Of a stretch of DNA of 64,000 nt, positions 1 to 64,000 are shown piece after piece; position 1 is the first letter of the stretch; every line of letters starts with the position of its first letter. The stretch covers positions 168,456,001-168,520,000 of the forward strand of contig NC_086097.1 in NCBI RefSeq assembly GCF_963921235.1. Direction: 5' to 3'. The translations under genes and the position numbers were made by a program. The DNA is from Mobula hypostoma (lineage: Eukaryota). Under the pieces are notes generated by a model. The model was not told the DNA's origin. It saw nothing but the letters and a program-made list of their open reading frames with translations, and ran no database searches.

Positions 1-1370
1 ATTCATGGCGAACGAGTTCCAGTTTCTGCCACCCTCATTTCTTTGGTTTCCTAACTTGAAGGATGAGCTGTAATTTTTAGACTCCTGCCCCTTTGGCTTT
101 TTTGCCTACCTTGACTCCCGCATGTAAGATGACAGAAAGCTTGATTTCACAGAATCATACTGGACAGAAATGGGCTCTTTCAGCCCACCTCTTTCTTGCT
201 ATCTGTGATGCCTACATAGTACTTGCATACTTTATGAACTTCTTTGGTTCTTTAACTTCAACTTAAGGCAATAGATGGAGATTGATGACGTGCAGATATA
301 TTCTACTGTTTTTCCTTTTGGGAATCCAAGTATTTACTGAAGAGGATCTTTTATAAAGTTCTGTGACTATAGGAAAATAGATACTGTTTATATCCATTAT
401 TTTTTAAAGTTATCCATGGGATGATACTTGTGCAAGGGTTTTGCATGCCAAAATGTACTTTTCTATACATTTTGTGAGTAACAACAGATGAATATTACAA
501 AACCAAATTGAAATTATTTATTGCTTTAGATGTTAGCTTTTAATTTTAGTCAGTGATTTGTTTTGATAATATTTCTGTTCTGCAGGTGCATGACAGAAAT
601 ATCATTTGTGTATTGGTATTTCATTGTGAAACTTGACCTGTATTTATTTTTAATTGTTGTAATTCAACCTTTGTTTTCCAGATTATATTATCTTTCCTCC
701 AGCCTGTGTATCCTCCAGACCATTCTAGGCATGTAATCTGAAACTGTTCTGCTGTTATGTACTGTAGCTAAGGAGTATTTTTTACTGAGAAAAACTTATT
801 TCATCATTTGGTAGAAAAGCCAAGCATTGAAGAATAATACAAGTATATCTGTGTTAATCTTTCTCTCAGATTCTATGTGTAATGGCCACAATTAGTTGAA
901 AGATGCCTTGCATTTTGACTCATTTGTGCACATCCATTGTGGATTCTTTATCCCGTGCAAAGTTGGTCTTTCAAGTTGAATATAAATTAGTGATTTGCTT
1001 CAAAAAAGTACAGATGTAATTTTATAAGTTGTTCTTTGATAAGTCTGTGCATAGATAACAAATAGGAATAGGACTATGACAGGCAGCAGAAACAGTACTA
1101 ATTCTGGAATCCAGAATTATACAGTATAAGGTTGCATAAAACAAGAGCATGAATAGGTCAGTCAATCAACCTTTGGAGTTCATTCAGTCAGATCATGGCT
1201 GATCCTGATCCAACCTAAGTCTCAACATTACTTTCCCATTTGCTCCCCATACCCTTTGATTCTTTTGTCAGTCACCATTTGATTCTAATGTTCTCCTGGA
1301 CAGAGAATACCTAAGATTCACGACCCTCAGAAGAACTTTTTCTTCATCCATCCTCAAACTTCTTATTCTG

Positions 1371-1563
1371 GCAACACACAAAATGCTGGAGGAACTCAGC
1401 AGGCCAGGCAGCATCTATGGAAAAAAATCCTGCTGAAGGGTCTAGGCCTGAAACGTCGCCTGTACTCTTTTCCATAGATGCTGCCTGGCCTGCTGAGTTC
1501 CTCCAGCATTTTGTCTGTGTTGCTTGGATTTCCAGCATCAGCAGATTCTCTCTTGTTTGTGAT
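1371..1563. mobile_element. Penelope-derived short element, fold-back arrangement
   Basis: 1371-1424 is the reverse complement of 1468-1523 (one mismatch). The sequence matches the terminal repeat of the Penelope copies elsewhere in the window. Confidence 0.75.
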
Positions 1564-2272
1564 TTGACTCCTTATTCTGAATGCCTAGATGATATCTATG
1601 GAGAAGTATCTCTTCACAATCTTAAATATTTAAGTAAGATCACCACTCGCTATTCTAAACTATAATTACAACACCATATCCATCAACTTTTATCAATCTT
1701 TTCAAACCAGTTTTTGTTCTGTATTTAAGGAATTATATACTTGCCTGCAGTAAAAATGTATTATTTCTTAAGTAGGGAGTCAAATCTATGTGCAGTAGTT
1801 CAGTTTCAGTCTCACACACTGCCCTGCAAAGCTGTATCAAATCTACTCCATGTTAATATTGTAAAAAATATTAGTCTTACTTATAGTTCCTATACCTGCA
1901 TGCTAACCTTTTGGTGCTTCATGCTTTAGAATTTTCTTGGATTCCTTTGAACTGCATCATTTACTTATTCTATCACACTCTAACTAATTATCCAATAATG
2001 GATAATCACATTTCCCCATAATAAATAGCAATTTTGAACCAGGCATCTATATTATTTCGCTCACTTCTCCTGGAGTAACAAGGCAATTGTCCTCTGTATG
2101 ATTTAGGATCTGTAATTCATGCTTATAAAATGAGAGAGGTTACGATATTCCCCTTTAGAGTTAACGGAACATATTCCACTAATTCTCTCAGCAGTGAAGA
2201 AGTTTGCATTCATTTATCAGCACCTTTTAGTCTTAATTTCTGCTTAATTCCTTTATCTATGTTCTCTTTCAG

Positions 2273-2386
2273 GGCTGCAAAGCTATAGAGTGGGTAATAA
2301 ACAAGACAAATGAGACTGAAGAATTATCAGCATCCGTCCAAGAGAATGTAAAGTCACCAACAGCTGTAGCAGCTGCTGAAGATTGA
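2273..2386 (+). CDS. PRELID3A: PRELI domain-containing protein 3 (SLMO family), last coding exon; probably the 3A paralog
   Basis: Polypyrimidine tract and AG at 2271-2272, then GCKAIEWVINKTNETEELSASVQENVKSPTAVAAAED* (TGA 2384-2386, second TGA follows). This resembles the PRELID3 terminal exon (GxxAxEWVI...EELxAS...PxAAAA). Paralog assigned from tail-to-tail synteny with SPIRE1, as in human 18p11. Confidence 0.82.
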   Translation, partial: GCKAIEWVINKTNETEELSASVQENVKSPTAVAAAED

Positions 2387-3580
2387 TGACCCCTGGTTGT
2401 GCCACACCTCTGACTTCTATTCAGGAAATTCACTTAGTAATGTGTTCGGTGTTATTTTAAGATGTCGTACCTTTTTTATGGAAAGACATTATAAGCTGCA
2501 AAATTGACTTTGGATGTATCAAACATTCAGGTCATTAAAATAAACAGCCAGCAGCCAAGCCTGTGAACATGGGGTACCAAGTTTCAAATTATTTATAGTA
2601 AGTTTTGTTTTTATAGTGTCCTTTGTTTGACCAACATCTAGTCAATAACAGTTCACAAAGTGGCATCTTTTGGTAGGTGTGTATGTATTTTTCTTTAAAG
2701 TAAGTGGTCTTATCCTTGAAATGCAACCAGAGGCATGGACAAGCATATGCACCTAAAGGAGCGTGCTGTTTGGCACCTATTGCGTTGCACTGGATTAATA
2801 CTTGACTGTGTAGTGGTTAATGTTGATGCCTTACAGCACTGAGTTAACAAAATGTTTATGTTTCAGAATGATGGTACAACGTCCTAAGTAAAATTTATTT
2901 TTATCATGAAGTTGAAATTTGGTTGTCTATCATTAGTGGCAGATCTCTGGAGGCTGGCCAGCTAGAATGCATAGGCATTCAACCAATGTTTTGGTCCTAA
3001 ACTATAAAGAAATATGTATTTGAAGTCAGCCTAAGTATGTGGGCTGAACAAAAGTACACTGACCAGTAACTCAATCACTTCAGCACAGCACTGTTACCAT
3101 AAAGATGTAACGCAATTTTGTGAAAGGCACGCATATCATAGTTCCAGAAATATTTCTATCAACGCAAAACTATTTACAATGTTTGCGCAAAAGGATTCCC
3201 ATACCAGTCAGCTTTAGATAACTTCTAGCTTGACATTTGGACTATTTTTGCATAATTCTTTCTCAAATAATTTCATTTTGTTCCAATACAATTATTTTAA
3301 AAACATTTAACAGAGGTTAGATTGTTTTCTGAATATTTATGTATTTAAATCCTGACTTGTGCTTAAAATACAGGATATTTTCTCTGAAATACCTTGTTTT
3401 TTTTCCAACATTATCATGTATTTAAAAAAAACTCTGAAAATTCTTTAGAATAGCAAGTTGAGGCATACTGTATTTTGGAGAAGTAAACTGAAATTGATTG
3501 TACTGTATCCATGCAATCTGCAGCTGACAATCCTTGTTTAACTTTTAGCATTAAATCCACATGTATTCTGCTCTCCCGAG
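2387..3580 (+). other. PRELID3A: Probable PRELID3A 3' UTR
   Basis: Repeat-free AT-rich sequence after the stop, with AATAAA at 2539-2544 and ATTAAA at 3550-3555. The actual end is uncertain. Confidence 0.5.
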
Positions 3581-3785
3581 CATGTGGATCAGTGGAGAAC
3601 AACTCATTTACTTGTGATTTTGATAGCAGTGTTTCTGTTTCCTATTTATGTGACTAGAAAATGTTGGAAACAGTCTGCTAACAAGGGTGGGGTTCAGGCC
3701 CAATCTAACCCACAGCTTCAACTGCCTGTTGCAGTATACCTGTCTCTCTATGGGGTAGCAAGGTTCTTTCTACCATGGGATGAGT

Positions 3786-5995
3786 CTCAGAGTCACAGAA
3801 CACTAAAGCACAAACAAGCCCTTTAGCCCATCTAGCCTGTGCCCAACAATTAAACTGCCTCGAGTCAATTATCTGCACCCAGACCGTAGCCCTCCATACC
3901 CATCCCATTCTTGTACCTATCCAAATTTCTCTTAATTGTTGAAATTGGACCCCCATCCACCACTTGCATTGGCAGCTCATTCCGCACTCTGAGTGAAGAA
4001 GCCCCCCCTTTTGACCCTGTTCACCTTTCACCCTTAACTTATGACCTCTAGTTGTAGTCTCACCCAATCTCAGTGGGCAAAGTTGCTTGCATTTACCTTG
4101 TTTATCACCCCTCATAATTTTGTATACCTCTATCAAATCTCCCGTCCATCTTCTATATTCCCAGGAATAAAGTCTTAACCTACTCAATCTTTCCCTGGAA
4201 CTTAGGTCCTCAAATTCTGACAACATCCTTGTAAATAAGATTGAAAGAGAGCAAAGAAAATTTACACCTTTCCTGTAGGCAGTTGACGAAAGCTGCACAC
4301 AGTACTTCAAATTAGGCCTCAATAATGTTGTATACAATTTCAACATAATATCCCAACTCTACTCAGTACATTGGCCTTCATTAAACCATGTGCCAAAAGC
4401 TTACTTTTCAACCCATGGCTAAGGATGCCACTTCCAAGGAATCTTGGATCTGTATTGCCAGATCCCTCTGTTCTACTGCACTCGTCAGTGCCTTACCACT
4501 GACCATGTAAGACTTATACTGGTTGTCGTCCCAAAGTGCAATGCCTCACATTTGTCTGCATTTAATTTCATCTGCCATTTTTCCAGCTGATCCAGACCCT
4601 GCTGCGAGCTTTAATAGTCTTCCTCACAGTCCACTATACCCAAAATCTTGGTGTCATCTGCAAATTTTTCTGATGCAGTTTACCACGTTATCATCCAGTT
4701 GCTATAGATGACAAGCAACAATGGACCCAGTACTAGCCCCTGCAGAATGCCACTAGTCACAGACCTCCAAACAGAGAGGCAACCATTTACAACCATTCTC
4801 CTGCAAAGCCAGAGACTAATCCAATTTATTACCTCATCTTGACCAACCTCCCATACAGGACCTTGTCAAAGGCATTGCTAAGGTCCATGTAGACAACATC
4901 CACTGCCTTGCCTTCATCAACTTTCCTGGTAGCTACCTTAAAAAACTGTATAAGATTGACTAGACCTGACTTACCACGTACAAAGCCATGCTGACTAGCC
5001 CTAATCAGTCCCTGTCAACCCAAATACTTATAGATCCAGTCCCTTAGAATACTTTCCAATAGCTTTCCCACCTATATTGTCAAGCTGACTGGCCTATAAT
5101 TTCCTGGCTTATTCTTAGGGCTTTTCTGGAAAAAAAAGAGAACAAATTTATCTATCCTCCAATCCTCTGGCACCCTACCCATGGCTAAGGATGTTTTAAA
5201 TATCTCTGCTAGGACCCTGGCATTTTCTGCACTTGCCTCCTGCAGGGTCTGAGGGAACACCTTGTCAGGTCATGGGGATTTATCCACCTAATACGTCTCT
5301 TTCAGCTCCATGTATAGATTACCATTCTGATCTTCTAGAGAACCAATTTTGTCCCCTGCTATCCTTCTGCTCTTAATATATTTGTAGAAGCCCTTAGGAT
5401 TCTCCTTCACTTTGCTAGAGCAGTCTCATATCTTCTTTTAGCCCTTCTGATTTCCTCCTTAAATGTTCTCTTGCATTTCTTATACCTACTCCTTTAGAAT
5501 CTCATTTGTTTCCGCCTACCTATACCTGCTGTGCATCTCCTTTTTCTTAACCAGGGCCTTAACACCTCTCAAAAACGAAGGTTCCCTTATCCTTGCCTTT
5601 TATTCTGGCAGGAACATAGAGACTGTACTCTCAAGAATTCACTTTTGATGGCTTCCCACTTACTAGGTACAGCTTTGGTAGAGAACAGCCTGTCCCAATC
5701 CACATTTGCCAGATCGTTTCTAATACCTTCAAAATTGGCCTTTCTCCAATTTAGAATCTTAACTCCAGGACTAGACCTATTCTTTTCTATAATTACCTTG
5801 AAAGTAACGGCATTATGCTCACTAGATGCAAAGTGTGCCCCTTCATAAACTTTTATTACCTGCCCTGTCTCTGTCCCTCACAGGAGATGTGGTTTCACCC
5901 TCTCTCTAGTTGGAATTTATATGTACTGTTTAAGGAAACTTTCCTGAATGCATTTGACAAACTCCCTCCCTTAAATCCGGTTTACAGTATGCTGA
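3786..5995 (-). mobile_element. CR1 LINE, degenerate ORF2
   Basis: Fragments LRPNLKYCVQ, GDLIEVYKIM and PGNYRPVSLT, with stops and frameshifts. Confidence 0.9.
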
Positions 5996-7155
5996 TGAAA
6001 AGTAATGTGTCTTGTTTCTCTTAAAGTGGTACCTTGTTGGATTTTAATTACGTAGCCTAGTAATTTGGATTTCCCAATATAAGGAATCCATTACATAGTC
6101 ATTATCTTGCAATTGGAGGGAGAAGGCAGAAATTCGAACGGACTGGGATGTCTGAGATTATAAAAATCCTGCCTTAATGAAATCCATGCCTCTTTCCTCT
6201 GGAAATCCGGCAGACATCATGGAAAGCTAGCCAATTTTTGGATTGATCCAGAAGTTTTTTTTTTCTCCAAGAATATATTTACATAGAAAACTTAAACTGT
6301 TTGGATGTTATAATAGCAAATAAGTATCAAATGGACGAATAGGATTAATAAGTTATCTGAAAAGAGATGAACTGCTTAGAATATGCTGTACAGCACTAGG
6401 TATCTTTACTAATTCATGATTTTTTTTTTAGAGGATTCAGGCGTTGCCTTCTCACTCTAATCTTGAATGCATTGTGGAAAAGAGTATAGTCAACGTTTCG
6501 GGCCCAGAACCTTCATTGGGACTCAATACGTACTCTTTTCCATAGGTACTTAGTGGCCTGCTGAGTTCCTCCAGCTTTGTGTGTGTGTTGTTTGGATTTC
6601 CAGCATTTGCAGAATTTCTCTTGTTTGTGACACCAGTGTAGGAAAGCTTTGCTGTAGTTATAAATAATGTTGTAAACCACAACTGAAGTACTGAATGTAG
6701 ATTTGGATGCTTTGTTTATGGGAAGATGTACTTGCCACAAACAAATATAAGAGTGGGTATGTTGGACCTATAGTCTTTTGAAGTTTAGAAGAATAAGAAA
6801 GTCGGTGAAATATAAGAACCTGGGCAGATGCTGATCAGAGTAGATGTTGAGAGGCTATTTCCTTCAGGGGGAAGAATTGAGAAGTCGGGGTGAATAGTCT
6901 TAAGCAAAGTCTCCATTTAAGATGAGCTTAGAAGGAATTTCTTTTTCTAAAGAGAGTTGAATCTTTGGAATCTTCTGGCTCTCAGATTCATAGATATTGA
7001 GTTCTTCATTACATTAATGGATGAGACATGATTAGACTTTAGGAGAATGGAGGGTTACAGAAAACAGACAGGAATGTAGAGCCAAAGACAAGATCAGAGT
7101 AACTATGGTCTCTCTGAATGGCAAACAATCCCAATGGGCAGTAAAGCCTACTATT

Positions 7156-9545
7156 TAGAACATAGAAAACTCACAGCACAATACAGGCCCTTCGCCCCAC
7201 AAAGCTGTGCCGAACATGTCCTCACCTTAGAAATTACCTAGGGTTACCCATAGCCTTCTATTTTTCTAAGCTCCATGTACCTATCCAGGAGCCTCTTAAA
7301 ATACCCTATCATATCCGCCTCCACCACTGTCGCCGGCAGCCCCTTCCATGCACTCACCACTCTCTGCATAAAAAAAACTTACCCTGACATCTCCTCTGTA
7401 CCTACTTCCAAGCACCTTAAAACTGTGCCCTCTCATGTTAGTCATTCAGCCCTGGGAAAAAGCCTCTGACTATCCACATAATCAATGCCTCTCATCATCT
7501 TATATACCTCTATCAGGTCACTTCTCATCCTCTGTCACTCCAAGGAAAATAGGCTGAGTTCACTCAACCTATTCTCATTCTCATAAGGCACACTCCCCAA
7601 TCCAGGCAACATCCTTGTAAACCTCCTCTGCACCCTTTTCTATGGTTTCCACATCCTTTCTGTAGTGAGGCGACCAGAACTGAGCACAGTACTCCAAGTG
7701 AGGTCTGACCAGGGTCCTATATAGCTGCAACATTAGCTCTCGGCTCCTAAATCCATTTCCACGATTGATGAAGGCCAATACACCGTATGTCTTCTGAACC
7801 ACAGAGCCAACCTGCTCAGCTCCTTTGAGTGTCCTACGGACTCGGACCCCAAGATCCCTTGATCCTCCACACTGCCAAGAGTCTTACCATTAATACTATA
7901 TTCTGCCATCATATTTGACCTACCAAAATGAACCACTTCACACTTATCTGGGTTGAACTCCATCTGCCACTTCTCAGCCCAGTTTTGCATCCTATCAATG
8001 TCCCCTTGTAACCTCTGACGGCCTTACACACTATCCACAACACTTCCAACTTTTGTGTCATCAGCAAATTTACTAACCCCTCCCTCCACTTCCTCATCCA
8101 GGTTATTCATAAAAATCAGGAAGAGCAGCATTCCCAGAAGACATCCCTGAGGCACACCACTGGTCAACGACCCCCCCCCCCCCATGCAGAATATGACCCA
8201 CCTACAACCACTCTTTGCCTTCTGTGGATGAACAAAGCAACGTTCCCTTGGATTTCATGCCTCCTTACTTTCTCAATAAGCCTTGCATGGGGTACCTTAT
8301 CAAATGCCTTGCTGAAATCCATATACACTACATCTACTGCTCTATCTTCATCCATGTGTTTAGTCACATTCTCAAAAAATTCAATCAGGCTGGTAAGGTA
8401 CGACCTGCCTTTGACAAAGCCATGCTGACTATTCCTAATCATATTATGCTTCTCCAAATGTTCATAAATCCTGCCTCTCAGGATCTTCTCCATTAACTTA
8501 CCAACCACTGAAGTAAAACTCATTTGTCTATAATTTCATGGGCTATCTCTACTCCCTTTCTTGAATAAAGAAATAATATCTGCAATCCTCCAGTCCTCTG
8601 GAACCTCTCCCGTCCCTATTGTTGATGCAAAGATCATTGCCAGAGGCTCAGCAATCTCTTCTCTCACCTCCCACAGTAGCCTGGGGTACACCTCATCCAG
8701 TCCCAGTGACTTATCCAACTTGATGCTTTACAAAAGCTCCAGCACATCCTCTTCCCTAATATCTACATGCTGCAGCTTTTCAGTCTGCTGTAAGTCATCC
8801 CTACAATTGCCAAGATCCTTTTCCGTAGTGAATACTGAAGCAAAGTACTCATTAAGTACCTCTGCTATCTCCTCTGGTTCCATACACACTTTTCCACTGT
8901 CAAACTTGATTAGTTCTGTTCTCTCACGTCTTATCCTCTTGCTCTTCACGTACATGTAAAATGCCTTGGGGTTTTCCTTAATCCTGTCCACCAAGGCCTT
9001 CTCATGGCCCTCTCTGGCTCTCTTAATTTCATTCTTAAGCTCCTTCCTGCTAGTCTTATCATCTTCTAGATATCTATCATTACCTAGTTTTTTGGACCTT
9101 TCGTAAGCTCATCTTTTCTTCTTGACTAGATTTACAACAGCCTTTGTACACCACAGTTCCTGTCCCCTACCATCCTTTCCCTGTCTCATTGGAACGTACC
9201 TATGCAGAACTCCATGCAAGTATCCCCTGAACATTTGCCACATTTCTTCCATACGTTTCCCTGAGAACATCTGTTTCCAATTTATGCTTCCAAGTTCCTG
9301 CCTGATAGCATCATATTTCCCTTACTCCAATTAAACACTTTCCTAACTTGTCTGTTCCTATCCTTCACCAAAGCTATGGTAAAGGAGATAGAATTGTGAT
9401 CACCATCTCCAAAATGCTCTCCCACTGAGAGATCTGACACTTGGCCAGGTTCATTTCCCAATACCAGATCAAGTACAGCCTCTCCTCTTGTAGGCGTATC
9501 CACATATTGTGTCAAGAAACCTTCCTGAACACACCTAACAAACTC
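7156..9545 (-). mobile_element. CR1 LINE, 5'-truncated
   Basis: RT motifs SQHGFVKGRSYLTSLIEFF, YMDFSKAFDKVPH and VRPHLEYCAQFWSP; endonuclease C-terminal LDLVL...GDHN; 3' tail near 7156. Confidence 0.93.
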
Positions 9546-10155
9546 TTTCCTACATTCTTACCTTTAGTGACATGATAGCAAACTTGATTATTTAAATGCA
9601 AATCTGTGGTCATTAGAAGAATAATGTTAGAATGAGTGTCTCTGTGCTACATTTGCTCAGGGATCTCCGGGAATCGAAGATAAAGCATGATATTGCTAAC
9701 AGCAACCAAGGTGAAAGTCCTTTTTCTTTGAATGTTTACATACAAGAAAGGAAATGAACCCTGCAAGCACAAGGAATCACAAATGAGAAAATCTGCAGAT
9801 GCTGGAAATCCGAACAACACACACACAATGCTGGAGGAACCCAGCAGGCCAGGCAGCATCTATGGAAATGAATAAATAGTCGACATTTTGGGCCGAGGCC
9901 CTTCAACAGCACAATGCATAGTTGCCCATTTGTCTTTGAGTCTGAGCTACTACTCCGAAAGATCAGGACTAATCTTGGGACTGAAGACCATCTATTTACT
10001 TAAACCTCAATGACCTCAGCCTACCACTTTCTAACTCTGACTTTTTTTTTTCTCCAGTCCTGATGAAGGGCCTCGGCCCAAAACATGCACTATACTATTC
10101 TCCATAGGTGCTGCCTGGCCTGCTGAGTTTCTCCAGTATTTTGTGTGTGTTGCAA

Positions 10156-11140
10156 GTATTCCATAAGCCTTCTTAACCACCTTATCAACCTGTGTAGCTA
10201 CTTTCAAGGAGCTATGACCTTTGGACCCTATGATCTCTCTGCTCAACAACACTGTTAAGGATCATGTGCTTAACTGTGGACTGCTCCTTGCATTTACCCT
10301 ACCAGGGTGCAACACCTCACATTTATCTGGGGTAAGCTCCTTTTGACATTTCTCTACCTATATCTACAACTGATCTATATCAGGCTGTATTCTTTATCAG
10401 TCTCCTAAACTATTTGCAACTCCACCAATATTGGTTTCATTGGCAAACTTACTAATCCCTTCACCTACTATTCTCTGTTTTCTATGTGCAAGCCAGTTCT
10501 GAATCCAAACAGCTAATTCACCATGGACCCCATGAATCTTAATCTTCTGGTTTAACCTCCCATGAGAGGCATTGTCAAACACCGTACTAAAATCCACGTA
10601 GACAGCATCCACTGCTCCTACCCTCATCTATCACTCTTGTCAGAAACTGATTCAAGTTAGTAAGACACGACTTGCCCGGCACAAAGCCATGCTGGGCTCT
10701 CCCTAATTAAGCCATGGGTTTCCACATGCTCATATATCCCCCATCTCCTAGAATTCTCTCCAGCAATTTCTCTTCAACTGGTTTATAGTTCCCAGGATTT
10801 TCCTCTGTTCCCTTCTTAAATAGAGATTCAACATTAGCTATTTGCCAGTCCTCCAGGACCTCAATGGTGCCTAGATGGACAAGAAGGTACTGGGTCAAGG
10901 CACCAGTAATCTCATCTCTTGCCTCCCTCAATAACTTGAGGTAAATTCCAAAAAGCTCTGGGGACTTATTCACCTTAATACTCCCTAGGAGATCTAATAC
11001 TTTTTCTCCTTGACCTCTAAATGCCCTAACATATTTATGCACTCTGCACTGATCTTCTGGTCCTCCATGTCCTTTTCTTTGGTAAGTATTGAAGTAAAAT
11101 ACTCATTCAGGACCTCACTCACATTCTCCGCATCCAAACA
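10156..11140 (-). mobile_element. CR1 LINE fragment (resumes at about 11918-11990 after a Penelope insertion)
   Basis: DAVYVDFSTVFD, NPGNYKPV and WIQNWLAHRKQR. Confidence 0.85.
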
Positions 11141-11917
11141 AGTGCTACACTTGCCCTTACACTTCCTCCCTTACCACCATTCAGGGCCCCAGACAGTCCT
11201 TCCAGGTGAGGCGACACCTCACCTGTGATTCGGCTGGGGTGATATACTGCATCCAGTGCTCCCGATGTGGCCTTCTATATATTGGCGAGACCCGATGCAG
11301 ACTGGGAGATCGTTCTGCTGAGCACCTACGCTCTGTCTGCCAGAGAAGGCCAGAGATCTCCCAGTGGCCACACATTTTAATTCCACATCCCATTCCCATT
11401 CTTATATATCTATCCACGGCCTCCTCTACTGTAAAGATGAAGTCACACTCAGGTTGGAGGAACAACACCTTATATTCTGTCTGGGTAGCCTCCAACATGA
11501 ACATTGACTTCTCTAACTTCCGCTAATGCCCCACCTCCCCCTCGTACCCCATCCGTTATTTATTTATATACACACATTCTTTCTCTCTCTCTCCTTTTTC
11601 TCCCTCTGTCCCTCTGACTATACCCCTTGCCCATCCTCTGGGTTCCCCCCCTCCCCCTTTTCCTTCTCAGTGAGCCTCCTGTCCCACGATCCTCTCATAT
11701 CCCTTTTGCCAATCACCTGTCCAGCTTTTGGCTCCATCCCTCCCCCTCCCACTTTCAAATCTCTTACTAGCTCTTCCTTCAGTTAGTCCTGATGAAGGGT
11801 CTCGGCCCGAAACGTCGACTGTACCTCTTCCTAGAGATGCTGCCTGGCCTGCTGCATTCACCAGCAACTTTGATGTGTGTTGCTTGAATTTCCAGCATCT
11901 GCAGAATTCTTCGTGTT
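11141..11917 (+). mobile_element. Penelope-like element, 3' part (GIY-YIG endonuclease and pseudo-LTR)
   Basis: TCDSAGVIYCIQCSRCGLLYIGETRCRLGDRSAEHLRS, followed by the terminal repeat also seen at 14686-15085 and 16749-17215. Confidence 0.92.
11785..11820 (+). ncRNA. Minimal type I hammerhead ribozyme in a Penelope pseudo-LTR
   Basis: AGTC-CTGATGA-A-GGGT(CTCG)GCCC-GAAA-CG-TC-GACT. Core boxes intact, stem I AGTC/GACT, stem II hairpin, palindromic ACGT in place of stem III, GUC cleavage triplet. Confidence 0.75.
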
Positions 11918-13819
11918 TACCCTCTTTATCCTTGAGTGGTCTTAGCTTCTCCCTAGGTATCCTCTTGCTCTACCTGCTGCCTAATCTGAAGTTTCCCAGC
12001 ATTTTGTTTTAATTGAAGACAGGAGAGGGTCAGATTTCTCACCCAGAAAATGTCATCAATAAGATGGAAAGTTGCCTTCACACCTAAAGATTGATTGGTT
12101 TGTAATGAACATTGCAATAGGGAGATGGTGACCAACACTTGGAATTATTCAGAAAACACATACTGGAGGGGGTAGGGCATCATTACAATCTTTCTAGATA
12201 GATGAATTACATTGTGCCTCTTGTCCATTCTCAGCTCAAATTATCTTGTGAACATGCAAACCGTTTGATTCTAGTTATTTGTATTTAAGTGGTGAGAGCC
12301 ACATTTATTAGCATGGACCACTAGATGGAGTCTAATACAACCTAACTCCTCATTTCTTCTACTATGCTCTAGATAATGTGAGTAATTTTACCAGACAATT
12401 TTAAAAGATCTATTTCCAGAGATTCATCTTTCTTTGCTATGTGCTATTTTTAGGGTGTTTTTTTTTACTTCACAAGTAGCTTTTGAGATTGAAATAACTC
12501 TGAGAATTCAAAGCAGTCAGTTTGAAGGGATTATGCAGCCAGTATCATTAGTAAAGTGGAATTATACAACAATCAAACTAGACATTTTAGTTAAGGAGAC
12601 CCTGTATTTCTCACATTTCATGTACCTTTAAGTTTTCCATGTCTTTTTACATTGAGATGCATCTTTTCATTTAAAAATAATTTATACATAATTTATATAT
12701 AGAAAAATAATAATTGTAATAAAATCTAGAAGAAAATTTGCAGGACACTTTACATTCTTTGTGACATTTGGTCAACGTATTGAACAGTGTTAATGCTTAT
12801 CGCTTAAACCATAGCACCATTGCCACATGCAGTCCTCTGGGGTGATACACCCTTTCATTATCTGAGGGTCTTCCTCACCCAGCTCAGCTCCCCAAACCTG
12901 GTAACAGAAGGAGCTTAAGTTGTGATCCTCTTAACATTAAGACACTTTTCTATATATATGGGGATCCTTTGACAATTCAGATCCATGCCAGGACCCTGAC
13001 AACATGGATCATTCACCTTTACTTGGAAGCCTGTTCTAAGCAAAGGCAACATCATTCACAAAGACTACCAGTAACAAAGGCCCGCAATGTACCCGCTCAG
13101 CCTTTAGCTGCCCATGGAAAAGGAGCTCATGGTCTACTGAGCAGCAGTGGTGTACACTTCAAAACTATTGGCTATTTAGAGTAGGCACCAGGGAACTACT
13201 TCCCATTATCACTGGCAGGATCAGCAAACCAAATCAGTCATCTTCATCCAATCCAGCATCCCCAACATTAAGGTTGTAATTAACTGAACCCAATCCAGCG
13301 AGTGAACTATTTCATCCACATACTTGGCAAGAGAATCTCAAAGCAAACACTCTAGCCTGAGCTCCAACACAGTAAGCAAATACCAGGGAAGTGTAATAAA
13401 GGGGAGCAGCAAAAGTTCATCAGATTGTTTTGAGATGGAGCTTGTGCTAAGAGGAGAGGATAAGCAGACTGAGCCCATACACTAAGTTTAGTAGAATGAG
13501 GGTTTATGTGGGGCTTGACTGGTTAGATGCAAGGATGCATCTCACTTTCAAGGACTCTTCATCTCATGTTCTCGATATTTATTTATTATAATTATTATTT
13601 ATTTTCTTTTTGTATTTGTAGTTTGCAATCTTTTGCACAATGATAGTTTGTCCAACCTCTGGGGGGGGGCGGCCTTTCATTTGATTCTATTGTGTTTCTT
13701 ATATTTACTGTGAATGCCCTGAATAAAGTGAATCTCAGGGTTGTATATGGTGACATAATACAGTATGTACTTTGACAATAAATTTACTTTGAATTTTGGA
13801 CTTTGAACTTTTGATATTA

Positions 13820-14685
13820 GACCACGACACATAGGAGCAGAGTTAGGCCATTTGTCCTGTCGAGTCTGCTCCGCCATTCAGACATGGCTGAACCACCATT
13901 CCCCTCCTCAGCCCCACTCCCTGGCCTTCTTCCCGTAACCTTTGATGCCAAGTCCAATCAAGAACCTATCAAGCTCTGTCTTAGATACACCCAACAAGCT
14001 GGGCTCCACGGCTGCCTGTGGTAATAAATTCTGCAAATTAACCACCCTCTGGCTAAAGAAATTTCCCTGCATCTCTGTTTTAAATGGACACCTCTCTACC
14101 CTGAGGCTGTGCTCTCTTGTCCTGGACATCCTTTCCACGTCTATTCTGTCTAGGCCTTTCAACATTCAAAAGTTTTCAATGAAATTCCACCCCCACCCCC
14201 CAATCCTCCTAAATTCCAGCGAGTGCAGACCCAGAGCTATTAAACATTCCTTGTATGATAACCCTTTCATTCCCAGATTCATCCTTGTGAACCTCCTCTG
14301 AACCCTCTCCAATGCCAACACATCTTTTCTTAGATGAAGAGCCCAAAACTATTCACAATACTCAAGATGACACCTCACTAGTGCTTTATAAAGCCTCAGC
14401 ATCACATCCTTGCTCTTGTATACTAGACCTCTTGAAATCAATGGGACCATTGCATTTGCCTTCCTCACCATAGACTCAACCTGCAAGTTAACCTGTAGGG
14501 TGTTCTGCACAAGGACTCCTAAGTCCTTTTGCATCTCAGATTTTTGAATTTTCTCCTCACTTAGAAAATAGTCCGCACTTTTATTTCTTCTACCAAAGTG
14601 CATGACCATGCATTTTCCAACATTATATTTCATTTGCCACTTTCTTGCCCATTCTCCTAATCTGTCTAAGTCCTTCTGCATCCTA
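13820..14685 (-). mobile_element. CR1 LINE, 3' portion (host of a Penelope insertion)
   Basis: QKDLDRLGEWARKWQMKYNVGKC and FFSQRVVNLQNLLP. Confidence 0.9.
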
Positions 14686-17215
14686 GCAACACACATCAAA
14701 GTTGCTGATGAACGCAGCATTCCAGGCAGCATCTCTAGGAAGAGGTACAGTCGACGTTACAGGCTGAGACCCTTTGTCAGGACTAACTGAAGGAAGAGCT
14801 AGTAAGAGATTTGAAAGTGGGAGGGGGAGGGGAGATCCAAAATGACAGGAGAAGACAGGAGGGGGAGGGATGGAGCCAAGAGCTGGACAGGTGATTGGCA
14901 AAAGGGATATGAGAGGATCATGGGACAGGAGGTCCGGGAAGAAAGACAAGGAGGTGGGGGGGGGGGACCCAGAGGATGGGCAAGGGGTATAGTCAGAGGG
15001 ACAGAGGGAGAAAAAGGAGAGAGAGAGAAAGAATGTGTGTATATAAATAAATAACAGATGGGGTATGAGGGGGAGGTGGGGCATTAGCGGAAGTTAGAGA
15101 AGTCAATGTTCAAGCCATCAGGTTGGAGGCTACCCAGACAGAATATAAGGTGTTGTTCCTCCAACCTGAGTGTAGCTTCATCTTTACAGTAGAGGAGGCC
15201 GTGGATAGACATGTCAGAATGGGAATGGGACGTGGAATTAAAATGTGTGGCCACTGGGAGATCCTGCTTTCTCTGGCGGACAGAGCGTAGGTGTTCAGCA
15301 AAGCGGTCTCCCAATCTGCGTCAGGTCTCGCCAATATATAGAAGGCCACATCGGGAGCACCGGACACAGTATATCACCCCAGCCGACTCACAGGTGAAGT
15401 GTCGCCTCACCTGGAAGGACTGTCTGGGGCCCTGAATGGTGGTAAGGGAGGAAGTGTAAGGGCATGTGTAGCACTTGTTCCGCTTACACGGATAAGTGCC
15501 AGGAGGGAGATCAGTGGGGAGGGATGGGGGGGATGAATGGACAAGGGAGTCATGTTGGGAGCGATCCCTGCGGACAGCAGAAAGAGGGGGCGAGGGAAAG
15601 ATGTGCTTAGTGGTGGGATCCCGTTGGCGGTGACGGAATTTACGGAGAATAATATATTGGACCCGGAGGCTGGTGGGGTGGTAGGTGAGGACCAGGGGAA
15701 CCCTATTCCTAGTGGGGTGACGGGAAGGTGGAGTGAGAGCAGATGTGCATGAAATGGGGGAGATGCATTTGAGAGCAGAGTTGATGGTGGAGGAAGGGGA
15801 GCCCCTTTCTTTAAAAAAGGACATCTCCCTCGTCCTGGAATGAGAAGCCTCATCCTGAGAGCAGATGTGGTGGAGATGGAGGAATTGCGAGAAGGGGATG
15901 GCATTTTTGCAAGAGACAGGGTGAGAAGAGGAATAGTCCAGATAGCTGTGAGAGTCAGTAGGCTTATAGCAGACATCAGTAGATAAGCTGTCTCCAGAGA
16001 TAGAGACAGAACGATCTAGAAAGGGGAGGGAGGTGTCGGAAATGGACCAGGTAAAGTTGACGGCAGGGTGAAAGTTGGAGGCAAAGTTAATGAAGTCAAC
16101 GAGCTCAGCATGCGTGCAGGAAGCAGCGTCAATGCAGTCGTCGATGTAGCGAAGGAAAAGTGGGGGACAGATACCAGAATAGGCACGGAACATTGATTGT
16201 TCCACAAAGCCAACAAAAAGGCAGGCATAGCTGGGACCCATACAGGTGCCCATGGCTACACTTTTAGTTTGGAGGAAGTGGGAGGAACCAAAGGAGAAAT
16301 TATTAAGAGTAAGGACTAATTCCGCTAGATGGAGCAGAGTGGTGGTAGAGGGTAACTGATTAGGTCTGGAATCCAAAAAGAAGCGGAGAGCTTTGAGACC
16401 TTCCTGATGGGGGATGGAAGTATATAGGGACTGGACATCCATGGTAAAAATAAAGCGATGGGGGCCAGGGAACTTAAAATCATCGAAAAGTTTAAGGGCG
16501 TGCGAAGTGTCACCAACATAGGTAGGAAGGGATTGAACAAGGGGGGATAAAACCGTGTTGAGGTATGCAGAAACGAGTTCGGTGGGGCAGGAGCAAGCTG
16601 AGACAATAGGTCTGCCAGGACAGGCAGGTTTGTGGCTCTTGGGTAGGAGGTAGAAATGGGAAGTGCGTGGTGTGGGAACTATAAGGTTGGTAGCAGTGGA
16701 TGGGAGATCCCCTGAGCAGATAAATTGGGTGATGGTGTGGGAGACAATCGACTTCTCTAACTTCCGCTAATGCCCCACCTCCCCTCGTACCCCATCTGTT
16801 ATTTAGTTATATACACACATTCTTTCTCTCACTCTCCTTTTCTCCCTCTCCTTTTCTCCCTCTGTCCCTCTGACTATGCCCCTTGCCCATCCTCTGGGAT
16901 CCCCCCCCCCCCAGTTTCCTTCTCCCTGGGCCTCCTGTCCCATGATCCTCTCATATTCCTTTTGCCAATCACCTATCCAGCTCTTGGCTCCATCCCTCCC
17001 CCTCCTGTCTTCTCCTGTCATTTTGGATCTCCCCCTCCCCCTCCCACTTTCAAATCTCTTACTAGCTCTTCCTTCAGTTAGTCCTGACGAAGGGTCTCAG
17101 CCTGAAACGTGGACTGTACCTCTTCCTAGAGATGCTGCCTGGCCTGCTGTGTTCACCAGCAACTTTGATGTGTGTTGCTTGAATTTCCAGCATCTGCAGA
17201 ATTCCTCGTGTTTGC
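14686..17215 (-). mobile_element. Penelope-like retroelement (RT + GIY-YIG) with an inverted pseudo-LTR at 16749-17215
   Basis: 373-aa ORF 15321-16442 contains DVQSLYTSIP, AMGTCMGPSYACLF, RYIDD, PFLD and VIYCVRC...YIGET; frameshifted. Imperfect 16-bp target duplication at 14670-14685 and 17216-17231. Confidence 0.95.
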
Positions 17216-18345
17216 GTCCTTCCACATCCTACCTGTTTCCTCAACACTACCTGCCCCTCCACCAATCTTTGTATCATCTGCAAACTTGGCAACAAAACAA
17301 TCTATTCCATCATCTAAATCACTGATACACAGCACAAAAAGCAGTCCCAACACTGACTCCTGCCAAACTTCACTAATCACTGGCAGCATACCAGAAAAGG
17401 ATCTTTTTATTCCCACTTGCCACCTCCTACCAAATGGCTGATGCTCTAATCATGCCAGTAACTTTCCCGTAATAGTATGGGTTCTTAACATGGTAAGCAG
17501 CCTCATGTGTGGCACCTTGTCAAAGACCTTCTGAAAGTCCAAATTTATAATATCCACTACGTTCCCTTTATCTATCCTATTTGTAATCTCCTCAAAGAAT
17601 TCCAACAGGTTTGTCAGGCAAGATTTTCCCTGAAGTTTTTGCCTTTGTCCTGTCTTGTCCTGTGTCATCAAGTACACCATTACCTCATCCTTAACAATTG
17701 ACTCCAACATCTTCCCACTGGGGTCAGACTAACTGGTCTATAATTTCCTCTCTGCTGTCTTCTTCCTTTCTTAAAGAGTGGAGTGACATTTGCAATTTGC
17801 CAGAGTCCAATGATTTTTGAAAGATCATTAATAATGCCTCCACAATTTCTACACCACCTCTTTCAGACCCTAGGGTGCAGTTCATCTGGTCCAGGTGACT
17901 TATGTACCCTTAGGTCTTTCAGCTTTTTGATCACCTTCTCCCTTGTAATAGTAACTGCACTCACTTCTCTTCCCTCACACCCTTCAACACCTGGCACACT
18001 GCTGGTGTCTTCTACAGTGAAGACTGATGTAAAATACTCATTTAGTTCATCTGCCATCTTCTTGTCCCTAGTTATTATTTCTCTGGCCTCATTTTCTAGT
18101 GATGCTATATCTACTCTCATCTCTCTTTTATTTTTACACACTTGAAAAAAAGTGTTACTATTGTTTGCTAGCTTGCTTTCATATTTTTCCTTTCCCTCCT
18201 AATGATTCTTTTTATTGCTCTCTGTGGGATTTTAAAAGCTTCCCAATCACTTGTCTTCCCACAAATTTTTGCTTTGTTGTATGCCCTCACTTTTGTTTTT
18301 ATATTAGTTTTGACTTCCCTTGTCAGCCACGGTTGTGCTCTATTG
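17216..18345 (-). mobile_element. CR1 LINE, upstream portion of the element at 13820-14685
   Basis: VAKFADDTK, LDFQKVFDKVPH and KSPGPDELHPRV. Confidence 0.9.
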
Positions 18346-21300
18346 CCCCTGGGTGGGATGTCTAGACTCACTGTCTCAAAGTAAGGAATGGTCCATTAGA
18401 TATTCCTTAATGACAAAAAATTTCTTCATCCTGGAATTCTTAGCGACTCCAGCTCTGGATATTTCCTCAGGTTTTACTCCCGAAGTCTTCCCCGTGAATG
18501 GGTATAGCCACAAGGCAGTGGAGGTTTGAGATCAGAGTTTTTCCTCTCCTAGATGAGCTGCCAACCATAGTTGAGTCCCAAATACCTGGAGCAACTGGTT
18601 TTAAAGTGCCAGCAACCTGAAAGTCCTGAGGCTATGAAGATGAAAGGCTTTTATTCTCTATGATTTCGCCTGAACTGAATGTTGGCTAAGAAGTCTAACA
18701 AGAAGGACCATTCAAAGATTGGTACAGAGGTGGGACTGGTAGGAGTCACTTTAGGTTTGGAAGCATATTACTGCCTGCAGATTATCTCATGAAGTGTAAT
18801 ACAAGAACAAGCAGTGGTTAAGGGTGATAGTGATTTTGGTGATTGCTTCTTGCACCTGTTCTCTGTGTCCAATCTGAACCCAAGTAGAGTAATTCTGGTC
18901 AAGGCTCTTACAGCATCACAACTTTAAAGTGATTTTAAAAAAATATTGAGACTGAGTAAATGCCATAAATTAAATAATAAAAATACGAGCACCACAAATA
19001 TTACAACACAAGAATATAATAGAATCTACTGAAGATTATATGGTAGAAAATACCACAAAATATCAAGCAAAGTATGACAATTGCACTCAATGACATTGCA
19101 AAACTTCAACATTTAATTGTAACTGTAAATTTCTGCTCATGTATTCACCTCTATAACCATGTCTTTAATCACAACTCACTCAAAGGAAGTTCTCATTTAG
19201 ATGTGTTCACAATTATACTGCTTTGCACCTTTAAATATTACTCATATGTGCAGTAAGCTAAAACTATAGTTGATACCAAACTTAGCTCATTGATGAAGAG
19301 TCTTTTTCCAATGTGTGTAGGGATTCAATCTTATCTGTGGCTTTCTTTCAAAATTCAAAGATTACACAGAATCCAGGGTAGTCAGGGTAAATGGCCTATG
19401 ATTTCCTTTCTCCTGTCTCCCTCCCTTCTTAAAGAGTGGAGTGACATTTGCAATTTTCCAGTCCTCTGGACCGTGCAAAAATCTAATGACTCTGGATTTT
19501 GCTCTTATGGCTTATGGTGCAGGCAGTTAAGTTTAGATTAATTTGTCATCATGGTTGGGACAGATGTTGTGGGTGGAAGGACAATTTCCAACGAGTACTG
19601 TTCTATGTTCTGTAAGTTATAAGTGTTATTGATGAAGGAATAATTATAGGTAACAAGAAGCAAAGTTACAGGGGAGAAAGGCCATTACATGAGATGATAA
19701 GAGAGGCAAGTGAAGGCAGTCCTCTGGAGAATGCAGGGAGGTGTTGAGGGGATGGTGTGGCCATCTGTGGCACAGATGGTATCTGTGATACGAAAGCTGA
19801 AAAAGCTGAATTCCTGAGCAGGCTTGACAGTATCTGTAGAGAGAAAATCAGGAACTGTTTTTAGCCTAAGAATCTTTCATCGTGAGACATTAACTCTGTT
19901 CTTTCTCTACATGCTGTCCGAGTAACTGAGTATTTACTTTGTTTTCTGTTTTTGATTCAGATTTCCAGCTTTCCCTATAGCTTACTTTTGCATGTCATTT
20001 TTGGCTGTTCAAGTGTTGTGAAGGTGCAAAACCTTAGTTGTGAGAAAAAGGGCTTGGAATATTAAAGCAGGAAGATTTGATGGATTTTGGAGAAACAGGG
20101 AAGATTGGAAATTTAGTTAAAATTGCAGAATGGAATGTGAGTATTTTGAAAGAATGCATAGTACCCAAAGAGTGGCAACCTTTTAATTGTCAGCTCTAGA
20201 GTGATCAGCAAAAGGAGTTGTATGGTCAGAAATTGGGATAAGTCAACAGTGAATGATCTTGCACTGTTAAAGAATCCTTTACAGAAGAGGCTGTCAAGGC
20301 CACTGATTTTAGACAGAGTGAGATCCTTACTCATTTCCCATACAACCCTAATAAAAAAAACTCTTCCTAAAATTGAATTTGAGAGCTGTTACAACAATAT
20401 TACATTGAAATTACACCAGTGTGAATTTCCCAACAAGCAGCCAAAAATGAAGGATTAAAGTGGCCAGCAGGAACGGCTAAATGACAGATTGGGGTGAAAA
20501 TAAAGGAAAAAAGCAAAGGTGTAAGACATGCTGAAACATGTCTTACGTTGATAAAGGTATTTTATTAATTTTGAAATGGTTACTTCTTCTAGTCCTGTGC
20601 AGAAATTTCTTTCAAGTACAATTAAAAATGTTCTCTTAATCTCTGATTAAATCAATATATTTTTCTGGGTTAATCCCATATTGATTGCAACAAGTTTCTA
20701 CATTGAACTCATCATTATTTCCAGCTTGAGCTAATTTAGTTTCTATTTAATTTTACAAAACACTTGTTTAAGTTTCCTTCCCCTGAATGATATCACCCTG
20801 TTCTTGCTGACTGGGCTGACCATCTGCAGAATGAAACCTTGTTTCCCCATCTTATTCACTAGCTTGGAAAATACGATTATTTTTCTGTAGTGACAATTAA
20901 TATGAATAATTACAGTTGCTGTAATTGAGAAATAATTGGGAGTTGTTTTGGACTCTGGTTTCTGTAATTTCTCTGAGATATTTATCAAAAGTATGTGGTG
21001 GAAAAATTCAGATATTTTGTTGTTTCTGATGTCTGATCTTCAACCACATCTTCCTGCACTATTCCCAAATCCCTTGAATTACTTAATATCTGCGTTTTGT
21101 TTTGAAATAACTCAATAATAAGCCTCTCGGGGTAGATAATTCCAAAGACTGACCACCTTTCTCCTCATTTCTAATCATAGCATCCATGATCTGGTTATAG
21201 GAGATACAAGAGACTACAGATATGAACATGGAGGAAAACCAAACTGCCGAAAGAACTTAATAAGTATTATCTGGTTCCACAAATCACCTTCCAGTCTTTG

Positions 21301-22854
21301 CCTTTACCTTACTCCCTCCACCCATTTGCCTCAGTATTTTTCCCCTCATCTGATTCCACCCAACACCCACCAGCCTCTGTATCTAAATTGCTCCATTCCC
21401 ATCTGGTTCCAACTGCCCATCATTCATCTGTTATTTGGTTCCACCCATCAACTAGCTCCCTCTCACTTCTCTGCACTAGCTGTCTTTTCCCTACACTATG
21501 CAGGGTCCTATCTTGAAATGTCAACCATCCCTTTGCTTTCACATATGCTGCCTGACCCACTGAGCTCCCCCAGTGGTGTTTAGCTACAGGATATGGAGGC
21601 ATATAGTTTAAGTGCATAATAAAAAATAGTTACTTAGAAGAAGTTATACAGCTGCAATTCTGATACTAGGGATCTGTTTTGAGTTTCACTTCCACTTTCA
21701 AAGAGATCTGCAGTGAAACTGACATTGCCAGTGAAGAAATATTTTTGCCCAGGATTACATTTGAAATAACAGAAATCAAGGTTCATTCCATCAGGTTTAG
21801 CAGGAGTGCCTTCTGTTTAGCATTGTGAGTGACGTTCTTGGGCTGCAGCTGTAGGAAGTTGCCCACGCACGTTATCAATCATAACAAGAGCTGAGCAATT
21901 ACAACGGACCTTATCAATGATGCCTATATCTTAATAACAAATTTAAAAGCTCAAGAATATAATGATCTGTTGATTGTTGCTTGTTCTTTAGCTTTAGCTT
22001 GGTACATATTGGTTCAAGGACTGAATGGTCCTTTAACCTTACACACCAGTTCTATTTTGTACTTCTCTTTGCCCTCCTAGATATTTTGTAAGTATCCCCT
22101 ATTAACCTATTCTTTTTATTTGACTCTGTGATTTGTCGACCAATCTGCTCCACACTGCTGACTGCATGGATGTTTGTTAGACATTCCCCAGCAAAGTGGT
22201 TGGCCCCTTTTTATTTCTAAGATCTAGTTATGGTTGAAGCAATGTTTTATAAATGGTCATTATGACTTCCTTGCTGTTGTACCTTTTTGCTATTAGTGAT
22301 ATTATCCAAAATCCAATATTACTCACCTTTTCAACCTGACCTTCCACTGTCAATGAGCTATGTTATGTATACAATTCAACCAACCTCTCTGTCTGTATCA
22401 GATATTTTATAGCTACCTTATACCTTTCTTTCAGATTTACCCTCTTATTTATAATGCCCTTCCAATTCTTCCTTCCAAAATATAAGATTTCTCAGCCTTA
22501 AATTTCACCTGTCATTTGTCCATGCATTTCATTAAAGTGCCAATATCTCCTTCAACTCTTTTACTGTCCTCACCACAATTCATCAGGGTCTCAGGTCTTT
22601 AATTCATCTATAAATTTGAAAAAAATTCAAATTCAAGTCCTTAATTTCTATTAAGAAATTATCTTAGTGCTGACCACTGAAGGACTTCAGCCCTGCAGTT
22701 GGATAAAACAACAATTCACCACAAATCACTGCCTTCTGTTACGAAAGAGAATGTTCTATTCATTCTGTTATAACCCCGATGAACATTATGGACCTGCTCT
22801 GTTGGCACCAGAATGTGTGGTGACTCTTGCAGGGTGCCTCCAGCACATCCTTAG

Positions 22855-24312
22855 GTTAGAGTTATAGGGAAGTACAGCACAGAAACAGGCCATTTGGTGC
22901 ATCCAGGCCACACCGAAACATTTCAACTGCCCACTCCCATCAACTTGCACCTAGACCATAGCCCTCCATACCCCTGCCATCTATGTACAGATCCAAACTT
23001 CTCTTAAACATTGAAACTGACCTTGCATGCACCACTTGCACTGGCAGCTCGTTCCACACTCTCACGACCCTCTGAGTGAAGAAGTTTACCCTCATGTTCC
23101 ACTTAAAGCTTTCACCTTTCACCCTGAACCCATGATCTCTAGTTGTAGACCCACCCAACCTCAGTGGAAAAACCCTGCTTGCATTTACCCTATCTATAGC
23201 CCTCATAATTTTGTGCACCTCTATCAAATCTCCCCTCAGTCTTCTACATTCCAAGGAATAAAGTCCTAATCAGTTTGGTCTTTCCAGATAAAGTCAAGTC
23301 CTCCAGTCCTGGCAACATCCTTGTAAATTTTATCTATATACTCTTTCAACTTTATATACATCTTTCCTGCAGGTAGGCAGACATCCCACCCTGCAAAAAC
23401 TCATTTCAGGGAGGTAGCACCATCAATTTGCAGGAGACTCCCGGGAGAGATGGGATGTCTGCAATAGAGTAGCTCCTTAGCAGCTAGCCAGCTAGTTTAA
23501 ATAACGTTAGCTATGCTAATGAACAAATGACAGCTGTTAAACTCACCTCAACACGTCTTTTACAGTCTTAACCCACCATGGGCAATAGAAAAGTCACTGT
23601 TGCAAACAGTGCAGCGAGCAACACTGTCATTATTTTGACCCCTATTAGGCAGGGGTACACTTTAGTGTAGTCTGGGGTGACGTACGTTTTATATATTTTT
23701 TGGAACACTCTGCCATGGCGCACTCTCTCTTTCTCTCGTGGTCGCTCTCGTGCTCTCGCTTTCTCACTCGCTTGCTTGCTTTCACTCTCTCTCGCACGCG
23801 CTCTCTCTTGCTTTCTCTCGCTCGCTCTCAAAAAAATTGATTTCCTTGATATTGTATATAATTTGCGGGCATCAGGGAGCCAACTATTAATATGCGGAAG
23901 ACTCCCGGAACTTCCGGGAGAAGTGGGATGTCTGAGGTAGGTGACCAAATCTGCACACAATACTCCAAATTAGGCCTCACCAACATGATATACAACTTCA
24001 ACATAACATTCCATCTCCTGTACTCAATATGTTGATTTACGAAGGCCAATGCATTGATTTATGAAGACCTTTCTTCATGGCCCTATCTACCTATGACACC
24101 ATTTTCAATGAAATATGGATCTGTATTCCCAGATCCCTTCGTTTCACCGCACTACTCAGTACCCTACCGTTCACTGTGTATGAACCATCCTGGTTGGTCC
24201 TACTGAAGTGCAGCACCTTCTGAAACATTTTTCCAACTGGTTCAGATCCCACTGCAAGCTCTGATAGTCTTCCTCGCTGTCCACTACACCCACAATCTTG
24301 GTGTTATCCAAA
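22855..24312 (-). mobile_element. CR1 LINE 3' part, interrupted by a MITE
   Basis: RRLRGDLIEVHKIM, FFTQRVVRVWNELP and VRPNLEYCVQIWSP. Confidence 0.9.
23378..23934. mobile_element. Non-autonomous DNA transposon (MITE, hAT-like)
   Basis: TIRs CAGACATCCCAC (23378-23389) and GTGGGATGTCTG (23923-23934). Direct repeat AGGTAGG on both sides (23371-23377, 23935-23941). Internal CT/CG-rich simple repeat. Confidence 0.8.
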
Positions 24313-25086
24313 TTTTCTCACTCAAGCATCGAAGAGCTAAAGCCTCAAAGAACCATTCTAACACTGTCCACTCCAACAAAGGCTGCTCCACTTGCCCCTA
24401 CTTTAATTTTATTTGTTCTTGCCAATCAATCTTGATTGCTGACTGGCTGCTGCTGTGTTGATTGTTAACACAAGTGACACATTTCACTGCAAGTTCCAAT
24501 TTGCACATGATAAATAAATGAATCTGAATCTAAACACCCTTTATGTCACACCTTCAGTTTTGCTGTTGTGAGATTTTGCCCTGTTGATATTTGCTACAAT
24601 GATACCATAGGTCCAGGCTAGGACTGTATAGTCATCAAAGATCTCACCGTTAAAGGAGTGGACGTCGTCATCGGATTTTGATGGACAACTGAAGAGAAGA
24701 GATACCACAGGCACTTTAAGGCTTTAAAATAATTTCATGGGTTAAAACATCTGAGAATGATGGAATGGTGCAACTTTCCCAGGCTGCCCAAAGCACGTGT
24801 ATGTCCTTCCTCACCAAAAAGCTGACTGTTCCTTTAAATCGTATGAGCAAGATGTGTGGTCAAAATACTAAACAAAAATATCACTGCCAAATTGTTTTAT
24901 CAGAGCTACAAATGTAAATGTAAGTGATGTTTCTTTTTAAAGCAAAGCCAAATGAACCCCACTCCAAGTGAATGAGGGTGAAAATCTTTTACTGAAGTGT
25001 ACCAAAGCAGTCAGCCAAGCATGACTGGAGAGGAAGGAAACTCCTCTTCCTTTACAGATGGTGCTGTTTAATGCGCTGCGGAACTT

Positions 25087-25096
25087 GGAGATTCCC
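25087..25096 (-). promoter_or_regulatory. NF-kB consensus site upstream of the CARD/RHIM-like gene
   Basis: GGAGATTCCC on + is GGGAATCTCC on -, fitting GGGRNNYYCC. It lies about 120 bp before the ATG in a locally CpG-retaining stretch; a kB-like TGAACTTTCC is at about 25146-25155. Confidence 0.5.
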
Positions 25097-25218
25097 TTGC
25101 GAAATACGTGGGAGAGATAAACAACAAAGCGTGCTGGACAGGGGCTGAACTTTCCACACCACATGTGATTTAAGGGAGGAAGCAACAGAGCATTTTCACA
25201 GTAACACAACTTGGAAAA

Positions 25219-25315
25219 ATGAATCTGAGTGGGACGCCGAAGGCTTACAAAGCTGGACACCTAAAGCCTCAGATGTCCAGCACTGAAGTGTTATCAAGCA
25301 GGACAATAGAATTTG
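25219..25315 (+). CDS. CARD + tandem RHIM-like protein, coding exon 1
   Basis: First ATG (AAAATGA) after an in-frame TAA at 25171. Encodes MNLSGTPKAYKAGHLKPQMSSTEVLSSRTIEF, with donor G|GTAAG in phase 1, matching the next exon. Confidence 0.7.
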
Positions 25316-26644
25316 GTAAGAATTCACATTCTATTGTTACTTGTTAGATGTAGAGAGAGGGATCTTTGCTTCTGGCTTAAAGTTATTACACTAATTAATG
25401 CTCTCAACCAACTGGTAAGAAGATACTCCATAAAATAAAATAAGGAATCTCTGAAATAAAAACTTCCCCGGAGTATAGGAGGCTGAGGGGTGACGTTATC
25501 TAGGTGCTTAAATCCATGAGGAGCATGAATAGGGTTAGTGGTCACAATATTTTTCCCAGGGTAGGGGAGTTTAAAACTAGAGGGCACAATTGTCAATGTG
25601 AAAGGGAAAAAATTTAGAAGAGAACTGAAGGAAAGCTTCTTTAGATGGAGAGTGATGGTTATGTAGAATGAGCTGCCAGAGGAATTTGGAGAAGTGGGCA
25701 CAATTACAATGTTTAAAACAGAAACAAGAGGGAATCTGCAGATGCTGGAAATCTGAGCAACATACACAAAATGCTGGAGGAAGTCAGCAGGCCAGGCAGC
25801 ATCTGTGGAAAAAAAGTACAGTTGACGTTTCGGGCCCATCCTGCCAAAGGACACAGTAGACCAAGGGCTTCCATGCTGTATGTCTACGCCTCTGACTGGG
25901 ATATATACATGGGATTAAGTTAGTGCAGAAAGTAAAAGAAAGTTTTTTAAACAATAGAATTTTTCATATTATTCTGAAGGAGCAACACCTGCGCATACGA
26001 AGCACCCCACCCCCCAGGATGAGGAGATACTTCACCTACAGATCATTAAATTTTCATTTAACCTCTTTTATATGTGTTTAATTTTAAGTAGTTGTGAGAA
26101 CAATGTGTAAGAATTGATTTTTGTATAATCATTGAGCCAGCAAAGTTTTCAGCAGTGGAGGTCAGCTTTGACTGTATATTCCTATTTCTGCATCAGTGCA
26201 TGAATGGAGCTGCTAATGATTTCACAAAGTAACCCTGGAGTACTGATTAAAGAAATTAAGAATGGAATTTGGTTGAAAGAAGAGGCCTTTAAAATTACAA
26301 ATAGTGGTCAGCTATAGTCCAGTTTTGGTTGTCATGGGAGAAATGGGCCAAAGGTCCTCCATTAACGTTATGATTCATTTCATGGTGGCTTTCTAGACAT
26401 CCACAATTATTATTGCCTCACCAGTGACAGCTCTTCAGCTGTTGAGAACCATTTCTCTCCTTAGGTGCAAACTAACCTATTGAGTTCCTCCAGCACTTTA
26501 TATGTTGCTCCCTTCAGCTGCCGAGGCTCTAAGGTTCATACTATAAAACCCTCTTTGTCCTATCCTCTTAATTCTTCAGACTCTGCTTTGATCACTAATA
26601 TCTCATTATTTGGTTCAGTGTCCTTTTAGTTTTCCTCCTTACAG

Positions 26645-29600
26645 TTATAGAGTCGTAGTTGTCTATTCAATGCTGCCTGGTTTCATCAAACTGCACTCAG
26701 ACCATAACCTTCCATACCCCTCCCATCAATAGACAATATCTATCGAAATTTGTCTTAAATGTTGAAATTGCCCCCACAACCACCAATTGTGCTGGCAGCT
26801 CATTCCACACTCTCACTACCCTCTGAGTGAAGAAGTTCCCCCTTATGTTCCCCTTAAGCATGTCACCCAATACCTCTAGTTGTAGTCTCACACAACCCTA
26901 GTGAGAGAAAGCCTGCAGGCATTTACCCTAGCCACACCCCTCATCATTTTGTATACCTTTATCAAATCTCCCTCCAATCCTTGATGTTCTAGGGAATCAA
27001 CTCCTAACCTATACAACCTTTCCCTATATCTCAAGTCCTCCAGTCCTGACCATATCCATGTAAATTTTCTCTGCGTTCTTTTGATCTTATTTACATCTTT
27101 GCTGTGGGTAGGTAACCAAAGTTGGACAAAATACCCCAAATTATGCCTCACTCTTCCAACATTTTCAACATATCATCCCAAAACCTGTAATCAATACATT
27201 GTATTATGAAGACCAATGTGCCAACAGCTTTCTTTACAACCCGATCTACAGACGTAAGTCTGATGACACTTTCAAGGAATTATGGACCTGTATTCCCAGA
27301 TCTATATTAAATTCCATCTGCTATTTTTCAACTCATTTTTCCAGCTGGTCCAGATCCTGTTGCAAGCCTTGATAGTCTGCCTCGCTGTCAACTACACCCC
27401 CAGTCTTGGTGCCATTCGCAAATTTGCTGATCCAGTTTACCACATTATCATCCAGATAATTGATTATAGGTGACAAACAACAACAGACACAGCATCAATC
27501 CCTGAGGCACACCACTAGTCACATTCCTCCGGTCAGAGAGGCAACCATCTGTTACCACTCTGTGGCTTCTCTCGTGAAACCAATGCTTAATTCAGTTTAC
27601 TACCTTAACTTGAATGCCAAGTAACTGAACCTTCTTGACCAACCTCCCATGCAGGATCTTGTCAAAGCCCTTGCTAAGGTCCATGTAGGCAACAACGACT
27701 ACCTTATCTTTATTAACTTTCCTGGTAACTTCCTTGAAAAGCTCAGTTAGATTGGTTAGACATGACTTACCTCGCAAAAAGCCATTTTGACTATCTCTAA
27801 TCAATCTGTGCCTATCCAAATACTTATATATCCAGTCCCTTAGAATACCTACCCATAATTTTCCCACTTCTGACGTCAGGCTCACATGCCTATAATTTCC
27901 TGGTTTATTCTTAAAGTCTTTTTTAAACCACGGAACAACTTTAGCTGTCCTCCAATTCTCCGGCACCTCAACCGTGGCTAAGGGTGTTTTAAATATCTCT
28001 GCTAGGGCCCCTGCAATTTCTGCACTAGCTTCCCACATGGTCCGAAGGAACACATTGTCAGACCCTGGGGACTTATCCACACAAATTTGCCTCAAGACAG
28101 CGAACACCTCCTCCTCTGTATAGGGTCCAAGACTTCACTACTGCAATGTCTCACATCTATAGACTCTGTCCATCTCCAAAGTAAATACAGATGCAAAGAA
28201 TCCAATTAAGATCTCCCTACATAGATGAGCAATCTGACCTTCCAGAGAACGAATTTTGTCCCTTGCTATCCTTTTGGTCTTCATATATCTGTAAAAACCT
28301 TTGGGATTCTCCTTCACCTTGTCTGCTAGAACAACTTTATGCCTTCTTTTCCTTCTCCTTAAGTGTTCCTTTGCATTTCTTATACTCCTCGAGTACCTGC
28401 CTACCTAACCCTGCTATGCACCTCCTTTTCTTTCTTAACCAGAGCCTCAACATCTCTTGAAAACCAAGGTTCCCTAAATCTGTTATTCTTGTCTTTTATT
28501 CTGGTAGGAATATACAAACTCTGTACTCTCAAAAATTCACCTTACCAAGAACACCTTTGCCAGAAAACAATTTGACTTTCTCCAAAATAGAATCTTGACC
28601 TGAGGACTAGGTCTATATCCTTTTCCATAATTACATTGAAACTAATGTAATTATGCCACACAACTGTGAGTATAGGAATAGAGTGAGCTAGAGGATAAAT
28701 ATGTGGCTGAGGCATTGGAGCAGGGGGCGGGGATTCAGATTTCTTGATCATTGGGACCTCTTTTGGGGCAGGCATGACCTGTATAAAAAGGACGTGTTGC
28801 ACTTGAATCTGACGGGACTAATATCCTGGCAGGGAGGTTTGCTAAAGCTATTGGGGAGAGTTTAAACTAGAATTGATGGAGGGGTGGGAACAGAACTGAA
28901 GACACAGAGGAAGGGGCGGTTGGCTTACAAATAGAGAAAGCTTGGAGACAGTGTGAGAGGGAAGTAGGCAGGTGATAGAGAAGGGATACGCTCAGACCGA
29001 TGGTTTGAGATGTGTCTATTTTAATCCAGGAAGCATCATGAACAAAGTGGATGAGCTTAGAGCACTTGGAGCTATGATGTTGTGGCCATTACAGAGACTC
29101 GGATGGCTCAGGGGCGAGAATGGTTACTTCAAGTGCCGGGCTTTAGATGTTTCAGAAAGGACAGGGAGGGAGGCAAAAGAGGTGTGGGCGTGGCACTGTT
29201 GGTCGGAGATACGGAGTCTCTGTGGGTGGAAGGAGCAGGAAGGGGTCAATAACTCTACTGGGTGTTTTTTATAGACCACCCAGTAGTAACAGGGACATCG
29301 AGGAGCAGATAGGGAGACAGATTCTGGAAAGATGTAATAATAGCAGGGTTGGCGTGCTGGGAGATTTAAATTTCCTGAATACAGTACAGAGGAGATGTCG
29401 GGGTAAGTTTTTTTTACGCAAAGAGTGCTGAATGCGTGGAATGGGCTGCCGGCAACAGTGGTGAAGGCGGATACAATAGGCTCTTTTAAGAGACTCCTGG
29501 ATAGATACATAGAGCTTAGAAAAATAAAGGGCAATGGGTAACCCTATGTAATTTCTAAGGTAAGGACGTGTTCGGCACAACTTTGTGGACCACAAGGCCT

Positions 29601-30328
29601 GTATTGTGCTGTAGGTTTTCTATGTTTCTAATGGCATTATGGTCACTAGATGCAAAATGTTTCCCTACACAAACCTCTGTCACCAGCCCTGTCTCATTCC
29701 CGAATAGGAGATCCAGTATCACACTCTCTCTAGTTGGGACATCTATGTATTGATTAAGGAAACTTTCTGAACATATTTACAATCTCTTTCTATGCCAGCT
29801 TAGAAAGGTAAAATCATCGACTATCACAACCTTATACTTCTTGCAAGTCTGCGATCCCTCTACAAATTTGCTCCCCTAAATCCCTAGGTGTGTTGGGTGG
29901 TGTATATTATAATTCCATTAACATGGTCATACCTTTCTTATTCTTCAGTTCTACCCATAAAGCCTCACTAGATGAGCTCTCTGTTCTGTCCTAAATGAAC
30001 ATTGCTGTGACATTTTCCCTGACTAATAATACCTGCTCTTGCTCCATAACGACTAAAACAATAGAACCCCGGAACATTGAGCTGCCAGTCCTGCTGCTCC
30101 TGCAGCCAAGTCTCACTAATGGCTATACTGTCATAATTCCACATGCAGATCTATCTCTAAACTCATCCACCTTTACGATACCCCTTGCAATGAAATATAC
30201 ACAGCTCAGAGCACTAGTCCCACCATGCTCGAACTTCTGATTCCTGACTTTGTATGTAGGCTTAGCAACATCTTCCTCCACAACCACTCCACTCTCTGTT
30301 CTGGCGCTCTGGTTCCCACCCACTTCCT
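26645..30328 (-). mobile_element. CR1 LINE in intron 1 of the CARD gene, with a nested opposite-strand CR1 derivative at 28656-29627
   Basis: PGNYRHVSLTS, GKSCLTNL and YMDLSKGFDK. The insert is flanked by CTAATGTAATTATG and CTAATGGCATTATG. Confidence 0.88.
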
Positions 30329-30455
30329 GTGATGTGTTTTGCGACATTTCATATAAAATTTGCTTTGTTACAGCAAGAGGATATTGCTGCTATAATTAAC
30401 TCTTGTAAAGATCATTTTCAACTAATAAACTACATGTTGTGTTTGCAATTGACAG

Positions 30456-30713
30456 ATCTCCGCAAACATTACTACGCGATGAGCATGTCAATGCCCCCCG
30501 CGGTGGCGGAGCAGATTGCTTTCTCCCTGTACAGTGCTCGGATTCTCAGCCAATATGAACTTAACGTCATTATCTCTAAGACTGAGGTGCTCTCCAAGGC
30601 ATCTGAGCTGCTCTCTGTCGTCATCCGGAAAGGGTCGAAGGCCTGTGGCATCTTTCTCCAGGTTCTTAAAACATGTGACCCAAATCTCAGTGAACAACTA
30701 GTCAGAGAACAAG
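30456..30713 (+). CDS. CARD + tandem RHIM-like protein, exon 2 (CARD domain)
   Basis: CAG acceptor, 258 nt, G|GTAAAA donor, phase 1-1. (D)LRKHYYAMSMSMPPAVAEQIAFSLYSARILSQYELNVIISKTEVLSKASELLSVVIRKGSKACGIFLQVLKTCDPNLSEQLVREQ shows the CARD pattern LRKH...L....ILS..E...I......KA.ELL..V..KG..AC..FL..L...DP.L...L. Confidence 0.85.
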
Positions 30714-31639
30714 GTAAAAATTCTGCTTAGATCTTCCCTAACTGATGTCAGTCCTTTTATTCCTCTGTTATTTCTGAGCTATGATTTGACCCTGTGAGTC
30801 ATACACTTTTAGTTCAGACACCTTTCCTAATTCTTCATATTATTTCCTTTTCTTCTTTATCTTCATGATCTGCCCCAAGACATAGATCCCTAGGTCCCTG
30901 CTCTGGAATTCTTTTCCTCAAATAATCTCTCCATACCTTTTTTTATTATTTAAGTATTTCTTTAAAAGCTGCACCATTGACTGAAGATTTTGGCCATCTC
31001 TCGTGATGGAGCATAGGACATGGAACGGTACAGCAAAGTATGCCAATCTAAACTATATTTCTTCTGTGAGCAGGAGATCCTTATCCCTCCATTCCCTGCA
31101 TACTCACGTGTAGAGCCTCTTGTGTAGAATCTGTTTTGCATCACTGTGTTTTTCTATATAGATATGTGATCTTGACTTATGGACTTAGGACGATGAGGAA
31201 ATTCAATCCTGATGCTAAGAATGGGAGAGTGTGAAAATGATGTCAGACATACAAAATACATGACATAGTCTAACAGGATAGGAAAATTATATACACACAA
31301 TACACACAAAATGCTGGAGGAACTCAACAGGCCAGGCAGCATGTATGGAAAAGAGTATAGTCGCTGCTTCGGGCCAAGACTGGGAAGATTTAAACTTCTT
31401 CAGGGTAGGCATCCCTGGAAGAGGCTTCACAGTGCAGTAATCTAATCACAAACAAGAGAAAATAGTGGCAGTTTAGTTAAGTTAAATAAGAACAGGGAAA
31501 TAATATATTGCTCAAACATGAGGAGATCTGCAGATGCTGGAACTTCAAGCAACACACATAAAAGTTGCATTCACGAGTAATTTATTGCTGTTCATTTTGC
31601 TGCTAACAACAGCATATCCTGATTGTCATTGTGTAGGTA

Positions 31640-32080
31640 GCAATGATCTTAAATTGTTTGTTTATTCTCATATGCACAAGTGCAATGAACAGCTTTTTTG
31701 CAGCAGGATCATACGCATATGTACATTCACAAGAAAAACATAAATTACACAAAGAAAGAACACAAAACAAGTCCATTGCGGTGCAAAGCGGTCAAAGTGG
31801 TGATAGTGTTGCTATAGTGAGGTGGTGATAAGTGTGGTGCGCGTTAGTTTGAGAATCGGATGGTTGAAGGGAAGTAGCTGTTCTTGAACCTGATGGAGGG
31901 CACTTCAGGCTACTGTACCTTCTGCCTAATGGGAGCAGCAAAAAGTGGGCATGGCCCAGATGGTGGGGATCTTTGATGATAGATGTTTTCTTCCTGAGGT
32001 AGTGCCTCATGTAGAGTAGATGATGAGGAGGGATATGCCCATGATGTATTGGGTTGAATGCACTCCTCTCTGCAGCTCTC
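31640..32080 (-). mobile_element. Rex1/Babar-type LINE 3' fragment
   Basis: LRKKTSIIKDPHHLGHAHFLLLPLGRRYSSL. Related fragments lie at about 13540-13812, 51325-51700 and 54780-55125 on +. Confidence 0.7.
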
Positions 32081-33249
32081 TACAGCCCTGATAAAAGACT
32101 GATAACCCTTAAAGATTAGGATCTAAATGAAATGAAGGAGGCAAGAAGTCCCGTTTTTAAAAGCTTTGAAAAATTGGAAGTTCACAAATAAGAAAGTTTG
32201 TAGAATTTATAAAAATGGACATATTTCCGTATTTTCCCTACAACACACATATCCTCCCCAGTCTGCAGCAGGGTTCCGTTCTTGTAAACAGTTTCCAACC
32301 CAGACAGGTGGCAAGTTGAAACTGTGGCCATGAGCCAAGTTGCCACATGGCAGGAGATGCCTACACCCCCTCAGCAGCTGGCAAATTCAACCCACTCATC
32401 TTCTAAATACCCGTTTATATGTACAAGCTGTATGTAGGTTGGGCATTTGGAAGCTGGGGGAGAGGGGCGTGTGAACCTGTAGAGGGGACCATTGAGTATA
32501 TGCCGCCTCACACACCAGTCCTATTCCCCTCCTAATTTCTCTGTAACCTATTCTCCTGATCATTTCCATCACCTCCTCTCAGATTCTAACAATCACTGAC
32601 ATATTAGGTGCGACTTACAACGGCCGGTTTATCCAATACGTGTGTCTTTATGATGTGGGAGTACCGGAGGAAACTTATAGAGTTACAGAGAGAATGTACA
32701 AAGTCCATGCAGTCAGCATCCGAGGTCAGGACTGCTGGAGCTGTGGGCCATCGGCACTACCCACTACTCTACTGTGCCAATTACTTATGGAGGAAAACGC
32801 CTGCACTGACTTGCCAATCCAAACACTACAACTTTATACATTTTTGAAGTATTCTTGATGGTTTCTGTAAAATCAATTGGTGTCAATATGAGCTATTAAA
32901 CAAACATATTCCACATATTTAGCTATTATACAAAAAAAATTAACATTATCCAGAATCAACACCATCAGAAATTTCAAGCTGCTGTGCTGAAATGATGGAG
33001 TTAGCAATAAATTTAATGATGTCCTTGGGAGCAAGATGCTAAGACCTTTCTGTCAGTTAGAGAATTAATTATAAAGGTGTGGTATATAGTTGGCAAGCAG
33101 CCAAAACTCCAAGGCAATTGGGTATTTATCTTGGTGATAAATCCAAGACTCCTTCTGTAGTATCTAGTATTATAAATCTTTTCAGTAATTAATACCAAAT
33201 GTCCCTACTAAATCACTCACTTCTGATCATAAACCTATGTTTTGTTGAC

Positions 33250-34715
33250 TTTAGCATCTCCTTCCTGTGAAAAAGATTATGTTTTCACCCTATGTCCCTC
33301 ATGATCTTATATACTTCTATCAAGTCACCCCTCAATCTCCTCCGTTCCCAGTCTAAACAACCTCTCCTTGTTTTTCAGCCCCAAACTCCAGGCAACATCC
33401 TGATAAACCTTTTCTGCATCTTTCTAGTTTAATAACATATTTCCTATAATGGGATGACATGAACTGCACACAATACTCTAAAAACAGCCTCACCAACATC
33501 ATATGTAAGATCATAAAATATAGGAGCAGAATTAGGCCATTCAGCCCATTGAGTCTACTCTTCCATTCCATCATGGCTGATCCTGGATCCCACTCAACCC
33601 CACACACTTACCTTTTTGCCCTATCCTTTGATGCCCTGACAGATCAGGAAACGATCAACCTTAAGTATACCCTTGGCCTCCACTGCTATCGGTGGCAGAG
33701 CATTCCACAGATTCACTACTCTCTGCCTAAAAGACATTCCTCCTTACCTCAGTTCTAAAAGGTCGTCCCTCAGTGTTGAGGCTGTGCCCTCTAGTTCTGG
33801 ATACCCCCACCATAGGAAACATCCTCTCCACATCCACCCTATCTAGTCCTATTAGCATTCGGTAGGTTTCAATGAGATCCCCACGCATTCTTCTAAATTG
33901 CAGTGAGTACAGGCCCAAAGCTGCCAAATGCTCCTCATATATTAACCCACTCATTCCTGGAATCATCCTTGTGAACCTCCTCTGGACTCTCTCCAATGAC
34001 AACACATCCTTTCTGAGATATGGGACCCAAAACTGTTGACAATACTGTAAGTGCGGCCTGCCTAGTGTCTTTTAAAGGCTCGGCATTATCTCCTTGCTTT
34101 TATATTCTGCAATATAACTTCCCAACTCCAATATACTCACAGCCCTCCCCGACTAATGAAGGCCAGTGTGCCAAATGCTTTCTTTACTACCTTATCCACC
34201 CATGATACCACTTTCAGTGAACAATGCACGTGCCCTTCCATGTCCTTCTGTTCCATGACAAACCCTGGGGCTCTATCATTCACTGTAGAAGTCTCACGCT
34301 GATTTGATCGCTTAAACCAGTGTATATGGTTTGAAAACCAATCCTCAGCCCACATATTTACCTGTTCAAGGTCCCTCTGCAATTTTTCATAACATTCTAT
34401 ACTACCTACATCACCTATTTTAGTATTATCCACAAATTTAGTAACCATACATTGTACATTCTCATCCAAATTCTTTACGTAAATTACAAACAACAAAGGT
34501 CACAGTATCAACCCCTGTGGCACACCACTACACACAGACCACCCGTCTGAGAAACAAACCTCCACCATCGGTCTCTGTTTTCTAACACTGAATTATGAAT
34601 TCAATCCACTATCTCCCCTAGATCCCTACAACCTAACCTTCAAAACTAGCCTACCTTGACGGACTTTGTCAATGACCTTGCTAAAATCCATATAGACATC
34701 ATCCACTGCCAATAT
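33250..34715 (-). mobile_element. CR1 LINE with a younger CR1 nested at about 33505-34115
   Basis: LERVQRRFTRMIPG...RMRGDLIETY sits inside an older copy (LFVIYVKNLD, KFVDNTK). Confidence 0.85.
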
Positions 34716-35023
34716 TTAAGACAGAAAACTCTCCCGATTAGCTTATTTATTTTTTCAAGTACTATCATCCATAAATGTGCTTACTACAAACTTGGGATTT
34801 TCTGAGAATATGCTCCTGTATTCGCTCTGGAATAATTTTACTGACTTAAAGGTAGCAAATAAATACAGGTTCTTTTTCTTACAAAATTTCAATGATGAAA
34901 AACATCAATCCTAATTTTAATAATTTGATATGGCATTCAGTAATTTTATGTAATAAGAATGTTTTAGTGATTATAGTGGAATATTGATACAGAGTTTGTC
35001 TAACTTCTCTCAATTGGTTCCAG

Positions 35024-35080
35024 CAGTTAATTCTACTAATAAGATTCCAATGACTGAATTATTGAAGCCACCTTCTTATG
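35024..35080 (+). CDS. CARD + tandem RHIM-like protein, exon 3 (linker)
   Basis: CAGCAG acceptor, 57 nt, consensus G|GTAAGT donor, phase 1-1, open frame (A)VNSTNKIPMTELLKPPSY. Confidence 0.7.
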
Positions 35081-36734
35081 GTAAGTACATTAATATGTCA
35101 AGATTTTTCAGAATTGGAAATTAGATTGTTCATAACTAACTCCAGCAATCTGCATTCAGGGGATGTAGAAAAATCAAATATAAAATGATAATTTAAAATA
35201 CATGTACTGGAAAAACACGAACGTTTTTGATGAAATGATGTGCTTAATGCTTCAGTGTATTTTCATCAGAATTTTAGCCTTTTTTTATTCACAGAAATTA
35301 AAATTTTCCATTAGATCAACTTTTATGCTCAATATCTTAATACAGAACTAATAAATTTAAAATAATTGTCAATTTTCTTGGGTCTGTATTTTATATTTTA
35401 CCCAGAATATGAAATTGAAATTGGGGCCTGGTCTAACCTTTGCTTCTGATCATAGTGAAATGGATTAGAGAAAGGCAGATCACTGATGAAACTACACATA
35501 AAGATATGGGATAAATTTGAGAATTTGATCTACGGGATAAAATTCAAATGCTTTGGAATTTTGTTGCTTAATCACTCAAGCATTGCAAAACATTGTGCAT
35601 ACTTAAAAATCATTGGACTTTAAATTAATAAGAAGAAAATCAGTGATTCCTAGAAGTAGCTTCTTATTGTTGCTGATATGTCATGCTTGCTTTCCATTTG
35701 CAAACATTTCAAGTTACTTTTTGAGCCAACTCTACATTGATGTCTACTTTCCTGATTACACCCATGGCAATATTCTATAGGAAGTGTCGAAGCTGCTTAT
35801 TGGTGTTTAAGCAATGCTGTAATCCACCTTCACTCACCCTCAACCTACCTCAATCCAAAAAAAATATGAGCGTCTGGTCCTGCCACCAGAAGGAAACTGA
35901 TGGCAGGACTAGACTTCAGAACAACGTTTCTAAGCATTGACACCGCTGCGGTCTAGTGTTATTTGCTATTGTGGAAAGAAACAATTTGCATAACATTTTC
36001 CAATCCAGAACAATGCAGATTCATTGAGGCAGTTTCAAAATATTGTCACTGTTGAAGTGGAGGGGCCATTAATTTACATGCTGCAGTATAAGGCTGATTT
36101 AAGATATTGGTTAAAGGGTATCTATCAAGAATGGCACTGGGAATAGTGTTTTGAGGTGAAACAAAGCTCTTGGCTTTACATCTCAACCAGAAGACGACAG
36201 AACCAGTGTTGCCCCTCAGAACTGCACTGGAGCACCAGACTAAGTCATGTGCTCAAATAGCATCAGCATCAAGAGACAAGAGTGTCACTGACTAACTGAT
36301 TCTAAACTCTTTTTCTTCTTTATTGCCCTTACTTAGAATTTAAATAATGCCAATATTTGCTGGGCTCTTCTACGATATACAATAGATACAGTATTTGTAA
36401 ATGGAGCTGGTTGTTGGATTGAAGAATTATCTTTGACAAAGACAAAAGATAACTTACTTGCATTTGTCTGGTGAACTTAATGCCTATCTCAAGGATTTCA
36501 CAAAGGAAGCCTTTGACCAAGGGTAAAAATGTCAAATATGAGAGTGCATAGCTCTAGGGTGAGAAAGGGTAAATTTTGAAGGGAATGTGCAGAGCAGGTT
36601 GTTTACACAGAGAATGGTGTGTGCCTGGAATGGTCTACAGGGGTAGTGGTGGAAGCAGAGGCAATAGTGACATTTGAGTCATTTACACAGGGACATGAAC
36701 ACGCAGGGAATAGAGGGATATAGATCAAGTGCAG

Positions 36735-37345
36735 GCAGATAGGAGGCCCTCCGTTGGTTGGGATTGACCATGGATGTTGCTTCCCAGTGCTCTATGTGAA
36801 ACATATGCCAGTATACAAGCCAGGGCAGTAGAATATGGAGAGCAATGTGTTGCCCATGTAGCAAGCTCCCCTCCTCCATGTGGCTGAAGAATCCAAAGGG
36901 ATGGCAAAGACTGATACAGTTTGGCACCAGTGGTATTGCAGGAGTTGCCAGTCAGCATTAAACTGTCTTAGGGACTTCAGCTCTGGATTTTTTCCTCATG
37001 GCTTACTCCCGAAACATTTCCCATGAGTGGGTATACAGGCAAGGAATTGGAGGTTTGGGATCAGTTTTCCTTGTCCTAGAGATGAGCTGCCAACCATGGC
37101 TGATGAACGCCACCTGCCCAAAGCGACTGGTTTTAAGGCACCAGTAACCAACCTTTGCCTCCTCCCCCTGCCCCCCCCAACTCCTGGAAGTAGAAATGTC
37201 TTCACTGGGCTTAGTAGCTAAGCTACACATCTAGGCCAGGAGCTGGACTTGATTCTCAGAGGCTAATTGAGACTCGCGCCTTTGGGAGCATTTAATAGGT
37301 AGTGGGAGCATATCCCCTCTACCGCCCCTGCCTATACCAACCTTA
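36735..37345 (-). mobile_element. Non-coding interspersed repeat, possibly an RTE-related non-autonomous element
   Basis: A partial second copy lies at about 18430-18620, and one end is shared with the tail of the SINE at 39964-40272. Family assignment is tentative. Confidence 0.5.
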
Positions 37346-38413
37346 AGGAATTGCAGACAGATAGGCTTAGTTTAATTTGTCTTAATTCTCAGCTGAAACA
37401 TCATGGCTGAAGGGCCTGTTTCGGTGCTGTGTTCTAAATCCTGAGCATTGTTGATTTCCTTGCACAGTCTATATTCCCACATCCCCAAATATCCTTTAAC
37501 CTCAGCCAACAAGTGGATGTTCATTCTCTGCTGTGGAAGAGCAGAAAACCTCTGTGGAAAGAAATTTACCCACATCTCAGTGAATCTTTGTCCTGAGGTT
37601 ATGTTCCTACCATCTGGATAGAAGAAACAGCACCTCTGTATTTAGGATGACTTGAAAGAACATATCTGATTGAAATAATGGTTGCATTCTGGCCCTCTAG
37701 TCAGTTTCTTAATAAATATAATGTGTCAGGAGAGGGGTGACTGCAGGAAGCTAGGGAGGATGCTGAATTTTCCTACTATAATATAGAAACTGAAAAATGC
37801 AGAAATGGAACTGGATCATCAGGTCAAACTGGCAGAGCTTTCAAAGAGAGCAGTCTGCATTAAACATAAGAGTTTCTGCAGATGCTTGAAATCTTGCGTA
37901 ACACACACCGAACGCTGGAGGAACTCAGCAAGTCAGGCAGCATTTTTGGAAGGGAATAAACAGTTGACGTTTCAGGCCTATGTCCTTCATCAGGATTAAA
38001 TCTAGGAATGTCGGCAGCATGCTAAATCAATCAGAATTGCAGGCCTTTAGTTTAATATGGAATATAATGAAGTGGGGTTACCCTAGGGATGTGGGACTGA
38101 ACAGTGAGTCCAGGCAGATGACCGATATTGTTGGAAGTAAAAGTAAACTTTCGTCCTTATTGAGAAAGGATTTACCATGCAGAAATATTGAAGGAGAATT
38201 GCTGAGAAAGTCTCCATCAATCATCTTTAGAGCACCTCAGAAAAATGGTGTGAATTCTGTAATATTATCCCACCAATCAGTGAAATTTTCACACCTCATT
38301 TCTCATTCGTCCCTAACATTACTCAGGGTTGCCCTTCCAGCCTTCAAAGTGGGAGTTAAGTGATGGTTAATTACAAGATGGTCAGCAAGCAATTGTTATT
38401 TTTTCTCCCCCAG

Positions 38414-38563
38414 CAGTGCAGTCCCCGGTGATATGCAAGATATGCATCTGCAACTCAAGTCTGAACAACTGCACTTTTGGCTCAGGCAACAGTATGTCCA
38501 TCATAACAACCACACCATTATCCAACACCGAGGAGCCTGCCACAAGTATAAATAAAGAATGCG
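38414..38563 (+). CDS. CARD + tandem RHIM-like protein, exon 4 (RHIM-like motif 1)
   Basis: TTTTTTCTCCCCCAG(CAG) acceptor, 150 nt, G|GTATGT donor, phase 1-1. Encodes (A)VQSPVICKICICNSSLNNCTFGSGNSMSIITTTPLSNTEEPATSINKEC. Confidence 0.8.
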
Positions 38564-39963
38564 GTATGTTTTCTTTGTTATTTCTTCATTCTGCAATTGT
38601 AACAATGAACCTTCATTTCTGATCCATTGTTTAGATAGCTCTCTATAGTCAGAGCCATTTCATTCAGCCAATGGTCTAACCTGGTATATACTGTAAACAA
38701 TAAAGACAGGCCATAATGGGAGGCTGAAGTCTGCTGACTTTACATTTCTCCACAGTATATTCCATCTGCATTCAATCTGTATGTCAGTTTGTAATTTCTT
38801 TGTGTCTTCACAACTTCCTTTCCCTTAAGGACTTTATCCTGCAGATGCTCTACTAAAAATCCAGAATTCAGATTCCACTATCACAGCTCATAGAGTCATA
38901 CAGAGTGGAATCAGGGCCATTGAACCAATCTGTCCATGCTGGCCCAGGTGAGCTAGTCTCATTTGCCTGCATTTGACCCATCTGAAGCAGGGGCTCCCAA
39001 CCATCTTTATGCCATGGAGCCTTACTATTAACTTAGTGGTCCTTGGTTGGGAGGTTAGGAACCCCTGGAAAGCTTCCCTGTCCACGTACCTGTCTAGATG
39101 TCTTATAAATTTAGTTGGGGAGGTTGCATTATTGCATTAAGGCAACATTTCACTGCTGCCCTTCCTTCATCGCACTTGAGAAGGTGCTGAGAGGCTTTAT
39201 CTTATCTGCATCTATTTTAATTGTTCTGGGATAGTAGTGTTATTCTATGGGATTTAAATTCAGATTGACAATATTTAATTATTTTAAAAACCAGCGATTA
39301 AAAGTTTAAATCAAAGTAAATTTATAATCAGAGTATGTATGCCACATACAACCTTGAAATTCAGCTTCTTGAATAAAGATGACAGAACTATCGGATTGTT
39401 GTAAAAACCCACTGGTGTTCTACTATCTGCCATCCTGACCCAGCCTACATGTAATTTTAGGCCCACTAAGTGAAAGGTTGACACTTAACTAACCCCTGAA
39501 ATGGCTCAGTCAACCATTAAGTTCATGAGAAATTAGGGATAGGTATTAAATTCTACTTTTCCAGTGACTCTCAAAAAAATGAATGCATATCATCTCCCTT
39601 TGAGTGATTGACACAGATGGTGACCCAGTAACTGACACTTATTTTGTTCCACTGGTCACAGTTTGGCAACCTGAAATAAGCTCTTCATTCCTACTGTTTC
39701 TATTTGTTAGTCTATCCTCAATCCATTATTCTGTGCCATAGTCTCTACTTATCTAATTTACAGAAAGCCCAAATAAACCCCATTCTATGGTAGTCACAAT
39801 ATCAAACACCTACAGATTTGTAAAATATGATTTCCCTGTTTAACTTATGTTGGACTCTACATTAGGATTTTACAGGTGCTTTGTTGGCATTTTCCCAATA
39901 AGAGATTCTACCATATTATTCACTGTAAAATTACTACTTTGTGCAATTTTACATAAGCGGGCT

Positions 39964-40272
39964 GTGGGCACGTGGCCAAGTGGTTAAGGCATTCGACTAG
40001 CGATCTGAAGGTTGTGAGTTCGAGCTCCAGCCAAGGCAGCGTGTTGTGTCCTTGAGCAAGGCACTTAACCACACAGTGCTCTGCGGCGACACTGGTGCCA
40101 AGCTGTAGTGGCCCTTGCCCTTCCCTTGGACAACATCGGTGTCATGGAGAGAGGAGACTTGCATCATGGGCAACTGCTGGTCTTCCATATAACCTTGCCC
40201 AGGCCTGTGCCCTGGAGAGTGAAGACTTTCCGGGCGCAGATCCATGGTCTTGCAAGACTAACAGATGCCTTT
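39964..40272 (+). mobile_element. tRNA-derived SINE with CORE-like central domain
   Basis: A box TGGCCAAGTGG and B box GAGTTCGAGC, followed by GTGTCCTTGAGCAAGGCACTTAACC (CORE/MIR-like) and a LINE-like tail. Confidence 0.75.
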
Positions 40273-40453
40273 AAATATAACCGGGGAAACACGCAATGTA
40301 TAAAAACAAAGCCATGTACTGCCAGAGAAAATTAAATCTCTTTCCAATATTTTTTTTCCTTTAAGACTTGTGTTTATTTTTGGCACCTGATTTGGCTGGT
40401 GCATTTTCTTAGCTATGTATCTAATCATTGACCTCGATAAATTTTCTGATTAG

Positions 40454-40719
40454 GAAACGTCATCGGTGCAACATCTACATCTTGCTTGTCCAGCATTTCA
40501 AATGACACAGATGTATATAGTATGGAAACCTTCCAAGCTGACATCGAAATCGTCAGATCTAAATTAACAAATATTACTGTTGGAGAAAGCAATGTGTTCA
40601 CAGTTGTGGAAGAATTCAGCAATAAAGATGATAATGAGAAGGATCTGGAAGAAGAGTTAGAAGGAAATGACTACAACGAACAGTCAGCAAAGGTGTCGGT
40701 GGCCAAAGCATGTGTATAA
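40454..40719 (+). CDS. CARD + tandem RHIM-like protein, exon 5 (RHIM-like motif 2 and acidic tail)
   Basis: TAG acceptor at 40451-40453, phase 1. Encodes (G)NVIGATSTSCLSSISNDTDVYSMETFQADIEIVRSKLTNITVGESNVFTVVEEFSNKDDNEKDLEEELEGNDYNEQSAKVSVAKACV*. Possible internal donor AAG|GTGTCG after 40692. Confidence 0.78.
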
Positions 40720-41210
40720 TTTGAAATACAGCATGTAGATTACTATATAGTAAGTGACTTTATGTTGTTTGAGAATTATGGATTGTCATTAATTAGAAAA
40801 ACAGGAGGATCATAACCATAATTTTTCAACTCAAGGGGATTAGGTATTTCCGTGCTGAGGAAATACCATGGGAAATGTATAATAAGCTCAAAATGTGTGA
40901 GTTGGGTGAGCCACAGAGAGATGTTCACTGTCCAGAACCACCTCCAAGGATAAGCCATTGTTTGCACAGGAAGAGGATGAGTAACAATGGAACATGTGGA
41001 ATTGGGGTAACACAGCCGTACTGGTTGGAAGTTAATACATAGAAAGCAGAATTGGTTATTATGGAGCCTTGTCTGTTCAGAATGCTAGACCCACGTGAGT
41101 TTGAAACTATTAAAAATGCATCATTATTGTGGGAAATGCTAAAAAATGCGATTTTTCTCTGCAAATACAGAACTTTGTTCCAATTGCAGACTTTTTGTTT
41201 TGTTTTCCAG

Positions 41211-41258
41211 GATGAATTTCAGTGGGAGATTGAAATATTAAACGCAGAGACTCTGTGA
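41211..41258 (+). CDS. Possible alternative terminal exon 6 of the CARD/RHIM-like gene
   Basis: Strong acceptor CTTTTTGTTTTGTTTTCCAG. A phase-0 join from 40692 gives DEFQWEIEILNAETL*. Confidence 0.5.
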   Translation, partial: DEFQWEIEILNAETL

Positions 41259-41700
41259 ATGCCGTCTGGTAGTTATAACAGCAGAAAGCACCCAGCAGGC
41301 TCTGGAATTCAGTTGTTCAAGCTTCATGGTTAAATCTTATTATAAACCACTCTACCAAAAACTGATTTTCTGTAATTCCGTAAAATCCCAATTTCTCAGT
41401 GTTACTGATTTATTAGCTTCACAGGGAATATCAAAGTGGCACAACTGAGGTTCAAATCAGATAAATTGATCTCTTTTAATAGCACAATTCCCTAGCCCAG
41501 AGGACAGAAGTATATTCAACACTAAAGTTGATAGGACACTAAGGAGGAAGATAGGCTTGAGACAGGAGATCAACAATCATTCTTGAAAGAATGACTTGAA
41601 AAGCTGTTCCTACATTGATTTCATATTTTTAAGTATCATCTGCTTATTGTGTTAGTTTTGTATATCTAACCACTTCAAAACGGGGGTTGCCCTGTTCAGT

Positions 41701-41733
41701 ATTTATTTATTTATTTATCTATCTATCTATCTA
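41701..41733. repeat. Compound microsatellite (ATTT)n(ATCT)n
   Basis: atttatttatttatttatctatctatctatcta. Confidence 0.85.
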
Positions 41734-43279
41734 CACATCCACTTGCAGGATGTGACCATTGTGATAAGATAGTACATGTCCATCACTAATTGCTTCTTGA
41801 TCAAGCTCCCATAGTGGACTGAAGGGAGTTAAAGATTGTCCAGGAGGCCAAGTATGGAGCAGTAAAAAATGCTCTGTGCATTCTGGATGGGAAGAAGTTG
41901 TTAAGGTAGATAAGGGCAAAGACATTTCTCACCCCATAGCATGCCTCTACAGCTGTATTGACACCTTTAGGAACAGCCGACAACACTCCAAGCTCCCACT
42001 GAAGCTCCTGGCTTCCCAGTATCTCACCACATATTGCAGCTTCTTTGCATCATCTCATTTTTCAGCTTTCATTCACCCACCCATTAATCATTCTTCTGTT
42101 CACTGCCAGCCACGTGGCCAATTTAAGATAAGGTTATGACTCACCAAAATGGGGCATCATCGCACTGGAGACAGAAGAGACCACAAAATTATGGAATCAG
42201 AGGAACGCAGCACGACAGGCAGGAAATGGACAGCTGACGTTTCAGATTGAGATGTTCATTGTACGTAGCTGTTCATTTAGGGTTCCCAGCTTGGGAAAGC
42301 CCAGATCAAAAGCTGATCGACTGCTAAAACGGGATATAGGTGCGGCCCTGATTGACCACATTCACTCTTCACTGGCACCACTGCATTCTCAGCCTTGAAG
42401 AAAAGCATTTGTACATAAATTCAGTGTGAGGTGGGAGTACTGAGGACAGGGGTGGTGGGGGTTGGGGGGGGGGAAGAGGTGCAGTTTATAATCTGTTATA
42501 CCAGCAAGTGCTATCACTTGATTGTCATATATAGTAAATATATGTACAAAGCACCACCAACCTGCAAAATAAAAGTGTTTGATATCCTGATCTGTCAGTA
42601 AGTATTTATTTAACATACTAAACCCAAGCACATACTGTACAGGAGATATCAATATTAATACAGATATAGATTAGTCTTCTTTGATACCTTTCAACTAAGG
42701 TAGTATGTTGGTTCAGAACATCTTTTGTTTCTACACTGACCCCTCAAATATGACCCTGAAGGCCAGGTAGGTACTGTACAATTTTCTGACACTGCTGTTC
42801 GGACGGGATAGGTAGGTGTCCCTCTAGAAGAAAATTAACTATAGAGCTGCTGGAGTTTGGTGTTAACTAGTTAAATTCCATCAGAGGCCCTGTAGCTAAG
42901 TTACTATGTCAATCAAATAGAAACCCACCTGTTAAATTGGCAGGACAAAGGTTTGGGGTGGGGAGGCGGGGGGGGGGGGGTCAATTGTGTGAACAACAAA
43001 CCGGGCAAAGAGACGTTCCAAAAGCCCATGGTTATTTCAGTAATTTGGTAACAAAGCTGGTGACTTCTCTTTGGTTTTATAGTCAACGGCCAAATAGCCA
43101 ATTATCAAGTATGAGGGTTAGGCTGGAGATTAGGCACTAGAGTTACACCTTCAAACAGAGTTTTCTTTCCAAACCTTTAGAAATACTCCCACAAGATGTG
43201 AAGTATAACTGACATAAACTTTGCAACACACATGAAATGATGGAGAAACACAACAAGCAGCATCTATGGAGGGGAATAA

Positions 43280-44045
43280 ACCATAGAACTATAGAACCAT
43301 AGAAACTACAGCACAGAAACAGGTCCTTTGCCCCTTCTTGGCTGTGCCGAACCATTTTCTGCCTAGTCCCACTGACCTGCACACGGACCATATCCCTCCA
43401 TACACCTCCCATCCATGTATCTGTCCAATTTATTCTTAAATATTAAAAAAGAACCCACATTTACCACCTCGTCTGGCAGCTCATTCCGTACTCCCTCCAC
43501 TCTCTGTGTGAAGAAGCCCCCCCTAATGTTCCCTTTAAACTTTTCCCCCCTCATGCTTAACCCATGTCCTCTGGTTTTTTTCTCCCCTTGCCTCAGTGGA
43601 AAAAGTCTGCTTGCATTCACTCTATCTATACCCATCATAATTTTATATACCTCTATCAAATCTCCCCTCATTCTTCTATGCTCCAGGAATAAAGTCCTAA
43701 CCTATTCAACCTTTCTCTGTAACTGAGTTTCTCAAGTCCCAGCAACATCCTTGTAGACCTTCTCTGCACTCTTTCAACCTTATTTATATCCTTCCTGTAA
43801 TTTGGTGACCAAAACTGAACACAATACTCCAGATTCGGCCTCACCAATGCCTTATACAACCTCATCATAACATTCCAGCTCTTATACTCAATACTTCGAT
43901 TAATAAAGGCCAATGTACCAAAAGCTCTCTTTACGACCCTATCTACCTGTGACGACACTTTTAGGGAATTTTGTATCTGTATTCCCAGATCCCTCTGTTC
44001 CACTGCACTCCTCAGTGCCTTACCATTAACCCTGTATGTTCTATG
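43280..44045 (-). mobile_element. CR1 LINE 3' end, relatively young
   Basis: LYKALVRPNLEYCVQFWSP and RGDLIEVYKIM, with an (ATAGAACC)n-type tail at about 43280-43305. Confidence 0.92.
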
Positions 44046-44699
44046 TTTTGGGCTGAGACTCTATACCAGGATTTATTTCCCTCCATAGATGCTGACTGAC
44101 TTGCTGAGCTCTTCCAGCGTTTTCAGTGTATTGCTCAACATTTTCAGCATCGGCAGTATTTCTCATGTTTAAAAAGAATGGTAAGTTCAGTGTGTTTCAT
44201 GAAAACTAGAGAACACTGGTACAGAGGTAGTAGGATCCATACACTTATCACCTTGAACCTTCGCCATGGCCTCAACTCCACTTTTCTGTCCATTCTGTAA
44301 AACCCTTGACTGTCTGTCTCAGCTGTGAACATTGTAAATCATTTGGCTTCTTCATCTCCATGGGACAGAGAATTCTGTGAATTCACACATGTCGGAGAAC
44401 AAATGCTACCTCATTCTTAATGGGCCACACGTTAGTGCTGAAATTATATTCTCCTAGTTCTAAATCCTCCATGAAAGGACATGTTGTGTCAGCATAATCC
44501 ACCACTCATCAGAAGTATGTGGAATAACCTTCCATGTAGGAAAGTAATAACGTGTCTACAATGAAGAGCTGGGCGATTATTTAGTAAAGAATAAACACAC
44601 GTCATTAAATACAATTTAATGAGAAGAATAGAGGGGTTTAAAACAAATTAAGTCATCCCAGCAATATTAACAAACCTCCAACATTGGTAGGAAGGAGGA

Positions 44700-47670
44700 T
44701 GACATTCTGCAAAGTGAGTTTAGGGAGTTAGGAGTAGTTAAAAGTCAGGACCTCCAGGGTTGTGATCTCATTATTACTACACATGCCACTTGCTAGTGTG
44801 GCCAGAATAGTAAGATCATGCAGCTTAACACGTGGCTAAGGAGTTGGTGTAGGAGAGAGGGCCTCAGAGTTTTGGGTGATTGGGCTCTCTTCCAGGGAAG
44901 GTGGGACCTGCACAGAAGAGAGAGTTTGCACCTGAACTGAAGGGGAACTAATACCCTTGCTCATTCTGCACAGGGAGGTTAAACTAGAGTTGTAGGGGGA
45001 TGGGAACCAGAGTGCCAGAACTGTTAGTGGAGAGGTTGTGGAGGCAGATGTTGTTAAGACCTCAAAGAAAGTCAGGAAGCAAATGGTTGAATATGGTGTT
45101 CTGAGTTGCTTATACTTCAATGCAAGAAGTATTCTAGAGGAGCTCAGTGAGTGGATTAACATGTGGAATTGTGGTACTGTAGCCATTAGTGAGATTTGGC
45201 TGGAAGAGGGGCAGGACTGGAAGCATAATATTTTGGGGTTCCACTGTTTTAGGCACCTAAGAGCGGGAGGGATCAAAGGGGAGGGGTGACGTTACTACTC
45301 AGGGAAAATGATATGGCAGTGCTCGGTCAGGACAGACTGGAGAACTTGTCTAGTGAGGTGTTATGGGTGGAACTGAGGAATAAGAAACGTATGACCAGGT
45401 TAATGGGTCTACATTACAGACAACCCAACAATCCCCAACATTTAGAGGTACAAATTTGTAGAAAGATCACAGACTATTACAAGAAACATAAGGTTGATAT
45501 ATAGTAGGTGATTTTAACTCTGCATATATTGACTGGGACTCCCAGATTGAGCTTGTCAAATGTGTTCAGGAAGGTTTCCTTTATCAATACACAGAAGTCC
45601 CAACTACTCAAAAATAGCAGATGGAATTTAATGCAGATAAGTGTGACATGTTGCATTTTGGGAGGATCAACCAAGGTAGATCTTACACACTGAGGGGCAG
45701 AGCACTGAGGTAGAACAACATGATCTGGAAATACAGGTTCAAAGTCCATTGAAAATGATGTCAAGTTACAGAGAGTCGCTTTTGGCACATTGGCCTTCAT
45801 AGGTCAAGGTATTGAGTACAGGAGTTGGAATGTTACATTGAAGTAGTATAAGACAGGCCTAATTTGGAGTACCGTGTGCAATTTTGGTCACCCACCTACA
45901 GGAAAGATGTAAGTAAGATTGAAATAGTACAGAGAAAATTTACAAGGATGTCACTGGGACCGGAGGGCCTAGCTTATAAGAACATAAGAAATAGGAGCAG
46001 GAGCAGGCCATCCGGCCCATCGAGCCTGCCTTCCTATTCAATAAGAACATAGCTGATCTGTCCATAAACTCAGCTTCATCTACCTGCCTTTTCCCCATAA
46101 CCCTTAATTCCCTCACTATGTAAAAATCTATCTAACTGTGTCTTAAATACATTCAGTGAAGAAGCCTCAACTGTTTCCCTGAGCAGAGAATTCCACAGAT
46201 TCACCACTCTCTGGGAAAAACAGTTTCTCCTCATCTCCATCCTAAATCTTCTCCCCTGAATCTTGAGGCAATGTCCCCTAGTTCTAGTGCCACCTACCAA
46301 TGGAAACAACTTTCCTACTTCTATCTTACCTATCCCTTTCAAAATTTTGTATGTTTCTATAAGATCCCCTCTCATTCTTCTGAATTCCAGAGAGTATAGT
46401 CACAGGCACTCAATCTCTCCTCATAAGTTAACCCCTTCATCCCTGGAAACAACCTGGTGAACCTCCTCTGCACTGCCTCCAAAGCTAGTATATCCTTCCT
46501 CAAGTATGGAGACCAGAAATGCAATCAGTACACCAGGTGCGGCCTCACCAGTGCCCTGTATAGTTGCAGCATGACCTTCCTGCTCTTGAATTCGATCCCT
46601 CTAGCAATGAAGGCCAACATTCCATTTGCCTTCTTAATAACCTGTTGTACCTGCAAGCCAACTTTTTGCGATTCATGCACAAGCATTCCCAAGTCCCTCT
46701 GCACAACAGTATGCTGCAATCCTTCACCATATAAATAATAATCTGCTCTTCTACTATTCCTTCCAAAGTGGATGATCTCACACTTACCAACATTGTATTC
46801 CATCTGCCAGACCTTGGCCCACTCACTTAACCTATCTATATCCCTCTGCAGACTCTCCACATCTTCTGTATAATTTGCTTTTCTACTCAGTTTAGTGTCA
46901 TCAGCAAATTTTGCTATGCTACACTCAGTCCCCTCTTCCAGATCATCAGTGTAAATGGTAAACAGCTGCCGGCCCAGCACCAACCCGTGGCACCCCATTC
47001 ACCACCAACTGCCAACCGGAGAAACACCCACTTATACCAACTCTCTGCCTTCTATTGGTTAACCAATCTACTATCCATGCCAATACACCTCCTCCGACTC
47101 CATACATCCGTATCCTATTTATAAGTCTCTTGTGCGGCACCTTATCCAACGGCGTCTAGAAATCCAAATATACGACATCCACCTGTTCCCCTCTATCCAC
47201 TGCACTCATTATGTCCTCAAAGAACTCCAGTAAGTTTGTCAAGAAAGATTGAATACATTGGAACTTTATTCCCTTAAATGTAGAAGACTGAGAGGAGATT
47301 TGATAGAGGTGTACAAAATTATGAGGGGTATAGATAGGGAAAATGCTAGCAAGCTTTTTCCACTGAGATTGGGTGAGACTACAACTGGAGGTCACAGGTT
47401 AATGGTAAAAGGTGAAATGTTTAATGGGAACACAAAGGGAAACTTCTTCACTCAGAGAGTGGTGAGAGTGTGGAATGAGCCGCCAGTGCAAGTGGTGGAT
47501 ACAATTTCAATTTCAGTGTTTAAGACAAGTTTGGATACCTACATGGATGGGAGGGGTATAGAGGGCTGTGGTCCAGGTGCGGGCTGATGGGACTAGGCAG
47601 TTTAAATGGTCTGGCATGGACTGGATGGGCCAAAGGGCCTGTTTCTGTATCGTAGTTTTCTATGATTTTA
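44700..47670 (+). mobile_element. Deleted CR1 LINE (+) with an opposite-strand CR1 inserted at about 45978-47240
   Basis: Host: CLYFNARSI, YRVQFWSP, then RRLRGDLIEVYKIM after the insert. Insert: IAKFADDTK and LYRALVRPHL. Confidence 0.9.
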
Positions 47671-48139
47671 TCACGTGTGCTGCTCAAGTAATTCCTATGT
47701 GTGCCACTTCTACTTATTACAAGTGTTCAAATTTGTAAAGCAGGGACTATTTCAAAATGCATGACGGCATGCCGACCAGCTATCAGCTCCCTGTGACTAA
47801 CAACATCCTAAAAGTTGTGCAATCAAACACAGAAAACCAGTTGTAATTCTGAGCACCACACACTAAATGCTGGAGGAACTTAGCAGGTCAGGCAGCATCT
47901 ATGGAAATAAACAGTCCATGCTTCTGGCCGAGACCCTTCATCAGCTGTAATTCTGTACATTTTAAGTAAGGAAACCATAATTAGCTTGGTAATTTGAACA
48001 TTAACTAGAGTGCTCATAACTCCAGCCTTTTGTGATACGTCACCATAACAGTACCTAATTATGTGGTGTTAAATTAATGCCTCTCTTTTGTTGAACTTAT
48101 TGAATGATTGAAGTTGGACTTCTTGGCTGTGCATCAGAA

Positions 48140-49732
48140 AAAGTAGCTTTATTCAACAAAACTATAAATTATAAATTCTCAGACTTAATTGTGGGTTAGA
48201 ATCAGCAAACAGAAAATGTTCACTCATCATCGTGATAAGCTGTGTTAACTATGTCCAGTTAACCTCAGTGAAATTCAAAAACTGTTTAAGGTAATGGCAA
48301 AAGTGAATATTCTGTAGGCTTACTACTTAAATGATCAGTTATTTAAGTAGTAAACCTACAGAATATTGGCACAGTGGCATAGTGGTTAGCACAACCATTT
48401 ACTGTATTGGCAACCCAGGTTCAATTCCCGCTACTGCCTGTAAGGAGTTTGTACGTTCTCTTCATGACTGTGTGGGCTTCCTCCCACAGTCCAAAGACAT
48501 ACCTGTTGGTAAGTTATTTGGTAATTGTAAATTGTCCCATGATTAGGCTAGGATTAAATTGGGGATTGCTGGGCAGTGTGACTCAAAGGGCCAGAAAGGC
48601 CTATTCCAAGCAGTATCTCAATCAATCTATATATATATAGGAAACTGACCAAGTTAAAAGTTATACGCTGGCTTCACCACTGCTAAATAAGAGACAATAG
48701 ACTCAATAAAGATTACAGTGCTTTTTTTAATGCAATTACAAGGAAAGTACAGGAATCTCGGTGGTACAAGTGAACTGAATGGTAGTCTTGTTCATATCAG
48801 CTCTACAATATAATTTAGAAACTATGTATTGCAGCACAGCCAGATACACAGGCTCATGGGGTGTGGGTGGGAGAAGGGAGGGTTGGAGTGAAAGGTCGTG
48901 GAGATGATGGCAATCTATTCCTTAAGTGTTCAGGCTGGGAACCAATAAGCCAAGAGGGAAAGGTAATAGTTGGGTTAGCAGTGGATTTGTTGCATTGTGC
49001 TGGCCTGATTAGCTCCATGGACAACTGCTCATGATGCTACAGTCAGAAAGAAAATCAAAAGGGTTTTAAAAGAAAGCATTGAAGCAAGTATTTCATCTAA
49101 GTGCAAAACTTGTCTCGCGTAAGCTGGCATTTAGCAAGGGTCCACCAATCAGTCTAACAAATACTGACAGTTTTCTGGAGCTTTATCAGTGAACAGTTTG
49201 ATAATTCCATCATTATCCTTGCTAGAACATAAAATAACTTGTTAAATTCATAGAAAAGTGAGCCCCCAGTGCCCATCACATCCAAAACAATCTTCCTCAC
49301 TAGTCTATAGACACAAACATCGCATATGATTACTCAGATGTTCCAGATTAATCTTTGTCTGTCTGTAGTATATTCCATGTACATAAACTGCACTGATTAA
49401 ATATTATACAAGTTGTCAATTTTCAACTGTTGCAAGTGGCAATAAGATGCCCATTACCAATGTCAGTAGGGCCCAAATACTCCTATTAATAAAATATATT
49501 ACATTTATATACAGGTAACTTACATTATTTCTTCTTTGATAAGACCCATTCACAAAGTTATGTCCATATAAATGAATTCCGGCTTTTGATATTAGGTGAA
49601 AGTTACATACTTGGGAATTTTAGCATTGTCAGCCTGTGTTCCAGCGTTTTACGGATCCAGTTATTTCCTTCTGAGATGCCAGTTCAACAAAAGAAACTTC
49701 AGAAAGAGGAGAGAAAATAAAAAGGCACAAGT
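48140..49732 (-). other. SPIRE1: Probable SPIRE1 3' UTR
   Basis: Mostly unique AT-rich sequence after the stop. Candidate poly(A) signals on -: ATTAAA at 48726-48731 and AATAAA at 48148-48153. Confidence 0.45.
48367..48625 (+). mobile_element. tRNA-derived V-SINE (HE1-like)
   Basis: A box TGGCATAGTGG, B box GGTTCAATTCC, and V-domain-like GGAGTTTGTACGTTCTC...TTCCTCCCACAGTCCAAAGAC. Confidence 0.75.
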
Positions 49733-50000
49733 CTAAACCTCTTTTATAGTTCGCTCCTTTGGCGTCGCCAGTCGAAATTCCAACGTGCTTGTGGAGGACA
49801 TATAAAAAGACTGAGTTTTCCGTTTTAACCGTGCACGCTTGTTCGCCAGGACAAGACTTCGTCGACTGGAGCTTATGATTTCTGAAATAAATTTCTTACA
49901 GTCAACACAAACTTCCATCGTGCTCCAGTCCTCCATCAGCTCTTTGGGAAACTCTAGGCTTTCAGTTGTCTTCTCTGAGGATTTAGACACAGATGGAAAC
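49733..50000 (-). CDS. SPIRE1: Spire homolog 1, last coding exon (end of modified FYVE and formin-interaction FSI region)
   Basis: Acceptor ctctttcacag. Encodes (R)[88 protein letters not shown], nearly identical to the vertebrate SPIRE1 C-terminus. Confidence 0.96.
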
Positions 50001-50149
50001 CTGTGAAAGAGCACACAAGCTCATGTTAGGGAATGCTGGGTCAAGAGACTCGTCTGGTTTACAACTTCTCCCTTGGTTATACAAGGCCAAGTTAAGAGGC
50101 ACGTTTTGTTACCAAACATCCAGTTTCATTCAGGTTTGTTTGTACCATT

Positions 50150-50855
50150 ATAAGCAAGGATGTGGAGGGATTGCAGAAGAGTCTTAGCCAGGATACTGCC
50201 TGGTTTAGAGGGTATGTGCTACGAGGAGAGGTTGTTAAATCACCTGTCCAGCTCTTGGCTCCATCCCTCCCCCTCCTGTCTTCTCCTATCATTTCGGATC
50301 TCCCCCCTCCCCCTCCCCCTTTCAAATCTCTTACTAGCTCTTCCTTCAGTGATGAAGGGTCTCGGCCCGAAACGTCGACTGTACCTCTTCCTAGAGATGC
50401 TGCCTGGCCTGCTGTGTTCACCAGCAACTTTGATGTGTGTTGTTTACATTTGGGCTGTTTTCTCAGGAAGGGCAGAAGCTGAGGGGAGACCTGATAGAAG
50501 TTTATAAGATTACGAAGAGCATAGATAGAAAATTGGCATTTTTTTTCCCCGCAGTGTTGAGGTATCTAATGCTAGAGGGCACGCATTTAAAGTGAGGTTG
50601 ATGTTAAGTTTAAAGGGGATGTGCTGGAGAAGTTTATTTAATACAAAAGAGCGGTGGGTGTCAGGATTGCACAGCCAGGGGTGGTGGTGGACGTAAATAT
50701 GATCAAGATGTTTAAGAGATGCTTAGATAGGCAAATGAACATGCTGAGAATGGAAAGCTATGTACAAAGAGGCTGAAGGAACAAGCTTAGTAGACTTTTA
50801 ATTATTAGTTTAATTAGTTTGGCACAGCATCATCAACCACAGGGCCTGTTCCTGG
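50150..50855 (+). mobile_element. CR1 3' fragment with a Penelope pseudo-LTR piece inserted at about 50238-50443
   Basis: ILPGLEGMCYEERL is interrupted by the pLTR, then resumes GAAGCTGAGGGGAGACCTGATAGAAG. Confidence 0.8.
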
Positions 50856-51739
50856 AGGAATAGACATACCAAGACATTTACACATACTGCATGCTATACA
50901 AGCTGTCAATTGTCTTGTGCTCATCCAAGTCTGAATCCCTCCATCACCAGAGTTTGGGAAACTCTGAGCAATTCATACCAATTTTATTTTCTCAGACTTG
51001 ATAACTACTTCTGGTCTTGCCAGACTTACTCTGAACAGAGGTCACACTAACCAATGCTTCTTCCTGAAAACTTCCCATCGGACGAGATTGCATAATCAGG
51101 TTGAGAGGTAAAACCCCAAACATCAAAACAACAGTGTTAGGAAATTCATCAAGTTCTAGAGTACCCTGAACGTTAACTGTTTCTTCTACAGATGCTGCCT
51201 AATCTGCTACGCATTTCCAGCATTTTCTGTTTTTATGGTTTTAAGAAAAAACTTGTAGGATTTAATTTCTAATTGTGATTTAAAAGGCTCATTTTTAGAA
51301 GTTAAAGCCAACTTCTCACGAATTTCTACAGGTGTACCATAGAGGGCATTCTAACTGGCTGAATCACGGTCTGGTAAGTGGGGGCGGGGGGGGGAGGTGG
51401 GGACACTGCACAGGATCGAAATAAGCTGCAGAAAGTTGTAAATTCAGTCAACCCCATCATGGGCACTCGCTTCCCCAGCATCCAGGGCATCTTTAAGGAG
51501 CAGTGCCTCAAAAAGCCAGCAGCCATCATTATGGACCCCATCACCCAGGATATACCATCTTATCATTGCTACCATCAGGGAGGATGTACACTTCACACTG
51601 TAATTTACAGTTTATATTATCTATTGCAATGTACTGATGCTGCATGACAGCAAATTTCATGACATATGCTGGTGATATTAAATATAAATCTAATTCCGAT
51701 TTATGTTGTGTTTTGTGTTTCAAGTTCACCATTTTCAAT

Positions 51740-52697
51740 GGAACATAAGAAATAGGAGCAGGAGTAGGCCATCCGGCCCATCAAGCCTGCCCCGCCATTC
51801 AATAAGATCGTGGCTGATCTGTCCGTAACTCAGCTCCATCTACCTGCCTTTCCCCCATAACCCTTAATTCCCCTACTATGTAAAAATCTATCTAACTGTT
51901 TCTTAAATACATTTAGTGAGGAAGCATCAACTGCTTCCCTGGGCCGAGAATTCCGCAGATTCACCACTCTCTGGGAAAAACAGTTTCTCCTCATCTCCGT
52001 CCTAAATCTTCTCCCCTGAATCTTGAGGCAACGTCCCCAAGTTCTAGTGTCACCTGCCAATGGAAACAACGTTCCTACTTCTATCTAATCTATCCCTTTC
52101 AAAATTTTGTATGTTTCTATAAGATCCCCTTTCATTCTTCTGAACTCCAGAGAGTATAGTCACAGGAAACTCAATCTCTCCTCATAGGTTAACTCCTTCA
52201 TCCCTGGAAACAACCTGGTGAACCTCCTCTGCACTGCCTCCAAAGCCAGTATATCCTTCCTCAAGTATGGAGACCAGAACTGCAATCAGTACATGACCTC
52301 CCTGCTCTTGAATCCAATCCCTCTAGCAATGAAGGCCAACATTCCGTTTGCCTTCTTAATAACCTGTTGTACCTGCAAGCCAACTTTTTGCACTCCCAAG
52401 TCTCTCTGCACAACAGCATGCTGCAATCTTTCACCATTTAAATAATAATCTGCTCTTCTACTATTCCTTCCAAAGTGGATGATCTCACAACATTGTATTC
52501 CATCTGCCAGACCTTGGCCCACTCACTTAACCTATCTATATCCCTCTGCAGGCTCTCCACATCATCTGTACAATTTGCTTTTCCACTCAGTTTAGTGTCA
52601 TCAGCAAATCTTGTCACGCTACACTCAGTCCCCTCTTCCAAATCATCAGTGTAAATGGTAAACAGCTGTGGGCCCTGCAGCACCCTACTCACCACAT
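51740..52697 (-). mobile_element. CR1 LINE 3' part, same subfamily as 45978-47240
   Basis: TRFADDTKL and NCFSQRVVNL; closely similar to the 46 kb copy. Confidence 0.9.
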
Positions 52698-53204
52698 AAT
52701 TTTAAAAATTATTTTAAATTGTGTTTGATTCCAGAAATAAAAACTATCATTAGTGACAGACAAATGAGCTTGAAGGAAAACGAGAGGCAATAAAACCTCC
52801 CTGAAACTCAAACAGGGAAGAGAGAATTTGGACAACTTTCTGGTTTAATTTTCATTGCAGAGAAGACGGCTGAACAGCAGGGAGCAAAAAATATTGTTGT
52901 GATGTTACAGGGCTATTAATCAATTTAAACATAATAACATGAGTTCATCTGGGGTACTTTAATTAATTCAAATCAGAAATGAGAAAGCCAGCATCTGTAA
53001 TTATTACTGTGGAAGTACCAGATTGCTGTTAAAAGAACATGGTTCAAATACCTCTTGTTTTTGTTGTGGCAGCTGACTAATGCTTGCTCTCTGAAATTAC
53101 CCAATAAACCACTCAGTTTAAGAATAATTATGAATAGGAAATTATGCTGGACTTTCCAGCAATAAGTATATCCTCTGAATGAATGAAAGGCAGAGTCCCA
53201 TGAC

Positions 53205-53712
53205 AAACAACAGGAATTCTGCAGATGCTGGAAATTCAAGCATCACACATCAAAGTTGCTGGTGAACGCAGCAGGCCAGGCAGCAGCTCTAGGAAGAGGT
53301 ACTGTCGACGTTTCGGGCTGAGACCTTTCGTCAGGACTAACTGAAGGAAGAGCTAGTAAGAGATTTGAAAGTGGGAGGGGGAGGGGGAGGGGGAGGGGGA
53401 GATCCAAAATGATAGGAGAAGACAGGAGGGGGAGGGATGGAGCCAAGAGCTGGACAGGTGATTGGCAAAGGGGATATGAGAGGATCATGGGACAGGAGGC
53501 CCAGGAAGAAAGACAAGGGGGGGTGGGGGAAACCCAGAGGATGGGCAAGGGGTATAGTCAGAGGGACAGAGGGAGAAAAAGGAGAGTGAGAGAAAGAATG
53601 TGTGTATATAAGTAAATAACGGATGGGGTACGAGGGGGAGATGGGGCATTAGCGGAAGTTAGAGAAGTCGATGTTCATGCCATCAGGTTAGCAGAAGTTA
53701 GAGAAGTCGATG
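53205..53712 (-). mobile_element. Penelope pseudo-LTR (solo)
   Basis: Matches 14686-15110. Flanked by ATGACAAACA at 53200-53209 and 53710-53719. Hammerhead motif at about 53301-53338. Confidence 0.85.
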
Positions 53713-55145
53713 ACAAACATCAGCTTATTGTACAACTTACTATGTCTGAGGAATTTGGATAAATTATTTGTGATAGTCACTCACATGATCAATGATGGAT
53801 GCTACAAACATAGATTTCTAGAAGGCATTTGATAAAGCTTTATGAAGGAGATTACTCTGATGAGTTAGAAACCCCATTGTTGTGGCAACTAGTTCACTCA
53901 GTGAAGTTTGCCATGCTCTCTTCCGACTGGCCACCACACCAGTTCATATGCTCTCTTCCCACTCACTAAGGCCTCGGTTCCTGCATTCCCTTCTCCCTAA
54001 CCAGGGCCAGTCTCCACGCTCCCTTTGTGCTCACCATGGCCCCAGTTCCCATGCTTCCTTTATACTCAACAGAGCCCTAGTTCCAATTCTCCCTTTAAAC
54101 TTATCCGATTCACTAAAAATGCATTATATTGTTGTCTAACATTTAAAAATAAATTACACGAAAATTGCTTTATCTATAGTACCTTACCAACTCAGTGTCT
54201 TCCTGTGACCCATGACTATCCTCTTCATTATCAACAGTACCTTTAACTTATGCGTCATCTGCAATGATATTAATCACCCTCCTATGTTCATACCCATAAC
54301 GTTAATTACATAACAAACAGGAAGGGTCCAAGAACCGTTCCCTATTACATATCAATGGCCATGGGTTTTCAATCACAAATTAGATTTTTAATCATCACTT
54401 GTTGCTTCATACGACCAAGCCAATTTTGGATTTAACTTGCTCATTTACTCTGCACATCATGGGCTCTGATCTTTTTGACCAGTCTCCCACGTGCTACCTC
54501 ATCAAAGTTCTTATGGAAGTTCATGTAGACAACATCAACTACATTGCCCTTTGTCAATGCATTTTGTTACTTCTTCAAAAATGCAGTTAAATAGCCAGAC
54601 AGGATCGTGCTGTTTTCATTGATTAATCTTTGCACACTAATCCCGATTCCCCAGATGAACTCATGTTATTATGTTTGTAGGATTAATGCCTGACTTTCCG
54701 AGTGCACAACATTTTGTTAGATCTTTCTTCCCCAGTAACTTCTCTACTTCTAGTCTGTTCTTACTGACCAGATGTGATGAATGGAACCACCCTCGATAAC
54801 TGTAGTGTGTCTCTGCTTTTACATTTAAGAGATATCCATCATTAAAGACCCTCACCATCCGGGTCAAGCCCTATTATTTTTGCTGTTATCAGCCAGGAGG
54901 TACAGGAGCTTGAAGACCCATACCTTAAGGTTCAACAATAGTTCCTTTCCCACTGTCATTATGTTCTTGAACCGGTCTGAAAAGACTTAATACTACCTCA
55001 GACTATGTTTCTGGTTTTCTTTGTTGTTGTTTTTATGTTTATAAAATCTATATTTGCCATTTTGTAAAGTGCTGTGCTGCTGCTGCAAAAAGCTAACTTT
55101 CACAGCATAGTCAACTTGAATTTGAACATTCTTTTTGCATGTTTG

Positions 55146-55558
55146 GGGGGGGCTGTTGCTCAGTACCTGGCGAGACCTTTGTGGGGGGGGGCTGTTGCTC
55201 AGTACCTGGCGAGACCTTTGTGGGGGGGGGGCCTGCTGCTCAGTACCTGATGAGACCTTTGTGAGGGGGGTCTGTTGTTCAGTACCTGACGAGACCTTTG
55301 TGGGGAGGGGGGGCGCTGTTGCTCAGTACCTGATGAGACCTTTGTGGGGGGGGGGAGCTGTTGCTCAGTACCTGATGAGACCTTTGTGGGGGGGGGGGTC
55401 TGTTGTTCAGTACCTGACGAGACCTTTGTGGGGAGGGGGGGGGCTGTTGCTCAGTACCTGATGAGACCTTTGTGGGGGGGGGGAGGTGTTGCTCAGTACC
55501 TGATGAGACCTTTGTGGGGCGGGGGGGCTGTTGCTCAGTACCTGACAAGACCTTTGTG
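55146..55558. repeat. Minisatellite, 10 copies of a 39-44 bp unit overlapping a SPIRE1 exon/intron junction
   Basis: Unit CTGTTGCTCAGTACCTGATGAGACCTTTGTG(G)n. AGTACCT starts at 55162, 55201, 55242, 55281, 55325, 55367, 55409, 55453, 55495 and 55537. Confidence 0.95.
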
Positions 55559-55687
55559 TTGTCCATCATGGCGACGACGGCTGTTCGGCATCTTCTCCGG
55601 TTTCATCATTTTCCCCTCTTTCGGCATGGCTGATGGTCCCAAGGAAAAGATGGGAAGATTGCTGTAGGGCTTGGAAGGCAGTCGCAT
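55542..55687 (-). CDS. SPIRE1: Spire homolog 1, penultimate coding exon
   Basis: Acceptor gtgctctag, 146 nt, [48 protein letters not shown](R). Donor AG|GTACTG is phase 2, matching the last exon. Confidence 0.93.
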
Positions 55688-55793
55688 CTAGAGCACAAAC
55701 ACAAAGAAATTGTTGTTATTTAAGTAGTCCAGCTATTGATAGACATAGAAATGTGAAATAATTCAGATATAAACCTCAACAAAAGCAACATAC

Positions 55794-55821
55794 CTTTTTA
55801 CAACACTGTGAACACACCGGC
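55794..55821 (-). CDS. SPIRE1: Spire homolog 1, 28-nt exon (FYVE-like cysteines)
   Basis: ctcttcacag|G CCG GTG TGT TCA CAG TGT TGT AAA AAG|gtatgt = (R)PVCSQCCKK; phases fit both neighbours. Confidence 0.93.
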
Positions 55822-56199
55822 CTGTGAAGAGATAACCAACTCGTAAAAACAATTAAGTAATCACGCAGTTTGCTTATTGACTAAACAAACTCACTACTGG
55901 AGGGTTCATTTTTATCAGAAATTTAATGCTGTGATACATTTACAGTCTCCACCACATCAGCCACCTACAGTTAAAAGAGGCAGCTGACTACTCCAGCCAA
56001 ATGCAATAAATCAATATCAATGTCATGTCAATTTCAAGTGCGGCAGTTTCAATGTTGGATTACATCCACTGCTAATTAATATAAAAAATTTGGATAATGC
56101 CATCAACTGCAAGACCAGAAGCAACTTCTACGGAACAGCACTGGACTAATATAAAGTCTTATTCAGATAGGCAGACTTCACACCACCCGTGTCAATAAC

Positions 56200-56450
56200 C
56201 TGACCTGCTGACTGTCATCTGGGTTTAATGGGATGCACCGTCACCTTGGTCAGAAGTACCCCTCCTCAAGCTTGAGTGCTGAGTTCCAGAATGATTCTGT
56301 GGTGTGGTATGGAGGGAGTGCTACATATTCAGTGGTGCTACCTTTTGGATAATCCCTCGAGGGTGTAAATGTTCTCTATCAATGAAAAAAAAGCAAGTAA
56401 GTTCTTCCAGTGTCATTCTTCAATCAGCCAGTCAAACCATTATCTTGCTC
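56200..56450 (+). mobile_element. Ancient Deu-domain-like SINE remnant
   Basis: GAGGGAGTGCTACATATTCAGTGGTGCTACCTTTTGGAT resembles the DeuSINE core. A similar remnant lies on - at about 36170-36295. Confidence 0.4.
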
Positions 56451-58499
56451 ATTGTGTTAGAACTAACTACCCTGTTTTCTGCATTACAAACCTGACTACA
56501 CTTTAAAAAGGTCTGATTAACTGAAAGAGATGAGGAATGATGCTGTATAAATGCCATATCTTCCTGCATCATTATACTAGCAAGATATCCCAAGGTGTCA
56601 GCAGGAACCACGGTGACCAAGGTGCTAAGCAGGAATGCCACATGGATCCCAATTCACAATAGTAATAGACTGGCCCATGCCAACTAAGCTAGTTCCATTT
56701 GCCCATGTTTGGCAGATACGCCAGTGCAACTCTCTTATCCATGTACTTGTCCAAGTGCCTTTTAAATGTCATTATTGTACTTGCCTCAACCAATTCCTCC
56801 ATTAGCTTGTTTCATATACACGTATCTCTCTGTGTAATAAAGAATTTGCTCCTCAGGTCGCTTTTGAATCTTTCCCTCCCACCTTAAATCTATGTCCTCC
56901 AGTTTTTAATTCCCTTTCCATGGGAAAAAGACTGTGTGCATTCATCCTGTCTATGCCCCTCATTACTTCACAAACCTCCATAAAGTTACCTGCTCAATCT
57001 CCTACACGCCAAGGAAAATGCCCTACCCTGAAAATCTTCTCCCCATAATTCAGGCATCAAAAGTGTCTTCTTTTTTGTGTGAAACAGAGATCATGAAAGA
57101 ATCAAATCCAAAGAAATTTTTTTAAAAAGAAAAATTTAAAAAGAAAGGAATTTATTCAGTCAGAGGAGTGGTTTTTAAGGGTCATCTTGGAGAAAGAGAT
57201 GGAGAGGCTGAAGCTGGGACTCTGGAACACAGAACCTTGCAGAGCATCTTGAACTAGGGCTGTGCGAAAGCCAGTGACTGAAGCACAGAAGAACTTGCAT
57301 GATCCCAGGATGGAGAAGTTCACACAGCTTAGGCAGGGAAAATGCTGCTGGAAGATCTGAGAACAAAACAAGCTTTTAATATTGAGCTGGTGCTTATATA
57401 GGAAGTGTGAGCAGAGGTTAGTGGATTACACCCTCACTTTTGGATCAGAGAGTTTAAGACTCACTTATGAGTGCAAAAATCTGAGATGATGTTTTAATAC
57501 AGCACAGAGGGAGTGTGGGAATGACAGCAGAGCAGTCTCTTGAATGGGTTGTTAAGCCAAGCTTTGCTGATGAAAAGTTCAATGGAACCACCTCAAGGAG
57601 GAATAACAACATCGTCCCAGTGTAAAGCTTGGTGGGAGCACTAAGCAAACAAAAAAGCTTGGTGTGAATCAAGATGTTGCGACAGAGCAGTGGACAGCGT
57701 TACATTTGACATCTTTAATGAATGAAAACATTAGAGTTTCAGCCAGTGATGCATCACGTTCAGTATGTTTCAGGCACCTCACATTGAAACAGAGAGTGAC
57801 TTTAACATTATACATCAGGGATATTTGAGTAATAATCGTGCAACGCGACAAAAAAAAACACATTTTGTACTTTTCTCCCCCTTAACAACCATCTGCACAG
57901 AAACACAAGATGACAGGGATCAGCAGCCTTAAAACTAGAGAAAGCTTAAAGACCTTAAACTATTCAACCTGTGACCTAAAAGAAAAATCAGCTGCAGTTG
58001 CAGTTCATCAATTTTTTTGATACACAAATGAAAGCACTGTGCTTAAAATTAGTGCCTTTGTGGTATACCAATTATAGGGCATTGCGTGGCATTTCACACT
58101 AGTGCCACACACCAGATCTAAGTTGTGGGAATTGAACTAACAAAGTAAATGTGGTTTTGTCCTTGTTTGATCAACAAACTGTCAAAATACTAGCATTGTT
58201 GGCTTGGAAAGAGATAGAACAAAGCCTCCTCTTCCATTGACCTGAGTAGACAACTTGGGATGTTAATGTGGTAATTGTACAAGATGTTGGCAAGGCTGCA
58301 AGAGGAATATTGTGTTCCGTTCAGGTCACCCTCCTACGAAGGAAACATTCCATTAAACTGAAAAGGGTGTGAAAAAGATTGACAGGGATGTTGCCAATAT
58401 TCAAGAGACTGGTTATAGGGAGAGGTTGTGTAGGCTGGGACTTTTTCCTTGAAACGTAGGGGACTGAGAGGTGATCATATAAAGATGCAGATAATCAAG

Positions 58500-61400
58500 A
58501 CAGAATCAGAATCAGATTAATATCACTAGCATATGTCATGAAATTTGTTGTTTTGAGGCAGTAGTACATTGCAACACATAGTAAAGACTATAAATTACAA
58601 TAAGTATAAAAAAATTAAATATGTAATGCAAAAAGAGAGGGAAAAAAGTGAAGTAGTGTTCATGGGCTCATTGTCCATTCAAAAATCTGATGGTGGAAGG
58701 GAAGAAGTTGTTCTGAAAATGTTGTGTGTGTGCCTTCAGGCTCCTGTACCTCCTCCTTGATGACAGCATTTAGAAGAGAGCATGTCCTGGGTGATGGAGG
58801 TCCTTAATGATGGATGCCACCTTTTTGAGGCATCACCTTTTGAAGGTGTTCTGGATGTTGGGGAGTCTAGTGCCCATGATGGTGGTAGCTGAGTTTACAG
58901 CTTCTTACAGCTTTTTCCGATTTTGTGCAATGGCCCCTCCGTACCAGACAATGATCCAACCAGCTAGCATGCTTTCCACTGTACATGTATAGAAATTTGC
59001 GAGAGTCTTTGGTGGCATACCAATCTCCTCAAACTCCTAATGAAACACAGTCGATGTCAAGCCTTTTTTGTAATTGCATCAAAATGCTGGACCCTGGATT
59101 GATCTTCAGGGATATTGATTCCCAGGAACTTGAAACTGCTCAGACTTTCTTCTTCTGATCCCTCGATGAGGTCTGGTGTGTGTTCCCTTGACTTCCCCTT
59201 CCTGAAGTCCACAATCAATTCCTTGGTCTTATTGATGTTGAGTGCAAGGTTGCTGTTTCAACACCACTCAACCAGCTGATCGATCACAATCTTGTCACCA
59301 TCTGAAATTCTTCGAACAATAATTCTGTCATCGGCAAGTTTATAGATGCCATTTGAGCTGTGCTTAACCACACAGATATGGGTGCAGAGAGAGTAAAGTA
59401 GAAGACTAAGCACACATCTTTAAGGTGCACCAGTGTTCACTGTCAGTGAGGAGGAGATGTTATTTCAGACTGTTGTCTCCCAGTGAAGAAGTCAAGGATC
59501 CAGTTGCAGACTGAAGTATACAGGCCCAGGTTTTGGAGCTTGTTGATCAGAGCTGAGGGTATGATTGTCATAGATTCGTAGAAAAATACAGCACAGAAGC
59601 AGGCCCTTTGGCCCATCTAGTTTGTGGCAAATCATTTAAACAATGTACTCCCATCGACCTGCACCAGGACCATAGCTCTCCATAGCCCTGCCATTCACCT
59701 ATCTAAACTTCTCTTAAGTATGGAAATCAAACTCAAAAGCACTATGTGCTACCAGCACATTCCACACTTTCACGGCCTTCTGAGTGAGGAAGTTTCCCCT
59801 CATGTTTTCCTTAAACTTGTCACCTTTCAACTTTAACCCATGACCTGTAGTTGTAATGCCACCAAAACTCAGTGGAAAAAAACCTGCTTGCACTTACCAC
59901 ATCTACACCTCTCATAATATTGTATACCTCTATCAAATCTCCCCTCAGTCTTCCACGTTTTAAGGAATAAAGTCCTAACCTGTTCAATCTTTTCTGAAAA
60001 CTCAGATTCTCCAGTCCCAGCACCATCCTTGTAAATTTTCTCTATACTCTTTCAATCTTAATTACATCTTTCCTGTAAGTAGGAGGCTAAAAGTGCACAC
60101 AATACTCCAAATTAGGCCTCATCAATCTCTTATACAACTTCAACATAACATCCCATCTCCTGTATTCAATAATTTGATTTATGAAGGCCAATGTGCCAAA
60201 AGCCTTCTTTAGGACCCTATCAACCTGTGACACAATTTTTAATGAATAATGGACCTGTATTCCCAGATGTCTGTTCTATTACAATCCTCAGTGCCCGTCC
60301 ATTCACTGTGTGAGACCTACTGTGATTACTCCTACTGAAGTGTAACACCTCGCAGCTGTCTGCATTTCATCAGCTGGTCCAGATCCCACTGCAAGCTCTG
60401 ATAGTCTTCCTCTCTGTCCACTACACCCCCAATATTGGTGTTGTCTGCAAATTTGCTGATCCAGTTAACCACATTATCATCCAGATCATTGATATAGATG
60501 ACAAACAACAACGAACCCAGCACTGATCCTTGCAGCACTCCACTAGTCACAGGCCTCCAACAGTGAGCCAAGCGGGACCTTGTCAAATGTTAAAGTCCAT
60601 GTAGATAACATCCACTGCCTTGCTTTCATCAACTTCCCTGGTAACTTCCTTGAAAATCTCTATAAGACTGGTTAGTCATGACCTCCCATACACTAAGCCA
60701 TGCTGACAATCCTTAATCAGTTCATGTCTATCCAATTACTCATATAACCACTTCCTTAGAATAATTTTCAACTTTCACACTACTGATGTCAGGCTCACTG
60801 GCCTCTAATTTCCTGGTTTATTTTTAGAGATTTTCTTAAACAGTGGAACAACATTAATTACCCTACAGTCCTCTGATACCTGACCTGTCACTATGGATGA
60901 TTTAAATATCTCTGCTAAGACCCCTGCAATTGCTGCACTTGCCGCCCACAGGGTCTGAGGGAACAACTTGTCAGGCCTTGAGGAATTATCCACCCTAATT
61001 TGCCTCAGGGTAGCAAACACCCCCTCCTCTGTAATCTGTATATGGTCCATGAAGTTGCTGTCACCTTGCTTCACACCTGTAGACTGTATCCATCTCCTGA
61101 GTAAATACAGGTGCAAAAAATCCATTTAAGGTCTCCCCTATCTCTTTTAGCTCCATGCACAGATCACCATTCTTAGATTCCAGAGGACCGATTTTGTCCT
61201 TTGCAATCCTTTTGTTCTTAACATATCTGTAGAATCCCTTAGGATTCTCCTTCACCATGTCTGCTAGGGTAATATCATGCCTTCTTTTATTCTTCCTAAT
61301 TTCTTTCTGAAGTGTTCTCTTGCATTTCTTATACTCTATAAGTACTTCGTTTGTTCCTACTTACCTATACCTGCTCTGCATCTCCTTTTTTTTAAACCAA

Positions 61401-63200
61401 GGCTTTAATATCGCTTGAAAACCAAAGTACCCCAAACCTGTACCCTAAATCTTTACCTTTTATTCTGTCAGGCACGTACAAGCTTTGCACTCTCAAAATT
61501 TCACTTTTGAAGGCCTCCCACTTACCAAGTACACCTTTGCCAGAAAACAATATGTCCTAATCCACACTTGCCAGATAATTCCTGATACCATCAACGTTGG
61601 TCTTTCTCCAATTTAGAATCTCAACCCACGGATCAGATCTATCTTTTCCATATTTCTTTTGAAACTAATGGCATTGTGATCACTAGGTGCAAAGTATTCC
61701 CCTACACAAAACTTCTGTCACCTGCCCTGTCGCATTCCCTAAGAGCAGATCAAGTATCACACACCATCTCAATGAGACTTCTATGTACTGATTAAGGAAA
61801 CTTCCCTGAACATATTTGACAAACTCTATCCCATCTCGTCTTTTTATAATATGTAAAAGTCAATATGTGGAAAAATAAACTCACCTACTATAACAACCTT
61901 ATGTTTCTTCCAACAGTTTGCCATCTCTCTACAAATGTGTTCCTCTGAATCCCTCGGACTGTTAGGTAGTCTGTAATATAGCCGCATTAACATGATCATA
62001 CCTTTCTTATTACTCAGTTCCATCCATAACGCCACACTAGGCGAGTTCTCCGGTCTGTCCTGACTGGGGACTGCTGTGACTTTTTTCCTGAATAGTAACA
62101 CCATCCCTCCTCCTCTAATTCCTCTTGTTCTGTCTCGTTTAAAACAATGGAACCCCGAAACATTGAGCTACCAATACTGCCCCTCCAGCAACCAAGTCGC
62201 AGTAATGTCTGCTATACCATAATTCCATGTCTTGATCCATACCCTGATGATGTTGAACACTGAGCTGTAATCAATAAGCAGCAGCCTGATGTCCAGGTGA
62301 ATCAAAGCTGAGTGGAAAGCCAGTAAGATTGCATTCACTATAGAGCTAGTGTGGGGATAGGCAAATTGCAATGGGTCCAGGTCCTTTCTTATGCAGGAGT
62401 TAAGTCTAGCTAACTCTCAAAGCACTTCATTACAGTGGCTGTGAGTGCCACTGGGTGAGAGTCATTGAGGAAGCTCACCCTGATCTTCTTCAGCACTGGT
62501 ATGATTGTTGCCCTTTTGAAACAGGTGGAAACCTCTGAATGAGAGATTGAAGATACCCTTCAACACGCCTCCCAGTTGGTTGGCACAGGTTTTCAGTGCT
62601 CTACCAAGTACACCAACAGGGTCCGATGCTTGCAAGGATTTACCCTCTTGGAAGATGCTCCTAAGTCAGCCTCCAAGACAGAGATCACCAGAGGCTGCAG
62701 GAAATCACTCAGGTGTAGTTTTATTCTTCCTTTAAGTGTGCATAAAAGGTGTCAAGCTCAGCTGGGAGTGAAGCATCACAGCCGTTCACGATAGTAGTTT
62801 TTGCTTTGTAGGAAGTAATGGCCTGCAAACCCTGCCAAAGCTGAAGTGCACCCGAATCAGTTTCTGACCTCAGCTGGAATTGTTCTTTCACTTTTAAAGT
62901 AGCATTCTGTAGGTCATCCTAGATGTCTTTTATAGTTCTGGATCACTGGTCTTGAAGGCCACGGATCTAGCCCTTAGCAGACTATGAATCTCCTGGTTCA
63001 TCCACAACTTTTCATTTGGGTATGTCCAGTACTTTCTCAAAGGCACACACTCATCTGCACAGGTCTCGATGAAGTCGATGACAACTGTGGCGTATTCATT
63101 CAGATTTTAAGATTAATCCCTGGATATTGTCCAGTCCACTGGTTCAATGCAGTCCTGCACATGTTCCTTCACCTCCCCAGACCATATCTTCTTGATCCTC
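58500..63200 (-). mobile_element. Rex1/Babar-type LINE split by a CR1 LINE (59570-62244)
   Basis: Rex-like IRLLLIDYSSVFNII, with an (AATCAG)n tail at about 58500. The CR1 has GVLQGSVLGSLLFVIYINDLD, KFADNT and VKENPKGFYRY. Confidence 0.85.
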
Positions 63201-63204
63201 AACA

Positions 63205-63535
63205 CTGATAGATAGTGAGAATGCGAATAGTCTTTTAAGGAGTTGGGAATCAAGAACTAGGGGGCATAGGTTTAAGATGACAAGGGAAAGATTTAATAGG
63301 AGCCAGATGGTCATTTTTTTTTTTTTTTTACACAGAGGATGGTTTATATATAGAAATGAACTGCCAGAGAAAGTGGATGAGGCAGGTACAATAGCGAGTT
63401 GGACAGATACACGGATTGGAAAGCTTAAGAAGGATAGAGGCCAAATGTGGACAAATGGGGTGAACTTGGGTCTTGGTTGTCATGGACCAGCTGAGCCAAA
63501 GGGCCTGTTTCTATGTTGTATGACTTCATGACACT
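63205..63535 (+). mobile_element. CR1 3' end, continuation of the fragment at about 58250-58500
   Basis: NELPEKVDEAGT and the CR1 3' UTR AAAGGGCCTGTTTCTATGTTGTATGAC. Confidence 0.75.
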
Positions 63536-63977
63536 GCTAACAGAGGAGGAACCAAGTTGAAGGCATGATCTTCTGTTGAATTTTGTCACTGGTTTGCTTC
63601 AGCAGACCTCCGAGGGACTAATTGATAATGGAATTGGAAAAGGCAGGGAAAGTGTGAATGTCTCGATTTTGGAGGGATGTCTTCAGAGGAGTCAACGAAT
63701 CTCATTTAGGCAGTAAGAAAAAAAAACAGTAACATTCAACTAACCAAGCTTTGGTGAAATAGATGAAAGGCTTATCAACTAACACACATCAACAATAATT
63801 TCTTGTTAATCTGTTTTCTTCTTTTGAGAAATTATGACAAACAGATGCCGTATATCCTATGTTTGATAAACGTTTTCTCAACTGCCATCTGAACAAAGGT
63901 CACAAACAATACAGACATACGACAGGAGAGTGATAAGAGCGATTTGTGAGGATGCGTGAGGAAGGCATGAGGCGAAC

Positions 63978-64000
63978 CTTTTACAGAACTGGCAGGTATA
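63978..64000 (-). CDS. SPIRE1: Spire homolog 1 exon, partial (runs off window end)
   Basis: TAT ACC TGC CAG TTC TGT AAA AG|gttcgc = YTCQFCK(R), phase 2, joining the 28-nt exon. Confidence 0.85.

Follow-up and report, generated by a model that had tools for sequence, protein, structure and literature searches.

The window (the whole stretch of 64,000 nucleotides of Mobula hypostoma DNA analysed here) contains a five-exon gene that is, by source names, the ray ortholog of the fish gene si:dkey-29h14.10. Its CARD exon was 100% identical to the database si:dkey-29h14.10 isoform X4 of Mobula hypostoma (P0003). The ray protein has 273-275 residues, arranged as a CARD, a linker, repeat 1, a linker of ~50 residues, repeat 2, and an acidic tail, with the two repeats starting 71 residues apart. 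The features of the locus are the following:

25219..25315, forward strand: coding part of exon 1 (ATG at 25219, 32 residues, phase-1 donor, GT at 25316)
30456..30713, forward strand: exon 2, CARD (Pfam PF00619, E 3.1e-11)
35027..35080, forward strand: exon 3, linker (GT..AG joints to exon 4 in 4/4 runs)
38414..38563, forward strand: exon 4, a 150-base phase 1-1 cassette with repeat 1 (contig joints)
38440..38502, forward strand: repeat 1, long-form RHIM-like, core CTFG (motif counts, profiles, AlphaFold2 model)
40454..40719, forward strand: coding part of exon 5 to the stop, with repeat 2 and the acidic tail (contig joints)
40543..40605, forward strand: repeat 2, long-form RHIM-like, core ITVG (motif counts, profiles, AlphaFold2 model)
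40606..40690, forward strand: acidic tail 3' of repeat 2 (Asp/Glu fraction)
40720..41999, forward strand: 3' UTR, extending to at least 41999 (contig pieces)

All five exons were placed by contigs, the last one running from 40454 on with its stop at 40719. Contigs join exon 1 to exon 2, and the N-terminus of the database protein P0003 matches it. The earlier note had singled out the two repeats, and its translations proved exact, with 8/21 residues identical and no gap. The repeats lie in separate ORFs, each within a short exon bounded by AG/GT, with a 1,890-base GT-AG intron (38564-40453) between them; contigs span GT..AG at this joint of exons 4 and 5 in 4/4 runs from two studies (runs presumed to be RNA). 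Splicing and conservation rule out that the two segments are one ORF or a chance resemblance. All introns between coding exons are phase 1. A loose scan for RHIM-like cores in the six frames of the window gave eight matches, both repeats among them.

Some transcript variation was observed. Isoforms without exon 4 were found as database proteins from three shark species (P0011, P0022, P0023), and skipping of exon 4 was not seen among the ray contigs examined. Tandem acceptors at 35024/35027 and 38414/38417 make exons 3 and 4 one residue longer or shorter (P0003 vs. P0004). In the 3' UTR, an intron at 40751-41210, 32 bases past the stop, was spliced in some contigs (X1) and retained in others. 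Within intron 4, ~39960-40270 is a high-copy repeat, judged by depth, with a tRNA-like start, probably a SINE.

The reading of the protein in the earlier note was only partly right. It overlooked the CARD at the N-terminus, the domain that sets the likely function. The domain has both the six-helix CARD fold and the Pfam match, and fold searches with the full model gave matches to CARD only. By sequence and fold, the nearest CARDs among solved structures were NLRC4 first, followed by cIAP1, ICEBERG, and caspase-1: the family CARD profile matched NLRC4 with E 6e-14, and the CARD model aligned to the NLRC4 CARD with Z 15.7 and rmsd 1.2 over 87 residues. The NLRC4 CARD nucleates caspase-1 and ASC filaments. 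The identity to it is ~25%, and a CARD likeness this low does not name a partner. The ray protein differs from NLRC4 in having neither NACHT nor LRR, and its oligomerisation would come from the amyloid-type module instead. A sawshark protein (P0061) apparently consists of two CARD-like repeats and nothing else.

Regarding the repeats, their similarity in the ray protein P0004 alone was modest, with 5/300 shuffles reaching the best self-pair score. Across 13 cartilaginous orthologs, from 1 to 171 of 300 shuffles reached that score, and the best self-pair was the one between repeats 1 and 2 in 12/13. The profiles of the two motifs aligned over 21 columns with a probability of 95%; their score of 28.1 compares with maxima of 14.1 for 60 column shuffles and 12.7 for 60 parity-keeping shuffles. 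In the same 13 orthologs, the majority fraction was 0.89 at repeat 1 vs. 0.55-0.62 in the linkers.

We counted motifs in 33 sequences (13 cartilaginous and 20 bony); near-duplicates, fragments, and isoforms without one of the repeats were excluded. The pattern I-x-I-x-x-S-x-L-x-x-hydrophobic-x-hydrophobic-G-x-x-N was kept in all 33 sharks, rays, and bony fishes; thus, the G-x-x-N and the alternating hydrophobic positions that the earlier note relied on are conserved in orthologs. The Gly was invariant (66/66 motifs), Ser stood at -8 in 62/66, and position +3 was Asn or Ser in 64/66 (Asn 52, Ser 12). Positions -13, -11, -6, -3, and -1 were hydrophobic or Cys, the first three hydrophobic nearly throughout. 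The +5 hydrophobic position of repeat 1 was Gln in 10/20 bony fish, and the third strand is less conserved in teleosts. The first core residue was Cys in repeat 1 (32/33) and mostly Val in repeat 2 (21/33). The repeats were spaced 51-76 residues apart (median 69), and the 20 residues past the motif-2 segment had a mean Asp/Glu fraction of 0.54.

At the position of the RHIM Gln, the repeats carry Thr, Ile, or Val, and Gln in 0/66; the single hagfish copy does carry Gln there. Core Thr was found in 8/13 cartilaginous sequences for repeat 1 and 10/13 for repeat 2 (18/26 altogether), and in 1/40 bony fish motifs, where Ile prevails (18/20 for each of repeats 1 and 2). Since Thr is mostly confined to sharks and rays and bony fishes have Ile, the proposal that Thr encodes a different partner specificity is unlikely; the loss of Gln is the constant.

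A word-based search retrieved 22 proteins, all from sharks and rays, and an exhaustive profile search retrieved 62, of which 30 were looked up by name. CARD with both repeats was present in sturgeons, paddlefish, gar, bowfin, bichir, coelacanth, lungfish, and ten teleosts, and the lamprey and hagfish proteins carry CARD with one repeat. No two-repeat member from tetrapods appeared among the named members (30/62 matches looked up), and in the accessible part of a human gene list, PRELID3A and SPIRE1 have no gene between them (PMC11272337). Spiny-rayed fish were likewise not seen among the named members looked up, and may have lost the gene. The lamprey CARD scored 72 bits with the CARD profile of the family, CARDs from outside the family at most 61.5, and the hagfish CARD 56. 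In a CARD tree, a branch (88/82) separated the 20 jawed-fish rows from the rest, and lamprey and hagfish were not recovered in it as their sister.

We modelled the protein with AlphaFold2. From 37 sequences, the prediction gave three strands per repeat (143-148/151-157/161-169 and 214-219/222-228/233-240) at an offset of 71 residues, with pLDDT 74-87 in the repeat block vs. 38-47 in the linker, which is disordered; rung contact was read from the strand register in DSSP strings. From 13 sequences, the repeat region was of low confidence, with bridges 71 residues apart. The in-register, two-rung arrangement suggested by the earlier note is thus reproduced, as a prediction. Stacked rungs also predict residue pairs that we observed in cartilaginous sequences: Asn over Asn at -4 and +3 in 13/13, and Lys over Asp/Glu at -14 in 11/13. 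We consider it probable that the repeats fold as a two-rung beta-solenoid.

The fungal HET-s likewise has two non-identical repeats in one chain, a two-coil solenoid (predicted for the ray protein), and an effector domain in front. Asn ladders and some in-register charge pairs are common to both. However, the effector is HeLo in HET-s and CARD in the ray protein, and the ray linker of ~50 residues is longer than the one between the HET-s repeats. HET-s chains gave no sequence match in the PDB searches, and searches with single repeat exons returned nothing relevant. These searches are insensitive, as the RHIM of the ray TRIF-like gene, used as a control, matched RIPK3 fibril chains with E-values no better than 0.05-0.07. 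In the ESM Atlas, the repeat region and the newt ZBP1 C-terminus gave no usable feature match, and all structure matches had TM of at most 0.35. Two-coil solenoids were already proposed for multi-RHIM proteins by Kajava et al. (PMC4262963).

The canonical RHIM core is the tetrad (V/I)-Q-(V/I/L/C)-G according to the available text of PMC9444067, from which the ray cores CTFG and ITVG depart. The repeats share with canonical RHIMs (RIPK1, RIPK3, TRIF, and ZBP1 RHIM-A) the I-x-I strand, the hydrophobic-x-hydrophobic-G core with its invariant Gly, and the x-x-N-x-hydrophobic tail. They differ from them in two extra residues before the core, the missing Gln, the tandem arrangement in one chain, and the negative Pfam result. 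The Drosophila cRHIM core is given as VxxG in the accessible part of PMC13506858; of the fish repeats, repeat 2 begins its core with Val in 21/33 and repeat 1 with Cys in 32/33.

Pfam RHIM PF12721 matched 0/13 cartilaginous and 0/20 bony orthologs, and a genome scan with it gave 11 matches, the gene locus not among them. It did find the RHIM of ray RIPK1 and that of a TRIF-like exon, both canonical; we take the latter gene to be TRIF from its long single-exon frame. PF12721 also misses newt ZBP1 isoform X3 (P0082), and therefore it does not cover long RHIMs. A further RHIM match above the Pfam cut-off (22 bits, E 0.76) lies in a 31-codon frame at C22:41.385 Mb.

In profile comparisons, both repeats pooled aligned with the four canonical RHIMs over 20 columns (score 26.0, 95%) and with the long motifs of ZBP1 over 23 ungapped columns (27.7, 95%; also 27.7 with bony fish only); shuffles gave at most 14.8, and 0/60 reached either score. 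Repeat 1 alone vs. the canonical RHIMs scored 16.4 (49%), with 1/60 parity shuffles higher. The ZBP1 long-motif profile comprised six motifs from two newt ZBP1 proteins; the database search for ZBP1 gave four proteins, all newt, and mammalian ZBP1 was considered through its published cores only. In a search of 1.84 billion representatives, newt ZBP1 isoform X3 was returned with E 7.9e-4 through the repeat region alone. An unrelated beta-rich repeat protein (P0079) came up in the same search with E 6.6e-4 through a look-alike stretch, so the newt E-value alone is no proof of kinship. With a bony-fish HMM, two newt ZBP1 long motifs outscored every one of 11,444 decoys (15.1 and 10.8 bits vs. a top decoy of 10.5); the remaining four had 6.0-8.8 bits (1-9 decoys higher) or were absent from the listing, and the hagfish motif stayed below 8 bits with the fish profile. 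In line with the earlier note, these comparisons indicate that the repeats are probably RHIM-related, and their long form can be described as a RHIM into which two residues are inserted ahead of the core.

The likeness to the later RHIMs of ZBP1, which the earlier note had pointed to, holds as well. Newt ZBP1 isoforms (P0109, P0110) have four RHIM-like motifs, one canonical and three of the same longer spacing, and X3 lacks the canonical one. The fish repeats follow the long register I-x-I-x-x-S-x-hydrophobic-x-x-core-G-x-x-N and match the three newt long motifs over 21-23 ungapped columns, as RHIM-B/C-type motifs. Cores lacking Gln are found in ZBP1 too, in newt (SMIG, TVIG, ANFG) and in human: the accessible portion of bioRxiv 10.1101/2025.06.06.658343 gives human cores at 206 (IQIG), 264 (VQLG), and 332 (ATIG), the last one being the Thr-containing core, of RHIM-C, that the earlier note had mentioned. 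The RHIM-B and RHIM-C cores are 68 residues apart by these positions, close to the fish median. Newt ZBP1 also has an acidic tail past its last motif (0.45, two proteins), as in the fish family. On the other hand, ZBP1 has Z-alpha domains where the fish protein has a CARD and no Z-alpha, and a four-sequence canonical profile listed no P0004 segment above 3 bits as a candidate RHIM-A. The two genes also differ in host and position: the fish gene belongs to fishes, from which ZBP1 is reported absent (all fish in a survey of 489 vertebrates, according to the available part of PMC12119088), and to a different, paralogous chromosome block.

In the ray, the order on C1, which carries the window, is beta-tubulin, PRELID3A, the CARD-repeat gene, and SPIRE1. 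This matches the human order TUBB6-AFG3L2-PRELID3A-SPIRE1 as given in the accessible part of PMC11272337. On C2, SPO11, PCK, and PRELID3B lie within ~0.5 Mb; the assignments to PRELID3A and PRELID3B rest on one exon each, with margins of 4-7 bits. The block that holds the gene is thus a sister of the PRELID3B-PCK1 block and paralogous to it; the human regions 18p11 and 20q13 are whole-genome-duplication paralogons. In amniotes, ZBP1 is located within SPO11-RAE1-RBM38-CTCFL-PCK1-ZBP1-PMEPA1, as described in the available portion of PMC5871936. Direct orthology to ZBP1 by position was rejected, since the ray gene stands between PRELID3A and SPIRE1 and not beside PCK1.

We also searched the neighbourhood of the ray PCK. 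In 400 kb of C2 (14,696 segments), no second copy or long motif rose above background (best long-motif score 10.4 bits, vs. 8.2 and 10.7 in two other regions), and no Z-alpha was found in these 400 kb. With newt ZBP1 as genome query, one weak Z-alpha match was the only result. A Z-alpha exon lies at C22:101.64 Mb, separate from a two-Z-alpha frame on C2 and perhaps PKZ, and no long RHIM-like motif was found within 120 kb of this C22 exon. At C2:225.71-225.74 Mb, PCK is present as two copies that point in opposite directions. A weak CARD-like segment at C2:225.91 Mb (E 0.036 among 14,696 segments), flanked by stops and probably a chance match, follows PRELID3B at a distance of ~42 kb downstream and shares its strand, a position that mirrors the gene beside PRELID3A.

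Regarding its origin, the gene could be the surviving fish sister of the signalling half of ZBP1, a possibility that we regard as rather doubtful. An ancient vertebrate CARD-RHIM adaptor, with one repeat as in lamprey and two in jawed fishes, would have been copied when the PRELID3A/PRELID3B blocks duplicated. One copy would then have retained its CARD, while the second acquired Z-alpha domains and became tetrapod ZBP1. Duplication with the block means that the second copy must have persisted unseen in fish lineages. Later exon shuffling, which the phase 1-1 exons would permit, is equally possible. If the sister relationship were true, the gene would link RHIM amyloids to CARD filaments directly, as a molecular bridge, and ZBP1 RHIM-B/C would form a separate, older, Gln-independent solenoid class.

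At the functional level, the ray protein has the anatomy of an adaptor, with one death-fold domain, one predicted amyloid module, and no enzyme. Our tentative preference is for an amyloid-forming adaptor that clusters an NLRC4-like CARD and nucleates caspase-1/ASC-type filaments, although as a whole activating mechanism we would not yet bet on it. The repeats of one chain would fold into a two-rung unit, and the units of separate molecules would stack into an amyloid-like fibre. The trigger that nucleates this assembly may be a RHIM amyloid or, alternatively, a CARD filament acting upstream. The fibre would then array the CARDs and so nucleate a CARD filament, with caspase-1/ASC as the putative partner. 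The isoform skipping exon 4 would be a one-rung form that could tune nucleation.

The protein could instead act as a decoy or brake, either as a Gln-less solenoid that caps or poisons RIPK1/RIPK3/TRIF amyloids or through a CARD that caps caspase-1 filaments; the earlier note had raised a decoy function, and we find it unlikely. It would fit the absence of a catalytic domain and of a canonical motif of the RHIM-A type, and ICEBERG is among the nearest CARDs, CARD-only proteins being able to cap caspase-1 filaments. Possible targets exist in the ray genome, where RIPK1 and the TRIF-like exon have canonical RHIMs, and Drosophila Pirk is a precedent for a RHIM-repeat inhibitor (PMC4262963). The role of ZBP1 RHIM-B/C is disputed in the accessible parts of the sources: in mouse they are reported as autoinhibitory (PMC10347765), whereas in human they are required and promote assembly and death (PMC13554060; bioRxiv 10.1101/2025.06.06.658343). 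Moreover, one rung would be enough for capping, yet two were kept from sharks to lungfish.

A signal running in the reverse direction, with an upstream CARD filament gathering the protein and the repeats seeding RIPK1/RIPK3 amyloid as in the necroptosis route of ZBP1, seems to us quite unlikely. The reported absence of ZBP1 from fish (PMC12119088, part of the text) and the ZBP1-like order of N-terminal clustering module, RHIMs, and acidic tail speak for it. However, the motif of ZBP1 that recruits RIPK is, in the available literature text, the canonical RHIM-A, which is missing from the ray protein; the two extra residues alter the arch, and some single-residue changes of the tetrad abolish RIPK3 NF-kB activity (PMC12119088, in its accessible part). 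It is also improbable that the repeats, though derived from a RHIM, form no amyloid and serve as a small self-contained solenoid or as a dimerisation module: the AlphaFold2 model does fold both repeats within one chain and the acidic tail could repel stacking, but both faces of a two-rung solenoid stay open, and the one-repeat isoforms and lamprey protein would need folding partners. Convergence, a generic beta-arch repeat resembling RHIMs and unrelated to ZBP1, is improbable too, despite the short motif, the negative Pfam result, the mimicry by P0079, and the weak match of repeat 1 alone to canonical RHIMs, because length, register, spacing, and acidic tail all agree with the ZBP1 C-terminal motifs, a death-fold domain is part of the same protein, and the chromosome block of the gene is a paralog of the ZBP1 block.

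The combination of a CARD with tandem long RHIM-like repeats is real, conserved, and apparently undescribed. No description of si:dkey-29h14.10 or of a CARD-RHIM protein was found in the full-text literature within reach, i.e., outside subscription journals and bioRxiv supplements. Database records of si:dkey-29h14.10 list CARD as the only domain, without the repeats, and label some isoforms as caspase-1 though they have no caspase domain. As far as their accessible parts go, reviews give four RHIM proteins for mammals and mention no CARD-RHIM protein (PMC13506858, PMC9444067), and the latter lists four human proteins as RHIM carriers. Unnamed fish proteins were among the profile matches of Kajava et al. 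(PMC4262963), and this family may already be among them.

The CARD-repeat adaptor that we favour suggests a fifth vertebrate RHIM-class architecture, which could couple amyloid signalling to inflammasome CARDs. As just a CARD and two long motifs, the fish protein isolates a RHIM-B/C-type module for study, and the gene offers a testable origin for ZBP1. By its name, a zebrafish ortholog exists, which makes genetic testing possible.

Finally, two observations concern the rest of the window. Positions 1-11169, together with the sequence upstream (C1 ~168.38-168.47 Mb), belong to a 39.8-kb tandem duplication of 99.6% identity that includes a PRELID3A exon and is either a recent event or an assembly artefact. 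On the reverse strand, a frame of 481 codons at 15324-16766 weakly matches reverse transcriptase (E 3.5e-4) and is a retroelement fragment.
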